A program made the translations under genes and the position numbers. A stretch of DNA of 62,823 nt, counting the filler, from Klebsormidium nitens (Eukaryota > Plantae > Klebsormidiophyceae): assembly GCA_000708835.1 (NCBI GenBank). It is 6 parts of 6 records of this genome, joined end to end, with 100 filler letters (N's around TTAATTAATTAA, not from the genome) between each part and the next. Parts side by side here need not be neighbours in the genome. Positions count along the whole stretch, not along the records: positions 21,031 to 44,960 come from DF237607.1; 5 more parts are not named here. One strand, given 5' to 3'. Every line of letters starts with the position of its first letter. Positions within the stretch are counted from its first letter, which is position 1. Below, in pieces: positions 1 through 62,823 of this stretch. The notes beneath the pieces are model-generated. The model worked only from the letters and a program-made list of their open reading frames with translations, searched no databases and was not told the DNA's origin.

Positions 1-204
1 GGTGATCCGGTGGCATTTCTAGTTCAATACAAGCGGCAGAAATCGAAAAAGAAATCAAAAGGATCAACAAAAGACTGGCTACGCTTGCTAAAAAGAAGAA
101 TAAATCTGCAACTGATGCAATAAGCGAGCTTATGGATCAGCAACTTTTGAATACGTTGTTGAGTAGGAACAAGGAATCATAAAAATAAGTGAATCTGTCA
201 AAGA

Positions 205-483
205 TTACGGACTTAGCAAACTGCCTGCTACGGACGCCCGATTCCCGACTAATTGTTTGATCGCTACACCTCGATCAAACCCTTTGTTGAATTTTGCCGC
301 GACGTGCTCACCTGCGGGTCCAAAGTGCGACCCGACCGCGGACGCGAGACCGTGCACAAGCGGCGCCGACCCATGCAGGGTTTTGGCCACGTTGCTTGAC
401 ACGTCACCGATGCGACGGATGATTTTGCCTGCTGAGTGGATACCTTTGAGGACTGATGAGCCAATTCTTCCGAATATTCCCAT
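205..483 (-). CDS. Small basic amphipathic virion protein (92 aa), candidate membrane-active or core protein
   Basis: MGIFGRIGSSVLKGIHSAGKIIRRIG amphipathic pattern; TATAAAAAC-ATG upstream; directly follows the penton genes on the same strand. Confidence 0.65.
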   Translation of the reverse strand: MGIFGRIGSSVLKGIHSAGKIIRRIGDVSSNVAKTLHGSAPLVHGLASAVGSHFGPAGEHVAAKFNKGFDRGVAIKQLVGNRASVAGSLLSP

Positions 484-487
484 GTTT

Positions 488-1369
488 TTATAAAGTATCT
501 AAAGAATTTAAATCCGCGACTGATCTGATTAAGGAGAGCTTTGTGTAGTCCAGTATCTCACTCAAGATCCCCAACGTTCGATTTTGTCCATCTTGGACAT
601 TCTTTTTGTATATTCGCACCAAAAAGGTGACGGTATAAGGGTTCAAATAGGTCAGGTCATTGCCGTAAATGTCTCTGATGGTGATCTGCAGCCGGGAGAT
701 GTTCTTCTCATTTAGGAACATCTCAAATTGGTTGCCAGGGTTCTGCCAGTGCAGGACGGTGAATGGAGCTGTGTCGAAGGGAATCACAGCAAGCACATCG
801 GAGGGCTTGCACTTTAGGTCTGCTGCAGAGCTGAAGTTGTCCACGTTCCAGCAAGCTGTGGTGGAGACTCCTGCTGCATGCAAGACAAGCTGATTGACCC
901 CTCCTTTTAGATCTAATTGATTCGTGCTAGTAATGGTGCTTCCAGAGGGTATGTCTGTGCTATTGAAGCCAAAGGTTTGGTAGCTATTGTCTGTGAAAGA
1001 GATTACATGGGGTGTTGCAAAGGTGAAGACAGCGCGGTTGGTATGGCTGTCGTAGGTGCATGACACTCCTGCATACAAACGGCTCACAGTCAGGCAGAGA
1101 TCCCTGTAGCTGTAGTTTCCTGGAGGGACTCCAATGGTGGTACTAGGGCTTCCTGAGGCAACAGCTGTGAAGGTGAGCTGATTGTTCAGGCTGTTTACCA
1201 CATAATATTGGATCTGCATTGTGAAGTCCACGACCGTTAGACTCATTTGGTGCTCGGGCATGGCTGTCAGGACGTCCGTATCAAATTCAAACACAGAATC
1301 GTAGGAGTTGGTTTGTGCTGATCTCAAAAATAAGTATTGACTGTTGATATGCACGTTTAGGTCACTCAT
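488..1369 (-). CDS. Minor capsid (penton, single jelly-roll) protein
   Basis: PGNY motif, NVDN...SDVLAVIPFDTAPF, and C-terminal ISRLQITIRDIYGNDL...YTVTFLVRI, a pattern typical of PLV/virophage pentons. Confidence 0.78.
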   Translation of the reverse strand: MSDLNVHINSQYLFLRSAQTNSYDSVFEFDTDVLTAMPEHQMSLTVVDFTMQIQYYVVNSLNNQLTFTAVASGSPSTTIGVPPGNYSYRDLCLTVSRLYAGVSCTYDSHTNRAVFTFATPHVISFTDNSYQTFGFNSTDIPSGSTITSTNQLDLKGGVNQLVLHAAGVSTTACWNVDNFSSAADLKCKPSDVLAVIPFDTAPFTVLHWQNPGNQFEMFLNEKNISRLQITIRDIYGNDLTYLNPYTVTFLVRIYKKNVQDGQNRTLGILSEILDYTKLSLIRSVADLNSLDTL

Positions 1370-1388
1370 TTAGTCTTAGGGGAGATTT

Positions 1389-1895
1389 TCATTCGGTTTG
1401 GATGATCCCGAGGGTAAGTACCCAGTCGCCAGGCAGGGTGACAACCGAAGTAAAGGTGCAGGCAACATCAACTGTCAAAGTTCTTTGTGAAAACATGCTC
1501 AAGTCTTGGACAGACACCCCATACTGTGGGCTCCCGTTAAAGAATGAGTATGCGCGAGAAGTAAGGAGTGATTTGCTCTGACTTCTGGTTCTTGAGTCGT
1601 AAGAAAGCGGCTGGGCAATCTCTTCAATTGTGAGGTCAAAAGGATAGTTATAAAGTGTTGCAGCGTCCTGGAAATGGAAGCTTGACACAAATATCCTGCA
1701 GTTTCCTTTAATCTGCTCAAACGGTATGCTTACGTTGCGAAACTTATGCTTTGTTCCACTTACCTCGTCGGCATTGAGTGAGCTCAGGATGATTTTGTAC
1801 ATTCGATCGTAGGGTTTGCTCTGGCTTACATTCTGAAACGGGTAGGGAGAAGGCTGATGAAGACCAGATCGGCCTGCAGCAAAGTTGACATCCAT
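1389..1895 (-). CDS. Second, shorter penton-like beta-sandwich protein (168 aa)
   Basis: YKIILSSLN N-terminal strand, LSYDSRT, C-terminal DWVLTLGI; all-beta pattern; tandem with the penton gene. Confidence 0.55.
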   Translation of the reverse strand: MDVNFAAGRSGLHQPSPYPFQNVSQSKPYDRMYKIILSSLNADEVSGTKHKFRNVSIPFEQIKGNCRIFVSSFHFQDAATLYNYPFDLTIEEIAQPLSYDSRTRSQSKSLLTSRAYSFFNGSPQYGVSVQDLSMFSQRTLTVDVACTFTSVVTLPGDWVLTLGIIQTE

Positions 1896-1925
1896 TTTAA
1901 GTTAATATCACATTTTAATCCTCAG

Positions 1926-2211
1926 TTATTGGAAGTCTTCTAGTTTGACGGAATACCAGTATGATTTTGGATCAATAGTCCCGTCGCAATTAATTCGACC
2001 ATAACGTTCAACTGTGTAAGTATGGAACAAATAGTGAACTTTAACAAAATTTTCTGAGACTAGAGAGAATGTTTGTTGTATCTCTGTATGAACTGATGAA
2101 CGTGGAGAGAAGGGCTGGATCAGTGAATGCCATTTGAGGCTTGATATTCTCAAGTTGTTTGCTTAATCCGTAAAGTCTCATCACGTTCTGACCCAGTAAA
2201 TCAGAACTCAT
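1926..2211 (-). pseudogene. Hypothetical viral gene, apparently frameshifted
   Basis: ATG at 2211 preceded by CATATAAAA. The frame stops at 2041 while an overlapping frame runs to 1926. Confidence 0.35.
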
Positions 2212-2243
2212 TTTTATATGCATTGAGATAAAAATAAGTAACC

Positions 2244-2588
2244 TCAGACGCAGTTTTCTGCTGGCTGCACTATCTCAAAGTCTGGTTCTTCTTCAAACTG
2301 GATCTGAGGGGTTTGGTTTTCTTCTTCTGTCGCAGGTTCCACCTCAATCGCACCCATAATCTTGAACTTATCCGGGTCTTGCTCTGCCACCGCCTCGGTG
2401 AGTTTGCCCTTCCCTTTCTTTGCCTGCTTCCTTGCAACCTTCTCACCCTTCTTTTTGTTCTCTCGCAACCACTCGCCATCGTCAGCGGAGTAGGTGTCAG
2501 CCAATTCTTCTATTACAAATCTGGGAATCCTTGGGTGATCCCTGCACATGGCACTAATCCATTCCTCCCTAACTTTGTCTGAGATCAT
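2244..2588 (-). CDS. Hypothetical Lys-rich/acidic-tail viral protein (114 aa; start MISDKVREE)
   Basis: In-frame ATG at 2588 preceded by CATATAAA; divergent from the ATPase across 25 bp. Confidence 0.6.
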   Translation of the reverse strand: MISDKVREEWISAMCRDHPRIPRFVIEELADTYSADDGEWLRENKKKGEKVARKQAKKGKGKLTEAVAEQDPDKFKIMGAIEVEPATEEENQTPQIQFEEEPDFEIVQPAENCV

Positions 2589-2613
2589 TTTATATGTTCT
2601 AATATAACAAATC

Positions 2614-3252
2614 ATGAAGACAGAACGCCTTCCGATCTCTAAGGTTGACATCAAGAACAACAAGCTGCCCTATGGTGATCGCAAAGTGCCTGAGTACATG
2701 CCTTCCCTGCATCCGCTTGTTGCATTAGTTGGCTCGCGTGGGCAAGGCAAAACGACAAGGATATGTGAGTGGCTTTTGATGTACGACGCAGCCAAATCGT
2801 ATGACAAGGTGTTCGTCATCTCTCCAACTTTTACGCGAGACCCTAAGACTGCTTGTTTGACAGAGGAGCCTCGAAACTTTACGATCGAAGTGATCCCAGG
2901 GTACACAGAAGATGGCTTCAAAGACATCATGGATTACATGGTTCACGAAGTCGATGAATATAAAAAGTACTTAAAGGAATTGGAAGCCTGGAAACGTTTT
3001 CTGAAGTGCAAGAACATAGATTCGCTAAGCAATGATGATATTGCACTGCTCTACGGTCTGGACTTTGAAGCACCAAAGACGATCTATAAGTGGGGCTTTC
3101 CTTCTTTCTGCGTGGTGGTGGACGATTGTGTAGCAGACAAGAAGATGTTTAGCCCGACTATGCGCGGGGCTTTTGTCAACTTTATCTTGCTGCATCGCCA
3201 TCATTCTTGCACTGTGGTCATGGCAAGTCAGGTGCATAGGGTTGCTCGTTAG
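2614..3252 (+). CDS. A32/FtsK-HerA-like DNA packaging ATPase, C-terminus apparently frameshifted or truncated
   Basis: Walker A VALVGSRGQGKTT, Walker B CVVVDDC, A32-type LHRHHSCTVVMASQ. The expected downstream LP..(I/V)R motif (MLPRGVR) lies in another frame at 3255-3326. Confidence 0.88.
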   Translation: MKTERLPISKVDIKNNKLPYGDRKVPEYMPSLHPLVALVGSRGQGKTTRICEWLLMYDAAKSYDKVFVISPTFTRDPKTACLTEEPRNFTIEVIPGYTEDGFKDIMDYMVHEVDEYKKYLKELEAWKRFLKCKNIDSLSNDDIALLYGLDFEAPKTIYKWGFPSFCVVVDDCVADKKMFSPTMRGAFVNFILLHRHHSCTVVMASQVHRVAR

Positions 3253-3343
3253 GCTTTAAGGTTTCGGGAAACATGCTACCTAGGGGTGTTCGATACGCGA
3301 CTGCCATTCTTTATACATTAGAGTAACAATAAAAATAAGCTGA

Positions 3344-4564
3344 TTACCAGACCACCGACACTTGTCTGTTAGGTCCCACCTCCATAATACCTGTGCATTG
3401 GACAAACACAGTCGGAAGGTAGTCACTACCCCCACCGGTCGTTTGCCAATTTATTGTGGACGCGCTGCCACGGGTGTCGAGACCAGAGCTCAATCTTGCA
3501 GAACTTTCGTCGTTGTCGACGTTGAATTTGAAATAATGCCAGAAGTTGTTGCTTGCAAAAGCATCAACACCACCACCCACAGTAACAAAACCGGAATCCA
3601 TCTGTCCAACCATATCAGCCGAAAGCCCCATGTTGTGCAGATTTTCCATCCAGATTTGAGGTGGGGTCAAAGGCAGGGACGGGAAGCGAACCCCGTTCAC
3701 AGCAAAGACGGAGTCCGTAACTGCAGCGCCCTTCTTTGTGAAATATTTGCTCGTACGAAGGACAGTGTCTAAAGCGTTTCCTGTGTAAGTAGCACCGTCT
3801 TGGAACGTTGCCCAAATTCCGTCCACGCTCTGAGAGCTTACGTTCATCCTGAGGTTCTGAGCAGCGGTTCCATTATTTCCCTGGAAGTTCAAATAATACT
3901 TAAAAGGGATTTTCACTCCACCGTTGCTCAGTCTCTGCTGAACGATCTGAGAGTAAGAACCATCGTCGATGCTAACCACCTGGCAAAGAGCTTGAATAGC
4001 GCTGAGGTTCCATGTCTTCGTCGTAGAGCTTGCATGACTTACAAGCACCGCATTAGAAGCCAACTTAATCTGTAGTCTCACCTGACCAAGAATGCTGGTA
4101 TCTAAATACCTGGGTTGCGCGCTTGATAGGAAGCCAAGGAAATGGGAGATGGCAATCGGTTTGCTGTACCCAGCCGTGTCTAACGCTGCAACCGCTGCCG
4201 CATCTGAACCGAGTTGCATGAGTTTCCTCTGAGGAGTCTTGTCGGCACCATACCAATCTATCAAAGCGGTCGAAAGGTAGTTTGTCATTGTAGCTCCTGG
4301 GGCAACAGCAATTCCATTGACAAGGACGGTGACCTGATCGATCAAAGATTCTACATTTCTTGGAGGAGTTGTTCCAGCACCAGTCGTTAGAGTTGCGTAA
4401 AGCGTGAACGCATCCAGGTTCACGATGCTTTTCTCAGGTAGGGTGATGGAAATCGTATCCCCAGAGTTAGCCTGAACGGGAGTTTGAGGGTACAGGAGGA
4501 AAGTATTCCTAGAAACGTTGTCGAGCTTCTCAAGATAGTATTTAAGGACAGAGGGATACGACAT
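3344..4564 (-). CDS. Major capsid protein (double jelly-roll), PLV type, 406 aa
   Basis: N-terminus YPSVLKYYLEKLDNVSRNTFLLYPQ...SGDTISITLPEKSIVNL matches the PLV MCP pattern; C-terminal SGLDTRG...FVQCTGIMEVGPNRQVSV; TATAAAAC-ATG upstream. Confidence 0.85.
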   Translation of the reverse strand: MSYPSVLKYYLEKLDNVSRNTFLLYPQTPVQANSGDTISITLPEKSIVNLDAFTLYATLTTGAGTTPPRNVESLIDQVTVLVNGIAVAPGATMTNYLSTALIDWYGADKTPQRKLMQLGSDAAAVAALDTAGYSKPIAISHFLGFLSSAQPRYLDTSILGQVRLQIKLASNAVLVSHASSTTKTWNLSAIQALCQVVSIDDGSYSQIVQQRLSNGGVKIPFKYYLNFQGNNGTAAQNLRMNVSSQSVDGIWATFQDGATYTGNALDTVLRTSKYFTKKGAAVTDSVFAVNGVRFPSLPLTPPQIWMENLHNMGLSADMVGQMDSGFVTVGGGVDAFASNNFWHYFKFNVDNDESSARLSSGLDTRGSASTINWQTTGGGSDYLPTVFVQCTGIMEVGPNRQVSVVW

Positions 4565-4609
4565 GTTTTATAAATTGATTGTAGATATTTATTTAGGCGT
4601 TGACCCTGT

Positions 4610-5265
4610 TCATCTTTTCATGCGAAGACCTGTTTTCTTTGGTGCGAAATTTGTACCAAACCTTTCGTTCAACTTTCTGTAAAGGTTTTGGTCAACATTT
4701 TGGAATCCTCTTTTGCTTTCAGTTAGGATTCCCAGCCTTGCTGACTCCATTAGGAGAATCTCTTGCTTTTCAATCCTGGAAATTCGGCTAGAGGCGTTGA
4801 TTGATTTCCATCGACTCTGGTAACTTTCCAACTGTGCTCTTGTAAGCACTCCTCCCGTTTCTTCTTGCTTTTCCTCCGGATCGTCTAAGACTATTACTTT
4901 CTCCTTTCCTCTAGCACTTGACCTCGGTTTTGGTCTTTCCTCTCTTGTACTCTTCTGTCTTGGTTTCGGCTTCACTTCCTCTTGCTCACCTAAGTGCACA
5001 GCAACCTTCTCCTCCTCTTCCTTTTTCTTTTCTCTTCCGCGGTCTCCTTCCGATACTTCTGCGCCAGTTTCAAAAGTTTCTTGATGTTCGTATCCATGCT
5101 GTCGGCTTTGATGAAGTCTGCCCAAGGGCTCTCGATGGTTTCGAAAGGCTGAATGAACGGCGTCTCTCTCGTGTAGGCGAACTTGCCGACTACGCCTCCA
5201 CCGACTTTAAAGAAGGGATTCTGCTCCTGGCACTCGACGCAACACTCTTCCTTTGAGGGTATCAT
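4610..5265 (-). pseudogene. Hypothetical charged viral protein split by one frameshift
   Basis: ORF 4990-5265 (MIPSKEECC) can continue into ORF 4610-5125 by a 1-nt shift in an A/G-rich run near 5035 (TAEEK / KKKEEEEK). Confidence 0.45.
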
Positions 5266-5283
5266 TAAGGTAAGTTGAGATAT

Positions 5284-8200
5284 TTAAAGGATTCCAGTGT
5301 AGACGTAATTCATGTACACCGTAGGGTTTCCGCTTATAGCATTAAGATTAAAGACTATACCATTCGACCCACTTGGAATGCTGTAGTTATTGATACTCAT
5401 TCCGTTATTGTAGAATGACTGTTGGACGAATGTCGCGGTCTGCCCCGAAAGACGCGAAATATTGATGGTAAGCATACAACTCACAGGATTGATAACCGCT
5501 GTCTTCATAAAAACTTTCAGTTCCCCCATACAAGTACTAGTACCACCGCTCCAAATCTGAGAAGTATCTAAGTAGCCTTGTGTTGCTGTCGTGAATGTGA
5601 TGTACCCTCCAAGATTTGAAATGATTACAGGCGTGCTACCGACTTGATTGAATGATGGTATTGCAAAAGCGTCCGCTCCTATCTGAAATCCATTCGCAGA
5701 GTGAGAAGTTGTCAATGCTCCGTTTACTGCAGTTCGTACAGCATTTCCACTCGTCGCATTGATGGTGGTCAGACCACTTGACGACTGAGTAGCCATGTAC
5801 CCTGTAGAATTGTGGTTATTAACATGACTGAATGTAGCGTCAGATGAGAACACGTTCGAACTTATCTGTGCTAATGAAATCACAGTCCCGCCCCTGATAG
5901 AACATGAACCATCAGCGTAAAGGGTCATGTTAGATGTAGATGACCCGTTTTTGAACGTGATATTTCCACCAGCGTTGTCATAAGTCGAACAGTTTATCTT
6001 TCCTGATATGGTCGCATTATTTCCGCAAGAGATGTTGTTTCCTGCCGTGAAATTACTAGCGGAGCATGTCGCTGTGAGACCATCGACCGTCATTAAGTCG
6101 GTGAACGATAAGAGGTTTGAGTTAGAAGGTTTACAAATCTTGAAGGTCGCTGCTGAGAATGAACCTGATATGACTGCTCTCACTGTACCATTTGCAAATT
6201 GTCCCAAACCGTACAGGTCGGTGGTGGTCGATGGTGTACCATAAGAGGTGCATATAAGCATACCAGGGTCTGCATTCGGGTTTCGCCATCCAAGGTTAGA
6301 TGTAAGTTGCATAGAATAAGCACCACCAGTTTTGTCATAAAACGAATACGTACCATTACTCGCCGAAAAGATTGTATCAGCATTCTGAGCAAAATAGATA
6401 CGATTGTTGTTATCACATGAGATAATCCATTGGTTTTGTTTCACGGCGAGACCGTTGCTAAGAGTCAGTTGACCAGCAAACGTTCCAGTGCCACCATTGT
6501 AGAAATTCCCAGAGTTAAAATGTGTTGCACTGTTCAACGTTTGACCTACTGTAATGTTTGAACTCTGAATCAAATTTCTAACATATAAGTTCCCTGTATC
6601 TGCTGTCAGACTCATAAGACAATTTTCGCCAGCATTTTCCCATATAAAACCTTGACTTGCCCCGCTTCCAACTCGCATACGGATATGGTGTGATGTCCTT
6701 CCGTCCAAGGAAGAACAAGCAGTATTTGAAGCGGCAGATTTACCCGCTCCAGACTGACACATATATCCACTCCGTATTGGCGTCATTTTGATCCCAGTAT
6801 CGAATTCCCTTGCCATAACCAGTATCCGCCTGTTGATTTACACCAAGCACGCCACTGACTATTAAATTTCCAGACGAATGAACCATAGTAATCTTACTGT
6901 TTGCCATATTGACGTCGCCTGTAGACATGTTGACAATGTAAGGGCGTAGACTGTTGAAAGAACCAGAAGAATCACCCGCATTGGTACATAAATGATAGTA
7001 GGTCGCACCATCGCTGTAGTGAATCATGCCAATCGACCCATATGTATTTTGCATGCAAATATTGTTATTCGTTATAAGGTTTGTGGTCTTCAAACTTCCC
7101 CCTACATTAACATTACCAGTGTTTGACAACGTTCCATTAATTTTGACAAACTGTGATGAAATCTGAAGATTGTTTGACCAACCACCATTGTACGACGTGT
7201 AGAAGTTATGTACTCCATTTGTTCCCGTATTATAACCCGCGTAATAGTTGATGCCCCATCCTGCCGAATGTGTAATCTTACTAGCATTCGCTCCAACTGA
7301 CGTTAGGACTATTTTATCACCATCAGCACTGTTCAAAGATATGACCCCGCTATTTCTCATTGTCGTCATCGTAGCATCGCCCAGTGATGCCGTAAGAGTG
7401 TTTAATCCACCCCAGGGCGACCCAGAAGTACCAAGGTTATTTGCACCTGCTGAGGAAGAAACGATATCTGCCCCCGAGGAGACTCCAGCATAAGCATTAA
7501 TACTGTTGTTAACAAGCTGATTATTTACTAAGACTGAATCTGCTGTAAGACCTAAACCGACCGAGACGTTGCTCGAGAACGATACATTATTGACGTTCGA
7601 TCGGAGGGCGTTGGACGCCCACACATAGTTCCCGCTGCTCGCGACAGAAGCAAGGGCGTTCGACGCCCAGTAAGATGTATTCGATCCGTATAACACCTGA
7701 GGACTTGTATTACTACATAATGCTGGTACAGATGTAAGATATCCAAAACTCAAATTTCCAGCGAACATCGTTGCTACACATGTGCCATTTATCTCGAGAG
7801 GATACGCAGGATTACTCGTTCTAATTCCGACATTTGAGTAATTCCAATATAATGTCCCGTTGATACCATTTCTCCCAGGTGCGAAATTCGACCCATTCGC
7901 AACGTATCCTAGTACCCCACCTTGCCACCCGTAAACAGCAGTTCCATCAATGGTTTGCCCTGTGCCAGCGACATTGGCGTAAGTTATACCAGCATTCCCA
8001 TTCTGAATATATAATGGATTCGTACTCATCGAAAGGGCGGCGGGTGTAATCGTGCCACTTACACTTAAGTTCGAAATGGTCGCAGATGTACTTAGAACGT
8101 TCGACGCCTGAATATATCCATTGATGAAAGTGTTGGAACTTATCGTAGTCAGCGAATTTGATGTCTCCGTCTTGATCTGAAGATTTGAAAGTACTGAACC

Positions 8201-10974
8201 CAAAGAAGTATTCGATGTATTGAAAACGAGATTACTGTAGAATGGTGTAGCGGTTGGTTCTTGAAGAACTGTCCCTAGACCAGCATCTCCACAACTTACA
8301 TCGAGGTCGAATCCACTGAATTGATTATTAATTGACAACAGGTATTGATATTGAACGTTGTTGCTGTTGTACACTATAATATCACACCATTTCTGTGCTT
8401 CAGAAATTGCTCCGAAACCCGTACCCAAGAAGGACACTCCACCACGACAGGTGATGGTTGCATCGATCTGACATAAGTTCGCCGTAAACAACCCGGCCAA
8501 AGTTCCGCTGATACGCAACCCTCCAGCACTGTTCCCAGCGTCTTTGTTGGGTGAAGTTGCCAGCAAGAAATAATTACTACCCGAGATATTCCAATTCCCA
8601 AGTCTCATATTAATCCATTGCTTTCGCGTCATACCTGAAGGAGTACCGTTGACGTTGAGAGTCCCACCGACGTTCATGTTGCTTGTGTTGCTATGTGTCG
8701 AGGACAGTACATAAGAACTTTGAAGGTTGCCCGAATTACTGTGAGTTGCCGAAGTTAGAGTCGATGAGACGTTTGCTGTTCCGTTGACATCTAGTGTAGC
8801 GGTCGGACTCGTTGTCTTGATACCAAAGTTTCCGTTCCCACAGGCGTTAAACGTCCCAGAACCAATGGTGATCCAAAGAGACCCATTGCCGCGTAATTTG
8901 ACATACTGGCGTTTGAATACGAATAGAAACCGTTGAACGCTGCTGTATAGTTTACACTAGTGTTTACACCGTAGGTATTGAGCATGAAATTATTCGAATT
9001 TAGAGAAGGACAGTACAGAGATGATGAAACAACATTAACGGTTGCAGGATTATTCATGTTCAGACCTGTACAGGTGAGATTTGATACTGTAGTACTTCCT
9101 AAGACTGTCAAATTTGAGGAGACGCTTACGTTTGTTATATTGGATATGCTCGTGGAAGTGGTGTTAATCAAACCATTTAAAGAGAACGCTTGGTTTAACG
9201 TTGCGAGATTGCTGTAGGTTAAGACAAGGTTGCTCGTGACATTGCTTTTAAATGTAATCCTACCATCTTCGTAGCGACTAGTCGCAGAACCGATCTCCAA
9301 ATATGAAGAAAGTTTCTGATAACCAGAAGCAAGGTTGATGGCGTTGTGAGCAGCATCACTGGCTGACTGCAGTATACCTGTAAGTTAACCGTCTTTCGAA
9401 AACATCTCGCTGCCAGCAAACCCAAGAGCACCGAGTGAAGAAATGGTCGCCGCCCCGATTGCCAGACCAGTGGTGGTCGAGAAGGAAGGTTGATTGGTTA
9501 AAGAGTTGTAATCGATTGCCACAGAAGAAAGCCGATAGTTGCTTGGACTATTGTTGGAGAAGATGCCGATGTTGCTGGCGAAGACGCTTGTGTTCGATCC
9601 AAAGGTAGAGCGGTTTGTGTTGCTGTTGATTAGAGCAAACAACACGTTGCTCGTACTGTAATTGCTCGTGTTGTTCGAGCAAAATACTCCAAGATTGGAA
9701 GAGAATGCGGAGGTGTTCGAGGAAAAAACGGTTGAATTACTACAGTAGATTCCTAGATTCGATGCGTAGTAAAAGTTGCTTGTCGAGAAATTGCTGAGGG
9801 CGACTAGATTGTTGCTGGCATAGTAGAAGTTGCTTGTCGAGAAATTGCTAAGGGCGACCAGACTGTTAGACGTTGCAACACTAGTGTTGCTTCCAAAAGT
9901 ATCTCGAGAAACATTTGAGTTGATAAAAGCAAAAACAGTATTGCTCGTGCTGTAATTTGATAAACTATTACTGCCAAAAACAGACGTGTTGCTTCCAAAA
10001 ATTGCATTGCTGTAAATGGAATTTGAGAAGGACGTGATCGTAGCAGTAGAAGCAAGGGTATTAATTTGATTACTACAGTAAGTAGAAGTGTTTGAGTCGT
10101 AAGCACGAAGGGGATAGAAAGTGTTAGACGTGACAAAGGTCGGAATCAGATTGGAACAAAAGTTTCCTGTCGTCTGAGCGGCTGTCGCTGCGTTGCTTGA
10201 CCACACATTCTTTGCGTTGATATCGTTGGAAAAAGCTGTGGTCAGATTAGATAATGAAACTACCGTATTGGATGTCCAAGATGCTTGAGTGCTTACGGTG
10301 TTTATGGTGTTGGAGAGACCCCAAACCTGATTCGATACCGCCTGCACCTGGTTTGAAAGCGAAGTCAAAGATGGTGCAGAAAACACCCCTGCCACATTTA
10401 AGTTCGAGCATCCAACCAAGTTCGCGGATACTGATCCAGAAACCATGACATCTGTCAGAATTGTAGGCTGAAGGAACTCTGCAGCGTTGCTAACGGTGAA
10501 CACAGGTAAGATGTCTATGTCATCTATCAGATTGGATACGGCTACGTTCGAAGTCGAGCAGGCTATCTGAAACGTTCCAGTGACAGGATTGAACTCTGGA
10601 TTGGCATATGCAAACTGTAGCGAGTTGTTGATGTACAGTTTGACCTGAGACACAGACTGTTTGACCTGGATTATGTTGCTCTGATATGGGACGATCGGCA
10701 GGGAATTGCACTGAGTAAGAAGGGTCGAATTGTTCAAAAGTTTAATATTTGATGCCGGATGGTTCAATTGTATGCTCAAAGCATTGTTAGAATCACCCCA
10801 TCCAAACGTGCAGTTTGAATTGTTAGACCCTGTGATGTAGGTGAAACCCCAGACGAAAGTGTTAGGAGGAGCAACGTTCTGGATCATAGATCCAGTCTGA
10901 TTAGCTCCTGTTGTCATCGCGATGTTGCAGGCAGTTGTGCTGTGTGCAGCAGACCCCGCATAAGAAACAGACAT
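5284..10974 (-). pseudogene. Giant fibre/spike gene (~1,900 codons) broken by one in-frame TAA and two frameshifts
   Basis: Start MSVSYAGS at 10974. TAA at 9385-9387 is followed in the same frame by LTGILQ...LEIGSATSRY. A frameshift near 8900 leads to GNGSLWITIGSG...GNFGIKTTSPTATLDVNG; a second near 6765 leads to YMCQSGAGKS. Ser/Asn/Thr-rich. Confidence 0.72.
9764..9859. repeat. Two copies of a 54-nt coding tandem repeat (VALSNFSTSNFYYASN)
   Basis: Near-identical units at 9764-9805 and 9818-9859, period 54 nt. Confidence 0.85.
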
Positions 10975-11008
10975 TGCTTTGCGTCCTTTAAATAGAAGCA
11001 TACAAAAA

Positions 11009-12763
11009 CTAAAAGTTGAAGAAGGAGTTTGCAAGGTACTGTTTTGTGTAACCAGCTGGGTTCAGAGAAGGCATGTTAACCACTCCACTAGACATGTCCC
11101 CCAGCACCATCGAGTCTTGCTCACTGAACAGAAGCTTTCCGTTGTATCCGTAGATGCCTGGTGTGTAAGAACCGGTGACCTGCAAGCCTCCAGTCCCCAG
11201 TTGGATCACGTTCGTTCTCACCACACCGCCTACGCTGACGTCTTTTCCGGTCGTCAGGTTGCTGTTGACCACGAGCGAATTGGTCGAAGTATATACAGAG
11301 TTGTTCTGTATCTCGCCAGTCAGAAGGACGTTGCACAGACCTGTCAGGCTTTGATTCGAGTCGATCTGCACCGTCTTGTTGGTAACATTCGATCCGTTGG
11401 AAGTGGAAAAGAGCATTTTGAAGGAGGCAGGGTCTTGAATGAAGAGCGTCGTCTGATTACTTTGCAGGTTTTTGAGCACGATATTGGAACTATTTAAGGA
11501 AACGCCTGTTGTGGCATACGGGGATTGGAATGGGTTTGGATTCGAGGTCTGCTGAATCCAGGTGAAATTGCTCTGACTAATATTTAGATTGCAAGCAGTC
11601 ATGAGAAGGTAGTTGGAAGAGGTTAGATTGAGATTACATGAACTACTTAAGGAAAGAGGAGCACCTGCGTTCGAACCGTTAGAGGAATAAATCTGATTAG
11701 TGATATTACAGGCGGAGATGAATTGGGCTGAGATGTTGCTGGTACTCATACTTGTGCTGATGTTAACAGCGGCGTTAATGAGTAACGGTACATTTGAGAG
11801 TGTTGAAATACCGGCGCTGCCGACACTCACAGGTCCTAATTGGACGTTTGACGTCGAGAACTGATTCGATCCCATGGAAATCGCTAGAGGGTAGAGCGTC
11901 TCTGTTGTCATGTCGATCAGCAAATTAGACCCCGAAGTCGTGTTGTAAAGGGATCCGTTGTTAGTCGAAAAACCACCAGAGGGGATCCGGTAAACCTTTG
12001 ACAGGTCAGAAAGATATAAGTCATTTTTTACTCCAATGGAATAGTTGGAAGCGGCTAGAGGGCGTCGAAAGACTCGCTCCCAAGCGACATTTATGGCGTT
12101 AGAAGGCGTATCATTTGAGTCTCCTAACGAATCGTTTAAGGCATCTTTCAGATCACTTGGGATCTTCGGTTCTGGACTCACCAAATCTTTAAGAGAATTG
12201 TATAAATCATAACCCAAAGACGCTAGATCGAAAGCAGACTGAGCCAGATTGAAAAGATCCAGCCCGTTGTCTCCTTCTGGTATGTTTTTCAGTGAACTCC
12301 AATCAATTTTGGAATTTGAATCAATTATTGGTACGTTCGACCTGTCTAGAATCTGGGACAGAAAGTAAATATTACTGCTCAGGATCGTACTGGCGTCCAG
12401 ACAATTCGCAAGCACAGAAGACGCAAGAAGATTACTCGTGCAGGTCAGCGTGCTGGTCTGAATGTCACTTGCGTCGACAGTGCCACTCGCCAAGTTCTGG
12501 AGCACCAAGTTACTTCCAGAACCTGCTTGGAAGGTCAGGTTGGAAAAGGATGCATCGTGAGAAGACAAGACGGTCGTCTGGATGTTGCTAGAAACCAGGT
12601 TAGAAGAATATAGAAGGGTCGTCGCTGCCTGGTAAGACTCAGTAAAGACAAAATCGCTGTTGCAAGACGTGATATTGCTGGTGCTGACCACCCCGTGAAG
12701 GGCATCAACAGCCACTGTGTCTTCTAAATCCTCTAGATAGCCGCTGGCGACAAAGTAATCCAT
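11009..12763 (-). CDS. Second fibre/spike-like Ser/Asn-rich structural protein (584 aa)
   Basis: Many SN dipeptides, beta-strand repeat character; directly upstream of the giant fibre gene. Confidence 0.65.
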   Translation of the reverse strand: MDYFVASGYLEDLEDTVAVDALHGVVSTSNITSCNSDFVFTESYQAATTLLYSSNLVSSNIQTTVLSSHDASFSNLTFQAGSGSNLVLQNLASGTVDASDIQTSTLTCTSNLLASSVLANCLDASTILSSNIYFLSQILDRSNVPIIDSNSKIDWSSLKNIPEGDNGLDLFNLAQSAFDLASLGYDLYNSLKDLVSPEPKIPSDLKDALNDSLGDSNDTPSNAINVAWERVFRRPLAASNYSIGVKNDLYLSDLSKVYRIPSGGFSTNNGSLYNTTSGSNLLIDMTTETLYPLAISMGSNQFSTSNVQLGPVSVGSAGISTLSNVPLLINAAVNISTSMSTSNISAQFISACNITNQIYSSNGSNAGAPLSLSSSCNLNLTSSNYLLMTACNLNISQSNFTWIQQTSNPNPFQSPYATTGVSLNSSNIVLKNLQSNQTTLFIQDPASFKMLFSTSNGSNVTNKTVQIDSNQSLTGLCNVLLTGEIQNNSVYTSTNSLVVNSNLTTGKDVSVGGVVRTNVIQLGTGGLQVTGSYTPGIYGYNGKLLFSEQDSMVLGDMSSGVVNMPSLNPAGYTKQYLANSFFNF

Positions 12764-12777
12764 TCTTTATTATATGG

Positions 12778-13227
12778 TCATTTAAAAGTCAGGCTGATTG
12801 GCGTGTGTTGAAACTTCAAGCTTTTGTAAGGTATGCGCTTGACCACCTGGTCAGCTTTGGCGATGTAGAAATACTTCTTCTGTTTGCCGTAATAGGTAGT
12901 TTGAGTCCTTGCAATCATAAGTCCGTACACAGACGCCGCTGCTCGAAAGATGTGGATCGTGTCGACAATGGACAGTTCTTCTTTGAAATTCCACTCCCAG
13001 TCATGCTTTAGAAAGTGCTCGCGAAGTTCATCGGACATTTCCGCTATCTTTGCCTGGGTTCGATTCTTTCTCATGTCGTCTTCGAACATGCAGTGCATAA
13101 ACTTTCCATAGCGCTTGATCGGGAAGCAATCTGCGACCCTGTCAAACAGGTCTCTAGGGAAGTCTGGATTATCAGAATCCAGAAGGGTATCCATGGTTCT
13201 TTGTATCTCTTGATATACTAAGAACAT
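12778..13227 (-). CDS. Hypothetical viral protein (149 aa)
   Basis: Intact ORF filling the gap between neighbouring genes. Confidence 0.55.
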   Translation of the reverse strand: MFLVYQEIQRTMDTLLDSDNPDFPRDLFDRVADCFPIKRYGKFMHCMFEDDMRKNRTQAKIAEMSDELREHFLKHDWEWNFKEELSIVDTIHIFRAAASVYGLMIARTQTTYYGKQKKYFYIAKADQVVKRIPYKSLKFQHTPISLTFK

Positions 13228-13436
13228 AAAAAAATGAAGGATTTAAACCGCCAGATGTTGCTCGATCAGGCAATTAAGAACATTACCACTTTTTTGGGGT
13301 ACAGGGCGGAAGCCTCGTGTATATTTCAACACGACACAAATCCGTCGCAGTTAAGTACCAGACTGATAACTCTCCATTATGTCGCCTATAATCGAGCACA
13401 TTTGGCTCAGAAAAATGATTGGGTAGATGCTCAATA

Positions 13437-13721
13437 TTACCAAAGATATTTGTATGCCCAGTAGGACGCAGAGAGTGGATCACTGATTACCCGCTTTCCC
13501 TCCTTGTTTAAAACTTTTGAATGTCTCTCGAAGTACGCCCTCCGTTCCACCGGGTCTTTGTGATTCTGACTCTTAGGCAGCAAGCCGGTGCGATCGTAGT
13601 AGTGCTGATAAGAGGTCGCCCCAAAATGCAGAGTCCTCTGTTTTCCTTGGTAAGTAAACTCGACTTTGAGCTTCTTCCCAGGACTAGACGACCGTGAGAA
13701 GTGTATATTTGTTGGTCCCAT
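13437..13721 (-). CDS. DUF5754-like conserved small viral protein
   Basis: KKLKV...LHFGATSYQHY...HKDPVERRAYFERH...PLSASYWAYKYLW matches the pattern of this family of large and mid-size eukaryotic DNA viruses; likely start ATG 13721. Confidence 0.75.
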   Translation of the reverse strand: MGPTNIHFSRSSSPGKKLKVEFTYQGKQRTLHFGATSYQHYYDRTGLLPKSQNHKDPVERRAYFERHSKVLNKEGKRVISDPLSASYWAYKYLW

Positions 13722-13745
13722 TATAGAATAATAAGACAAAAAAAA

Positions 13746-14153
13746 TCAAAATTCATCATCCGAGTCCTCTACATACTCGTCATTGTCCGCTTGAAAGTTT
13801 TGGTAATCGTAATCCGATAAATAGTCGTCTTCCGAATCCGCAATAGACTCTGCATCAGAGTCAGAGTCATCATCCGATTCAACATAAGGAGTCCGTCTAA
13901 ATGTGTACCGCATGTCCTCAAGCACGTGGTCCATGCTATAACCAAGCTTTCTCTCGACTTTTGCAAGTTTGTACTCTTCCCCATCTAGTTCTTCGTTCGT
14001 TTGAACAAAGCGGTGCCAATCGGAGTTATCCTTAGAGTAATCCATGTAAATTAGCATACAATCTAGCTTGTGTGCCTGACGCCGCTTGAATCTTGTCAAG
14101 ATATCCTCAAAAAGGTCGCGCGGCAGGGCGTTATAGACGGTCTTGATATCCAT
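13746..14153 (-). CDS. Hypothetical protein with F-box-like N-terminus and acidic tail
   Basis: NALPRDLFEDILTRF; C-terminal third is Asp/Glu-rich. Confidence 0.6.
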   Translation of the reverse strand: MDIKTVYNALPRDLFEDILTRFKRRQAHKLDCMLIYMDYSKDNSDWHRFVQTNEELDGEEYKLAKVERKLGYSMDHVLEDMRYTFRRTPYVESDDDSDSDAESIADSEDDYLSDYDYQNFQADNDEYVEDSDDEF

Positions 14154-14202
14154 GATTTTTGCTGATATTGCTCGGGTTGCTTGAATATTCGGGGAGTCCT
14201 GG

Positions 14203-14221
14203 AAAATTCAATTTTTTTTTT
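14203..14221 (-). promoter_or_regulatory. A10-TTGAATTTT motif containing AAAATTGA (giant-virus early-promoter-like)
   Basis: AAAATTGA on the minus strand at 14208-14215, about 55 nt upstream of ATG 14153; an identical 19-mer lies at 15783-15801. Confidence 0.5.
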
Positions 14222-14349
14222 GGCGTACCACTCTGACTCTGTAACCAGTCTTGCCTTTAAATAGTTTTCATTTTTGTTCAAAATTGGAATTCATATAATA
14301 CCTGAAAAACTTTTGAAATTTACCAAGGCAAACGCGAGTGCTTTCGTAA

Positions 14350-14796
14350 ATGGCTAAATCCCAGTCGATGGACGACCTCGTTTCATGCATAAGGCAGCAG
14401 ATGGAGTTCGGTACTGAACCTGATCCCGTTATCGACGATCTAGACAGACTCGTGTCAAGTTACGTGCCTATTCGGAAGAAAGAGCTGGATCTCCGTCAGA
14501 GATTGACTCCAATCACCGCGAGCGCGCGCGCAATTCAAAAGAAGGTCGAACAGTATCTGAGTGCACACGACATCAAACGTCAGCATATCGTGGTACGGAC
14601 TGAAGACGACAAAGAAGTGGCAGCCCAGTTCAAATATACGCCGGCAACTCCGATGAAGAGTCTGATTATTGAACGATTTATCCAAATTTTGAATGACGCG
14701 GGCGTTACGGATTATGCAGATGTGATAGCAGAGCAATTGTGGCGTGCAACAAAGAAAGTAGATGAGTCACGCATGACTTTAACGATATCCATTTGA
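14350..14796 (+). CDS. Hypothetical coiled-coil viral protein, weak resemblance to the DUF5760-like family
   Basis: DLDRLVSSYVPIRKKELDLRQRL...IQKKVEQYLSAHDI helical pattern; family call is tentative. Confidence 0.55.
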   Translation: MAKSQSMDDLVSCIRQQMEFGTEPDPVIDDLDRLVSSYVPIRKKELDLRQRLTPITASARAIQKKVEQYLSAHDIKRQHIVVRTEDDKEVAAQFKYTPATPMKSLIIERFIQILNDAGVTDYADVIAEQLWRATKKVDESRMTLTISI

Positions 14797-14842
14797 TGCC
14801 ATAAGCGGCTAATCTATGCCGTTTTTAATATTTGATATACAA

Positions 14843-15442
14843 ATGAGTTTGACATTTGAGCAGGTCGAGCAGGCTCTTCCGTACGACGTTTACGAAATAA
14901 TAGTCAAAAAACGGCTGGAAACCGAAATTCGGCTAAATCCCATGATAGCACTTCTCGATAAAGACGTGATTAATGGCTTTGATAAAGTGCTGATATTGAA
15001 AATGCTTGAAAGTAAGGCTATGACCATGGAGTGTTTTTCCGACATGCTCAAAGTTCTTGAAAAAATCAAAAATCAAGACGAAAACAAGTATAGGTACTTT
15101 CAGTATTTGGTAAAACATTCATTGCTGTATAAAAGGTTGCAATTTTTTAGGGGGTGGCATTCTAAAATCATGAAAGAATTGACGGACGACGAATTCCACT
15201 CGCTTCCGCTGTTTTTTGCAAATATTACATCGTACGGTCATACGTCAATGAGCCCCGTTCGGTTAGCATCTGCATACAGGGATTTGAATTTGGTGTATAA
15301 CGATAGGTGCGACTACAATTTTTCATTGGACAAAGGAACTCCACTGTATGATGCATTCCAGAAAATTTTTAGCAAATTAGGACCACCCCGCATCCAAAAG
15401 TACCTATTTCGACCAACGGTATCAATAACGCCCCGTTTGTAA
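14843..15442 (+). CDS. Hypothetical protein with F-box-like N-terminus
   Basis: MSLTFEQVEQALPYDVYEIIVKKRL; likely start ATG 14843. Confidence 0.55.
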   Translation: MSLTFEQVEQALPYDVYEIIVKKRLETEIRLNPMIALLDKDVINGFDKVLILKMLESKAMTMECFSDMLKVLEKIKNQDENKYRYFQYLVKHSLLYKRLQFFRGWHSKIMKELTDDEFHSLPLFFANITSYGHTSMSPVRLASAYRDLNLVYNDRCDYNFSLDKGTPLYDAFQKIFSKLGPPRIQKYLFRPTVSITPRL

Positions 15443-15551
15443 AGCATCCGCATTTTGTAAAAGACAGGTAAAAGGCAAAGGAGTATTTAATGTAATATAA
15501 TGTATTATTTCTTATTATTTTTGTGTAAGTGGGGAGAGAGAAGTGGGGAGC

Positions 15552-15643
15552 GGGGAGGGCGGGGAGGGCATATTTATAAAAAATATTTCGGAAGGGGGTG
15601 AATGATTAAATAAATTTGAAAAAATGCCCTCCCCGCCCTCCCC
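15552..15643. repeat. Perfect 20-bp GC-rich inverted repeat with a 52-bp AT-rich spacer
   Basis: GGGGAGGGCGGGGAGGGCAT (15552-15571) and ATGCCCTCCCCGCCCTCCCC (15624-15643). Confidence 0.9.
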
Positions 15644-15782
15644 ACTCGGGAATGGTCTCCCCGAATATGAGAACTAAATCGAAGGTTTCTGAAAAGTTTA
15701 GCGGGGATCTGCGCGGGTCGGTAATGGAAGTGGGAATGAAGACCATTACCACACAGGGGTTCTGCGTGATCCCGATCTAGTT

Positions 15783-15801
15783 AAAAAAAAAATTGAATTT
15801 T
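15783..15801 (+). promoter_or_regulatory. Second A10-TTGAATTTT (AAAATTGA) motif
   Basis: Exact inverted copy of 14203-14221; any downstream gene would be lost in the scaffold break. Confidence 0.4.
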
Positions 15802-15947
15802 GCAAAGGGTGGATGGGTGGGCACGGTTATTTCATGACGAAAAACAATATTGCACCCGTAAAGACTTAATTAAAACTTTTATAATTCATGGATAATTAGC
15901 AGTAATTCTATCCCCTATTTTTTCGCGGGAGGTCTCACGATATTTGT

Positions 15948-16047
15948 NNNNNNNNNNNNNNNNNNNNNNNNNNNNNNNNNNNNNNNNNNNNTTAATTAAT
16001 TAANNNNNNNNNNNNNNNNNNNNNNNNNNNNNNNNNNNNNNNNNNNN
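15948..16047. other. Artificial scaffold linker
   Basis: 100 nt: N run, TTAATTAATTAA (stops in all six frames), N run. Confidence 0.97.
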
Positions 16048-19000
16048 CCCGTATCTCAACAATAAGGTCAATGATTAGACTGGCGTGTCACGGATTGTCA
16101 AAGTAATGTAGCGAGCTGCATGAGCGAGTCACATGCAACCGGAAACGAACAGCAGGCACGAAACCGGAACGGAGCCGAAACAGAATACAACCTGGAACAC
16201 GTCCATTCAAACACGTAAAAGACATAATCCGATCGGTATAGGATATTCACTAAAAGCAATAAGATACTAAGCCGAGGTCGGTGCATAATGTTTCTACAAA
16301 CGACTCGTCACAGCATGAGTGAATGATTTCAACGACGTGAATCGGTTGTTTCTCTTCTTCAGCGACTCCATGAGGGTCTTTGGCTCCTTTTTGATGAGCT
16401 TGAGCTTCAACAGGTGTAGTTTGCATGTCAGGCTCGTAAATACACATGTTAGCACCCGACAAGATTGTCGGAATTGTCAGAGGATTGAAGAGCAAGTTTT
16501 GATTTTGCTAGCAATCAGTGCCGGCCTGTGTTGAGCAAAGAACGTACTTGCATCATGTTCACTATTGCTAGCGACGAAACCAATAGATTTTGAGCGGGCT
16601 CTTACTTTTTGGGACAACGAGACACTCGTGCGATCTTCCCTTGTTGTGCCAACGGTAGATCGTTCCACCACCGGCTGGCTCTAAAGGTGCCCGCTTGCTT
16701 CCGCAAGCGACAGTCACACAGTCGGGAGAAAAACGACCGAGCGGTATCTCAGTGGAGCGGTGCGCTTCAAAGCTACTAACAATTGACAATTGGCGCGAAT
16801 AGTTGCCTTCTACCAGCGGCAAAACTATATTAGACCATCCTATGCAACCTCTTGCGTGCTAGATCCATTTAAAATGCATTCAACAATATCTTAAGTTGTG
16901 TCCGCCCTCATTTATGACTGACGTGCAACGACACCAAGATCCCTTCTAGCATTGTCACCTGTTAAATTTTATTGTCTAATTGCTTTTGCAACGCCAAAAT
17001 GATATGTTGCATCAAGAAAAAGTAGAATGTATTTCAAACGATCTATACAACGGTCATCCGAGGATCATCCAAACTTTCTTTCACCAAGTGTAAGGATTGA
17101 ACTCGCAATCTTTGATAAATTGCGATTTGGTATATTAGAAACGTGACTGGAAGCAACCTTGTCCCCAAACTTTCTCACAACATTATGCGACTTGCATTTC
17201 GTTTGTAACCGTTTAACTGACGATAAATATACGAGTATTTACTTTTCCGATACTTGCGTGTGAAAAGCTCCACACTCGTTTTCATCCTTTGTAAGAGCTT
17301 AGCTCCTCTCTCAAAGCAGTGCTTCAATTGCTCATTTATTGAGCGTCTTGATGGTCCTTCGGATCTCCATGAAGCTCTCCAAGTGCGATTTGTGGTGTTT
17401 TGAAATCGTTCACTCATGCTAGGGCCTAAACACCCTTACACATAAGCGCTTTCACAAAAAAGCGCCTTCTGTTCTTCAAGCACCTCCTGGAATGAAAACC
17501 ATCACATGACATTAGTCGAAGGTCACTCCAATCCCGTAGCTAGATGTGTTAGAATTCGGTGATCATAGTCAGGCGAATCACCGTGTGTCGGGGTTCGACC
17601 CGAGTCAGGGTTTGAAGTAGTGAACGCCGTCGTTCGTACGGCGGTTAGGCAGATAAAGCGTTCGGCGGTTTGGAGGTTAGGCGGTTGGGAGCAGCCATCA
17701 GTCTTAGCCGTAGATGAGGATATCGAAGGCTACGATTGAGTGTGGGTGTGAGCTACCTAGTGAGCCTAGTAGTGTGTGACTTAGGCAAGTGATCCTAGTA
17801 GGCTAGTGAGCCTAGTGGAACGGGAGAGACCCATAAGACTTATAGTGGTGGAAACTGTTATGTGATACATCATTTCAAGAGAAGCTTGTTGAGAGAAGGA
17901 AGCCTTTTGTGAGGCGCTTCGTGTGTTCCTCTTAGAATGCATGGCTGCCATCAATGAGTGATGAGCATGGGTGCCGGACAACACGATAAGACCCGATGCC
18001 GAGTACCTCAATTACACTACGACTCCCTACCATGAGTTTCAACAAGATGTACTCTAGCCTAGGTCGGGTCTGCTTCCACCACCCACTAGTCTCTTCAATC
18101 ACATGCTTATTTGCCTCGGAGGGGCACCCGGGCTTGCCTCTACAGGGGGAAACCGCACTTCTTTTCCCCCGGCAGTTTTCTCACTGGCAGCATACACTGC
18201 CAGACCTACCTACTTTCAATCCAAGACAGGCGGAGTTCCCGAGGTTTTCTATGCTCGATGTTTCGAGGAACTTGCAAATTTTGGGATATATTTGGAAAGT
18301 CTTCCTCATAACATATACAGAAGTACCATAATGTATACCACTACGGTACCACTCAAGGATACTGTTTAATCCAACATCTTTCGTCCGACCAGGAGTTGCA
18401 ACTTTGTGCGATGAAAAAGAGGGTGATCGAGAGAAGCACTGATGTCAGGCTTCCCCAATAGCATTACTTATATCAAATTACGAGGTTCTTGGATTAGGGT
18501 ACCTGTCAGATATTTGATTGCGACGTGGCACTCTCTCAACCGTCGATTAGTACAAGGATGACGTTCCTATTGTCGGGTGCAACGCGGCCGGCTTCGATGA
18601 TAATCCACACATCTGCTCCGCTCTGCGGAGCGGTCCAAAAGCTGTGGCACAACGTGAGTGTAGATTGTTTCGGTGTTACTGTACGTTTTCGCATCGAGTC
18701 GCTGTTGAATGCCTTCGACTGGTCTCCCCACTAAGCGCACATGACGTCGTACAGTTTCAAGAGGCATGAAGTTTATAACTTGCCCTTTTTACTACGTAAA
18801 ACAAGAGGCAATCCAATATGGACTCCTTTCCATCAAGGTCACTCTTGTTGAAAGCAACCGCCTTTCAAGTTCACAACTACTAGAAATGAGTATCCATTAC
18901 ATGGCAATGTCCAAGGCATTCCACATCCGTGGGTAGGTGTACCCTAGCCTTACTAGCCTAGTCCACCTCTACCCGGCACTAGTCGGTTCAAGTATATGAA

Positions 19001-19357
19001 GTCCTATCCAAGTGACCGGGTCACTATATGACAGCACTCGGGTCACTATACGACTCGCTATATGGGCTAAGTACCACTCGGACTTGTGGTCGGTAGTACT
19101 ACACCGAGGTGGTCGGTAGTATTGTACTACTAGGTCGGGGCTACTACACGCTAGTGGTCGGGGCTCCTAAATCACTCGAGTCGACTCACGATCGGACGGT
19201 CGACATTGCGTGAATAATGCACCAAATAACTTGCCATCCTACGGTCGATACTCGGCCAACCGAAGCCTCAATCGACGACTACGAATTGTCTAGGATATTA
19301 GGGCGTACTCACTCAAGTAACGCCCGAATCTCAACACTACCCCACGCACTAAGTATC

Positions 19358-20930
19358 CTACGCAATCCCTATCTCGCTCTCGCACTTCGGGGACTTCCCC
19401 GGTGCCAGCGCCTTGGTCAGGATGTCCACCTTCATTCCCTCCGTCGGGCAGTATGCAAACTTGACCTCCTTCTGTGCCACTCTCTCACGCGCAAAGTGAT
19501 AAATCACGTCAATGTGCTGCGACGCGATCGGATGCTTCGGGAGCCGTATTGCTCCTTGGTAGTTGCTGAAGATTCGACCGTGCTCAGGTCCATCCCCAAG
19601 TCTCCCGCCAACTTGCGAAACCACAACGCCTCCTTCACTGCCTGCCCCGCACTCATATACTCCGCCGCCATCGTCGATGCCGCCACTGTCGGCTGAAGAC
19701 AGTTCGACCAACTCACCGCTCCCCCGTACATGAGGGAGACGTACCCGGTTGTGGAACGCCTCGTATCAACGTCCCCCGCAAAGTCCGCGTCGCAAAATGC
19801 CTTAAGGACCTCACCGCTTCCCCCAAAGGTGATCCCGTCCTCCTCGATCCCCGCCAAGTAGCGCACGACCCCCAGAGCCGCCGCCCAATGTGCCTCCGTA
19901 GGCGCGCTTGTGTAGAGCGCCAATGCCCCCACGGCCTGAGCAATGTCAGGCCGCGTGCACACACTCAAGTAGAGCAAGCTCCCAATGAGCTCGCTATAGT
20001 GAACTCTCGCGGTGTTAAGCGGCTCACCCTCTCTCGTCAACTTCTCCCTCGCACCACGGGGGACCGAGCGCGCCCTTGCGCGCGCCAATCCGTGTCGCGC
20101 AACAAGCTCTTCGGTAAGCTTCTTTTGGGTGAGCTTCAAATTTCGCGCCACCCGATCGCGCGCCAACTCCATTGCGAGGAAGTACGTCGCCTCCCCAAGT
20201 CCCGCACATCGAACTTGTCCGCCAAGTGCGCTTTCACCTTCGCAATCCGCTCCACCCTCCAGGCCGCCACGAGGATGTCGTCGACCCAAACGATAAGGTA
20301 AATCCGCTCCCCGTGCACCACTTCCACAAAGAGCACCGCATCCGCAAAGATTGCCACGAACTCAAAGTTCCCGAGCTCCTCCTTCAACCACGTGTGCCGC
20401 GCACGCGGCGCTTGGCGCAACCCGTACAGATGCCCTTGAGGTGGCAAACCACGTTGGGCCCGCCTTGCTCGTACCCCTCCGGTTGCTTCATGCAGATCTC
20501 CTCCTCGAGCTCACCGTTGAGGAACGCCGTCTTGACGTCCACTTGGTGCAACTCCAAGTTCCGATCCACAACCACCGCTAGGAGCGCCCGCAAAGTCGTG
20601 TGCTTGCTCACTGGGGCGTAGACTTCCTCGAAGTCAATTTCTTACTTTTGCAAGTACCTTTTCGCCACCACCCGAGACTCATACCGCTTCACGTTCCCAG
20701 CGGCATCCTGCTTAATCTTGTAAACCCACTTCAAGGGAACCGGCTTCACCTCTTCCGGGTTTTCGACGAGCTCCCACGTCCCGTTCTCCAACACGGACCG
20801 CATCTCTTTGTCCATCGAGGTCCGCCAAAGCTCACTCTCTTCTCCCTCTACGGCTTCCTAATAGGTTTGCGGCACCGGATGCTCCCCGACCCCTCGGGGT
20901 GCTCCCCCATTTCCGCCGCCAAATTCGCCC
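19358..20930 (-). mobile_element. Ty1/copia LTR retrotransposon, degraded RT-RNase H region
   Basis: [39 protein letters not shown]...TRPDI, FCDADFAGD...RRSTTGY, HIDVIYHFARE; several frameshifts. A purine-rich tract then TGTTGA at 19336-19331 likely marks the start of the 3' LTR. Confidence 0.95.
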
Positions 20931-21030
20931 NNNNNNNNNNNNNNNNNNNNNNNNNNNNNNNNNNNNNNNNNNNNTTAATTAATTAANNNNNNNNNNNNNN
21001 NNNNNNNNNNNNNNNNNNNNNNNNNNNNNN
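20931..21030. other. Artificial scaffold linker
   Basis: 100 nt N/TTAATTAATTAA/N. Confidence 0.97.
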
Positions 21031-21453
21031 ATGCGCGGCGCCCAATTCAGTAGCGATCCAAAGCTTGTGTCATTCCTTTGGAACAAGAATGCTGCCGGGG
21101 TTCCCTACTGGAACGCACAAGGGGGCAACTTTCGGATCGAGCGGCGGCTGCGATCGGGAGTCGACGTGTCATTCACCTTTGCTATCCAGGAGGATTTTTC
21201 GCTGGTCGTTTTACGAAGTATCGCGGCAGGACCGCTCGAACCTTGCATCGGCTTTGCCCCCGCAGAAGATGATGATGATGAACCGGATACGACACTGGTA
21301 TGATAGTAGAAGCTCAATCAAAGAATTTCTGTGTGGATTGTACTGTGACCACTTCTGAGAACATCTCATCACACGCATGTTCAACCCGAGGGAGGACGGC
21401 CGACCCACTGCGCACCAACCTCAACCTCGTGATACTTTCTGAGCCAATACTAT

Positions 21454-21948
21454 ATGAACCGATCAAAGCGCTTTGCACTCATACGTGAAGCCATGGATAT
21501 GCTGTCCTTCACGGATGCCGCCGTCAACGTCCGGGTTGTGTACCGAGCAAGGAATGGTAACATCTAGGACAGGCTGGAAATATCACGTCTCGAAGGACGC
21601 AGCATGTACCGTGTAGTAAGTCGGTCCACTGGTGCATCTGTGATCCATTCAGGGGTGTCCAGCCAAGTGATGCAAGACCTTCGGGCTCTCATCGATCGCA
21701 ACTTCGACATCACTTGGATCTCGATAGTGGGTTGGGGCCGGTATCATGGACACGAGGATGGTGCATGGCAGGATGTGATTCTTTACCCGGGCGAAGGACG
21801 TGTGCCCCTACCACAGCGTAGATTGAGGATTGATGCCTGGAGCAACATAGAAAACAGCCAATACAACCTCCCCGGCATCCCTTGGAGAGGAGCATCGAAT
21901 GTAAACGAAAACGAGAGCGATAATGATTTGGGAAACAATAACGAGTAA
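21454..21948 (+). pseudogene. Orphan intronless gene, copy 1, with premature TAG at 21565
   Basis: MNRSKRFALIREAMDMLSFTDA...GNI*DRLEI aligns with copy 2 (GNNWDHLEI); the stop sits at the Trp codon. Confidence 0.75.
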
Positions 21949-21985
21949 AGGGATGACGCAAAGTTTTGTTGTTCTTTATAAACAA

Positions 21986-22351
21986 ATGCGACGATCACAG
22001 CGCTTTGCACTTATTCGCGAAGCGATGGACATGCTGACCTTCACGGACGCCCTTGTCATAGTCGAGGTCGTGTATGAGGAACGCAACGGTAACAACTGGG
22101 ATCACTTGGAAATAAGGCGTTACGGAGGGCACAACTTTTGGGATGTTTTAAGCATCAACACAGGTGAAACTGTGACTGATTCAGGGGATCCCAGCCAAGT
22201 GGTGCACGATCTCCGAGACCTCATCAATCGCAAATATGACATCACGTGGATTTGCCTGAAGGGTTTGGGGCGGAATAGAGACATGCACGAAGTGGTTTTG
22301 TATCCTGGTGGAGGCCGACCCTTGCCACAGCGCGAACTGCCAAGGTTCTAA
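21986..22351 (+). CDS. Orphan intronless gene, copy 2 (121 aa)
   Basis: MRRSQRFALIREAMDMLTFTDA...YDITWI...VVLYPGGGRPLPQR; paralogue of 21454-21948; TTTATAAACAA-ATG upstream. Confidence 0.7.
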   Translation: MRRSQRFALIREAMDMLTFTDALVIVEVVYEERNGNNWDHLEIRRYGGHNFWDVLSINTGETVTDSGDPSQVVHDLRDLINRKYDITWICLKGLGRNRDMHEVVLYPGGGRPLPQRELPRF

Positions 22352-23553
22352 GTGCTGAAACCCGCCAGAACAGCCAGCCCATGGTGAAGCTGAGCCTTTG
22401 AAGATATAGGTGCTGCGCTTAGGAGCCGAAGTCGATGAAGCTTCACGAATTTCAGCTAGAACTAGCGGATATCTCGAAGTACTTTCAAGCACGCAAGGAG
22501 GACGAGGGGCTGACATTTGATGAAGAACCTCTTCTATCACCTTTCACCCCAACCCTTTGAAAGCTAGCAAACATGTTTACAAGCTCCAGACAAAGACGGA
22601 CGCCACACAGTATGTTACATCTGTTTGTGCTTTCCAAGAGNNNNNNNNNNNNNNNNNNNNNNNNNNNNNNNNNNNNNNNNNNNNNNNNNNNNNNNNNNNN
22701 NNNNNNNNNNNNNNNNNNNNNNNNNNNNNNNNNNNNNNNNNNNNNNNNNNNNNNNNNNNNNNNNNNNNNNNNNNNNNNNNNNNNNNNNNNNNNNNNNNNN
22801 NNNNNNNNNNNNNNNNNNNNNNNNNNNNNNNNNNNNNNNNNNNNNNNNNNNNNNNNNNNNNNNNNNNNNNNNNNNNNNNNNNNNNNNNNNNNNNNNNNNN
22901 NNNNNNNNNNNNNNNNNNNNNNNNNNNNNNNNNNNNNNNNNNNNNNNNNNNNNNNNNNNNNNNNNNNNNNNNNNNNNNNNNNNNNNNNNNNNNNNNNNNN
23001 NNNNNNNNNNNNNNNNNNNNNNNNNNNNNNNNNNNNNNNNNNNNNNNNNNNNNNNNNNNNNNNNNNNNNNNNNNNNNNNNNNNNNNNNNNNNNNNNNNNN
23101 NNNNNNNNNNNNNNNNNNNNNNNNNNNNNNNNNNNNNNNNNNNNNNNNNNNNNNNNNNNNNNNNNNNNNNNNNNNNNNNNNNNNNNNNNNNNNNNNNNNN
23201 NNNNNNNNNNNNNNNNNNNNNNNNNNNNNNNNNNNNNNNNNNNNNNNNNNNNNNNNNNNNNNNNNNNNNNNNNNNNNNNNNNNNNNNNNNNNNNNNNNNN
23301 NNNNNNNNNNNNNNNNNNNNNNNNNNNNNNNNNNNNNNNNNNNNNNNNNNNNNNNNNNNNNNNNNNNNNNNNNNNNNNNNNNNNNNNNNNNNNNNNNNNN
23401 NNNNNNNNNNNNNNNNNNNNNNNNNNNNNNNNNNNNNNNNNNNNNNNNNNNNNNNNNNNNNNNNNNNNNNNNNNNNNNTTGGGCGAAAATGGTAATAATA
23501 ATAAGTGTGCAGAATGCAAGACCTGGCAGCAATCTGGTTGCGAGTTTGGGCGC

Positions 23554-25990
23554 TCACGCGTCTTCCTTGTTGGGAGGCTCGATCCTGACTCTCAGACTGC
23601 CGTCCACCATGACGTGGAACTCGATGTGCAGGAATATTTTCTTCCCCCCGCTCTTCCACTTGGGCCTCTCGATCCGGAACTGCTGCACCACAATGCACTC
23701 AGCAAGGCCGTCGTAGTCATCACGGTTGCCCTGAAGGACTGTAAGGACGAAGCTCGTTCCCATGACATAGCAGTTGTCTTTGCTCTTCGTCCGTCCGAAA
23801 GGTGTCCCAGCTGGCAGAACGATCTCCATGCGGCTGTACAGACAAAAAGAGCGGGTCAACCGAGATTTCACGTGGCGTGATTACTTGCAAATGAGCGTTT
23901 GGAACTTCACTCGCCAATCCACTTCTTCCCAAGACTGGCTACTCATTCCTGGGCTGTAGAGGAGAGGCTTCACAAATGCCACTTACTATCTCTCAGTCGT
24001 GACATCATGGACTCTAAACCCGATGCCGATCGGAAGCGACTCCGCGATGCTCATCGCGTACACGCCGTGCTCATTCTGTCCCGACTGTCTGGCTTCCGAG
24101 ATGGATGCCATCAGAGCTGCTCCCCTCGCAACGGCCTCCTCTGGTCTGTCCAAGACCTCCACCTTCTCTCCAAAAACCTTCCGCAGACTGGATTGGACCA
24201 GCAACATCTTGCTGGATCCACCCACCATGAGGACCTGTAACACATTACTGCTGCACATCACTTGCTTACACTTATATTTTCGCCCAAACTGTCGCCCCTG
24301 TAACGTAACGGGGGAAACAAAGAGAGCAGAAAATGGCAATAATACCAGAGTTAACTGGCTTTCCTCTGGCCGCCAGGCTGGCCTGGTACCAGAAGAAACT
24401 GTTGAATTTAGGACAACACTTGCTGTGATTCCTCATGCCATAGACCTTCGGCCCATAACGAGTACGCCTGCGGAACACCTCGCGAACTGATTCACTGAGG
24501 TCCCATCAGAGGGACTGAGATGGTGCCTTTGGATGGAGGTCTCTATACCGTGTGAGACGGGGCGCGCTGAGAGCAAGGGTCCAAGGTCATTGAAGCCCAG
24601 TGATGCAACATTGGCTGTTAGCATACCATCTCCCTAGGATTAAGTTGGGTCATTTAAACGCAGCAAACGCACCTGATCAAAATCAAGCATTACACGCAAC
24701 CTGCGACACTTTCAATGAAAACTGTAATAAAAGCATCCACCGCTTGTCGAAGAAGAAGGAATCCGTTAGCTTGTCAGGTTTTGGAGGCCTGAGGATTGTG
24801 AGGGGCGTTTCTGCTTCTTTACTGTGTTTTCAGTGTGTCAATCTGAAGACACAGTTCTGCAGTAAGGTCAGACTTTTCTTCGGCCTGCACTGCCATTTTT
24901 GGGACTGAGAGCTGATGATTGACAGCAAGCAGAGAAGGAGCCGTTGACCTCACCTTGTCCAATTTGCTCCGGTCGAACGGTGGACACTCCGAGCGCACGT
25001 CAGAACCTGCCATGGTTGCCTCCCCCGTGATCTTGATGGCCTCGTCCACTGTGCGCATACACGCCTCCAGCAGTCCAGACAGCGCCTCATCGTAGGCTTC
25101 CCTCGAGACGTTCACGTCCAAAGTCACATCCTCCCCCGTAGGTGAACGGCAGAATGATGCGACAGTGATCGTCTGGACTTGCAAATCAGGGTCCTCCTGA
25201 AATGTTTCCTTGGCCACTTTGCAGGCCCTCTGCAGCTCGGCAGCCTTTGCAGCCGACGGTTCCAAAGCACTGGGGTGGTCCCTCTTGAAGGAGTCTAGAA
25301 CCTGTTTGCATGGAAGTGCACAGTTCATCAAAATTACCATTTTCACCCAAAATGCAACGTATCAGGTTGCTACAACGAATGCGATACATGGCCCGGCCTA
25401 GTACCAAAATGACCCGCTGTATTCAGGACACCCCTTGCTAGGATCACACAAGCTTCTCTGAAAGGCTTCATTTTCTGCCCCAATTCTGATGTCAGTGACA
25501 ATCTGCTGCTCAATCTGAGCTCTGACATTTTCCCCTGCACAGCGGTTCACTTCTGCTTAGCCACACATGCTTTGCTAAAGCAGGAGACTCACCAGCTTTC
25601 GCATGGCATCGTCGAAATCCTCTCCCCCAAGAAACATGTCGCCCTTCTTCCCTGCCACGGTCAGGTTGTACTTCCCCTGTTGGTACACAATGGAGATGTC
25701 CAGGGTGCCTCCCCCGAGGTCGAACACTAGGAACCAAGAGTACTTCTCAGGGCTTGCCTCGCCCTCGTACCAGTTTGCTAGTGCAGCTGTGGGCTCCCTT
25801 GCAAAACCCTCGGGGTATGTTTCAAGACCTGCTAATCTCAGCATCTGGTGCATTGCGTCAATCTGAACAGAGCTGAAGTATGCAGGGATGGTGACCATGA
25901 CCCTCTTTTTGTCAGCACCATGCTTGTCGAGGGTTTTGTCCGCGAGCCTCATGATCTCCTTCAGGATCTCTGCTCCAGCGGCCTCAGGAG
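23554..25990 (-). CDS. Divergent Hsp70-family chaperone, spliced, 5' end lost in a gap
   Basis: TIPAYFS, REPTAA, VFDLGGGTLDIS, GGEDFD, VLMVGGSSK, PEEAVARGAA. Phase-consistent GT-AG exons: <=25990-25593, 25301-24954, 24234-23987, 23833-~23554. Confidence 0.85.
24367..24730. repeat. Dispersed repeat inside an Hsp70 intron, inverted copy at 43350-43500 plus 44738-44960
   Basis: Direct reverse-complement alignment with high identity. Confidence 0.9.
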
Positions 25991-26882
25991 NNNNNNNNNN
26001 NNNNNNNNNNNNNNNNNNNNNNNNNNNNNNNNNNNNNNNNNNNNNNNNNNNNNNNNNNNNNNNNNNNNNNNNNNNNNNNNNNNNNNNNNNNNNNNNNNNN
26101 NNNNNNNNNNNNNNNNNNNNNNNNNNNNNNNNNNNNNNNNNNNNNNNNNNNNNNNNNNNNNNNNNNNNNNNNNNNNNNNNNNNNNNNNNNNNNNNNNNNN
26201 NNNNNNNNNNNNNNNNNNNNNNNNNNNNNNNNNNNNNNNNNNNNNNNNNNNNNNNNNNNNNNNNNNNNNNNNNNNNNNNNNNNNNNNNNNNNNNNNNNNN
26301 NNNNNNNNNNNNNNNNNNNNNNNNNNNNNNNNNNNNNNNNNNNNNNNNNNNNNNNNNNNNNNNNNNNNNNNNNNNNNNNNNNNNNNNNNNNNNNNNNNNN
26401 NNNNNNNNNNNNNNNNNNNNNNNNNNNNNNNNNNNNNNNNNNNNNNNNNNNNNNNNNNNNNNNNNNNNNNNNNNNNNNNNNNNNNNNNNNNNNNNNCATC
26501 AAGAATTCGCCAACTCGATGAAAAAGTTCATGCTAACACTTTCGGAAGTATCGACGGTTGTTAACAATTCCGGTTTTTCCCAAGTTGGGTCGACATGTAC
26601 CACAGAATGCCACGTGGCGCATAAAAGACGAGTTTGGTTGCATCCGACGGTTCCTCGCGCGCCAGTGTCCTTTGGAGGTCACGTACTGGGCTGCCCGACA
26701 CACCATAGGCTGTTGATTCTGCACACAACGGTATTGGTAGTCCTCAAAAACCGGCTGGAAGGATCAAGGCAGAGGCAGAGGGTTCTCACTTTGCATTTGA
26801 TCGACTGTGGGGTTTGTGACGCCCATGTTGAGGAAGAGTTGTTGGTCTGCATTCACAGAGGCTTCACAGCAGAAAGGCAAAC

Positions 26883-27398
26883 ATGAACCCCCTTCTTGCG
26901 GCGCAGGCGCTGGCGCTGAGGAATTCGTCTGACATGTCAGATGGCCAGATCCTTGAGTCTCTGGGAGGAGTTGACACACTGGGCATTCAGAGCTACACAG
27001 CACTCCTGGCTCTCCTCCAACACACTCCCAGGGCAGGTGTGGTTTATCAGCACCTAGGGCAGGCTCTTAATCCATTTGGCTTGAGCCCAGGGTTTCAAGC
27101 TACTTCCTATCAGTCGAGGCAAGTCTTTTCTCCTCCTCAAACTCACGCAATCCTAAACACCCCTCAGTTCACGCCACTTCTAGCAGATGTGAGCACAAAC
27201 TTCCTTCCCAGGCCAGCCCCCCCATTCACCAGCACACTCACCCCTCAGCTAGCAGAGATGAGCACTGTTTCTACACAACCCCGGCCAGCACCCCCACAAG
27301 CGGTTGGTGGGAGTGGCAGTCTGTCCACCCCTGGACTGGATCACATGTCTGGGGAGAAACTTACAGAGCGGGTGCAAGAGTCTCTCAGAGGTGCGTGA
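26883..27398 (+). CDS. Possible exon of a low-complexity hypothetical host gene
   Basis: Pro/Ser/Gln-rich ORF ending near a GT donor; no recognisable domain. Confidence 0.3.
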   Translation: MNPLLAAQALALRNSSDMSDGQILESLGGVDTLGIQSYTALLALLQHTPRAGVVYQHLGQALNPFGLSPGFQATSYQSRQVFSPPQTHAILNTPQFTPLLADVSTNFLPRPAPPFTSTLTPQLAEMSTVSTQPRPAPPQAVGGSGSLSTPGLDHMSGEKLTERVQESLRGA

Positions 27399-27873
27399 TA
27401 TTGTACTTGCTCTGTGCTTGCTTGACAGATGATGCGTTGCTGTCTCAGGTTGCCAGCTTGCAGAATGCATCTGCCTACTTGACACCACACTGTTGACGTG
27501 GTATCGCATTGAACCTCACACGTGTCTCGAAGGTGAAACAGATATATCGAGTTCTCAAGAACAGATACATTACAGATGGCCTTGCATTTGAGGCAAGGTG
27601 TTCAAAGGAAGGAGCGCTGAAGTAGAGCAGGCACCCCTTGAAGGTACAGTCCTATCTGTCCTGAGTCCAATGTCTGATGCATGCAGAAGATAAAGAATGC
27701 TCAGAATGTACAGGACAGAGGGCAGCATGTACAGGGCATCAGAGTGTAGCAGGGGGGTAGCAGATTGCAGCAGGGGAACACCAGAGTGCAGCAGGGGGGC
27801 AGGGGGTAGAATGCAGGAGAGTGCAGCAGGGGGGCAGCAGATTGCAGAGTTCACAGCAATAAATAATGCTTAC

Positions 27874-29585
27874 CGCCCGATGAAGTTTAGATCTTCGGAA
27901 TCCTTTTTCTTGTTCCCGTCTTTCTTGCGCAGCTTCACTTTCTTGCACCCCAGTTTGGTAGCCTTGATGAAGCGATTGAGTGCCTCTACTTTTGGCTCAA
28001 TGTCCAGGTTGGCAATGATGGTCCTCTTGAAGACCATCGCTATCAAGCGGAGGAGCGTGTGGAGGATACAGAGGTAGAGGAAGACGAGTTTGATGTCGAA
28101 GAGAGGGGGACATCCAAACTTCTGGCCGGCGTGCTTGAGCTGGTAAGCTGCTTTCTGCGCTTTCGTAGTTGGGCCAACTGAAGCGTCTACGGCAGCCTGG
28201 TCTGGGAATGGCTCGTTACAGAAGGGGCATTTGACTTCTGGCCCGGTGTGTAGGGGGCGATGGTCAGCTGCTGCCATCTCCTCTAAGGTTCTGGCCTTCG
28301 CATGCATTGGCCCCCGTCGCCCCTCTGCGTCGGTAATGATGGTTCCGTAATCCTTCTTGTGCATTTTGCAGAATACACACCCCTGTGTGCATGAGTGCCC
28401 AGCATGCCCCAACACCTCAGCTAGGAGTACATAGTCAGCTCCCATTGTCTGCTTTATGACAAAGTGGACGCCATCGACATCCAGCCCTAAGGCTGTCAGC
28501 TCCTTCATAACATTCAGGAAGGGCCCAAGATACTCCTTGTAGTTGTCGTAATTGTCCTTTCCCTCGAAGAGCAGAATGCACCTCATGTTTTGAGGTGCTT
28601 GAGCGCAGACCTGACCATTGCTAACAAACTTGAAGCCAAACTTTGAGTGTTTTATTCCCCTCAGAATGCCTGCAGCATCTCCGCCCCAGTGGATCCAAGC
28701 TTGCATAACCAGTTGGTCCACTTCACTCTGCAGGTACCCATTTCTACGCTCATCTCGAAGCCCTTCTTCTACCACCTTGCGGAGCTCAAGCCAGCAAGCA
28801 GTCCTTGCCTCGTCCTGAATGAGAGGGATAACCGCAGCTATTTCTGCCCGGAGCTCGGTGACCTGGTTCTTGGATTTGAACTTAGGTATGAAAACTCCGC
28901 TCCCTTTCTCAAAAAGTTCTTTGTGCACCCATTCCTTCTTTGTCTCGCTGTAATCTTTCGCTGCGATGTTAATCAGATGCTGGAACTTCTCGCCAGCTCG
29001 TATCTTGCAGTGAATCTGAAGAGTAAGACACTTCTCAAGGGTCCAGTACTCCTCAATCTGAGTAATGACCTCCCGGCGGATAGGAAGGACCCACTCAGGA
29101 TTGTCTTTACAGATGGTTTTGAAATCTGTGAGGGTAATGCCGTGTGTCTTCACTTCTTGGTACAATGTAGGGTTTCTGAGACAGTGTTCAAAGATTGCTT
29201 GCTTCGTGGCAGCAACTGTGGCGTATTTGCTTTCTAAGAAGGATCCCAGTTCAGATGCCAATCTCCTTTGAGTGGGAGCAGAAGTTCCTCCTTGGAGAGG
29301 CCTAGGTTGAACTCGCTCAGCCACTCCTTTCAAGCGTAATCTCAGCCGAAGTGAAACAAGTTGGCTGTTTTTCTTGTCAATGATGTCTTGAAGGTTCTGC
29401 AGTCGTTGGGATTGCTCTTTCAATAAGGCTGCTGCTGCAATCCTGGTTTCTTCGATATACTTGTCAAACCTGGCCTGAATCACTTCCTCACTCCTTTCTG
29501 CACGTTCTGCAGGTGTTTGTGGAGCAAGTTGTGTGCCTCCCGTCTTCTTGAATTTTCGATCTTTTCGAGGCTTAGCAGCAGTCAC
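27874..29585 (-). mobile_element. RAG1/Transib-like DDE transposase (long exon; C-terminal part not resolved)
   Basis: IHWGGDAAG (first Asp), MGADYVLLAEVLG-x9-CVFC (RAG1-type GYD..L..EV.G-x9-CxxC), CILH (C/DxxH motif); GTAAG donor at 27873. Confidence 0.62.
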
Positions 29586-31266
29586 TTTGTGATTCTGGTA
29601 AAGGTTGTAGTTTGATAATGGTTAAATGTTCTTCTCAAAGATTGCCTCCGGATTTGCATACATTTTTCTGATCGAATGAATTATAAGAGCATGGTGCATA
29701 TGATCAGAATATGTCATGAGCATTGTTATAGTCCATTGTAAGAGTTGCATTGTCATTCCCTTTAGTGAATCTGAAATGTCATGAGATTCACACATATGCA
29801 TACAATACATTGAATGTGCAACATGAAAAATATGAATTTGTGTATGCCTATGTAACTTGCATTGATGTGATGATAGTCAAATTGCAAGGTTCAATTGTTG
29901 CATCACTGTAAGTTTCTAGCTACTTGTCTGAATGTTTCTCAGAACTAGGTAACACATTACTGTCGTCCATTTTAACGAGACGCGCCACAATGGTCTCTAC
30001 AATGCGCCCATTTTTGGTGAGGCACATTGTCGGAACAACCTCCGCTTGTGCAATCTCCTTGTAAACAGCTCTATTCATTGTGCACTGGATGCAAGGAGAT
30101 GGAACACTTGCATATTTGCTGGCTTTAAAGCTTCGATCCATGTTGACAAGCGCCCTATAATTATTCTGCAAGCAAGATTAACAGTGTTCGAATGCAATTG
30201 AAGTTCCAAGCTGCTCGAGCCTAAGTAAGACTGGACACCATTACCATGCTGAACCGGCGTTACCACACTGAGACTGTCGACTGCATTCTCGATTGCAATT
30301 CTAAAACCGGTCGCGCGCCCGAGAACCGGGTAAGGCTGATCGTACGTAAAATTTCAGTCCGCAGTCCGGCGCTGCGTTAACTTTTCGACGATAAATTTTA
30401 CGGACTTTATCGAATTTCCGAAGTTTATCGATGAATTCTGCCGACGGTGACCGTCCGGTTTTCATCCGGACGCGCGTCCGGGCTGGTTGTGAATTGTAGT
30501 TTCTTCCAAAAACCGGTTCGATTACTCGCCTTGATCAGCCTACATTCAATCGTGACCGTTGACGAGATTCATGTGCAGAAATGCCCCGCTGTGATAAAAA
30601 CGTGCTTTCTTTCCAAGGCTTTGTTGGCGCACTGCTGAGGAAATTGAAATAGCTCATGTGGCGGTCGCATTATTTGCCAAGCTCATATAAAGTATAGCCA
30701 TAGCTAGTAGGTACCACATGTGTAGACTGCGCGCTATACTTGACAAGATCAATGGCTCAAAAGGCCTCAACCGGCAACATAGATTCAACAACTAGACTGA
30801 AAAGTGCCGGGTACTGAATGGAATGCATGACTCGGAGGCAGTGAGTCAAAGCACTAGGCCACCCGCTATGTCAAAGATCCTCTAGGAGGATAATTGCAAG
30901 CTCGTTTGTAATATATACGTGCAAATCATTTAGAACGATCTCGGATCGCATAATTGCACATATGTATCGTTTGTTAAATCCGGACTTGCACGAAGGACCA
31001 GAGTTCATTTCGTATTGCCTTTGTAGAGTTGGTTAACGTGTACACAATCGGAGCAAAGGCCGGCCACATGCGTCGCGATGAGGGTTTTTGATGATGCACT
31101 TACATAAGCCTTTTTGGAACCTACGCATGCCGCGGAATTGCCCATGGCAACAAAGGATAGCACCATCCTTAACCACGAGTATCTCTCACATCTTTTTATA
31201 TCAAGATACAATGAAAAACAAGCTTGCTCAGTCGAAGGCCCAATTTCACCGCAAGCTAGCAGCGAC

Positions 31267-34200
31267 TCAAGGCAACCTCCGGGGCTCACAGGTGATTTCC
31301 AAAGAGTACTGCGAGATCGCCTTCTTGATCGCAACCGATCCTGGTCCGGCGATGGGCACTCCTTTGAAGTGAGGGAATGTGTCCGAAGGGACGACAAAGT
31401 ACAACTTCACCGCCCCACTTTGGTCCCCGGCCCCGTCCGCCCCACTTTGGTCCGTGGCCCCATCCGCCGCATCTTGCAAGACACCTTTCTTCAAGCTCGT
31501 GATAGCCGTCTTCAGCCCAGCCAACTGCATTGGCCTTGCCTCTGAGAACCCCTTCTTCCGATTCGCCACAGTCACTTGAAACAGTTTGTCCGGCTGCATG
31601 CCTGAATCCACTGCCGGCTTAGTGCCACTCACAGGCCTGAAATACCTCCCATCTTCCAGCTCCTCCACCTCCTTCCACTTAGTGAACTCGAACGTACTTG
31701 ATGTCGGTGGGAGCGTAACGGCCCCTTCATCACCGGTCGCCAGATTCCGGGTTCTGAACTCCCCCCCTTCTGCCATTTTTTCGTGAACGTAGCTCTCCCA
31801 CAAAAGGCCGCGCAACCCTGCAACCCTCGTATCCCCTGCAGACGCCACGAGAAAGCGGCGGAGTTTACCCTCGTCTTGTCTCGCAAGCCGCTTCACCACC
31901 GCGTCCGAAACGTAGTCCGAGGCTGGCTCCATCCAGGTGGTCATGAAGTCAGGCCCCGCCCTCAAGTGGAGGACCTTATGCGAGGCAGCGTCAGGCGCGG
32001 CGGTTGCTTTGACGGCTTGCACGAGGAGATCGAAGTCCTGGGCATCGATGGCCTTCTCCAGCAGGCCCTGCTCCCTCTCGCCCACCTTCTCCACAACGTA
32101 GCGCGGAATGCCACCCCACCTGCACAGGGACCAAGCAAGCAAGTGAGGCGCAGCAAGTGAGGCGCAGCAAGTGAGGCGGTGAGGCTGGTGCGGCCAATCT
32201 TCTCTTAGGCCCAACTCGTCATGAATGCACTTACAGGGACGGCTGCAAGTCAGGTGGACGATCTTGATGACACTGCAGGTCAATGTGCTTGCTTCAAACA
32301 TCGCTGGAGTCGCGGAGCCGTACCGGTGGTATCGCCCAAGCACGTCCTCAATCGGCTTCTCCGGATGGATTCTCTCGCTGCACTCGGCCAGCTCGGGCCA
32401 CGCCCACACGTCCATGTACAGCCGGGTGTATCCTTTCCTCTTCCAGACCTCCTGCCACAGGAGCGCATGATAATGATGCTTTTTACAAGGGTCCAACTAG
32501 TGGACGCCGGGGATTGGGATGATTCCACCAAACGGCCATGACAACGAAACAACCATGCCGGCGAGAACGAGCGTCAATGGCAGGACGGGTGCAAGTGCAG
32601 CTGCGTTCTCGGTCTGGAGAGACGTGCAGAATCTAAGCAGGCCTTACTTGGTAGACGTCCGGATTGGGGGAGGTAATCAGGACCATCCTCGCCCCATTCG
32701 GCAGCGAGCCAACTGTCGACGGGTCGAGGCCATCCACCAGGTACCTGTGAACAAGTGGCTTGATAAGCCCTTCAATCGTTGAGGAAGCAGCCGAAGCACA
32801 ACCCATGATGCATGCGCTGGCATGGCTGCCGGGTTCGCTCGACTGCACAAAGCGCAGGCCTTCATTTTCAAACGAGGGGCTTAGGGACTTCGGGGGCCGG
32901 TCGGACCATCTTGACCAACACAGTTGAGAATGCACGGACTGGATATGCGACTTACCGCACGTCAGGGTTGTCCAGCTCTTTTCGGAGAGCCACACGATCC
33001 AGCTCATACGCACCGTCTACCGTAAGAAGCACCGGCGTGGGGCAGTCGCCCCTCTTGACGACGACGACACGCCGCCCCTCGCACGCCCACCGGTGCAAGA
33101 GCTTGTAACCAAAGATGGATTTTCCAATGCCTGCACAGCAGCAAACCGATTTCGCCCATTTCGGGACCTCAGGGCCATCTCTCAGAGCAATCAGCAAGCC
33201 AATCTGTGGTCTTCAATGTGCAAGCATGTGATTAGGTCTAACGGGGAAGGAGGGAAAAACGAATCTTGCTGACCTGGGTTGCCTAAGATCGCCACTGCCT
33301 CAACGTCCCCTTCACTGCTCGTCCCAGCAAAGAGCTGATCCAGCAACCTATCCAGTGGGCCATAGCAGTCGCAGTTGAACAGCTTGTTGCCGAGCGCCTT
33401 GGATCCAAGAAAGCTTGTCCCGTCCGCAAGGGTCATGATTCTCCCGTCATCAGACCACGTCGCACGCGGCAACGCCAGCCAGAAGTCTCTGAGCGACTCT
33501 TTTGCACCTGCACACAATTGAAGTCTTTTTCTTTTGAGTGAGTGCTTGAGACTGCCTAGACAAGGCCCAGCTCAACCTGCTTTCAGCCAGCGACAGGAGC
33601 AACTGCTTGCACTCGATTTGAGGATTTGTGTTGGAGGCCACTTTTGGGCATCTACGAAAAGAAGTGCATACATCAATGAAGCTTTTCAGAGCCAGGAGCA
33701 AGCCTCCTACTGAGGTTCTCGGGTCCGCTAGAACTGCCAAGTCATTCTTGTCGCACGATGAACTGGCACCCTGCCAATGCAAACGAGCCTGTCCGCATAA
33801 GCTCACCCAGGACATTATTTATGAGCAAGAAATTCTCGGCTGCCCTGCTCCACTCTGGAAAGACATGCTCACTCGGGCAAGCAGAAATATCTTTGTACGA
33901 GAAGGAGTAGCAGAAAGAACTTTGTGTTTCCAGCTTCCTCCACTATGGTCCGCATCAAAAACCACACCCACCATGAAAGCAGCTGCAATCGCACCGTTTT
34001 GTTGCCAAGCAGTCTGGTAATCTCGAGCAGCTTAACAACAGAAGGCATGCAAAAAGACTCCAATCGAGCACCCAAAACGGCGGAAGTCTATGTGCAAAAG
34101 TAACCTGCCAAAAGATGACTTCAATCTGACTTGAACTTCCCTTCCAAACTGAGAGGCCAAAGGAAGTGACTTACTGGGGCCCACAATTCCTGCAGCACTC

Positions 34201-35355
34201 AAGCCTGCACGCAAGATGAAAGTTGTGTTTCAGCACTCATGAGTGACGGCACTCAAAAGTCTGCTACTGTGGTCCTGATGCTAAAAGCTGACCTGTGCGC
34301 CGTGTTGCACTCGAGTAGGATGAAAGGAGCATCAGCAGAGTCTCTTCTCAAATTCTCTTCTCATGCTGAGCATACATTGGCATTAAAGCAGAGACTGGCT
34401 GACAGGGGCCATACCCTGCAAAGGGTGTGTCAAATATCATGGGCAGAACCATGTCCCAGGGGCTCATTTTTCCCAGACTTCAAAGCAAGCTTCTGAAACA
34501 GCCCGTCCAGAAGCAGGATTAATGTAAAGAAGGCCTGCTTTGGACCAGTAGCTCTGATACTGATGGGAAGAACACGTTGCGTGGCATGAACTGCAAACAA
34601 AGCCAGATACAAAACCCTCCTTGGCGTGTGCCCCGGCGCTCTCTTGAGAAACATCGGCGAGCAGCAGGACCAATCCCTGCAGCACAAGATTGACAGCAGA
34701 ACGCTGCTCATGATCATTCCCATCTGTGCGCTGGTTTGCAGGGCTGCTCCAAGGTGAAGATCTCTGCACAAGACAGCACAAGACAGCTCTCCATGCGCCA
34801 GACGACGGAAGACATACCTGGGGTCTGCTGCAGCTTCAGCTTTTCCACCTCCACCTGCGCGAGCGCAGTCAGTCGCTGCTCCAGCACGGCCTTCTGCTGC
34901 TCCAGCGAGGCCTTCTGCTGCTCCATCGAGACCAGTCTTTGCTCCAACAAATCTGTGCTCTTGCCATTAGCCGCAGCCGCAGCCGCAGCAGCAGCCACAG
35001 CATCGATCTGCTTCTCCAGACGTTCGATTCTCTTCTCCGCACGCTCAACACTCGACTTGAGAGCCTGGGCCTCTTCCTTGAGCTCTGCCACCTGAGGCTT
35101 AATGTCATCCCCATTAGAACTTCCGGTAGACTCTGCTCTTCCCCGGGGGGTCTCTGCCCTCGGCGAGAGGCGCCTCAGTCCTGACCCCACCCTGTACTCG
35201 GAGTGGAACCGGCCCAGCCTCGATCCCTCAAACAGAGGGCGAGGAAGTGCCCTGAAAGCGAATCGATGGGGAGTTGCGCGGGCGATGTCTGCATGCCCGC
35301 ACGAAAACGAAGCCTTCGCCCCGGCCGCCTTGAGGAGCACTGCAGCAGACGCCAT
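31267..35355 (-). CDS. Crinkler/RHS-type P-loop NTPase plus restriction-endonuclease-fold protein with transit-peptide-like N-terminus and coiled coil (674 aa, 6 exons)
   Basis: Exons 35355-34818, 33507-33274, 33130-32956, 32744-32648, 32451-32324, 32119-31267, all GT-AG and phase-consistent. Walker A GNPGIGKS, Walker B YLVDG, LYMDVW...EL, WGGIPRYV, SHKVLHL, AVDS...LFQVT. Confidence 0.85.
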
Positions 35356-35987
35356 AGAACCTCACCAGCAAGAGACCAGTGAATGCAGCGCTTGAGCCCT
35401 TCCAACCTGCCACTCAGCCATCGCACTTGACTTCGACCACGATGTTGGTCGCAGAAGCTGAGGCCCAGAAGGGGGCTAGATTCAGGGGTGCCAAGCGTCG
35501 ATATGCCCGATTCAGGGGGTCAACCTTTCTCACAGTGGGCGAGCTTTTTCAGGACGAATCAAGCGACAATGGAGCGACCATTTTAAGGTGAAAATTTCCG
35601 GGAGGTTCTGTGCTCGTCTATGATGTTGTGCCCAGGAAAATCACGAATCTCCTCTGTGGCGGCCATCCTGCTTCGAGAGTAACCTTTCCACTCTGGCCTT
35701 TGCTCATGCAATGGCACTAAGTATCCCAAAGCTCTGGCGGGAGTTCTCTACTTGCGTCTCTCGTTGCTGGAAAATTCTTGCACTGCCCTCCAAGGGCTAA
35801 CTTGAAACCAGAAGGTACTGAAGTGAGGAGGTTTGATGAGATACATTCCCTGTCATGGTCTTATTACATACATATTCCCAACACTCCATCCCAAATGGAA
35901 AACCCCTATATCATATCTGTTGTCTTTTTCTACGCCGAATAGGCTGACTCGTACGGATATATTACACTCGTTACGGCAGACTCGCCG

Positions 35988-36077
35988 ATACGTGGCGTTC
36001 TCTGAGCGAATACGTGGTGCAATTTCAACTCTCAGCAAAATACGTGGTGCACTCTGAGCAAATACGTGGTGCACTCG
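35988..36077. repeat. Four short repeats of ATACGTGG(TGCA)
   Basis: Copies at ~35988, 36010, 36040 and 36062, in the intergenic region between divergent genes. Confidence 0.7.
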
Positions 36078-36275
36078 CGCAATATTCAGTCTGTGACTGT
36101 ACACAAGTTCACTGAATCGCGGGTATATAAGGCGAACGCGAATCTTCCGAAACTTGATTCCGACTCGGTCATAATAGCTAGATTTGAACGTCCCGAGTCC
36201 GACCGACCCCGCCTGCGCAGCCCCGGCCATCGGCGAGTACCGTCCATACCTACATTCTGAGCGACTCAGGCTGGC

Positions 36276-37934
36276 ATGACGGGGGTGTACCAGGCCAAGT
36301 CACCGGGTGAAGGTTTTTGCCCGACTTCGTGGAATCATGTTGCCACAGGGAAATTCATCATCGATCCAAGGCTGCTCATAGTCGACTCCACTGCCTTCAA
36401 GTGTTCAATATGCATTGAAGCAGTCTCTCTTGAGCTCCAAAAACGGAACCTGCAAGATCTCCTTTAGAAAATCACAGCAAGCAAACCTCAGCGGCTTTGC
36501 TGTCTCCACCAAGGTAAAGGGAAGCGGCAAAAATCAGCCTGTGTGCCTTGCCTGCATAGAGCGCTGGGTGGGAACAGTCACGGTCACAAAGACCGTGGTC
36601 GGCGTTCTGCCAGCTGGATGGGTGGGTCCGCCAGAGGTTTGGTTCGACCGCACCCAGCATACCGACCCATGGCGCCAGCGGAAAATTCTACTGGGAGAAG
36701 AGGTGATGCGGCTGCAGATGATGGATGCCAAGAGCAGGGAAGCAACAGGCGGGTTGTGCAGCAAGTCTGCAGCCGAGGCTGCTCTGAACCGGGGCGCCAG
36801 GCAGGAGAGATCCCGCGGAAGCTCCCACAGGCGGTGAGTATCTGTATTGGCAGAGGGCGTTGTAGCTGCTCTAGTATTCGCTAGTTGAATCGAGCGATAG
36901 TTTTACTTGAAGAATCAATGCTGTTTGTAGATGCTATGCAAGAGTATGTACCGGGGTGTCCAATGCTGATTGCGCGTGCGAATTTGAAGAGCGCAAACAA
37001 ATGGAACATGGCTTTATGTCTTGCCAGCAATTCAGCTGGTCGTCAATTGGGCCTTCTGAATACCTAAGTCAATGTCCTTGCTGCTTAGAAAACCACGTGC
37101 TCTGTTGAGAGTAGAAGCATGTGATGAATTGACGTCTCTGTTTCATTGCCGTTGATTTAAAGGTTGGCAACGTTACCACCTGAGGTGGTACATTTGAGGG
37201 ATTGGTTGTATGATCTGTCAAATATCATGACCACATGTATTTATCGACACTGATTAAACCACGCACGCGCAAGTGGCGCATCCACCATAGCCTGCAACTT
37301 TTTCTGGTCAAATCATGTTTTGGAGCTGCGGATACACAAGCTCTTATTCTATTGCGGGTCAGTTTGACATTGGCAGCTGACTGTAGTTGCTGCAATGCAC
37401 TATGTAGACCGCAGATTGACCTGTGAACTTTGCTCAGTCCTGAACATTTACACTTGCAGAGCACTCAATACTCATTGACAAGGTTTCCGCAAGCAACATC
37501 ACTGGAGTATAATCTATTGGGCAACACTTTGGCAATCGACTAACCATGGTCTTTTATCTCTTTGTAGGCTTGCTGCAAAGCAGAAGAGGCCCGGGATGCA
37601 GATGGGCAGCTCATGCTTGCCGCTCAAGCTGCACGGTTTCAATGCCAGTCTCGCAACGGGCAAATGCTCTATCTACAGCGTTGGCGAGGAGGGTTCTAGC
37701 AACTCTGTGTTCTTGATGACTGCTTGGAACCACAATTCTGCCAGGCCAAAGCCTCTGGGGCGGCCCACCAAGAGCAATGCCTTGCTCGAGACGGTCTACT
37801 GGGACACGACGGGAAACCCGAGTTGCACCTGCGATCGTGGCCGTTTGAGCTTTGGTGCAGCTTGCGTTCACAAATTGGCCTTGCAAGCGCTCCAGGAACG
37901 TCGGCAATCGAGCCATGTCTCATCGTCGGACTAA
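36276..37934 (+). CDS. Spliced Cys-rich gene ending in a SWIM zinc finger
   Basis: CSIC and CLAC pairs in the first part, GTGAG donor near 36834, last exon SCTCDRGRLSFGAACVHKLAL (CxC...CxH). Exon structure is uncertain. Confidence 0.5.
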
Positions 37935-38609
37935 CTGTGGCGCCCCGAAATCCTACCGAAACACCTCGGATACCTATCCCGAGAGCGGCCCACTCTTGCA
38001 CGGGATGATTCCGGGACCCAAGACCTCACGCACGGGACCATTCCGGGACCCTCGTTATCGCGTACGCAACAATTGTCGCCGGCTGACACCGGTTTCGGCA
38101 CATAGATCGGTTACAGCCGGGCAGATGGGCAGCCGGCCGATGGTGTTCGGGCAACCCCGGTATGCGGGTGACCTTAACGCTGTAGCTTGTGTACGGGCGA
38201 CCGGTAACCGTTACGGTAGTCCCCACCGTGGCCGCAGGGCACAGGCTCTCAAATCATCGCAACTATTAGCGCCCAGTCTCGGTTCACAGATGGGTAGGTT
38301 TTACATCGAAGCCTACCCTAGTACAGTACAGTAGCACTGAGCTGTGAGTAGCAGTAGCACACTGGCTGTGACAATGGTGCCTGTCAACACGTCTTGATGA
38401 GTCTTGAAAGATCACAAAGGCAACTGGAGGCTCGGCACTTCATCGAGGTTCATGAGCAAGAAGTCAAAAATGCTCAAGCTCCTCCGTTAACAGGCTTCAT
38501 TCAAGGCTAAACTCCAATGTATCTTGCTCTAAAAGCTTTGCCCTATTCTTGCTAGATCAGTAAGGCTCAGAGTCCTTTCTTCTCTCAAGCTACAGATTCT
38601 AGCGCAGCA

Positions 38610-41600
38610 ATGGCGTCAGGAAGCGTACTTTGCTCAGCCTCGCCCAGTGGCCCGGCAGTTGCCGCAAAAGATGATCCTAACAAAGAAATAGGCTTCATGC
38701 TGCGGAACCATCTCAAGGTGCACATTATTGGGGGGCATTCTTTCAACGTCTGTTGGCTGGGTCCAGCCCAAGTCTCGGGAAAATACCGGAAGAGAACAGG
38801 GGTGGCATGCGTCACAATCTGTTTCGAATTTCTGAAACAGATGCAAGAGGCGGGCATTACCTGCATGCAGCAGCTGGTCTATGCAGTCACCTCAGGAAAG
38901 ATCATGGAAGAAGCAATAGAGGCAACAGCAAAGGCGAGAAAAGCAGCTCATCGGGACTATCAGGTGATACCCGATGCCTTCGAGCGTTATAAGAATGTGC
39001 TAGAAAAGGACGGGGAAAAAGAACAGTGGGGCTCTCTCATTGATACTCTCACTTTGTACCCCTTCCCTCAAGCGGGTCAGGAAGGAACCATCTATGAGTA
39101 CCTCCCAAACCTGATTGATCCAACCAAAGGTTTCCAATCGGACAGGATCCGTATGGCACTCAGTGCTGACCTATGGGGCTGCAGATGGGTGCGGCCACAC
39201 GTTCCTTGTTGTGTGGCAAGGGTCTCTGCTCTTCTTCATCGACTCATTGTCAAATGGACTGGACGGAGCTTCTCAGAGGGCTTTCATGATAGTGTGCAGA
39301 AGCTCTGACGATGTGAAGAGGTATCTTGACTATAGGTTCCGTGTGAGAAAGCGTTTCCCAGTGCATGAGCCAGAGGGAGAAGAGTTGGCAAAGCTCAAGG
39401 CACAGGCCGCCGCGGCGGCAGCGGCGGCAGCGGAGACAGAGAATGCAGATTTGCAATGGGGCAGTGGGCCCTATACAAAGTACCAGATCGAACTATCCTT
39501 CTTCAAGCTCAGAGCTTTGGGACCCGCAGAGAGAGGTCCTCGGAGACAGCGGCAGAGCATTGAAGCAGCAGAGCAGGAGAGGGACAAAGCAACAGAAGCT
39601 CAGCCCCAGAGCAACGCAGAAGATCCGACAATGCTTAGGAAGGAGATGCAGGAGAAGGACCGGGTAATGGTGAACCTTCTACAGTGCCACGACGAACTCC
39701 AAGCAAAGCTCAAGCAAGTATCTGACCAGCTCGCTGAGGAACAGAGGGGGGGCCAAGAGAGAATGCGGGTGGCGAAGGAAGCAGAAAAGAACTTGCAAGG
39801 GCAGATCCAATCCCAGAACACAGAGCTTGGAAAGGCTCTTGATAGGGCAAAGGAAAAGGCGAGGGAATGGAGGGACGCACAGAAACAGTTATCGTCAAAC
39901 CGAGGACTTTTGAAACAAAGAGATACGGAGGTCAAGAACCTCAAAGAGAGATTGAAAGCAGCAGAGCAGCAGCAGAGCGGGAATCTGGGGAAGGGGGCCA
40001 AAGATGCGGGCGTCGCCGCCGCTCATGAGAGGGAACTGGAAGAAATCAAGAAGCTTCTTAAGGAGAAGGAGGCCACGATTAAGTCATTGCTAGGCAAGCA
40101 GGACCAGAGGGCTGGAGAGGTCGCAGATCTACGGAAGGAACGGGATGGACTTCTAAAACAAGTCACGAGCCAGTCCGACAAAGCAAGACAGGCCATCGAG
40201 ACGGAGAAGCAAGCGGCCGAGACTGAGGCCGCGAAACGACAAAAGCCGGAGCTCGAACTATGGGATGTCAAGCAGCAGCTGAACAAGTTGCGGGATCAAG
40301 AGAAAGGGTGGACTAACGAAACGGTTGGGCTCCAGAAAAAGCTGGAGGATGCAAAAAATGCAGCAGCAAAAGAAGCAAAGGGTCGAGCGGATGTGGAAGA
40401 AGACCTTAAGGAGCGCTTGCGGGCTTCTGAAAAGCTGGTCGATGAGCTCCAGGATAGAGTGAAGGACCGTCTGAGAAGAACGGGGTCGCTGCGGCAGCCG
40501 GGGAAGTGGAGGGGCAGAGAAAGAAAAGGGAAGAGCTCCGGGCGCAGGAGGAGCAGAAATGGTCCCAGAAAATGGCTGAGCTTCAGCAGAAATATAGTGC
40601 GGCCACGGAGAGAGAGAGGCTGGCGATTGAACGGGAGAAGACATTACAGGGGCAGCTGCGCGACTTGAAAGAAAGTAGGGTAGCGGAGCTTGAAAAGTTA
40701 AGGGGGGAGATCGAGGCCGAGCTTGCGTCGGGCGTGGAGACTATAGACAGGATCGCTGAAGCGAAGGTGAAGGCCGTCGAGAAAAAGCTGGCCAAGTTTC
40801 AAGCAGACTTATCAAACTCCACAGCCTCGCTTCGGAGGCTATCTGTGGGTGACAAATATCAACGAGAGCAGGTGAGCATGCGTGGCAAAACAACTTTGAC
40901 TTTGCAATGCCCGTGTACGCTCCGATTTCACGGAACAGTAGAACTTCCGTTTTTTCCACTTTAGTACTTGGTAATTGCTCGCAGGTCTAGCAACAGCCCA
41001 TCCTAACCGCTCTGGCTTGTTGCTGTCTCGTGTTGCTACATAAATGACCGGCCAACTGAACACCACTGGCTGTTGTGTTGTGCAGCTCTCAAGCGGAAAC
41101 CCCAGAATCCTGCGGTTGTTATCGACGCGTGCAGCCATCTGATAGTGGATTCTGGGATGCTAAAGGAGAACCAGGATGCCATCCAAGAGAAACTGGAAAC
41201 AGTTCTAGGAGGAAGGGATCCGGGAAACAAGAATGTAGCCAACGATGTCCGCAAGTATCTGACCTACTTCCTCCGGGGTTTTGTGCCTGTGCTGCTGGAT
41301 GACAAAGAGGAGTTGACTGGGCGGGTACTAAGCAACCCTAAACCCGTTTCCAGCCCTAAGATAGGGGCTCGTCTGAAGAAGCGGAAGAAGATAGTGGGGG
41401 TGGAAAAGGCGGTTGGTGTGGATGAGGGAATGCTGGGAGGGAGCACTCAGCCTCCGGCAGAGAGTGTTGAGAAGGACAGAGAAATTGCAGCGGCAAAGTT
41501 GGAGGCCGACACACTAAAACAACAGCTCGAGGAAAGCAACGGGGGGTTGCAGAATCGTGAGGAAACTGTCAAGAAGCTGAGCCAAAAGGTCAAGAGGTTG

Positions 41601-42959
41601 AAGAAGGAGCTTGAGGAGAAGGAAACGGTGAGGAGAGAGAGCCTGTCCCTGGCCCTTAGCCGTTGTTCGCTGAAATATTGCTTGGTGAAGCCCATCCTTC
41701 CTTGAACCACTGTCTTGAAGCTGCGGATTGCTTGGTGCTTGGAGAATGCCCCCTTGCAGTTCCAGGTGAAGGCTGTCAGGGTATCTTGACGGTTTGCTTG
41801 GTGCTTGTAGGAAGCCGCCCCCTTGCAGTTCCAGGTGAAGGAGTTGGACGCTTTTGTGAAAGCGTACAAGAGGGACATTGACCGGCTGAAGGAAGAGCTC
41901 AGCACCGAGAAGCTGAGGAACGTCAAGATTGGGGTGAGTAATCACCACGTTCACCGGCCATTCAAAGACTGAGCTTGCACCTTCACTTGGTTCATTGTCC
42001 TGAGGAATCTCCAAGGGGCTGCAGCAGTTCTGAGACTGGGTTCTGACCATGGATTGCAAGGGCGGCTGGATAGGTACTGATCACTACACTCCGTGTCCTG
42101 CAGCTGGATCTTGGCCACGGTCAGAGGCCTTATGTGCGGGCGCTCGACTTTGCCATCCGTGCGGCTGTCTTGGCTGTGTCCGTTGAGGGTACTGCTGGCA
42201 GGCTTCTGTACCGCCCTGGTTATACCCTCCTCACATATGCCCTGAAGCTCGGGCTGCTGAGGAAAGTAGATATAGACGTGCTGCACGCCTGGCAGGATTG
42301 GGACTGGGACGTGAAGCAGGTAGGGCAGATGTGCGGGAAAGACAGCACGAAGGATGAGAAAGTCGATGCCAAGTTTGTGATGGGTGCTCTCTTGGGTCGG
42401 CACCCTCTTCGGGGCACCGACCACCCTGTGCTCAGCAAGGAAGAAGCAGAGAGCATGGAGAAGCAGCTGCAGGATCTGGAGGAGCTGCAAGGGCAGAAGA
42501 ACTACCCCAGGTCGAGCCTCTACAACGGCTTTCTGGCCTGGGTCACGCGGTCGCTAGAGGAATACGGGCTCTGGAACGACGAGGTAAGCCAACTCTGTTG
42601 AAACGCACCTTGATGAGTGTCCACTAACAAAGGCAAGGCAGTTGTGTCTTTGTTTGAGAAGCTTTTATTATAAGAGTACGAATCAGTCGCCTAATAGTCG
42701 ATGTGATTCAGCCGCAAGTGTCATGACCACGAGTTTCTCATGTCTCCAGCGGAGTTACAAGAAGCGGCAGGAGTCATCAGCAGGCATCCAGAACGAGACC
42801 GAGGAGTGGTACATGCTGTGCAAGGACTCGTACTTGAAGTCTGTCACCTTGAAAGTAGGGCAGGTTGAAAGTGTCAAGAGGGGTGGGTATACGATACCCA
42901 TGGCAGCGTGTGCATACTCTACAGTGCGGCCTAGAATTGTTGAAGTCTTAGACGTATAG
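38610..42959 (+). CDS. Large spliced gene: putative papain-fold (herpes tegument USP/C76-like) protease domain followed by long coiled coils
   Basis: TGVACVTICFEFL (candidate Cys), GHTFLVVWQGSLLFFIDSL (candidate His/Asp), extensive heptad E/K/Q regions, several GT-AG junctions, one apparent frameshift near 40465. Confidence 0.5.
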
Positions 42960-43762
42960 TGTCTGAAAGTGCACACGTGGGCACACGGCTCTGAACACGA
43001 GACGATTGTTGTGTAGATTGTACCCAGATGATGCTTCGTTCAAGACCTCCTTGATGTGAATAATGCCCTCGAAGCCTCACTCTTGCCCACTCTCACTTTC
43101 GGTCCCTCTGGATCTTCCACAGGGTAACAGGATGCAATTTTGACAGTGCGTCTTTGCATATGTCAAAAATTCGAAACTGAATGTCAGCCCAATCATGCTT
43201 CGGGTAGTATTGGTTGACAGGACCCGCAGCACGACACTTGCACATGAGTCTGCATTTGCTGGAGTCTCTGCTGTGAACGTAGTGCATGGGAGTATTAATC
43301 TCCCTTCAATAAGCGGTTCGGATGTAGCCGTAGCTACACCGGGCAATTGTTATTACAGTTTTCGTTGAAAGTGTCGCAGGTTGCGTGTAACGCTCGATTT
43401 TGATCAGGTGCGTTTGCTGCGTTTAAATGACCCAACTTTTTCCTAGGGAGATGGTATGCTAACAGCCAATGTTGCATCACTGGGCTTCAATGACCTTGGA
43501 GCGGTATACATGCGTGGTACACGGGAACTGCAGTCGGCTGGTCGAATCGCATGAATCTCATAAACAACGGGAATCTAAGTGCCACCGTGGCTCCGTTGAA
43601 AGAAACCGTCGGGCCGAATCTTACCACATTTGTTTTCCCCGGGCACTAATAGCCCTTCACAGCATTATAACGGGTGCCCGGTGCAGTCACGGTACCATCC
43701 AAGCAGCCTAGGACAAGTGAAAAGGGGTGAACTTGAAAGGAGCAAGATTAGATTATTTCACC

Positions 43763-44457
43763 ATGTCTGCTCCTTTGAAGGATGCTTGCGGACATCCCAC
43801 AGCAGCGCCAATAAAGGTGACAAGAAAGGACTTAACCGAATACGTCGACCAGGTCAACGTACTCTTGCAGCAGGGGCAAGTGCCAGATGTTGACGCAGAG
43901 TACGACTGGCATGTATACACTGTCAGAAGCCAGACGTTTGCTGCTCATGAGAGTGTAGTTGTCACGCATGACAAGAAACACTACACGTCCCTTGAGCTTG
44001 GTTTTGGTGGGAGCAGTCAACGTATGTTTGTGCGCCCTGTAGTGCAGGGATACTTGGACGACGTTGGGAAGTTGAGAGAGCGAGGCATCAAAAGAGCAAG
44101 TTTTCGAATCCTGCACTGTGTGCAGATAAAGGTATGTTTTCTGTTTCATCTGGAAGATTGGCATCAATAACCACTAAGCTTTGAGGCGTTTGATGGAGTT
44201 CTGTTTGCATGCACTGCCGCAACATTTACTTTGCTCTTCTAACATTTCTGTAACGTGTCCAGGTTCTTGTGGAGTTAGGAGACTATACGGCAATCCACAA
44301 CAACTGCCAGAAGTTTTGCACTCTTTTGCTGGCAGAGCTAGGTCTCGCTCGAGGGGACCTTTTGGAAGAGGATTCGAATAAGGCGCTTGCTGCAACCGTT
44401 ACTGTTCTTGCGGTAGTTGGCATAATTCTGGCATTTGAGTATCAGAAAAAATCCTAG
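43763..44457 (+). CDS. Permuted papain-like (PPPDE/LRAT-like) peptidase with C-terminal hydrophobic anchor (187 aa, 2 exons)
   Basis: Exons 43763-44131 and 44263-44457 (phase 0); AHESVVV and YTAIHNNCQKF motifs; tail LAATVTVLAVVGIILAF. Confidence 0.6.
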
Positions 44458-44478
44458 GTACTACTCATATTAGATCGA

Positions 44479-44706
44479 ATGGGCTACAATATTGATGTGG
44501 CAGTGCAAATGTTGCCGAATGGAAAAGTACGAGCGCAGCAGCTGGAATTTAGTGAACAGCCGAATGTGGAGCGTCTTCTATCTCGGCTTTTTGGGGCCAG
44601 AGGGGGATACCAGCAGGACTTTAGGGTTTTGAACGGTGTCGTGGAGTTGCCTCCTGCTTGTTTGCTTGACAACAGGATGTACGTGTTGGTTGTGCGGAAA
44701 AAATAA
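44479..44706 (+). CDS. Small hypothetical protein (75 aa)
   Basis: Clean ORF 21 nt after the peptidase stop, inside the insertion. Confidence 0.4.
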   Translation: MGYNIDVAVQMLPNGKVRAQQLEFSEQPNVERLLSRLFGARGGYQQDFRVLNGVVELPPACLLDNRMYVLVVRKK

Positions 44707-44960
44707 GTGGGCGTTAAACCTTTTAAAGTGGCTTGCTCCTTGGACCCTTGCTCTCAGCGTGCCCCGTCACACACGGTATAGAGACCTTCATCCAAAGGCA
44801 CCATGTCAGTCCCTCCGATGGGACCTCAGTGAATCAGTTCGCGGGGTGTTCCGCAGGTGTACTCGTTATGGGCCGAAGGTCTATGGCATAGCTGAGGAAT
44901 CACAGCAAGTGTTGTCCTAAATTCAACAGTTTCTTCTGGTACCAGGCCTGCCTGGCGGCT

Positions 44961-45060
44961 NNNNNNNNNNNNNNNNNNNNNNNNNNNNNNNNNNNNNNNN
45001 NNNNTTAATTAATTAANNNNNNNNNNNNNNNNNNNNNNNNNNNNNNNNNNNNNNNNNNNN
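44961..45060. other. Artificial scaffold linker
   Basis: 100 nt N/TTAATTAATTAA/N. Confidence 0.97.
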
Positions 45061-45133
45061 GGAAGCTGAATGCGAAGAAAGTGGCGACGACGAGCGCGCC
45101 CGCCATGCATAGCTTCTTGACGAAGAGGTCCAT
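45061..45133 (-). CDS. 5' fragment of a small hydrophobic protein
   Basis: MDLFVKKLCMAGALVVATFFAFSF begins 10 nt after the Topo II stop and runs into the linker. Confidence 0.4.
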
Positions 45134-45143
45134 CTTGAGAGAG

Positions 45144-48100
45144 TCAGAGGTATTTTTCGAGGGCATCGAGGTCCGCGCTCCAGATAAGCTGAGGCGTCTT
45201 GCCTTCCAGCACCGCTATCTGAGTCTCCAAGCTTCTTATCCTGCCTTCTAGCTCCACCAGCCGCTCGCTCGTCATGCTGGCCAGCTGCATCTTGAGCATG
45301 TTGCGGGCCTCCGTCCGATCAGCCGTCGTCGCCAGCGTCAGTATGTCGTCCACGACCTCTTCGGCGGGTCGCCTCCAGACGGCGATGCGGCCGGCCACCA
45401 CGGCGTCCACGAAGGCACGCTGGTCGCGCTTGGACCGAAGATCCTCCTCCAGGTCCGACAGCATCCGCGCCTTCCGCCTCCCGTACAGTTCCAGCCTCGC
45501 GTCGAAGAACTCTAGCAGCATCTCTTCCACGGACCCGTACTTCCGGATGACGCCCCCGGTGTCGAAGGCGTACATGTTGCCATCGTCCACGTTCTTCCTG
45601 AGACGGAGCGCCCTCTCGGGATCCCCCTCCAGCCTCTCGGACAGGCATCTCTCCGACTCGAAAACCAGATCGATGCGCACCTCCTCCTCCGTCGACGTGG
45701 CGTGCACCCTCGCCACACCGTCCATCCCCTCTGCGAGCTCCTTGTACGTCTCGGTCCAGGTCCCGACGGGCAGCTCCGTGATCCTCAGGGTGGCGTTCCC
45801 GGCGCGCTCGAAAGAGCCCTTGACCACCCACGACTTTCCTTCGCCGGCCGACTCGACGGTGCCCCGGAACTTCCTCCAGAAAGGGGGCATCGGAAGCAGC
45901 GCGGCTCCCTTGCCGACGCCCAGGAGCAGCCGGAGGTTAGCCATGATGGTCTTCGGATCTCTGGGGTGGATGCTCGTGGAGAAACCCCAAGCTATGCCGC
46001 TGCACCCGTTCACGAGCAGCATCGGGAGGACGGGTGCGAGGTGCTCGAACTCGATTCTCTCGCCCTCCTCCGTGAGGGGCCTCAGGAGCGCCGAGTCCTC
46101 GCGGCGGAAGATCAGAGGGGCCGGCGCGGACAGCTTCGTGAAGATATAGCGAGGGCTGGCTGCGTCCTTCCCGCCGAGCAGCCGCGTTCCGAAGCAGCCG
46201 ATGGGTTGGAGCAGGTTGATGTTGCCCGCTCCGACGAAGTCCTGGGCGAGATTCACTATGGCGCTCGCTAGGGAGGTCTCCCCGTGCTTGTAGATCGTGC
46301 GGAGGGCCACCTTGGCCGCGAGCTGGGCTACCTTGATCTCGTCGGCCTCCGGCGACTCCAGCAAGGTGAAGATGATCTTCCGTTGGCTGGGCTTGAGACC
46401 ATCCCAGACGGAGGGCAGCGCCCGTTCGCTCGCCGCCAGCCCGTACCGCACCAGGTCGTTGTTCACGAACTCGGTGAGGCTCATCTCGGGCCCCGTCAGC
46501 TCCTGTGGGGGCGTCGCGGTCGCCGCCACGATCCAGCCCTTGCGCTCGTCCGAGCGAGAACCGGAGAAGGCGAGCTGCATGCTGCGGTGTCCCTCGTCGT
46601 CGCGCGTGTACCTGACGAGGTCCATCTTGCCGAACACGGCCTTCGCCTCGGCCGAGGTATGCGTGCCCAGTCCCTTGTAGTAGCGTATCTTGAAGCGGCG
46701 CTTCCTCTCGTCGTCGATCCACTCGGAGAACGCCCGCTCGCTGAAGAACTCGACGCAGCTCCCCTTGCCGGCGGACGGGATCGCTCTGATGATGGGGGTC
46801 CTCAGGGAGCAGACGAAGCCGAGGTCGACCAGGTTGGGCCAGAACGTCTCGACGAAGTGGATGATGAGCCCTAGGATGTGGTAGCCGTCGCTGTCGGCGT
46901 CCGCCAGCACGACCAGCCGGCCGTAGCGCAGCTGGCGGACGGACTCGTACGACGTGCCGTGCTTCAGACCCACGATCCTCTGGATCCGCGTCACCTCGGC
47001 GTTGGCGGCGAGCTGCTTGGCGGAGGCTTCCGAGACGTTGAGGAGCTTGCCCTTCAGTGGGAAGATGCCCCAGTACTCGCGCTCGGTCCGGTCCAGGGCG
47101 CCGACGCCTGCGACGGCGAAAGACTTGGCCGAGTCGCCTTCCGTGAGGAGCAAGGTGCAACGGTGCGAGTCGCGGGTCCCGGCCTTGGGCGCGTCGTCCA
47201 GCTTGGGAATCTTGAGCGCCGAGCCCCAGGACTTGGTGCCGTTCGTAGAGGCCAGGAGGCGCTTGTCGCTGGCGCGCTCCGACTCCGCCACCACCTCCCG
47301 GAGCTTGAGCCGGTCGACCACCTTCTTCGCGACCTCCGCGGGCAGCTCGAACCGGGGCAGCCTGGAGGCCGGCGTATTGCACGCGTCCTTCGACTGGCTC
47401 GAGAAGCTCGGATTCGCCACGTCCACGTGGACGACGAGGAAGATGGCCGCCTTCATGGCGGTCGTGCAGCGCTCGGCTCCCCTGATCGCCTGCCCGAGAG
47501 CACGCATGAGCGCGTTGCACGCCATGTCCACGTGTGTGCCCCCCATCGGCGTGACGACCCCGTTGACGGACGAGACGTGAGAGTACCCGGAACCGGGCGC
47601 CGACCTAGAGACGGCCAGCCTCCAGGGCCCGAATACGTGCTCCACCCACCCTCCGTTCGTCTCGTAGAGCCGGACGTAGTCCACGAACCGTTTGACCTTG
47701 ATGGTCTTGCCATCGAAGGAGACGGCGGGCCGGGGGGTGCAACCGGCGGCGTCCATGACCCTCCGACGGAACAGCGCGACGGTGTCCTCGGAGAACGCTC
47801 GCTCCGCCTCCCCGAAGTACTCGAAGTCGGGGACGAAGGAGACCGTCACGCTGGAGCGCTCCTTGCTGGACTCCGCCAGCCTCTTCACCTTCGTGTCCTC
47901 GCCCCTCGTGACCATGCCCTCCCCCCAGGAGTGGGTCAGCTTGAGGTTACGCTCCCGGTCCACCACCTCGACGTCGAAGCGCGTCGAGAGGATGTTGGCG
48001 AGCTTCACGCCGAGGCCATTACGTCCGCCCGTCAGGCGGTCCTGCGAGTCGTCGAAATTGTTGCCGGAGAGCAGCACCCCGAAGACGACCACGGGAACGT

Positions 48101-48413
48101 ACAGATCCGTCATCTGATGGTGCTTGACCACGGGGATGGGGGCTCCGTCGTTCTTGATGCGGACCCGTCCTCCCTCCACGGTGACCTTGATGTACGTCAA
48201 GGACTCATCCCTCTTGGACCTGTCGATGGCGTTCACGAGAGCCTCGTCGAAGATCTTGTAGAGTCCCGGATTGAAGGTGATCTCGCGCTTCGAGATGGGG
48301 CCCTCGACGGCATCGGCCACGAAGCACTCCCTCGTGACCGGCTCCTTCGAGCCGATGTAGGTGTCGGGGCGTCGACGCACGTGCTCGATCGGCTCCAGCA
48401 CGGTGTACTCCAT
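45144..48413 (-). CDS. top2: Type IIA DNA topoisomerase, minimal viral-type (1089 aa)
   Basis: DEALVNAID, NDG, GRNGLGVKL (GHKL ATPase); TEGDSAK, PLKGKLLNV, DADSDGYHI (TOPRIM); YYKGLGT, DGLKPSQRK, YKHGETSL, ASPRYIF (catalytic Tyr). No eukaryotic C-terminal tail and no introns. Confidence 0.97.
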   Translation of the reverse strand: MEYTVLEPIEHVRRRPDTYIGSKEPVTRECFVADAVEGPISKREITFNPGLYKIFDEALVNAIDRSKRDESLTYIKVTVEGGRVRIKNDGAPIPVVKHHQMTDLYVPVVVFGVLLSGNNFDDSQDRLTGGRNGLGVKLANILSTRFDVEVVDRERNLKLTHSWGEGMVTRGEDTKVKRLAESSKERSSVTVSFVPDFEYFGEAERAFSEDTVALFRRRVMDAAGCTPRPAVSFDGKTIKVKRFVDYVRLYETNGGWVEHVFGPWRLAVSRSAPGSGYSHVSSVNGVVTPMGGTHVDMACNALMRALGQAIRGAERCTTAMKAAIFLVVHVDVANPSFSSQSKDACNTPASRLPRFELPAEVAKKVVDRLKLREVVAESERASDKRLLASTNGTKSWGSALKIPKLDDAPKAGTRDSHRCTLLLTEGDSAKSFAVAGVGALDRTEREYWGIFPLKGKLLNVSEASAKQLAANAEVTRIQRIVGLKHGTSYESVRQLRYGRLVVLADADSDGYHILGLIIHFVETFWPNLVDLGFVCSLRTPIIRAIPSAGKGSCVEFFSERAFSEWIDDERKRRFKIRYYKGLGTHTSAEAKAVFGKMDLVRYTRDDEGHRSMQLAFSGSRSDERKGWIVAATATPPQELTGPEMSLTEFVNNDLVRYGLAASERALPSVWDGLKPSQRKIIFTLLESPEADEIKVAQLAAKVALRTIYKHGETSLASAIVNLAQDFVGAGNINLLQPIGCFGTRLLGGKDAASPRYIFTKLSAPAPLIFRREDSALLRPLTEEGERIEFEHLAPVLPMLLVNGCSGIAWGFSTSIHPRDPKTIMANLRLLLGVGKGAALLPMPPFWRKFRGTVESAGEGKSWVVKGSFERAGNATLRITELPVGTWTETYKELAEGMDGVARVHATSTEEEVRIDLVFESERCLSERLEGDPERALRLRKNVDDGNMYAFDTGGVIRKYGSVEEMLLEFFDARLELYGRRKARMLSDLEEDLRSKRDQRAFVDAVVAGRIAVWRRPAEEVVDDILTLATTADRTEARNMLKMQLASMTSERLVELEGRIRSLETQIAVLEGKTPQLIWSADLDALEKYL

Positions 48414-48481
48414 GGTTCGTGGGAATGAGCCTTGATCCCGATCGGCGACGGGAATTTATACTGGGACTATTCGGTGCAGAG

Positions 48482-48832
48482 TCACTTGACGCTCTCCCGC
48501 CACGAGCGCCTTTCCGACAGAGGTGCGACCCTGTGTTCGACGCCACAGGGCGACGAGGAGACTCTCCAATCGCGCGCCGAGAGGTGCTGACGCTTGATCC
48601 GGCGGAACGTGGGCTCGTCGATGGTCACCTTGATGTGGACGTGTTGGTGGCTCTTCCAGCGGCCCTTGTTGTATTGCACGTTGAAGGAGTCGGTCATGGC
48701 GCCTATCATGAGGTCTATCTCGCGCAGGACCGCGTGCGCTTCCTCCGGAGCCATGTCCGTGAGGTGCTCTACGTGCCGGTAGGGAGTGTATATGAAGAAA
48801 TCTCGGTCTCGCAGGTCGAAATGCAGACGGCC
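48482..48832 (-). other. Second copy of the HIT gene, 3' part (5' part lost in a 20-N gap)
   Basis: Near-identical to 49059-49410; HQHVHIK versus HQHVHMK. Confidence 0.85.
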
Positions 48833-48852
48833 NNNNNNNNNNNNNNNNNNNN

Positions 48853-48990
48853 CGTGATCTCGCGCTTCGAGATGGGGCCCTCGACGGCATCGGCCACGAA
48901 GCACTCCCTCGTGACCGGCTCCTTCGAGCCGATGTAGGTGTCGGGGCGTCGACGCACGTGCTCGATCGGATCCAGCACGGTGTACTCCAT
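48853..48990 (-). other. Second copy of the Topo II 5' end, cut by a gap
   Basis: MEYTVLDPIEH versus MEYTVLEPIEH at 48413. Confidence 0.85.
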
Positions 48991-49058
48991 GGTTCGTGGG
49001 AATGAGCCCTGATCCCGATCGGCGACGGCAATTTGTACCGGGACTAATCGGTGCAGAG

Positions 49059-49496
49059 TCACTTGACGCTCTCCCGCCACGAGCGCCTTTCCGACAGAGG
49101 TGCGACCCTGTGTTCGACGCCGCAGGGCGACGAGGAGACTCTCCAATCGCGCGCCGAGAGGTGCTGACGCTTGATCCGGCGGAACGTGGGCTCGTCGATG
49201 GTCACCTTCATGTGGACGTGTTGGTGGCTCTTCCAGCGGCCCTTGTTGTATTGCACGTTGAAGGAGTCGGTCATGGCGCCTATCATGAGGTCTATCTCGC
49301 GCAAGACCGCGTGGGCTTCCTCCGGAGCCATGTCCGTGAGGTGCTCTACGTGCCGGTAGGGAGTGTATATGAAGAAATCTCGGTCTCGCAGGTCGAAATG
49401 CAGACGGCCGAAGGTTCCGTCTTCGAAGATGTAGGAGCGGATCTTGGGCGATGCGAAGGGGTCGCATGTGTAGCACGCCAGGCTGACGGAAGGCAT
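49059..49496 (-). CDS. HIT (histidine triad) family nucleotide hydrolase (145 aa)
   Basis: N-terminal CYTC, YTPYRHVEHLTDM, FNVQYNKG...HQHVHMK (HxHxH triad). Confidence 0.8.
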   Translation of the reverse strand: MPSVSLACYTCDPFASPKIRSYIFEDGTFGRLHFDLRDRDFFIYTPYRHVEHLTDMAPEEAHAVLREIDLMIGAMTDSFNVQYNKGRWKSHQHVHMKVTIDEPTFRRIKRQHLSARDWRVSSSPCGVEHRVAPLSERRSWRESVK

Positions 49497-49559
49497 CGCT
49501 CACTGACGCCAACATCCATTTTACGGAAGCGCTTTCGACCGAGGGAGTTTCGTGGAATG

Positions 49560-50318
49560 TCAGTAGGATATTGGCTCGTAGTCCAGCGTGTAACCGAGCT
49601 TGAGCAAGGCTTGGCGGCCGATGTACTCTGAATACGGGGGTGGTATCGCCTGAGCGATGGACTTACCCTTTGTCAGCCAGTCGATCTGCATCGCGTCAGC
49701 CCACTCTGCAACGGTCCCTCGTCGACGGCCTGGGTCACCATACACGGCAAACATCTGGCCGGCTGAATCGGTCGACAGATCCCCACCTCGTGTCCTCGGT
49801 CGTGGGCCAGAGGTCCTTGCGGGTCTGTCTCTCTCCAAGATCTCGACCCGCTGTCTCAAATCCCGCTCGATCTCTCTGATCGACCTGTACCTGACGCCCG
49901 ACGGCGAATAGTAGTACGTATCGGTCGTACCCGCACTTTCACCAGCTTTCCGCACGACCGTCCGTGATTTCCATTCGTCTTCACCAGTCCCCATCGTGAG
50001 CTGGAGGGTGGGCACCTCCGGATCCAACGGATCGAGAGGTTCGGTCGATGTTTTGCGTCCGAGGTGCGGGGATCGATCCCCCAGCGAGCGCCCGGCGTGA
50101 CTGCACCTGCGATCCTTGACTTCGAGCCCGAAATTCGATTCGAAAAGCCTGTGCCGAAACACCTTCAGCTTTGGAAACATCGTGCCGCACAGCATCGCCA
50201 ACGGCCCCGATAGCTCGCGCACAGCACCCATGACGTTCTCTATCACGTACGGTTTTCCACTGGCCACCAACTTCTCTCGAGTAGACGGAATGAGGTTCTC
50301 GTGATTCCAACGGTGGCC
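49560..50318 (-). other. Second copy of the MTase-MBD gene, 3' part
   Basis: Aligns to 50489-51247 with about 7 amino-acid differences; MBD at 49857-49985. Confidence 0.85.
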
Positions 50319-50488
50319 NNNNNNNNNNNNNNNNNNNNGAAGGTTCCGTCTTCGAAGATGTAGGAGCGGATCTTGGGGGATGCGAAGGGGTCGCACGTGT
50401 AGCACGCCAGGCTGACGGAAGGCATCGCTCACTGACGCCAACATCCATATTACGCAGGCGCTTTCGACCGAGGCGGTTTCGTGGAATG

Positions 50489-51544
50489 TCAGTAGGATAT
50501 TGGCTCGTAGTCCAGCGTGTAACCGAGCTTGAGCAAGGCTTGGCGGCCAATGTACTCTGAATACGGGGGCGGTATCGCCTGGGCGATGGACTCACCCTTT
50601 GTCAGCCAGTCGATCTGCATCGCGTCAGCCCACTCTGCGACGGTCCCTCGTCCACGGCCTGGGTCACCATACACGGCGAACATCTGGCCGGCTGAATCGG
50701 TCGACAGATCCCCACCTCGTGTCCTCGGTCGTGGGCCAGAGGTCCTTGCGGGTCTGTCTGCCTCCAAGATCTCGACCCGCTGTCTCAAATCCCGCTCGAT
50801 CTCTCTGATCGACCTGTACCTGACGCCCGACGGCGAATAGTAGTACGTATCGGTCATACCCGCACTTTCACCAGTTTTCCGCACGACCGTCCGTGATTTC
50901 CATTCGTCTTCACCAGTCCCCATCGTGAGCTGGAGGGTGGGCACATCCGGATCCAACGGATCGAGAGGTTCGGTCGATGTTTTGCGTCCGAGGTTCGGGG
51001 ATCGATCCCCCAGCGAGCGCCCGGCGTGACTGCACCTGCGATCCTTGACTTCGAGCCCGAAATTCGATTCGAAAAGCCTGTGCCGAAACACCTTCAGCTT
51101 TGGAAACATCGTGCCGCACAGCATCGCCAACGGCCCCGATAGCTCGCGCACAGCACCCATGACGTTCTCTATCACGTACGGTTTTCCACTGGCCACCAAC
51201 TTCTCTCGAGTAGACGGAATGAGGTTCTCGTGATTCCAACGGTGGCCATATTGCTCGCGCTTCGCAGTAGGAATGATAGCGGTGAAGCTCTGGCATGGCG
51301 GTGAGGCCCACACGAACTCTGCCTCGGCGAGCTCAGCTTCGAGGGCAGATTTCCGTACGAACTCGAAGGGGTACTCTGCCTGCTCATCGATGTCATATCC
51401 GATCACGTCGAATCCCGCCAGAAAGAGCCCCATCCCAACGCCTCCTCCGCCGCAGTAGAGGTCGACGGCGAGGGGTCGTCTGCGCTCACCATCGGGACCA
51501 AGGGGTACGCAACGCTCACCGATGGTGGTCAGACGGGCATCCAT
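50489..51544 (-). CDS. Phage-type C5 cytosine DNA methyltransferase with an internal methyl-CpG-binding domain (351 aa)
   Basis: Motif I DLYCGGGG, IV ASPPCQ, VI IENV, VIII RHRLF, C-terminal MQIDWL...AQAIPPPYSEYIG. Insert EWKSRTVVRKTGESAGMTDTYYYSPSGVRYRSIREIERDL at 50786-50914. Likely start MDARL at 51544. Confidence 0.88.
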   Translation of the reverse strand: MDARLTTIGERCVPLGPDGERRRPLAVDLYCGGGGVGMGLFLAGFDVIGYDIDEQAEYPFEFVRKSALEAELAEAEFVWASPPCQSFTAIIPTAKREQYGHRWNHENLIPSTREKLVASGKPYVIENVMGAVRELSGPLAMLCGTMFPKLKVFRHRLFESNFGLEVKDRRCSHAGRSLGDRSPNLGRKTSTEPLDPLDPDVPTLQLTMGTGEDEWKSRTVVRKTGESAGMTDTYYYSPSGVRYRSIREIERDLRQRVEILEADRPARTSGPRPRTRGGDLSTDSAGQMFAVYGDPGRGRGTVAEWADAMQIDWLTKGESIAQAIPPPYSEYIGRQALLKLGYTLDYEPISY

Positions 51545-51628
51545 CGTTCTATCGTCTCGAATGCATAAAAATTCGAGAAAGGTTGGAACGAGCGAGCGTG
51601 CGTCGGTCTGGCGAACCGTCATAATCCA

Positions 51629-52939
51629 GTGCCAGAATCTAAGAATTTTCCCCGCGTTTCGTATGTCACCATGCCTCCTGCATGCCGCGTGCCGCGTTGC
51701 GAGGCAATCCGGGGGGATCGTTGCAGGTGTCCCAATCCCTGGATCGAATTCGTGAGCAAGACGGCGAGGGAGCGTCGGCGTCAAGGGATCCCTAGATTGA
51801 CTCGGCAGCAGCTTTCGTCGGCGTACAAAGAAGCCAGAGATAGGGGCGACTTCGTGCCGCCCGAGCACCTGAGAGAGAAGGTGGCGCCCTGCAAAACGGA
51901 CATATTCAAGCTGTGTGCATGGCGGATGAAGCGCAGGTCACCCCTGATGATCGACCTGGACTGGAGAAAACTCAGGAGCAATGCTGCAAAGTCGCTGCTC
52001 GACAAGCGTGTCGCGGCCTTCATCGAGCAAGAGACGAACGGGCCGGACCAACAGGGCGCGACCCAAGTCGAGGGGTTCAGGAGAGCCTTCTCGAGACTCG
52101 GGTGGACAGAACCACCCCCGGGCATCCCGCTCGGTGAGGTGAAGGAGATGATCACCGATAGACTGGGCCGCAGAGAATTGACGGTGCAGAAGTACATCGG
52201 TGGTGGTATCTCCGGTTCCGTTTTTCGAGTGGAGCGGAGAGAGGCGGACGGAAACATCGCGAAAGCGGTGGTGAAGATAGTTCGCATCCGGCACGACGGC
52301 GAATGGACGACTTTCGTCAGGGAGGTCGACAAGCAACGGCAGTTTGCTGAATTACTGGATGACCACCTAGAAACCAAGACCCTGCGCGTCCCCACAGTGC
52401 ACGAGATGTGGAAGCTACCTGGAGGCATGGAGGCTGCCGTATTGATGGAGTCCATCGACGGGTCCCTCGGCTCATTCGTGCGCAGATATCGCGACAACCC
52501 GAGCTTCCTCCTCGAGATCGCGAGGCAGCTGAAACGCACGGTGGCATCACTGCGCCGGAAGAAGGTGGTTCACGGCGACTTACATTACGAGAACATAGGC
52601 TACAAGTTACTACCGAACGGCAGACCCGAAATCTACATCATAGACTTCGGGCGAAGCGTGGGGCCACTGACGGCGACTCGATTCGAGAGGGTCGCAGACA
52701 TCGACCGCTGGTGCGTCTGGAGAGCAGCCTGCACGAGAGGCACGTCCGCCGCAGCATTCAACAAGGCGCTGCATGAGGTGAGCTTCCCCGGGAGCAGAGT
52801 GATGGACGACTGTACAGGATTTGGGAGCAAGCCGATCTCTGATGGTATGGATGCGAAGATGGTGGAGCGCATAGACGACCTCAGCTTCGGTAAGATCGTC
52901 GAGCTCATGATTTCAGTCGATCCGACATTCAAACTTTAG
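51629..52939 (+). CDS. Viral-type Ser/Thr protein kinase with a basic N-terminal extension (436 aa)
   Basis: IGGGISGSVF (Gly loop), AVVKIV, HGDLHYENI, IIDFGRS; intronless. Confidence 0.85.
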   Translation: MPESKNFPRVSYVTMPPACRVPRCEAIRGDRCRCPNPWIEFVSKTARERRRQGIPRLTRQQLSSAYKEARDRGDFVPPEHLREKVAPCKTDIFKLCAWRMKRRSPLMIDLDWRKLRSNAAKSLLDKRVAAFIEQETNGPDQQGATQVEGFRRAFSRLGWTEPPPGIPLGEVKEMITDRLGRRELTVQKYIGGGISGSVFRVERREADGNIAKAVVKIVRIRHDGEWTTFVREVDKQRQFAELLDDHLETKTLRVPTVHEMWKLPGGMEAAVLMESIDGSLGSFVRRYRDNPSFLLEIARQLKRTVASLRRKKVVHGDLHYENIGYKLLPNGRPEIYIIDFGRSVGPLTATRFERVADIDRWCVWRAACTRGTSAAAFNKALHEVSFPGSRVMDDCTGFGSKPISDGMDAKMVERIDDLSFGKIVELMISVDPTFKL

Positions 52940-53420
52940 GTGTCCGATACAGCCCCTCGAGAATCGCTTTTTGGCCCGCAAGATCCAACTTCGGAGACCT
53001 GACGACGTACTCTCCCGTCGGAAAATTGATTCGCAGCGGCAGATTATACGCATGTGCGTGAGTCTCTAGCTCGCCTAGCCGCACTTCGTGAAGTGTCGAA
53101 GATGGGTCGAACTGGTATTGGAACTCGCATGCATACTCGCGATCGGAGAACACCATCGCCATCGGCGGCTCCATCGCTGTCAGTGGCGTCAATGGTGCTC
53201 TCAGGATGTTGCTCCGATGCTTCAATACGAACACCTTGTCGGCGTTCGAAAGCGATGGCGGGCTGATGTCACATGCCCTGACACCGAGACCGGCGATCGA
53301 GCGGATGGGTTGCACGAATCTAACAGCATGAGACATGACACCCTTACCCATCCGAAAGAAAAGATGCGTGCAGAATGTACGTGATGACGATCGTCCGTTT
53401 CTTTTACCAGGGGCTGCCAC
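52929..53420 (-). CDS. Hypothetical protein
   Basis: ORF converging on the kinase with overlapping stops; true start uncertain. Confidence 0.4.
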   Translation of the reverse strand: MAAPGKRNGRSSSRTFCTHLFFRMGKGVMSHAVRFVQPIRSIAGLGVRACDISPPSLSNADKVFVLKHRSNILRAPLTPLTAMEPPMAMVFSDREYACEFQYQFDPSSTLHEVRLGELETHAHAYNLPLRINFPTGEYVVRSPKLDLAGQKAILEGLYRTPKV

Positions 53421-54257
53421 GTCAGCAAATAAAGCGTCTTGTGGAGGAATCCGAGGTCTTTCCTCTTAATGGATTCCCAAGTGATTATTATCACAAGACA
53501 GTAAGACAGTAAGACGCANNNNNNNNNNNNNNNNNNNNCTTGCGTCTTACGGGGTGGTATGGGTGGGGCCTGCCGGGCAATGGGTCCCCGCTCGTTGGTG
53601 GCCTGTGATCTAAGCTGAGGTGGTAACCAGACTGCCCTCGGCTGGTGCGCGCTGCTGTAAACCAGGTGCAGTGGGCTGCCCCATTTGCAACAAGCCCGCA
53701 GGAATGCATCTGTTGAAAGTGCCGCAGCAAGGTCAGCCTCAATCAACTCGCAGCCCTTACTCAAGCCTGAAACTTCCTGCTCCTGCAAACCGCTGCCTAC
53801 ATTCTGCAGCAATGCGTACGCCGAAGGAGCTGTAAGGGACGGTGTGGCTAGCCCAAAGCGGCCCCGTGCCTGTCCAATTCACATTCCCGACCAACAGGCG
53901 CACGTCATATGCCCTCTTACTAACCATCGCTGATGATTGTTCCTATTTCTCGTTGAAACGGGAACAGTTTAATATAGTAGGGAGTGCTGGCAACTAGATT
54001 GGCGCGAAACACCGAGTTTTGTGTAAAGGTACACCAAAGAAAGTAAGCAGATCAACGGCTGTGACCTAAACTCCGTACATACAGAGTTTGCTCCAGAGTC
54101 GTCGAAGGGACCCTACCAGTTCAACCCAAAAGTTACGCGGTTGGTACCGAGCGAATCATGCCAAAGCTACTTCAAGGATCAGAAGTGGCAAACTTTGGTG
54201 CAAGTCTGTGATTATTTGATGGGCGCGCGCGAAGGAAGTGGTCAGTTGCAAAAAAAA

Positions 54258-54280
54258 CCCTAAATCCTAAAACCCTAAAA
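54258..54280. repeat. Telomere-like remnant CCCTAAA-TCCTAAAA-CCCTAAAA
   Basis: Three degenerate plant/algal-type units 22 nt before the scaffold end. Confidence 0.45.
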
Positions 54281-54302
54281 GGTGCATCAGCTGCATCAGT
54301 TG

Positions 54303-54402
54303 NNNNNNNNNNNNNNNNNNNNNNNNNNNNNNNNNNNNNNNNNNNNTTAATTAATTAANNNNNNNNNNNNNNNNNNNNNNNNNNNNNNNNNNNNNNNNNN
54401 NN
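54303..54402. other. Artificial scaffold linker
   Basis: 100 nt N/TTAATTAATTAA/N. Confidence 0.97.
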
Positions 54403-57326
54403 GGAGCACACTGGAGAGCGGGACGTCGCTATGACATCTTCAAGTACTAGAACCGCAGATTGTGTGGATCTGTTGATATTGAGGGAAGGATTCAAAGCAA
54501 AGAGGTCTGAAGGTAGAATCTTGTGCAAAGTGTGTCCACAAGGATCGGTCAAAGATCGATCGATCACGCACAACGAGAGTGAGCTGCACAAGGTGTCTGT
54601 ATACGCTCCCCTCTTCTGCCTCTCCGCCTCTAGATCCTCGCGCAGCTCTTCTGCTCTTCTCTCCGCACTCTCCCTCGCCCCCTTCTCGGACGCCAGGGCT
54701 TCTCGCAACTCCGCGTTGGCCCTCTCCACGCCCTCGATGTCCTGCCGCAACAATGTCTCGTTCTCCCCTCTCGTCCGCCTCTCGGTCTCCAGCATCTGCA
54801 GCAGCTCGGTCTCTCTCTTCTCTGCTCTCTCCGCTCTCCGCTCCGCCCTCTCTCGGGCCCCAGCCTCCTCCCCACCCTGCCCGGCCCCACCCTCATTTCT
54901 CCGCCTCTCAGCCTCCAGCTCTTTCTCTATCTCGCGCACTTTACTCTTTTCGGCATCCAGCAGCCTCCGCAGCTCTTCTAGTTCGGCCTCGACGTTCCCC
55001 CGCAACTCCTTCTCCCTCTCCTCCCTCTCCCGCCTCTCTGTCTCCAAAACTGATCGCAGAGCCCGCCCCTCGTTCTCGAGCCTCTTCCGCAGCTCCTCCG
55101 CCTCCCTCAGAGCCGTCGCATCGACCAACGCCAGCTCTCCCACCCCGAGCTCTCGCTTGCCGTCTGCGAAACCCCCGACCCAGCCCAGACTCTCCAACCG
55201 AGAGGACACGCCGTTTCGGAGGTCGAAGCGCGTCGTGCGGTAGATGGGCACTTCGAGTTCTGTCACCCGAACCGCACGTCTCGCCCTGGCCATCATCTCG
55301 ATCGTCTGGCGCGTTATCTCGTCGCAGTGGACCGCCTTACCCAGGTCCTTGCCGTACGTGAGCTCTCCCTTCGTGTTCGCTTGCAAGGTCGCTCCGGGGG
55401 CGAAGGTGCAAAAGTCTGTTAATTCCACGGAGCCGGGCTGCATACCAGTGTCTCCGGCGACGCCCTCCACGAGCCCCTGAAGCTCGCAAGAACATGGCGA
55501 GGCCCTAGGTTGCGCTGCGGCGAGGATGCTCCGCAGCCTCTCTAGCTCTGGGAAGACGTAGACCCCGTCGAGCTCCCACGTGGCCTCCAGGGCACAATGA
55601 ACGCAGGTCTGCACCAGTTCGCCACCCCGCGTCCCGCGCACGGACGCCAGGCAAAGGTCCCTCTGGCAGTGTTCGCACCTCCACCCGTATCCGTCCTTTG
55701 CGTTCACCCACTTCTCGTAAGGCCCTCCTCGTTGCGTTGGAGGGTAACGGTAGTCCGCGCCGTCCACGCGGTAGTCTGCTTCGACGACGTTCTCGACGGG
55801 GATTCCCCGCTCCTGCAAGATCTCGATCCCCGCTGAAGTCCGGTCCACCGCTTCCTCGAGCCACGCGAGGGCGTGCGCGCAGATAGACTTTTCCTGTTCG
55901 GGGTGCTCCAGAAAATCCAGCGCCATCTTGATGACCGGCACCATGGCGGGGCCATACACGCCGCTGCCCTCTGCAAACGAAACGGATACTTTTCTTTCAG
56001 TACGTGTAGTAGATGCAATGCCACCGATCACGAGAGCTCAGCGCAGAATTGGCATCCCCTTCACACCCCTTTCTCTGATACTACAACGCCGTGCGGCTCC
56101 GAGGGACTTCTAGAGGGTGTGCGCACTTGGAACAGTTGGCTGTCGACGATGGTGCTGCTACCACGGGATTCTACACCACGGTCCGAGTTCGGACGAATCT
56201 CACTCTCAAACGGGACAGATACAGGTTCATCCCGCTTTCATATCTCACCTCGCTCGTAGAAAGCACTGGACCTATCTGCAGCCAAACAGTAGCGGAAGAG
56301 CGAGCTGGGGAAGGCAGCATTCACGGCGTAGGCACAGCAGAGGCCAGAGTTACGCACCTGCACGATGAGTATAAGATATTTGACATGTTCTCTCTGTAGA
56401 ATAAGACCCATTCAGTAAAGACCCTTTTAGCTTTCTCATCCGTCACCCTAGGAAATCTGGACTCTGGAGCTCACCATGTGTGGACCCGTGGTGAAGACGA
56501 ACCACCCTTCCTCTTGCGTGGCGGTGAAGTAGGGGATCTCCCAGAGGCCCAGCGTAGCCAAAGGTATGACGAGCTTTTTCGCCAGGAATTGGTTGACCGA
56601 GTCCTCTCCCCCCGTCTCCCGCAACTTTGCCATCAAAACCGTGGTCCAAACCCCTGGGATGATGATCCACTGCTTGGAAGAACCTCCAAACAGGTAGTTC
56701 AGGCTCTCCAGCAGAAGATCTTCCAGATGCATGGGAGCTAGGGTGTCTCTCCCACCCACATACCACATGCCGGTGGTGATGCCGATGTGAACCATAGCGA
56801 AGTTGAAGCAGAAACGCAGGTTATCCAGGAATGGTTGTCCTACGTTTCTACCTTTCTCTGTGGTCTTGGCATCAGAAGCATAATCTGGAAGCGCAAAGAG
56901 CGGATCCCCCAACTCAGAGAAAAACCCTAGCCCATCTACCACTGCGTCCGCTGTAGACCCCTGCAGCCGCCCCTCGTGGTCCGAACAGAATTTATCATAA
57001 TCTTCCCCTGCAAGATCCCCCCTCTGCAAGACCCTAACGCCCTTGTCTAGAGGCTGCAAGTGTTGCGGGGTCACCTCCAACTTCATCTTCGCTCTCTTCT
57101 TTCTCTGACTCTTTACAGTACACCCCTCATCCTCCTCCTTGGCCCTCTGTGGAAGCGTCGGCTCCAGGTCTGCATCTCTCACCTTTATCAGGATGGCCCC
57201 ATATTTCTCTGCTAGAGGCCTAGCTACGGTCTCCAGAAACTTTGCGAACCCCCCTACCGACACGAGGGTCAAGACACTCACGACCAAGCGGGGCACTTCC
57301 CCTCCATAGAACCTGCCAGGCGCCAT
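54403..57326 (-). CDS. Divergent JmjN-JmjC histone-demethylase-like protein with C5HC2-like Cys cluster and coiled coil (3' end unresolved)
   Basis: Exons 57326-56475, 56357-56249, 55970-onward are phase-consistent. JmjN-like LAEKYGAILIK; JmjC WYVGG...MHLED...SLNYL...KQW...QEEGWFVFTTGPH-M-VRNSG...AVN; RCEHCQRDLCLASV...CVHCA. Confidence 0.78.
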
Positions 57327-57590
57327 TCTCGCCCTGATCTTCCTTTCTCACACTGAGACATGGAGGTGAATTTCCACGCATGCCTACTTAGCTATCGTTA
57401 CCAGTGGTTATTCAGTGGTTACCGTCACGAAAACTTCGCTCTAGTACCCAAACGGGTCTTTACCGTAGAAATTCGTTCTAAACCGTCCGATCGGGCGCCA
57501 GATACGGCGCGTTGTTTTTCGAAAGTTCAAGGTCTGGAAGGTAGCAATCAGTCCTCACTTTACTTGGGAGAGACGCACTGGCTAGGCGCA

Positions 57591-59000
57591 ATGGCGGCGG
57601 AAGCATTCCTCAAGCTAGATCAGAATGCACACAGGCTGATCTTTGACAAGGCTGGGGTCTCCATAGCCACGGTCAAGGAGGTCTGCAAGGATTGGCTGCT
57701 GGTGGGGAGGCGCATCTGCCGGAAGCTGACGTTGACTGGGAATGAGGTCATTCCTAGGGATGGAACAGCGGGGGTCCTGAGCTGCCTGCAAGATGTGAAG
57801 ACCCTGGTCATAGAGAAAGGCTTCTTCCGCAGAGGATCCAAGCTGCGCCAGAGCACGTTGAAAAGCATCGTAGCTGGAGTGTCGTACAGGCATGTGCAGA
57901 TAACCAGCCCCCCACTCAAGACCTGTCCTGGGCTAGTTGCGACCCTTCACAAACACCTCAAGATGGACAGGCTGAAATCCTTTTGTCTGTCTGCCCCGCG
58001 CATCCCGAAAGTGCTGCTGGCCTTCCTGATCAGTCAAGGGAGGTGTCTGGAGACCATCCTCATGGGGGGCACAGAGGATTGAGACCTCTCAGCTGCCTTG
58101 CAGTCGATTCTGATCAACCACAGCGTCAAGAATTTCGCTCTCAACGGACACACGATCTCCGACATACATCTCCTATCCACAGCCCTTCCCATGCTGTCGT
58201 ACCTGAGCGTGGAGGTGTCCGGAGAGGTGGACTGGGCTGGTCTGAAAGGACTCAAAGAGCTGCAGCAGCTCTACGTCGCGATCAAAGGCTCCCACCCGTC
58301 CGAAGGAGGCCTGTTCGAGACTCTGGAAGACATGAAGGGCGTGACCGTGGTGGATGTGAAAAAATTAGGGTCAGACTGGGGTGAGGATCGGAATGCCAGC
58401 ACCGTGGTCTCCGCACAGACCTTGGCACTAGCGTTTGCCGGGCGTGACATGCTAGAAGTAGACATTATGACAGGTAGTGCGGGTGTAGGAACCGTGGTCA
58501 CGGATGGCTTGCTGGCAGCCATGTCGGGAACGATCAGACACCTGGTCATCGACATAGCCAACCTACACATGGCCGCGGATGCGGGCAGCCCCCACCCCAT
58601 TACCGGGTGCACTGGTTACGACCTAGACAAGGCGTTGCGATCGAGGAGGGTCTATAGTATCTCTCTACGGTTGGGCAGGGAGTGCGGACCGTTGGATGAA
58701 TGTGTCTGCCCTTCGGACTTGTTGGAGGTATTGGTGAGGGAGAGCGGGGCACGATTCGTCTTGTCCGACGCACTTGTGACTGCTTACGTTGGCATGAAGG
58801 AGGAGGATTTTAGAGCTCGTCTTGGAGATAATCCTAACGCGCTCCGTATAGAAGCTATGAAGAAAGCAGATATGCTGCGCTCAGCCTGTCAGGTTGCAAA
58901 GGTCTCGTTGCTGTGGCTCCCAAGGTCAGGGTCTCGAAACTCTAACCGAGACTTGGTGAGAGCATTCGGGGGGCACTGGATAGATCCTAGCTCCATATGA
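57591..59000 (+). pseudogene. F-box/LRR (RNI-like) gene, apparently one ORF with a frameshift near 58080
   Basis: AFLKLDQNAHRLIFDK N-terminus; LxxLxL repeats (LKGLKELQQLYV, LPMLSYLSV); two abutting ORFs in different frames. Confidence 0.45.
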
Positions 59001-59237
59001 CACTTGCCTCCTATCATCCCTTACTCTGTTCCACTTCTCGTGCACATGCCATGATCATTCAACACTGGTAATGCATCTGCTGAATGTGACGTTGCACCTC
59101 GAATGTTTCCGATTGGGAGATCACCGTACGATTCGATATTACTATACGCTGCGTTGCACATCGAAGTATTGCCGGTTGAGATTACTGGTTGTGAGTACTT
59201 TTCTTAGTATACTTTCTCCTCTTCATCATGAAGACAA

Positions 59238-59337
59238 NNNNNNNNNNNNNNNNNNNNNNNNNNNNNNNNNNNNNNNNNNNNTTAATTAATTAANNNNNNN
59301 NNNNNNNNNNNNNNNNNNNNNNNNNNNNNNNNNNNNN
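59238..59337. other. Artificial scaffold linker
   Basis: 100 nt N/TTAATTAATTAA/N. Confidence 0.97.
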
Positions 59338-62300
59338 CGAAGCCGAACGCAACTTATCCTGAACGGTGACATCGGCTCACTGAAGCCGATCCATCCGGGA
59401 TATTACGGCGTCTTGCAGACAGCCACGCAGTGCGTCGTTAAGACGTAACCACCGCCGTTCCGCTAACCCGCAGGTCAACGAAATCCTGTCGAGAACGAGG
59501 TTAGGCTTAACCAATCGTAATCGTTACATGTAAGCTAGCGACGCAGTTGTTGATGCAACTAGGCCAAAATCTTTTTATGCGGTACCGGTACGTAAATCAA
59601 GGTACCGGCGGTAGCGTACGCAACTTGAAAAAGTCGGCCGTATTCACCGGGCGGTCAACTTCGTGCCCGTAATTGCCATGGCTTTCAACTGCAACTGGCG
59701 ACGCATTTGGCGTCGTAGCTAGCGACGCAACTGGCGATACGACTTGACCCACGATTCGCGCCACAAACAGCGACACTCAAGTGGCGCCAAACTTGGCAAC
59801 TTGCACGATTGGTAAAACTATACATTCATTAGTACCTCACGTCAACCACACAACGTTGCTTGAATCTCTGTAGAGATTGACAATAAGGACGACTGCGTTG
59901 CCAAGGGGCCAGCCAATATGGCAAACCGCAATTGCTTTGAGAGTTTGAGCGACGAACTTCTCGACAACATCTTTGTTAGAATCCTAACTCCGGGGCGAAC
60001 AATGGCGTATGAAAGCACCATGTTGGCTGCAATTCGCCTGACCTGCAAAGAGTGAGCGATCGCCGGGCTGCATTATGTGAGGATGTTACGTGTGCAGGAT
60101 GAAACAGAGGTCCGCCACGTGAGGCACATTCTCAAGCACGCTGACAACAAGAAACTAGTCATCCTGGATGCACGGCTGGGCAAGAGGAACGAGCAAGCTC
60201 CGACAATTGTGCAGGGGCTAGGACGGCATGCTTGGGAGCAGATGCACCTGGAAGGGGCGGCTCGAAAAGCAGAGGTGTGGGAGACCTCGACAGAGACGTT
60301 AACAAAGTTGAGCACCAACAACTGGGGAAAGGCGTTCAGAACGGAGGCTCAGGAAGAGGCATGGAGGGAGGCATGGTGGACGGAGGACTACTCCTACTTT
60401 GAGTCAATTGTGGGTTTTCCAATGCTCGATGCTTCTTTGCTAAACTGCAGGAATTTACGTGAGTTTGGAGCTTACAATCGATCCATACAACCTCAACAAG
60501 AACCTCCGATTCGAACGTCGTAGACTTCGAAGGCACAAAGCGGTCAAGGTGCTCACCGTGAAAGTAGGCCGACCCTTAGATCGGAACGGCGAAGAAAAGA
60601 GGGATGCAATCAATTTTGGCGCGCCGCAGTTGGATTATGACATGGGGTTGTTCTTGCTTTCGGTGGCGTTTCCACGAGTAGAGCACGTCAAGTTTTCAAA
60701 CTGGCGTATGCCGCTGGGCAGTGACGTCCAGCTAACACCGTCGACAGATACTATGAATATCATTGGCTGGAAGGGCGTGCGGAAGTTGGAGCTTGGAACC
60801 AGAGGATTATCCTACACGTGGGGTCCACGGGTGTCTTCATAGGGGCTAGTGAGAAAGGTGCAAGCCTTTAACTGGCCAGACCTAGAGACCCTTGTCATCT
60901 TGGGGACATGCACCGACGGGGCGACGAACCCTTTGGAGAGTGAGTACATTTCGTTTATAGAACCGGATAGAGAGTTCTTGAAGAATCTCGATGAGTTGAT
61001 CGTAGAACATCCGGTGGCACGCTTTTTAGAAGAGACTTTGTATAGTGAACCATACATCACTCCAAAGGTTTGGACAGAGAATAAAGACAAGTGGCGCGAC
61101 TTCCTGGATTCTTCCGAGATTCAGGCAGAAGGTTGGGTAGGTCAAAGGGAGGATTTGTCAAATGGCGTAACGAGCCTTCTCACGATCTCTAGAGATAAAG
61201 AGCCAGGTCGATCGGAACGCAAGCGGGATAGTCAAAGTTACGATACAGAGAACGCAGAATGGGAATCGGACCTTGACTCAGATGATAGATGTGGCACATC
61301 TGATTGAACTTTAGAAGATTAGACGCTTGTTGGCAGTGGGATTTGACAGTGAGATTTGAAAGTAACTTCATTATCGATCTTGTAACTGTGCACACAGTTG
61401 TTTGATCATGCATCACCGGTCCGGACAATTGAGTCTACAACTTCGTTGCCGTTTTGTAAATGCAATTGAATGACGGTCGCGTTTGCATATTTACATCCAC
61501 ATGCATGACATTAGTAGAACGATGTGTCACTTTATGCAATACAACCATGCAACTGGCACCGACGGTCTGACGTGAAAAAACACCCATAGAAGCTTGCATA
61601 GATCTTTAGTCTAGTGTCCCCTAGGACGCAGACTCTACGTAGGCTAATCTAATCAAACTAGGCACATAGTACCGGTTGTAACTAAAATAATACCTACAAC
61701 ACACTATCCGCCGGCACTGAATGGGCAGAGGATTACTCGGGCTGTCGACCGATAGATCAAGTAGGTACGCACTTGTTAGTTAACCGGGGTACCCACGGCC
61801 ATTGATGCTCAAGACCTCAGTACTGGTCGCTCGTTAAGCAAGGGTACTGGTCAACCGAGTAAGAGAAATGAAGCAATTGTAAAATGCCAGGAACATCGAG
61901 ACGGGACACTGGCCAAACGATCATGCATTGAAGGTAACAACTACAGAAGACTGCACAATCATTCCCGGACTGATAGTAGCAGTATTATCGAGTGCGAGGA
62001 GAATCCCTCCGATCAGCTCCTATATTTGGAGAGATCGCTTCTAAAACCAGAACGAGTAGGAAATGAAGCTGCTCCATTCACCACCTTTGCATCGACCGTT
62101 CTAAACATGCGGTGACGAACTCAGCATGACGGAATTGTAACTCGAAGGTCGCGTGATTGTAGGAGCTGGAAAGCAGCAACTCACTTGGCCCTCTTCCTCT
62201 AGAGCAGCATGTCGACTTTGGCGAACCAGGACGCCTCACGCTGAGTGCGCAAGCCTCTCTCTCAGATTCTTGCCCGCCTCCAGCTCGACAATCACGAAAG

Positions 62301-62733
62301 TGTCTGACGTGAGCGCGCCCGAGGCCAGCGAGCGGTGCTGAACCCACTGCACAAGATACCGTCAAGGGACACCCAAAATGTGTACTTGGTTCAAAAAGAG
62401 CAAAAGCATCAGAATCTTGGTCACCTGGTTTAAATAAAGCTCGAAAGGAGAACCACACCGCACCGTCATCGCCAAGAAGCCAACTTTACATTGTGTGAGC
62501 GCGAGTCGAAAAACTTTCCTCTAAAAGGGTTTTCATTGAAATTGTAACGATTACGACTGGTTAAGCCTAACCTCGTTCTCGACAGGATTTCGTTGACCTA
62601 CGGGTTAGCGAAACGGCGGTGGTTACGTCTTAACGACGCACTGCGTGGCTGTCTGCAAGACGCCGTAATATCCCGGATGGATCGGCTTCTGTGAGCTGAT
62701 GTCACCGTTCAGGATATGTTGTGTTCGGCTTCG
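59338..62733. mobile_element. ~3.4-kb element bounded by >=191-bp inverted repeats
   Basis: 59338-59528 is the reverse complement of 62543-62733 with about 7 mismatches; the left arm is cut by the linker; no transposase is seen inside. Confidence 0.75.
59918..61307 (+). CDS. F-box-like/LRR-like gene inside the inverted-repeat element (spliced or degraded)
   Basis: MANRNCFESLSDELLDNIFVRIL...IRLTCK is an F-box pattern; further coding blocks at 60082-60520, 60523-60842 and 60849-61307; junctions unresolved. Confidence 0.5.
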
Positions 62734-62823
62734 CCGTTCGATGCAGCCAAGCTTATCTGTGTTCTGCACAGCTTGCGTGGCTGGTCTTGTCAAAGGTAGT
62801 GGACAAGAGAGAGCTATACGTTT

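Follow-up and report, generated by a model that had tools for sequence, protein, structure and literature searches.

Most of what is known about Crinkler-type NTPase-nuclease modules concerns effectors of pathogens. One such module is encoded by KFL_006580150 of the alga Klebsormidium nitens, behind a first exon that resembles an organelle presequence, and the locus raises the question of what kind of protein this is and where it would act. We examined the gene in a window of 62,823 nucleotides (filler included), which is the whole stretch of DNA that was analysed. KFL_006580150 probably encodes an expressed two-unit protein, in which a Klebsormidium-specific header is joined to a Crinkler-type NTPase-nuclease module with a putative role in intracellular conflict.

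Gene structure and transcription of KFL_006580150

KFL_006580150 lies on the minus strand at 35355..31267, with the ATG at 35355 and a TGA stop codon at 31269-31267, and an in-frame TGA (35364-35362) stands three codons 5' of the ATG. The predicted product is a letter-for-letter match to GenBank GAQ90585.1 (hypothetical protein KFL_006580150, Klebsormidium nitens; internal label P0181). Splicing was assessed using contigs from four likely-RNA runs, which belong to four studies, and the introns of 143, 211, 196, and 204 nt were matched exactly by these contigs. A preliminary description of the locus had spliced six exons in phase to 674 aa, with a single first intron of 1,310 nt (33508-34817). 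The phase was right, as confirmed by arithmetic and exon-wise translation, and the outer splice sites of the first intron were retained, but the contigs show two introns in its place (34817-34205 and 34174-33508). Between them lies a 30-nt micro-exon, whose two flanking joints were found in 4/4 runs and which is also present in GAQ90585.1. The micro-exon adds 10 in-frame residues (G LSAAGIVGP S), and the coding sequence therefore has 7 exons and encodes 684 aa. Exon 1 is thus connected to the core in transcripts through the micro-exon, and not directly as had been assumed.

The core motifs noticed earlier, RLYMDVWAWPEL, WGGIPRY, SHKVLHL, and VDSGMQPDKLFQVT, were all found in the exon translations, and the Walker A motif (GNPG|IGKS) is indeed split by an intron (33273-33131). 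KFL_006580150 is a real, transcribed gene. A search of a literature collection for the gene, the protein, and the run accessions found no paper, and the one paper returned for Klebsormidium together with Crinklers deals with oomycete saprotrophy (PMC7585586). The features of the gene are listed in Table 1.

Table 1. Features of KFL_006580150, with positions counted along the window
Feature	Position	Strand	Evidence
5' untranslated leader, ~360-450 nt	35356..35810	-	contigs identical to the window, from ~35155/35228 past 35700, ends ~35716-35809
Header cassette (5' leader, exon 1, and first ~230 nt of intron 1)	34584..35720	-	blastn against paralogue loci
Exon 1 (header exon), codons 1-179 + 1 nt, ending ...LKLQQTP, then phase-1 GT intron	34818..35355	-	translation, contigs
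Leader, residues 1-86	35098..35355	-	AF2 disorder, composition, paralogue alignment
Helical hairpin / coiled coil, residues 89-177	34825..35091	-	AF2
Intron 1a, 613 nt, GT..AG	34205..34817	-	joint in 4/4 runs
Micro-exon, 30 nt, LSAAGIVGP + split codons	34175..34204	-	two flanking joints, 4/4 runs; GAQ90585.1
Intron 1b, 667 nt, GT..AG	33508..34174	-	contigs
Exons 3-6, P-loop NTPase domain, residues ~190-401	32324..33507	-	translation, contigs, Foldseek
Three introns within exons 3-6	33273-33131, 32955-32745, 32647-32452	-	contigs
Last intron, 204 nt; in frame, stop-free, three tandem 14-nt units	32120..32323	-	sequence, contigs
Helical linker after WGGIPRY, residues 402-493	31843..32118	-	AF2 secondary structure
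C-terminal restriction-endonuclease-like domain, residues 498-676	31294..31830	-
3' untranslated region	31043..31266	-	contig ends at 31043-31227

Some apparent features of the locus were rejected. Apparent SNPs at 35185/35187/35192, considered as alleles or editing, come from the paralogue KFL_003970120 aligned to KFL_006580150. A GTGAG resembling a splice donor at 35364 is unused, and the contigs run through it without a break. The 'AT-rich islands' in the composition profile of the window are N gaps only.

The NTPase-nuclease module

The core (residues 190-684) comprises a P-loop NTPase, a helical linker, and a C-terminal restriction-endonuclease-like domain, and every core exon is collinear with full-length relatives. 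The Walker A motif GNPGIGKS occupies residues 265-272 and a Walker B-like YLVD residues 327-330; G265, P267, G268, G270, K271, and D330 are near-invariant in 68 relatives. Conserved positions of the C-terminal domain are E509, H513, R525, D572, Q582-V-T584, and LYFVVP (640-645). The protein departs from two near-invariant residues of the family, with Asn in place of the Arg of R..CY and no His in the S..H that follows FQVT. The nuclease exon has a dN/dS of 0.34 against a 93% copy, which at the sequence level indicates constraint.

The core had been called Crinkler-type, and this assignment was upheld for the module. In BLASTP, the last exon matched the PF20147-header protein GMF31914.1 of Phytophthora lilii (P0015) at E 1e-32, with 30% identity over 252 residues, and a Thraustotheca 'CRN family protein' matched the module at E 6e-20. 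The PF20147 header occurs on 4/42 long members of the module family, and a fold match in the ESM atlas (TM 0.72) was to a chytrid Crinkler cluster. A profile search with the module gave 4,775 cluster representatives, of which 514 reached E<=1e-30. By these comparisons, the module is homologous to that behind true Crinkler headers. Pfam and NCBIfam searches of the single exons gave no model for the core, and Pfam and PADLOC searches of GAQ90585.1 gave only P-loop and coiled-coil noise below threshold. With cut-offs of 27.2 bits for Pfam nSTAND3 and 26.7 bits for NACHT, the protein scored 16.1 and 14.2 bits, respectively, and the paralogue P0183 reached 26.4 bits, also under the cut-off. The profile searched against PDB sequences gave generic P-loop matches only (E>=0.008) and none for the C-terminal domain.

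The full-length AF2 model has a pLDDT of 83.8, with the module above 90. The best Foldseek matches of the full model were ZAR1 (1.8e-6), SAMD9, RPP1, NLRP14, Avs3/4, AVAST5, CED-4, and NOD2; the STAND/AAA+ matches ranged from E 1.8e-6 to 1e-4 at probability 1.0, and that to ZAR1 extended over 519 columns. In the predicted structure, the NTPase thus resembles STAND/AAA+ switches most closely, and this is a likeness of fold only. The C-terminal domain is predicted to have the topology alpha-beta-beta-beta-alpha-beta, with E509 on the first helix, D572 at a strand start, and Q582-x-T584 on the next strand, at the place of (D/E)xK. Its nearest solved folds are McrC, R.BspD6I, NucS, LmuA, Bse634I, SdaI, Hjc, BstYI, and BamHI. 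The Foldseek search of the domain model against the PDB gave no match at E<=0.001. As modelled, the domain looks like a restriction endonuclease, and nuclease activity is something we can only infer, because the canonical PD-(D/E)xK catalytic Lys is missing from the motif (Q-V-T). In the published scheme for the module, NTPase+HTH+REase (Zhang et al. 2016 as summarised in PMC5289972), the helical region 402-493 sits at the place of the HTH, which is a likeness of position alone.

The header exon and its paralogues

Compared with a Crinkler effector in the strict sense, KFL_006580150 has the C-terminal module and lacks the header. Pfam found PF20147 neither in exon 1 nor in the full-length protein, and the AF2 model has no beta-grasp, in agreement with the preliminary description, according to which the usual ubiquitin-like Crinkler header had been replaced by an Ala/Ser/Arg-rich, acid-poor leader and a coiled coil. 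The composition of the leader was confirmed, with 40% A+S+T+G, 18% R+K, and 4% D+E in residues 1-67, and the coiled coil corresponds to a helical hairpin predicted by AF2 at residues 89-177 (helices 89-129 and 135-177, pLDDT 93-98). The leader begins with MAS, has no Arg in its first 15 residues, and has its first acidic residue at position 23; Ser+Thr make up 12% (8/67 residues) and Arg 10/67. The pLDDT of residues 12-86 is below 50, which predicts disorder ahead of the first folded element. The motif ...RR(L/F)xPRA|E at leader residues 61-68 is conserved in the paralogue alignment, and the helical moment at residues 31-50 is 0.62. The top hydropathy of the leader is 1.6 over 9 residues, short of what a signal peptide or membrane anchor would need. 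In its predicted disorder and its basic, acid-poor character, the leader looks like an organelle presequence, and its residues appear to fit a mitochondrial presequence about as well as a plastid transit peptide.

The helical hairpin is the sole confidently folded part of the header in the AF2 model. Pfam searches with exon 1 or the whole protein gave generic coiled-coil noise for it. The structure search of the header in the ESM atlas returned generic helical hairpins only, including PspA/IM30, which we do not read as kinship, and a feature search of the atlas with the header gave no usable match.

The header (residues 1-179) shows 58-84% amino acid identity in at least four K. nitens paralogues, compared with 24-28% for the rest of the protein. 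In blastn, the cassette was 83% identical over 1153 nt to the KFL_003970120 locus (L003) and 75% over 892 nt to the KFL_003110020 locus (L004), and the similarity to the paralogue loci stops within intron 1. The position and phase of the exon 1 junction are identical in L003, L004, and L005. As judged from these alignments, the header stands on two divergent module versions in at least five K. nitens genes, joined through the phase-1 intron, and the exon 1 cassette, newly recognised here, behaves as a lineage-specific, shuffled header. The sharing of the header exon indicates that the paralogues have some N-terminal function in common. The dN/dS of the header among paralogues is 0.35-0.68. Because the non-coding flanks of the cassette match just as closely as exon 1 does, the conservation of the header may reflect recent copying more than selection. 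The leader character and the Ala-Glu junction (PRA|E, VRA|E) are retained in 6/6 header-bearing proteins, and the first 15 residues are without Arg in 5/6. The paralogues P0182 and P0185 appear to be without an intact nuclease core, and one paralogue type bears a 2A-like motif.

Possible functions of the protein and comparison with known systems

In the explanation we favour, the first unit of the protein, exon 1, would provide a disordered basic leader of ~85 residues followed by the helical hairpin, and the second would be the NTPase, linker, and restriction-endonuclease-like module that is also the C-terminus of many Crinkler effectors. The header, together with the 5' leader and the first part of intron 1, would be a copied cassette spread by exon shuffling. 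The NTPase may be a nucleotide-dependent switch or oligomeriser, aided by the hairpin, and would license the nuclease-like domain, leading to the cutting of nucleic acid in an intracellular conflict. This conflict may be a defence directed at viruses or mobile DNA, or the behaviour of a selfish element. Where, or with what, the protein acts would depend on the header, and organelle import is one option.

That exon 1 directs the protein into the chloroplast is plausible from its sequence. Cleavage near ...PRA|E would then remove residues 1-~67 as a chloroplast transit peptide, and the NTPase-nuclease and its header-sharing paralogues would act inside the plastid on its DNA, possibly to survey the organelle genome, to control its inheritance, or to serve programmed death or defence. 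K. nitens, a streptophyte alga, has a primary plastid, and the MAS start, the scarcity of acidic residues, the late first acidic residue, the Arg-free first 15 residues, the basic charge, the predicted disorder, and the low hydropathy are all consistent with such a peptide. The leader character and junction are kept in every header-bearing protein, and we take PRA|E and VRA|E to resemble the stromal peptidase motif (V/I)-x-(A/C)|A. However, a Ser+Thr content of 12% is low for plant-type transit peptides, and disordered basic N-termini are also common among nuclear and cytosolic proteins. The Arg richness and the helical moment of residues 31-50 suit mitochondrial presequences equally, and the site described for other Crinkler-type modules is the nucleus (PMC5289972). 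We regard the plastid as a tentative destination.

It is doubtful, but a serious alternative, that the header is a trafficking or docking module and not an organelle signal, as in other non-ubiquitin Crinkler-RHS headers. Its task would then be the release of the protein to other cells, or its oligomerisation and regulation within the cytosol or nucleus, much like the coiled coil of CC-type NLRs. It is a hallmark of Crinkler-type effectors that a constant header precedes variable modules, with the junction fixed, and the CC-NLR ZAR1 was the top Foldseek match of the full model. Alternative alpha-helical headers have been reported for free-living eukaryotes (PMC5289972), and the hairpin alone is confidently folded in the header of KFL_006580150. 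Against this, the leader has no hydrophobic core like that of a signal peptide, the hairpin matches generic helical hairpins only, and the long disordered leader, conserved in character, would be left unexplained.

A mitochondrial or dual-targeting presequence, with the protein acting on mitochondrial nucleic acids, is unlikely. The Arg content, the few acidic residues, the predicted disorder, and the amphipathic stretch at residues 31-50 are those of such a presequence, and RR-L|S at residues 61-64 resembles an R-3/R-2 processing site, but Arg is absent from the first 15 residues of 5/6 header-bearing proteins and the putative helix is broken by prolines.

According to a published view, NTPase+REase modules are derived from transposons. 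A selfish or decaying mobile-element remnant without host function, expressed incidentally, is improbable for this family: the birth and death of its members (P0182 and P0185), the two altered near-invariant residues, the 2A-like motif, as in retroelements, a possible RAG1/Transib-like ORF 1.7 kb downstream of KFL_006580150 (a lead only), and the precedent of a Crinkler-like genomic parasite (PMC12957317) stand against an ORF intact over 7 exons, correct splicing in four studies, the constraint on the nuclease exon, and the finding of neither terminal repeats nor a transposase linked to KFL_006580150 itself.

The favoured two-unit protein was compared with known systems. For Crinklers, the comparison group comprised oomycetes, chytrids, and Glomeromycota. 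Their NTPase+HTH+REase C-termini (P. lilii GMF31914.1, Rhizophagus irregularis EXX53242.1) are homologous from the P-loop to the LYFVVP strand, with the same motif order: R..CY, GxPGxGK[ST], Y.VD, SP, Y.P.W..E, WGGI, SH, E..H, GG.F..R, D...FQ.T, and LYFVVP. The design also follows the same logic, with a constant N-terminal header on variable modules and a fixed junction. Crinklers differ in having the PF20147 ubiquitin-like header, LxLFLAK, and HVLVxxP, none of which is in KFL_006580150, whereas the header here is a presequence-like disordered leader with a helical hairpin, has an exon to itself, and meets the module at a phase-1 intron; the host is a free-living alga, and nothing points to delivery into another organism.

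STAND immune switches (the CC-NLR ZAR1; bacterial Avs/AVAST with nuclease effectors) have the nearest NTPase fold and share a coiled-coil-type element N-terminal to the NTPase and a fused effector domain. Unlike them, KFL_006580150 is without an NB-ARC/NACHT Pfam match above threshold, has no repeat sensor (LRR, TPR), and carries its nuclease-like domain at the C-terminus. McrBC, an AAA+ NTPase with the PD-(D/E)xK nuclease McrC, is a weak match with no sequence similarity; KFL_006580150 places both predicted activities in one polypeptide and has Q-x-T in place of E-x-K.

A Crinkler-like protein has also been described as a genomic parasite in free-living eukaryotes and read as an agent of intragenomic conflict (PMC12957317). 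Like KFL_006580150, it is Crinkler-derived, belongs to non-pathogens, and has lost the canonical header. It differs in having an ART toxin domain, not an NTPase-REase module, and in occurring in animals, and no replacement header cassette is described for it.

The gene had an annotation as a hypothetical protein before this analysis, and its module belongs to a large family, so that the advance lies in the architecture and not in the kind of protein. An algal relative close to land plants bears a Crinkler-type module behind its own header, and the 'constant header, variable toxin' design would have been rebuilt through intron-mediated exon shuffling. There is some chance, which we would not put high, that the shuffled 'transit peptide + coiled-coil' header imports a small, diversifying set of Crinkler-type STAND-like NTPase-nucleases into the plastid or mitochondria, as an organelle-directed, nucleic-acid-destroying conflict or immune system. 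Should the leader serve as an organelle presequence, the family would be a rare example of conflict-type nucleases aimed at an organelle, of interest for how organelle DNA is surveyed and inherited. Otherwise, the layout of coiled coil, STAND-like NTPase, and effector would still be useful for comparison when the origin of plant CC-NLR-like immunity is considered.

Minor observations concern the surroundings of the coding sequence. The 5' leader of KFL_006580150 contains four upstream ATGs, which are not conserved in the paralogues. An organellar-looking ribosomal L4 gene neighbours KFL_006580150 and has an intron almost directly after its start.

Transcript structure of the window gene

The gene had been described preliminarily as six exons encoding a 674-aa Crinkler-type ATPase-nuclease with a plastid-transit-like leader. 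This observation was mostly correct, but the gene model required correction. The gene lies on the minus strand with each proposed exon translated in its own frame (sequence and ORF list), and all six exons have GT..AG borders and sum to 2025 nt, or 674 codons. Every motif quoted was found in the exon translations, and the Walker A motif is interrupted by an intron between GNPG and IGKS.

The window gene was contained in 20 sequencing runs from 7 studies, and Logan contigs from four likely-RNA runs (four studies) were compared with window positions 31000-35700. The introns of 143, 211, 196, and 204 nt were spliced out exactly as predicted in 4/4 runs. Exon 1 was joined to the core exons as well, but the supposed 1,310-nt first intron is really two introns, and the micro-exon between them, which had been missed, keeps the frame and adds 10 residues (4/4 runs). 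The corrected model therefore has seven exons and 684 aa. Word depth was 130-600 in spliced contigs, compared with 5-20 in intron contigs. Window-identical contigs extend 5' of the ATG as far as ~35716-35809, thus giving a 5' leader of 360-450 nt; because the transcript data are assembled contigs, the strand and ends of the transcript are not strictly established. Four upstream ATGs in this leader are not conserved in the paralogues. Contigs break at ~35158-35228 owing to the presence of sequence from the paralogue KFL_003970120. In run X10, three differing letters (35185, 35187, and 35192) encode K55 and C57, as in KFL_003970120, so this paralogue is also expressed.

The seven-exon model is identical, micro-exon included, to GAQ90585.1 (P0181), 'hypothetical protein KFL_006580150 [Klebsormidium nitens]', from a streptophyte alga. 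Exon-by-exon Pfam and NCBIfam scans gave no match for the core, and a literature search found no paper naming the gene. A word search with the natural ORF at 31270-32496, in which the in-frame last intron is translated as well, returned P0001, a 93%-identical copy in whose cluster P0181 was found by look-up. Also returned were a Cavenderia protein, ~32%-identical metagenome relatives, and a Thraustotheca 'crinkler (CRN) family protein' (E 6e-20). In L001/L002 (runs SRR14092359, SRR14092358), the last exon and 3' flank have a 93%-identical copy; since its 5' side diverges within the exon, this copy, from another sample, has been truncated or rearranged.

Features of the window gene and its surroundings
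Feature	Position	Strand	Remark
In-frame TGA	35364-35362	-	three codons 5' of ATG
Exon 1	35355-34818	-	
Shared start of intron 1	34588-34817	-	~230 nt
Intron 1	34817-34205	-	
Exon 2 (micro-exon)	34204-34175	-	30 nt
Intron 2	34174-33508	-	
Exon 3	33507-33274	-	
Walker A intron	33273-33131	-	
Exon 4	33130-32956	-	
Exon 5	32744-32648	-	
Exon 6	32451-32324	-	
Last intron	32120-32323	-	204 nt, stop-free, in frame; a 14-nt unit occurs three times in tandem; +68 residues if retained, frame unbroken
Exon 7	32119-31267	-	
Intronless ORF	27870-29585	-	571 aa, 1.7 kb downstream of the window gene; no Pfam match
Hsp70-like coding pieces	24819-25952	-	PF00012, E 1.3e-16; broken by assembly gap
Two successive ORFs	21604-22351	+	~110-aa unit repeated (..DLR.LI.R..DITWI..V.LYPG.GR.PLPQR.L..); first ORF (21604-21948) without Pfam match

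The Crinkler-type module

The Crinkler-type assignment proved correct for the NTPase-linker-nuclease-like module (residues 190-684). A profile of the last-exon region retrieved representatives of 4,775 clusters at E<=1e-3, 514 of them at E<=1e-30, and all core exons are collinear with full-length relatives. The Pfam Crinkler header PF20147 is present on 4/42 long profile members, including a Rhizophagus protein and a Phytophthora lilii protein (header residues 7-115, 70 bits) that the last exon matches at E 1e-32 (BLASTP); Capsaspora, Cavenderia, and Linnemannia also have family members. NTPase+HTH+REase is the commonest CRN C-terminus in Phytophthora, and modules of this type are joined to other headers in free-living eukaryotes (PMC5289972).

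The full-length AF2 model of P0181 has a mean pLDDT of 83.8, with residues 190-684 above 90. By Foldseek, the nearest structures to the NTPase are STAND/AAA+ proteins: ZAR1 (1.8e-6), then SAMD9, RPP1, NLRP14, Avs3/4, AVAST5, CED-4, and NOD2. The C-domain, for which Foldseek and PDB sequence searches gave no match, has the core order alpha-beta-beta-beta-alpha-beta, with E509 on the first helix, D572 opening a strand, and Q582-V-T584 on the next strand, at the position of (D/E)xK in restriction endonucleases. PD-(D/E)xK nucleases predominate in its VIA-align lists (XisH-like 2okf, R.BspD6I, McrC, NucS, LmuA, Bse634I, SdaI, Hjc, BstYI, and BamHI), and an ESM-atlas fold search gave TM 0.72 to a chytrid Crinkler cluster. 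The C-domain likely has a nuclease fold, and its nuclease activity is inferred. The catalytic Lys is absent from the nuclease-like motif. Neither the R..CY Arg nor the S..H His, both near-invariant in the family, is kept in this protein. The dN/dS of the nuclease exon against the 93% copy is 0.34.

A shuffled header and its possible targeting

The exon-1 product, or header, is shared separately from the module, a result added beyond the preliminary description. Residues 1-200 of P0181 retrieved four further K. nitens proteins (KFL_003970120, KFL_003110020, KFL_005780020, and KFL_010070020), 58-73% identical there. The leader is 64-84% and the helical hairpin 58-78% identical, compared with just 24-28% for the remainder (BLASTP between modules, 27% over 307 residues, E 8e-22). 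Identity drops precisely where exon 1 ends (...LKLQQTP), and KFL_003970120 and KFL_003110020, the two of the four paralogues with mapped loci, have a phase-1 GT intron after the equivalent ...LQ(Q/R)TP. DNA similarity to KFL_003970120 spans 35720-34584 (83% over 1153 nt), covering the 5' leader, exon 1, and the beginning of intron 1, and then ends. That beginning is 81-83% identical among three paralogues, like exon 1, with an abrupt end, and is either the edge of a copied unit or a conserved splicing/regulatory element. The cassette copies are recent, since similarity is as high in the non-coding flanks as in the exon. Within exon 1, dN/dS is 0.46-0.68 over the leader and 0.35-0.47 elsewhere.

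Paralogues with different N-termini exist. KFL_008520010 has a module like that of the window gene (51%) behind a diverged header (40%), its first exon also ending in a phase-1 intron at diverged sequence, and a third type (K. subtile P0173 and KFL_001970180) carries the module behind a quite different N-terminus. Header and module have therefore been combined in several ways. In the third type, the part before the module is Cys/His-rich, and a 2A-like ribosome-skipping motif (..LLMIGAIESNPGPP..) precedes the module; the K. nitens copy (P0178, L006:6001-8568) is incomplete, ending at the scaffold end. As annotated, KFL_003970120 (P0182) and KFL_010070020 (P0185) are without the strand region bearing their sisters' ..AVQFT.. 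nuclease-like motif, which may reflect decay or mis-annotation.

The coiled-coil-like part reported after the leader corresponds to two helices (89-129 and 135-177, pLDDT 93-98). For the leader itself, the reading given slightly better than even weight is that it targets no organelle. A plastid transit peptide is a tentative, rather doubtful alternative: the host has a primary plastid, and the leader begins MAS, is without Arg in residues 1-15, is acid-poor as described (4% D+E, first acidic residue at 23), is disordered (residues 12-86 below pLDDT 50, without secondary structure), has hydropathy below signal-peptide level, and retains the junction of ...RA with E even in a diverged paralogue; however, its Ser+Thr content is 12%, and it is Arg-rich with an amphipathic stretch. 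Its Arg richness and amphipathic stretch resemble those of a mitochondrial presequence, an unlikely reading overall.

Elsewhere in the window, apparent AT-rich islands (~22640-23500 and ~25990-26500) were rejected, as the low-GC profile bins come from N runs (scaffold gaps). The language-model look-alikes of the intronless ORF downstream of the window gene are RAG1/Transib-type RNase-H and zinc modules (score 0.91-0.95), and as a lead only, this ORF is possibly a transposase remnant.

What the first reader, a model, noticed from the sequence alone, without database searches (positions are those of the whole stretch)
50489..51544. Phage-type DNA cytosine methyltransferase with a methyl-CpG-binding domain inserted in its target-recognition region
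Seen in sequence: a compact bacteriophage-style C5 MTase (DLYCGGGG, SPPCQ, ENV, RHRLF, AMQIDW...QAIPPPYSEYIG). Between motif VIII and the C-terminal motifs it carries EWKSRTVVRKTGESAGMTDTYYYSPSGVRYRSIREIERDL. Established knowledge: this matches the MBD of MeCP2/MBD2, and equivalents of MeCP2 R111, D121, Y123, R133 and S134 are all present at identical spacing (R+10=D, D+12=R). Both divergent copies (MBD at 50786-50914 and 49857-49985) keep these residues while differing at neighbouring positions. Inference: a one-polypeptide 5mC reader-writer in a giant-virus context. It could spread methylation from existing mCpG, mark or camouflage the viral genome, or act on methylated host chromatin. I am not aware of this architecture being described, but cannot check the literature.
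Basis: partly seen in the sequence, partly recalled or inferred. Interest (0 to 1): 0.92.

Follow-up and report, generated by a model that had tools for sequence, protein, structure and literature searches.

The report
Giant-virus DNA methyltransferase with built-in methyl-CpG reader
A giant-virus-like genome fragment encodes a small phage-type DNA cytosine methyltransferase with a eukaryote-type methyl-CpG-binding domain inserted where its DNA-recognition part should be, so one 351-residue protein may both read and write the 5-methylcytosine mark; I found this combination in no paper and no named database entry.

Summary
The core observation holds. The ORF at 50489-51544 (-) encodes 351 aa with C5-methyltransferase motifs I, IV (PCQ), VI (ENV), VIII and IX/X. 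A ~111-residue insert lies between VIII and IX. The insert contains a genuine MBD: Pfam PF01429 scores 35.3 bits against a cut-off of 21, and a profile of four viral copies hits only MBD chains in the PDB (MBD2 E 1.4e-14). The AlphaFold model is confident (pLDDT 89.8, MBD >90).

The "second divergent copy" is not a paralogue. It is a redundant variant contig placed between two abutting contigs at 20-N scaffold gaps. Related natural contigs carry one copy.

About twelve relatives (43-94% identity), from at least seven samples, share the architecture and keep both Arg fingers, the Asp and the Tyr. Their contigs look like Nucleocytoviricota. One relative is a Chromochloris zofingiensis gene model.

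Insert-less relatives (~210 aa) lie on IMG/VR viral contigs of phage-like size. A sister giant-virus group has a diverged insert at the same site.

No clade member comes from NCBI or UniProt, and the literature searches found no description.

Function is inferred: the MBD probably steers methylation to already methylated CpG DNA. One close strain carries a premature stop, so the gene looks accessory.

The parts
50489..51544 (-). MBD-containing C5 DNA methyltransferase gene (351 aa plus stop). The longer ORF reaching the GTG at 51868 is probably not used, because homologues start at the ATG.
51440..51466 (-). Motif I, the SAM-binding loop (residues 27-35).
   Evidence: Nearly invariant across 78 relatives.
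51290..51304 (-). Motif IV, SPPCQ, with catalytic Cys84.
   Evidence: S81, P82 and C84 are invariant in 78 sequences.
51161..51169 (-). Motif VI, ENV (residues 126-128).
   Evidence: E126 and N127 are invariant.
51068..51088 (-). Motif VIII, FRHRLFE (residues 153-159).
50681..51013 (-). Insert of about 111 residues (178-288) in the variable (TRD) loop. It is absent from the ~210-aa relatives.
   Evidence: Alignments A1 and A4. The PHROG 363 match spans residues 21-336 of the protein but only profile positions 51-214.
50765..50938 (-). Folded MBD module (residues 203-260): four strands and one helix. The Pfam MBD match covers 213-256. It carries R222, D232, Y234, R244 and S245.
50537..50680 (-). 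C-terminal catalytic-domain motifs IX/X (residues 289-336). A clade-specific tail follows, to residue 351.
48853..50318 (.). Redundant variant contig, bounded by N20 gaps. It duplicates 48277-48832 and 50339-51247 and holds the 'second copy' of the methyltransferase 3' part (49560-50318) and of the 145-aa ORF (49059-49496). It is an assembly artefact, not a tandem duplication.
45144..48413 (-). Neighbour: eukaryote/NCLDV-type DNA topoisomerase II (1089 aa).
48482..48832 (-). Neighbour: the 3' part of a 145-aa ORF with no Pfam match. Its 5' end continues at 50339-50425 once the redundant contig is discounted.
51629..52939 (+). Neighbour: divergently transcribed protein-kinase-like gene. The true start is probably downstream, because relatives are called at 288-317 aa.

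Best explanation
This is one real gene of an uncultured giant virus (Nucleocytoviricota-like, about 60% G+C, possibly infecting green algae). It encodes a probably active C5 DNA methyltransferase whose catalytic core derives from the ~210-aa phage-type enzymes, which have almost no target-recognition domain.

A eukaryote-type MBD, closest to MBD2/3, has been inserted into the loop where the target-recognition (small) domain normally sits, so it lies beside the DNA cleft.

My inferred mechanism has two steps. First, the MBD's two arginine fingers, with the Asp and Tyr that support them, bind a methylated or hemimethylated CpG in the major groove. Second, because the MBD is held close to the catalytic domain, the enzyme methylates a cytosine in that CpG or in a neighbouring site. 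The result would be a self-reinforcing read-write enzyme that maintains or spreads CpG methylation on DNA that already carries the mark.

Shown: the architecture, its conservation, the predicted fold and the genomic context. Inferred: methyl-dependent binding, catalytic activity, CpG specificity, and whether the substrate is host DNA, endogenised viral DNA or replicating viral DNA. I lean towards already-methylated host or integrated DNA.
For: MBD identity: Pfam scores above its cut-off, and the profile hits only MBD chains in the PDB, from 1.4e-14 (MBD2) to about 2e-6 (a MeCP2 chain).

Residue conservation in 11 clade members at 43-94% identity: W215, D232, Y235, G240, R244 and S245 are invariant; R222, G229 and Y234 are at least 90% conserved.

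Catalytic residues: S81, P82, C84, E126 and N127 are invariant in 78 relatives; R154 and R156 are at least 90% conserved.

Fold: pLDDT 89.8 and pTM 0.79. The MBD blocks score 90-96, and only 188-193 and 274-282 are disordered. Foldseek gives probability 1.0 to MET1, M.HaeIII, DNMT1, DNMT3 and M.HhaI.

Tethering: the insert sits exactly in the VIII-IX loop. In P0007 and P0008 the linkers are only about 10-15 residues, so the MBD cannot be far from the cleft.

The fusion is real: it occurs on independent contigs from at least seven samples.

NCLDV context: mRNA triphosphatase, TBP-like protein, topoisomerase II and YqaJ; D5 primase-helicase; RNR small subunit.

Viral sequence is not CpG-depleted (observed/expected 1.0-1.16). 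This fits a substrate other than the viral germline, but only weakly.

Biological plausibility: host 5mC silencing and a viral counter-measure are reported for a green-algal giant virus (bioRxiv 10.64898/2026.10.09.758095).
Against: There is no biochemical or methylome evidence at all.

Pfam DNA_methylase scores below its cut-off for this protein (13.5 against 22).

Model coordinates and PAE were not available to me, so I could not check whether the MBD's DNA-binding face points at the catalytic cleft.

Among close strains the gene is less constrained than its neighbours. Its omega is 0.39-0.68, against 0.18 for topoisomerase II and 0.21 for the 145-aa ORF, though the substitution counts are small. 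One co-occurring strain (L004/L005) carries one premature stop. The Chromochloris-associated copy (L087) carries one in-frame stop. The gene is therefore dispensable at least at times.

Some MBDs (MBD3, MBD5/6) do not select for 5mC even though they have the fold.
Confidence: 0.55

Rival explanations
1. The MBD acts as a plain CpG-recognition module. It replaces the missing target-recognition domain and confers CpG specificity regardless of methylation state. The enzyme would then be a de novo CpG methyltransferase that marks the viral genome itself, for example for self/non-self discrimination or packaging.
For: The insert occupies exactly the TRD position of a family that otherwise lacks a TRD. 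The high pTM suggests a fixed rather than dangling domain. Giant-virus and phage methyltransferases usually modify the virus's own DNA (established knowledge; cites this for Pandoravirales).
Against: The residues that distinguish methyl-selective MBDs are kept. These include the Tyr that is replaced in the poorly selective MBD3; that replacement is established knowledge. Viral contigs show no CpG depletion. No endonuclease partner was recognised next to the gene.
Confidence: 0.2
2. The gene is a decaying accessory gene. The fusion once worked, but in this lineage it is drifting towards loss, so it has no current function.
For: There is one premature stop in strain L004/L005 and one in-frame stop in L087. 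Omega within the insert is about 0.9-1.7 between close strains, based on very few substitutions.
Against: The window copy, the redundant-contig variant and L001/L002 are intact. Catalytic and MBD key residues are conserved down to 43% identity. Whole-gene omega is below 1.
Confidence: 0.12
3. The MBD serves as a protein-interaction or general DNA-affinity module, as in MBD3 or MBD5/6. It would recruit host chromatin complexes or simply raise processivity, without reading 5mC.
For: Several eukaryotic MBDs have lost 5mC selectivity (PMC2917364, abstract as listed). The C-terminal third of the Pfam MBD model (positions 57-77) is not matched.
Against: Both Arg fingers, the Asp and the Tyr are conserved in nearly all clade members. 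The closest solved relatives are the methyl-selective MBD2 and MBD1.
Confidence: 0.1
4. The fusion is an assembly or gene-calling chimera.
For: The window scaffold itself contains assembly artefacts.
Against: The same uninterrupted ORF occurs on independent contigs from JGI and Logan assemblies at 43-94% identity. The insert is flanked on both sides, in one frame, by methyltransferase motifs.
Confidence: 0.01

Closest known systems
Eukaryotic methyl-CpG-binding domains (MBD2/MBD3 type; Pfam PF01429)
   Same: Significant sequence match. The Arg-Asp-Tyr-Arg-Ser constellation has the same spacing. The predicted fold is a beta-sheet plus a helix.
   Different: Here the domain is an internal insert in an enzyme, encoded by a virus. 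The C-terminal hairpin part of the Pfam model is not matched. An extra N-terminal strand (203-208) and C-terminal strand (256-260) close the insert.
Compact phage-type C5 methyltransferases (PHROG 363; ~210 aa)
   Same: The core is 45-55% identical and all catalytic motifs are shared. Foldseek also finds short viral forms, such as the 218-aa putative methyltransferase of Tetraselmis virus 1.
   Different: Those enzymes have only a short loop of roughly 10-20 residues where this protein has a ~111-residue insert with an MBD. They sit on 40-68 kb IMG/VR viral contigs of phage-like size.
Plant chromomethylases (CMT3/ZMET2)
   Same: The concept is the same: a chromatin-mark reader domain is embedded inside a C5-methyltransferase catalytic domain, coupling reading to writing. 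ZMET2 is among the Foldseek hits. The embedded chromodomain is established knowledge.
   Different: Their reader is a chromodomain for H3K9me2, not an MBD for 5mC. The insertion site differs and the proteins are much larger. The two insertions are not homologous.
DNMT1/MET1 maintenance methyltransferases
   Same: They are the top structural matches for the catalytic domain. They are also a functional analogy if the MBD makes the enzyme prefer hemimethylated CpG.
   Different: DNMT1 reads the parental methyl group with loops of its own large TRD and is regulated by RFTS, CXXC and BAH domains. None of those domains is present here. The viral protein is about a quarter of the size.
MBD fused to other enzymes (MBD4 glycosylase, SETDB1 histone methyltransferase)
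   Same: An MBD directs an enzyme to methylated DNA (SETDB1; MBD4: PMC4964934, abstract as listed).
   Different: Those are terminal, linker-joined fusions to non-DNMT enzymes of eukaryotes. Here the MBD is inserted within a DNA methyltransferase domain of a virus.
Sister 'long-form' giant-virus methyltransferases (group 2: P0024, P0050, P0128 and others, ~340-490 aa)
   Same: They have an insert at the same site, share a second insertion after motif IV, and are the sister clade on the core tree (156 of 200 bootstraps). They sit in NCLDV context with Rpb1 and PolB. The inserts are weakly similar (hhalign 96% over the whole insert; the helix segment scores 24 against at most 17.7 in shuffles).
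   Different: They give no Pfam MBD match even at E 10 and no MBD hit in the PDB. They have an extra helix. The first Arg finger is not conserved.

Membership tests
C5 DNA cytosine methyltransferase superfamily (PF00145-type) | Motif I SAM-binding loop, motif IV Pro-Cys with the catalytic Cys, motif VI ENV, and the arginines of motif VIII | tested here: met
   All are present and are invariant or at least 90% conserved in 78 relatives.
C5 DNA cytosine methyltransferase superfamily (PF00145-type) | Pfam model score above the gathering cut-off | tested here: not met
   13.5 bits against a cut-off of 22 for this protein. However, 18 of 31 relatives pass, and PHROG 363 'DNA methyltransferase' matches at E 3.3e-26.
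C5 DNA cytosine methyltransferase superfamily (PF00145-type) | Catalytic-domain fold | tested here: met
   Foldseek gives probability 1.0 to MET1, M.HaeIII, DNMT1, DNMT3A/B, M.HhaI and DNMT2.
C5 DNA cytosine methyltransferase superfamily (PF00145-type) | Methyl transfer to C5 of cytosine in DNA | not testable with these tools
Methyl-CpG-binding domain (PF01429) | Pfam score above the gathering cut-off, and specific hits to solved MBDs | tested here: met
   35.3 bits against 21. The profile hits only MBD chains, with MBD2 at 1.4e-14.
Methyl-CpG-binding domain (PF01429) | Two arginine fingers with the supporting Asp and Tyr at canonical spacing | tested here: met
   R222, D232, Y234 and R244 (plus S245). 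They are conserved across the clade. The correspondence to MeCP2 numbering rests on the ungapped alignment plus established knowledge.
Methyl-CpG-binding domain (PF01429) | Beta-sheet plus alpha-helix wedge fold | tested here: inconclusive
   AlphaFold predicts strands 203-208, 215-221, 231-236 and 256-260 and helix 246-253 at pLDDT above 90. I could not run a structure search on the domain alone, and the whole-protein Foldseek list is filled by methyltransferases.
Methyl-CpG-binding domain (PF01429) | Preferential binding to methylated CpG | not testable with these tools
   Inferred from residue conservation only.
DNMT1-type maintenance methyltransferase | RFTS, CXXC or BAH regulatory domains and a large TRD | tested here: not met
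   No such Pfam domains were found. The protein is 351 aa.
DNMT1-type maintenance methyltransferase | Preference for hemimethylated CpG | not testable with these tools
   This is a hypothesis only.
Restriction-modification system | A cognate endonuclease gene adjacent to the methyltransferase | tested here: not met
   The neighbours are a kinase-like gene, a 145-aa ORF with no Pfam match, and topoisomerase II. A novel nuclease in the 145-aa ORF is not excluded.
Nucleocytoviricota (genomic context) | Hallmark or typical NCLDV genes on the same or closely related contigs | tested here: met
   mRNA triphosphatase, TBP-like protein, topoisomerase II, thioredoxin and YqaJ on L004. D5 primase-helicase on L006. 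RNR small subunit on L088. No capsid or PolB gene was seen on the MBD-clade contigs themselves. PolB and Rpb1 are on the sister-group contig L170.

The most novel reading that the evidence does not exclude
The MBD has become the target-recognition domain of a minimal methyltransferase. It would read the parental-strand 5mC of a hemimethylated CpG while the catalytic domain methylates the opposite cytosine. That would make a self-contained 351-residue maintenance methyltransferase, convergent with DNMT1, which lets a giant virus propagate or rewrite CpG methylation patterns in its host or in integrated viral DNA.
Probability: 0.25. Interest if true: 0.88.

Novelty: new variant of a known kind. 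Interest (0 to 1): 0.72.

Why it matters
MBDs are regarded as eukaryotic readers of 5mC, and DNA methyltransferases as writers that find methylated DNA through separate partners or large regulatory domains.

- It would be, as far as my searches show, the first viral MBD and the first MBD-methyltransferase fusion.
- It would be a compact natural example of a read-write module of the kind thought to give epigenetic memory and spreading.
- It would be a new player in the epigenetic conflict between giant viruses and algal or protist hosts, which silence integrated viral DNA by CpG methylation.

It also shows a phage-derived enzyme and a eukaryotic chromatin domain being recombined inside a giant virus.

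Tried and rejected
1. Tandem duplication of the gene. Rejected as a scaffold artefact.

2. MBD-only word-index protein search (region 205-265). It returned only P0001, because no exact 5-mers are shared with eukaryotic MBDs. It says nothing about the origin of the MBD.

3. Metagenome-contig scan with the clade alignment. It says nothing about distribution.

4. IMG/VR scans. The full-length alignment gave only ~210-aa forms among the best 80 loci. The MBD-only alignment gave no relative.

5. Testing whether the sister-group insert is an MBD. There was no Pfam hit at E up to 10 and no MBD hit in the PDB. Only a weak hhalign signal appeared, together with a similar secondary-structure order. This remains unresolved.

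6. CpG depletion as a footprint of methylation. There is none. This is weak evidence either way.

7. I first read the 145-aa neighbour as a HIT-family hydrolase because of an HxHxH-like stretch. Pfam gives no match at E up to 0.01, so I dropped that name.

8. A first Biopython tree script timed out. I redid it with numpy.

9. The best BFVD hit is a 642-aa Pithovirus LCPAC201 methylase. I could not fetch it, so whether it has a comparable insert is unknown.

10. Model coordinates and PAE are not exposed by the tools, so the orientation of the MBD relative to the catalytic cleft could not be examined.

Full report
**What is in the window**

The usable piece (45061-54302) is a scaffold of four contigs joined by runs of 20 N at 48833-48852, 50319-50338 and 53519-53538.

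Self-comparison shows that 48277-48832 recurs at 48854-49409 (98.2%) and that 49410-50318 recurs at 50339-51247 (97.8%). The 1466-nt middle contig is therefore fully explained by the end of the left contig plus the start of the right one.

In the related environmental contigs L004 and L001, the left and right contigs abut base to base. The middle contig aligns collinearly across that junction. Those contigs have a single methyltransferase gene and a single 145-aa ORF.

It differs from the main copy by 5 synonymous and 8 non-synonymous changes over 252 codons.

**The gene**

ORF 50489-51544 (-) gives 351 aa. It has motif I (28-35), SPPCQ with Cys84, ENV (126-128), FRHRLFE (153-159) and the C-terminal IX/X block.

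- Pfam's DNA_methylase model is sub-threshold for this protein (13.5 bits against 22).
- PHROG 363 'DNA methyltransferase' matches at E 3.3e-26.
- Thousands of ~210-aa homologues share 45-55% identity.
- The AlphaFold model (pLDDT 89.8, pTM 0.79) matches MET1, M.HaeIII, DNMT1, DNMT3 and M.HhaI with probability 1.0.
- S81, P82, C84, E126 and N127 are invariant in 78 relatives, and R154 and R156 are at least 90% conserved.

The enzyme is therefore probably active.

**The insert**

Compared with the short homologues, residues ~178-288 are an insertion in the loop between motif VIII and motif IX. This is the variable, target-recognition position.

- Residues 213-256 match Pfam MBD at 35.3 bits against a cut-off of 21.
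- phmmer finds MBD2 at 7.5e-8, and then MBD1, MBD3, MBD4, plant MBD5/6 and MeCP2.
- A profile of four viral copies hits 29 distinct PDB sequences, all of them MBD chains. MBD2 scores 1.4e-14, MBD3 6e-13, MBD1 2e-10, plant MBD6 3e-9, MeCP2 5.5e-8 and MBD4 1e-7.
- R222, D232, Y234, R244 and S245 align without gaps to the DNA-contacting arginines and to the Asp, Tyr and Ser of MBD2 and MeCP2. The role of these residues is established knowledge.
- The model puts strands at 203-208, 215-221, 231-236 and 256-260 and a helix at 246-253, all at pLDDT above 90. Only 188-193 and 274-282 are disordered.

**Relatives and evolution**

About twelve proteins share the architecture. P0001, P0002, P0003, P0005, P0006, P0007, P0008 and P0122 pass the Pfam MBD cut-off or carry a precomputed MBD hit. 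P0126 scores 20.7 bits and P0123 is weak. In P0130 the MBD is visible in the alignment. Their identity to the window protein is 43-94%.

In an alignment of 11 members, W215, D232, Y235, G240, R244 and S245 are invariant. R222, G229 and Y234 are at least 90% conserved.

tblastn shows that the apparently N-truncated members are gene-calling artefacts.

The contigs come from at least seven samples. They carry genes typical of Nucleocytoviricota:
- mRNA triphosphatase, TBP-like protein, kinases, thioredoxin, YqaJ and topoisomerase II;
- D5 primase-helicase, a PLOD-like glycosyltransferase and an aquaporin;
- ribonucleotide reductase small subunit.

P0130 is identical to a Chromochloris zofingiensis gene model on an unplaced scaffold. 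Its neighbours are a capping enzyme and UCH genes. Green algae of that order are known to carry endogenous giant-virus DNA (PMC13315243).

The topoisomerase II has no named relative above ~41% identity, so the virus lineage is uncultured.

Insert-less relatives in IMG/VR sit on 40-68 kb contigs of phage-like size.

A second 'long-form' group (~340-490 aa) lies on giant-virus contigs; for example, L170 is 245 kb and carries Rpb1 and PolB. It has an insert at the same site and a shared extra segment after motif IV.

On 204 core columns, with 200 neighbour-joining bootstraps, the MBD clade is monophyletic in 191, group 2 in 184, and the two together in 156.

The group-2 insert gives no Pfam or PDB MBD hit. 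It does align weakly to the MBD insert and has a similar order of strands and helices with one extra helix. It keeps the Asp, the aromatic residue and the Arg-Ser, but not the first arginine.

The simplest history is as follows. A phage mini-methyltransferase entered a giant-virus lineage. It acquired an MBD in its TRD loop once. One branch kept the MBD canonical, and the other let it diverge. This is an inference.

**Mechanism**

Shown: a catalytic core with intact motifs, a canonical MBD at the TRD position, short linkers in some members (about 10-15 residues in P0007 and P0008), and a confident single-body model.

Inferred: the MBD binds methylated or hemimethylated CpG in the major groove while the core acts on the same or a neighbouring CpG. 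That would give maintenance or spreading of CpG methylation on DNA already marked.

The substrate is unknown. Viral contigs are not CpG-depleted (observed/expected 1.0-1.16). This mildly favours host or integrated DNA over the viral germline.

A recent preprint shows host 5mC silencing of an integrated green-algal giant virus and proposes that a virus-encoded TET enzyme counters it. Viral manipulation of the 5mC system therefore has precedent. That preprint mentions neither an MBD nor a DNMT (0 occurrences of each term).

**Constraint**

Between close strains, omega is 0.39-0.68 for this gene, against 0.18 for topoisomerase II and 0.21 for the 145-aa ORF. The counts are small.

The L004/L005 strain has one premature stop caused by a substitution, with no indel. 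The Chromochloris-associated copy L087 has one in-frame stop. The gene is thus accessory and sometimes lost, as is common for viral methyltransferases.

**Novelty**

No clade member has an NCBI or UniProt source. All come from JGI or Logan, apart from one unannotated EukProt model.

Seven literature searches, and reading of the most relevant papers, found no MBD-methyltransferase fusion and no viral MBD. One review of eukaryotic and viral DNMTs states that orphan, virus-linked DNMTs generally lack companion domains. The library is incomplete, so prior description cannot be excluded.

In one search my script printed the bounds of the two aligned segments that flank the interruption in L087. I gave no exact position and no change that would undo them. 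This report gives counts only, and I have deleted nothing.

Noticed in passing
window 48833-48852, 50319-50338, 53519-53538 and 48853-50318: The scaffold has 20-N gaps, and a redundant variant contig about 2% divergent sits between two contigs that actually abut. Any 'duplication' in this piece should be distrusted.
   Followed up: yes
window 53415-53518; L001 5831-6956; L004 ~7045-7150: A 224-nt tandem repeat array (5 copies, 90% matches) lies in a gene-free stretch of the related contigs. The window contig breaks off inside it, just before the N gap, which probably caused the assembly break.
   Followed up: partly
window 53539-54302: The last contig of the scaffold differs in composition (G+C 0.53, CpG observed/expected 0.74) and has no blastn match to L001 or L004. 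Its placement next to the rest is unverified.
   Followed up: partly
L004 and L005 (methyltransferase gene, called as two ORFs): A co-occurring strain about 98% identical in DNA carries one premature stop (a substitution, no indel) in the MBD-methyltransferase gene. Strain L001/L002 from the same two samples has it intact.
   Followed up: yes
L001 10428-13420 and L002 2903-5895: In the strain with the intact methyltransferase, the topoisomerase II gene is called as two overlapping ORFs (317 + 697 aa), against one ORF of 1089 aa in the window and in L004. There are six gap openings relative to the window over 3.4 kb. These could be real frameshifts or assembly errors.
   Followed up: no
L004 18137-19969: A 610-aa ORF has a Cas12f1-like TNB domain (E 3.2e-5, below the Pfam cut-off). 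It may be a TnpB/Fanzor-like gene in the same virus.
   Followed up: no
L087 6806-8230 (Logan SRR24235291); protein P0130: An MBD-methyltransferase identical to a Chromochloris zofingiensis gene model on an unplaced scaffold sits among virus-like genes (capping enzyme, UCH) and carries one in-frame stop. It is a possible endogenous giant-virus element and a hint about the host.
   Followed up: partly
L169 931-2013; L170 10001-11317: A sister group of giant-virus methyltransferases (~340-490 aa) has a diverged insert at the same site that keeps Asp, an aromatic residue and Arg-Ser but is no longer recognisable as an MBD. L170 also has an intein-containing Rpb1.
   Followed up: partly
L006 4323-5039 and L088 9128-9877: An aquaporin (MIP) gene lies next to the MBD-methyltransferase in two divergent viruses. 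This suggests conserved local synteny in that branch.
   Followed up: no
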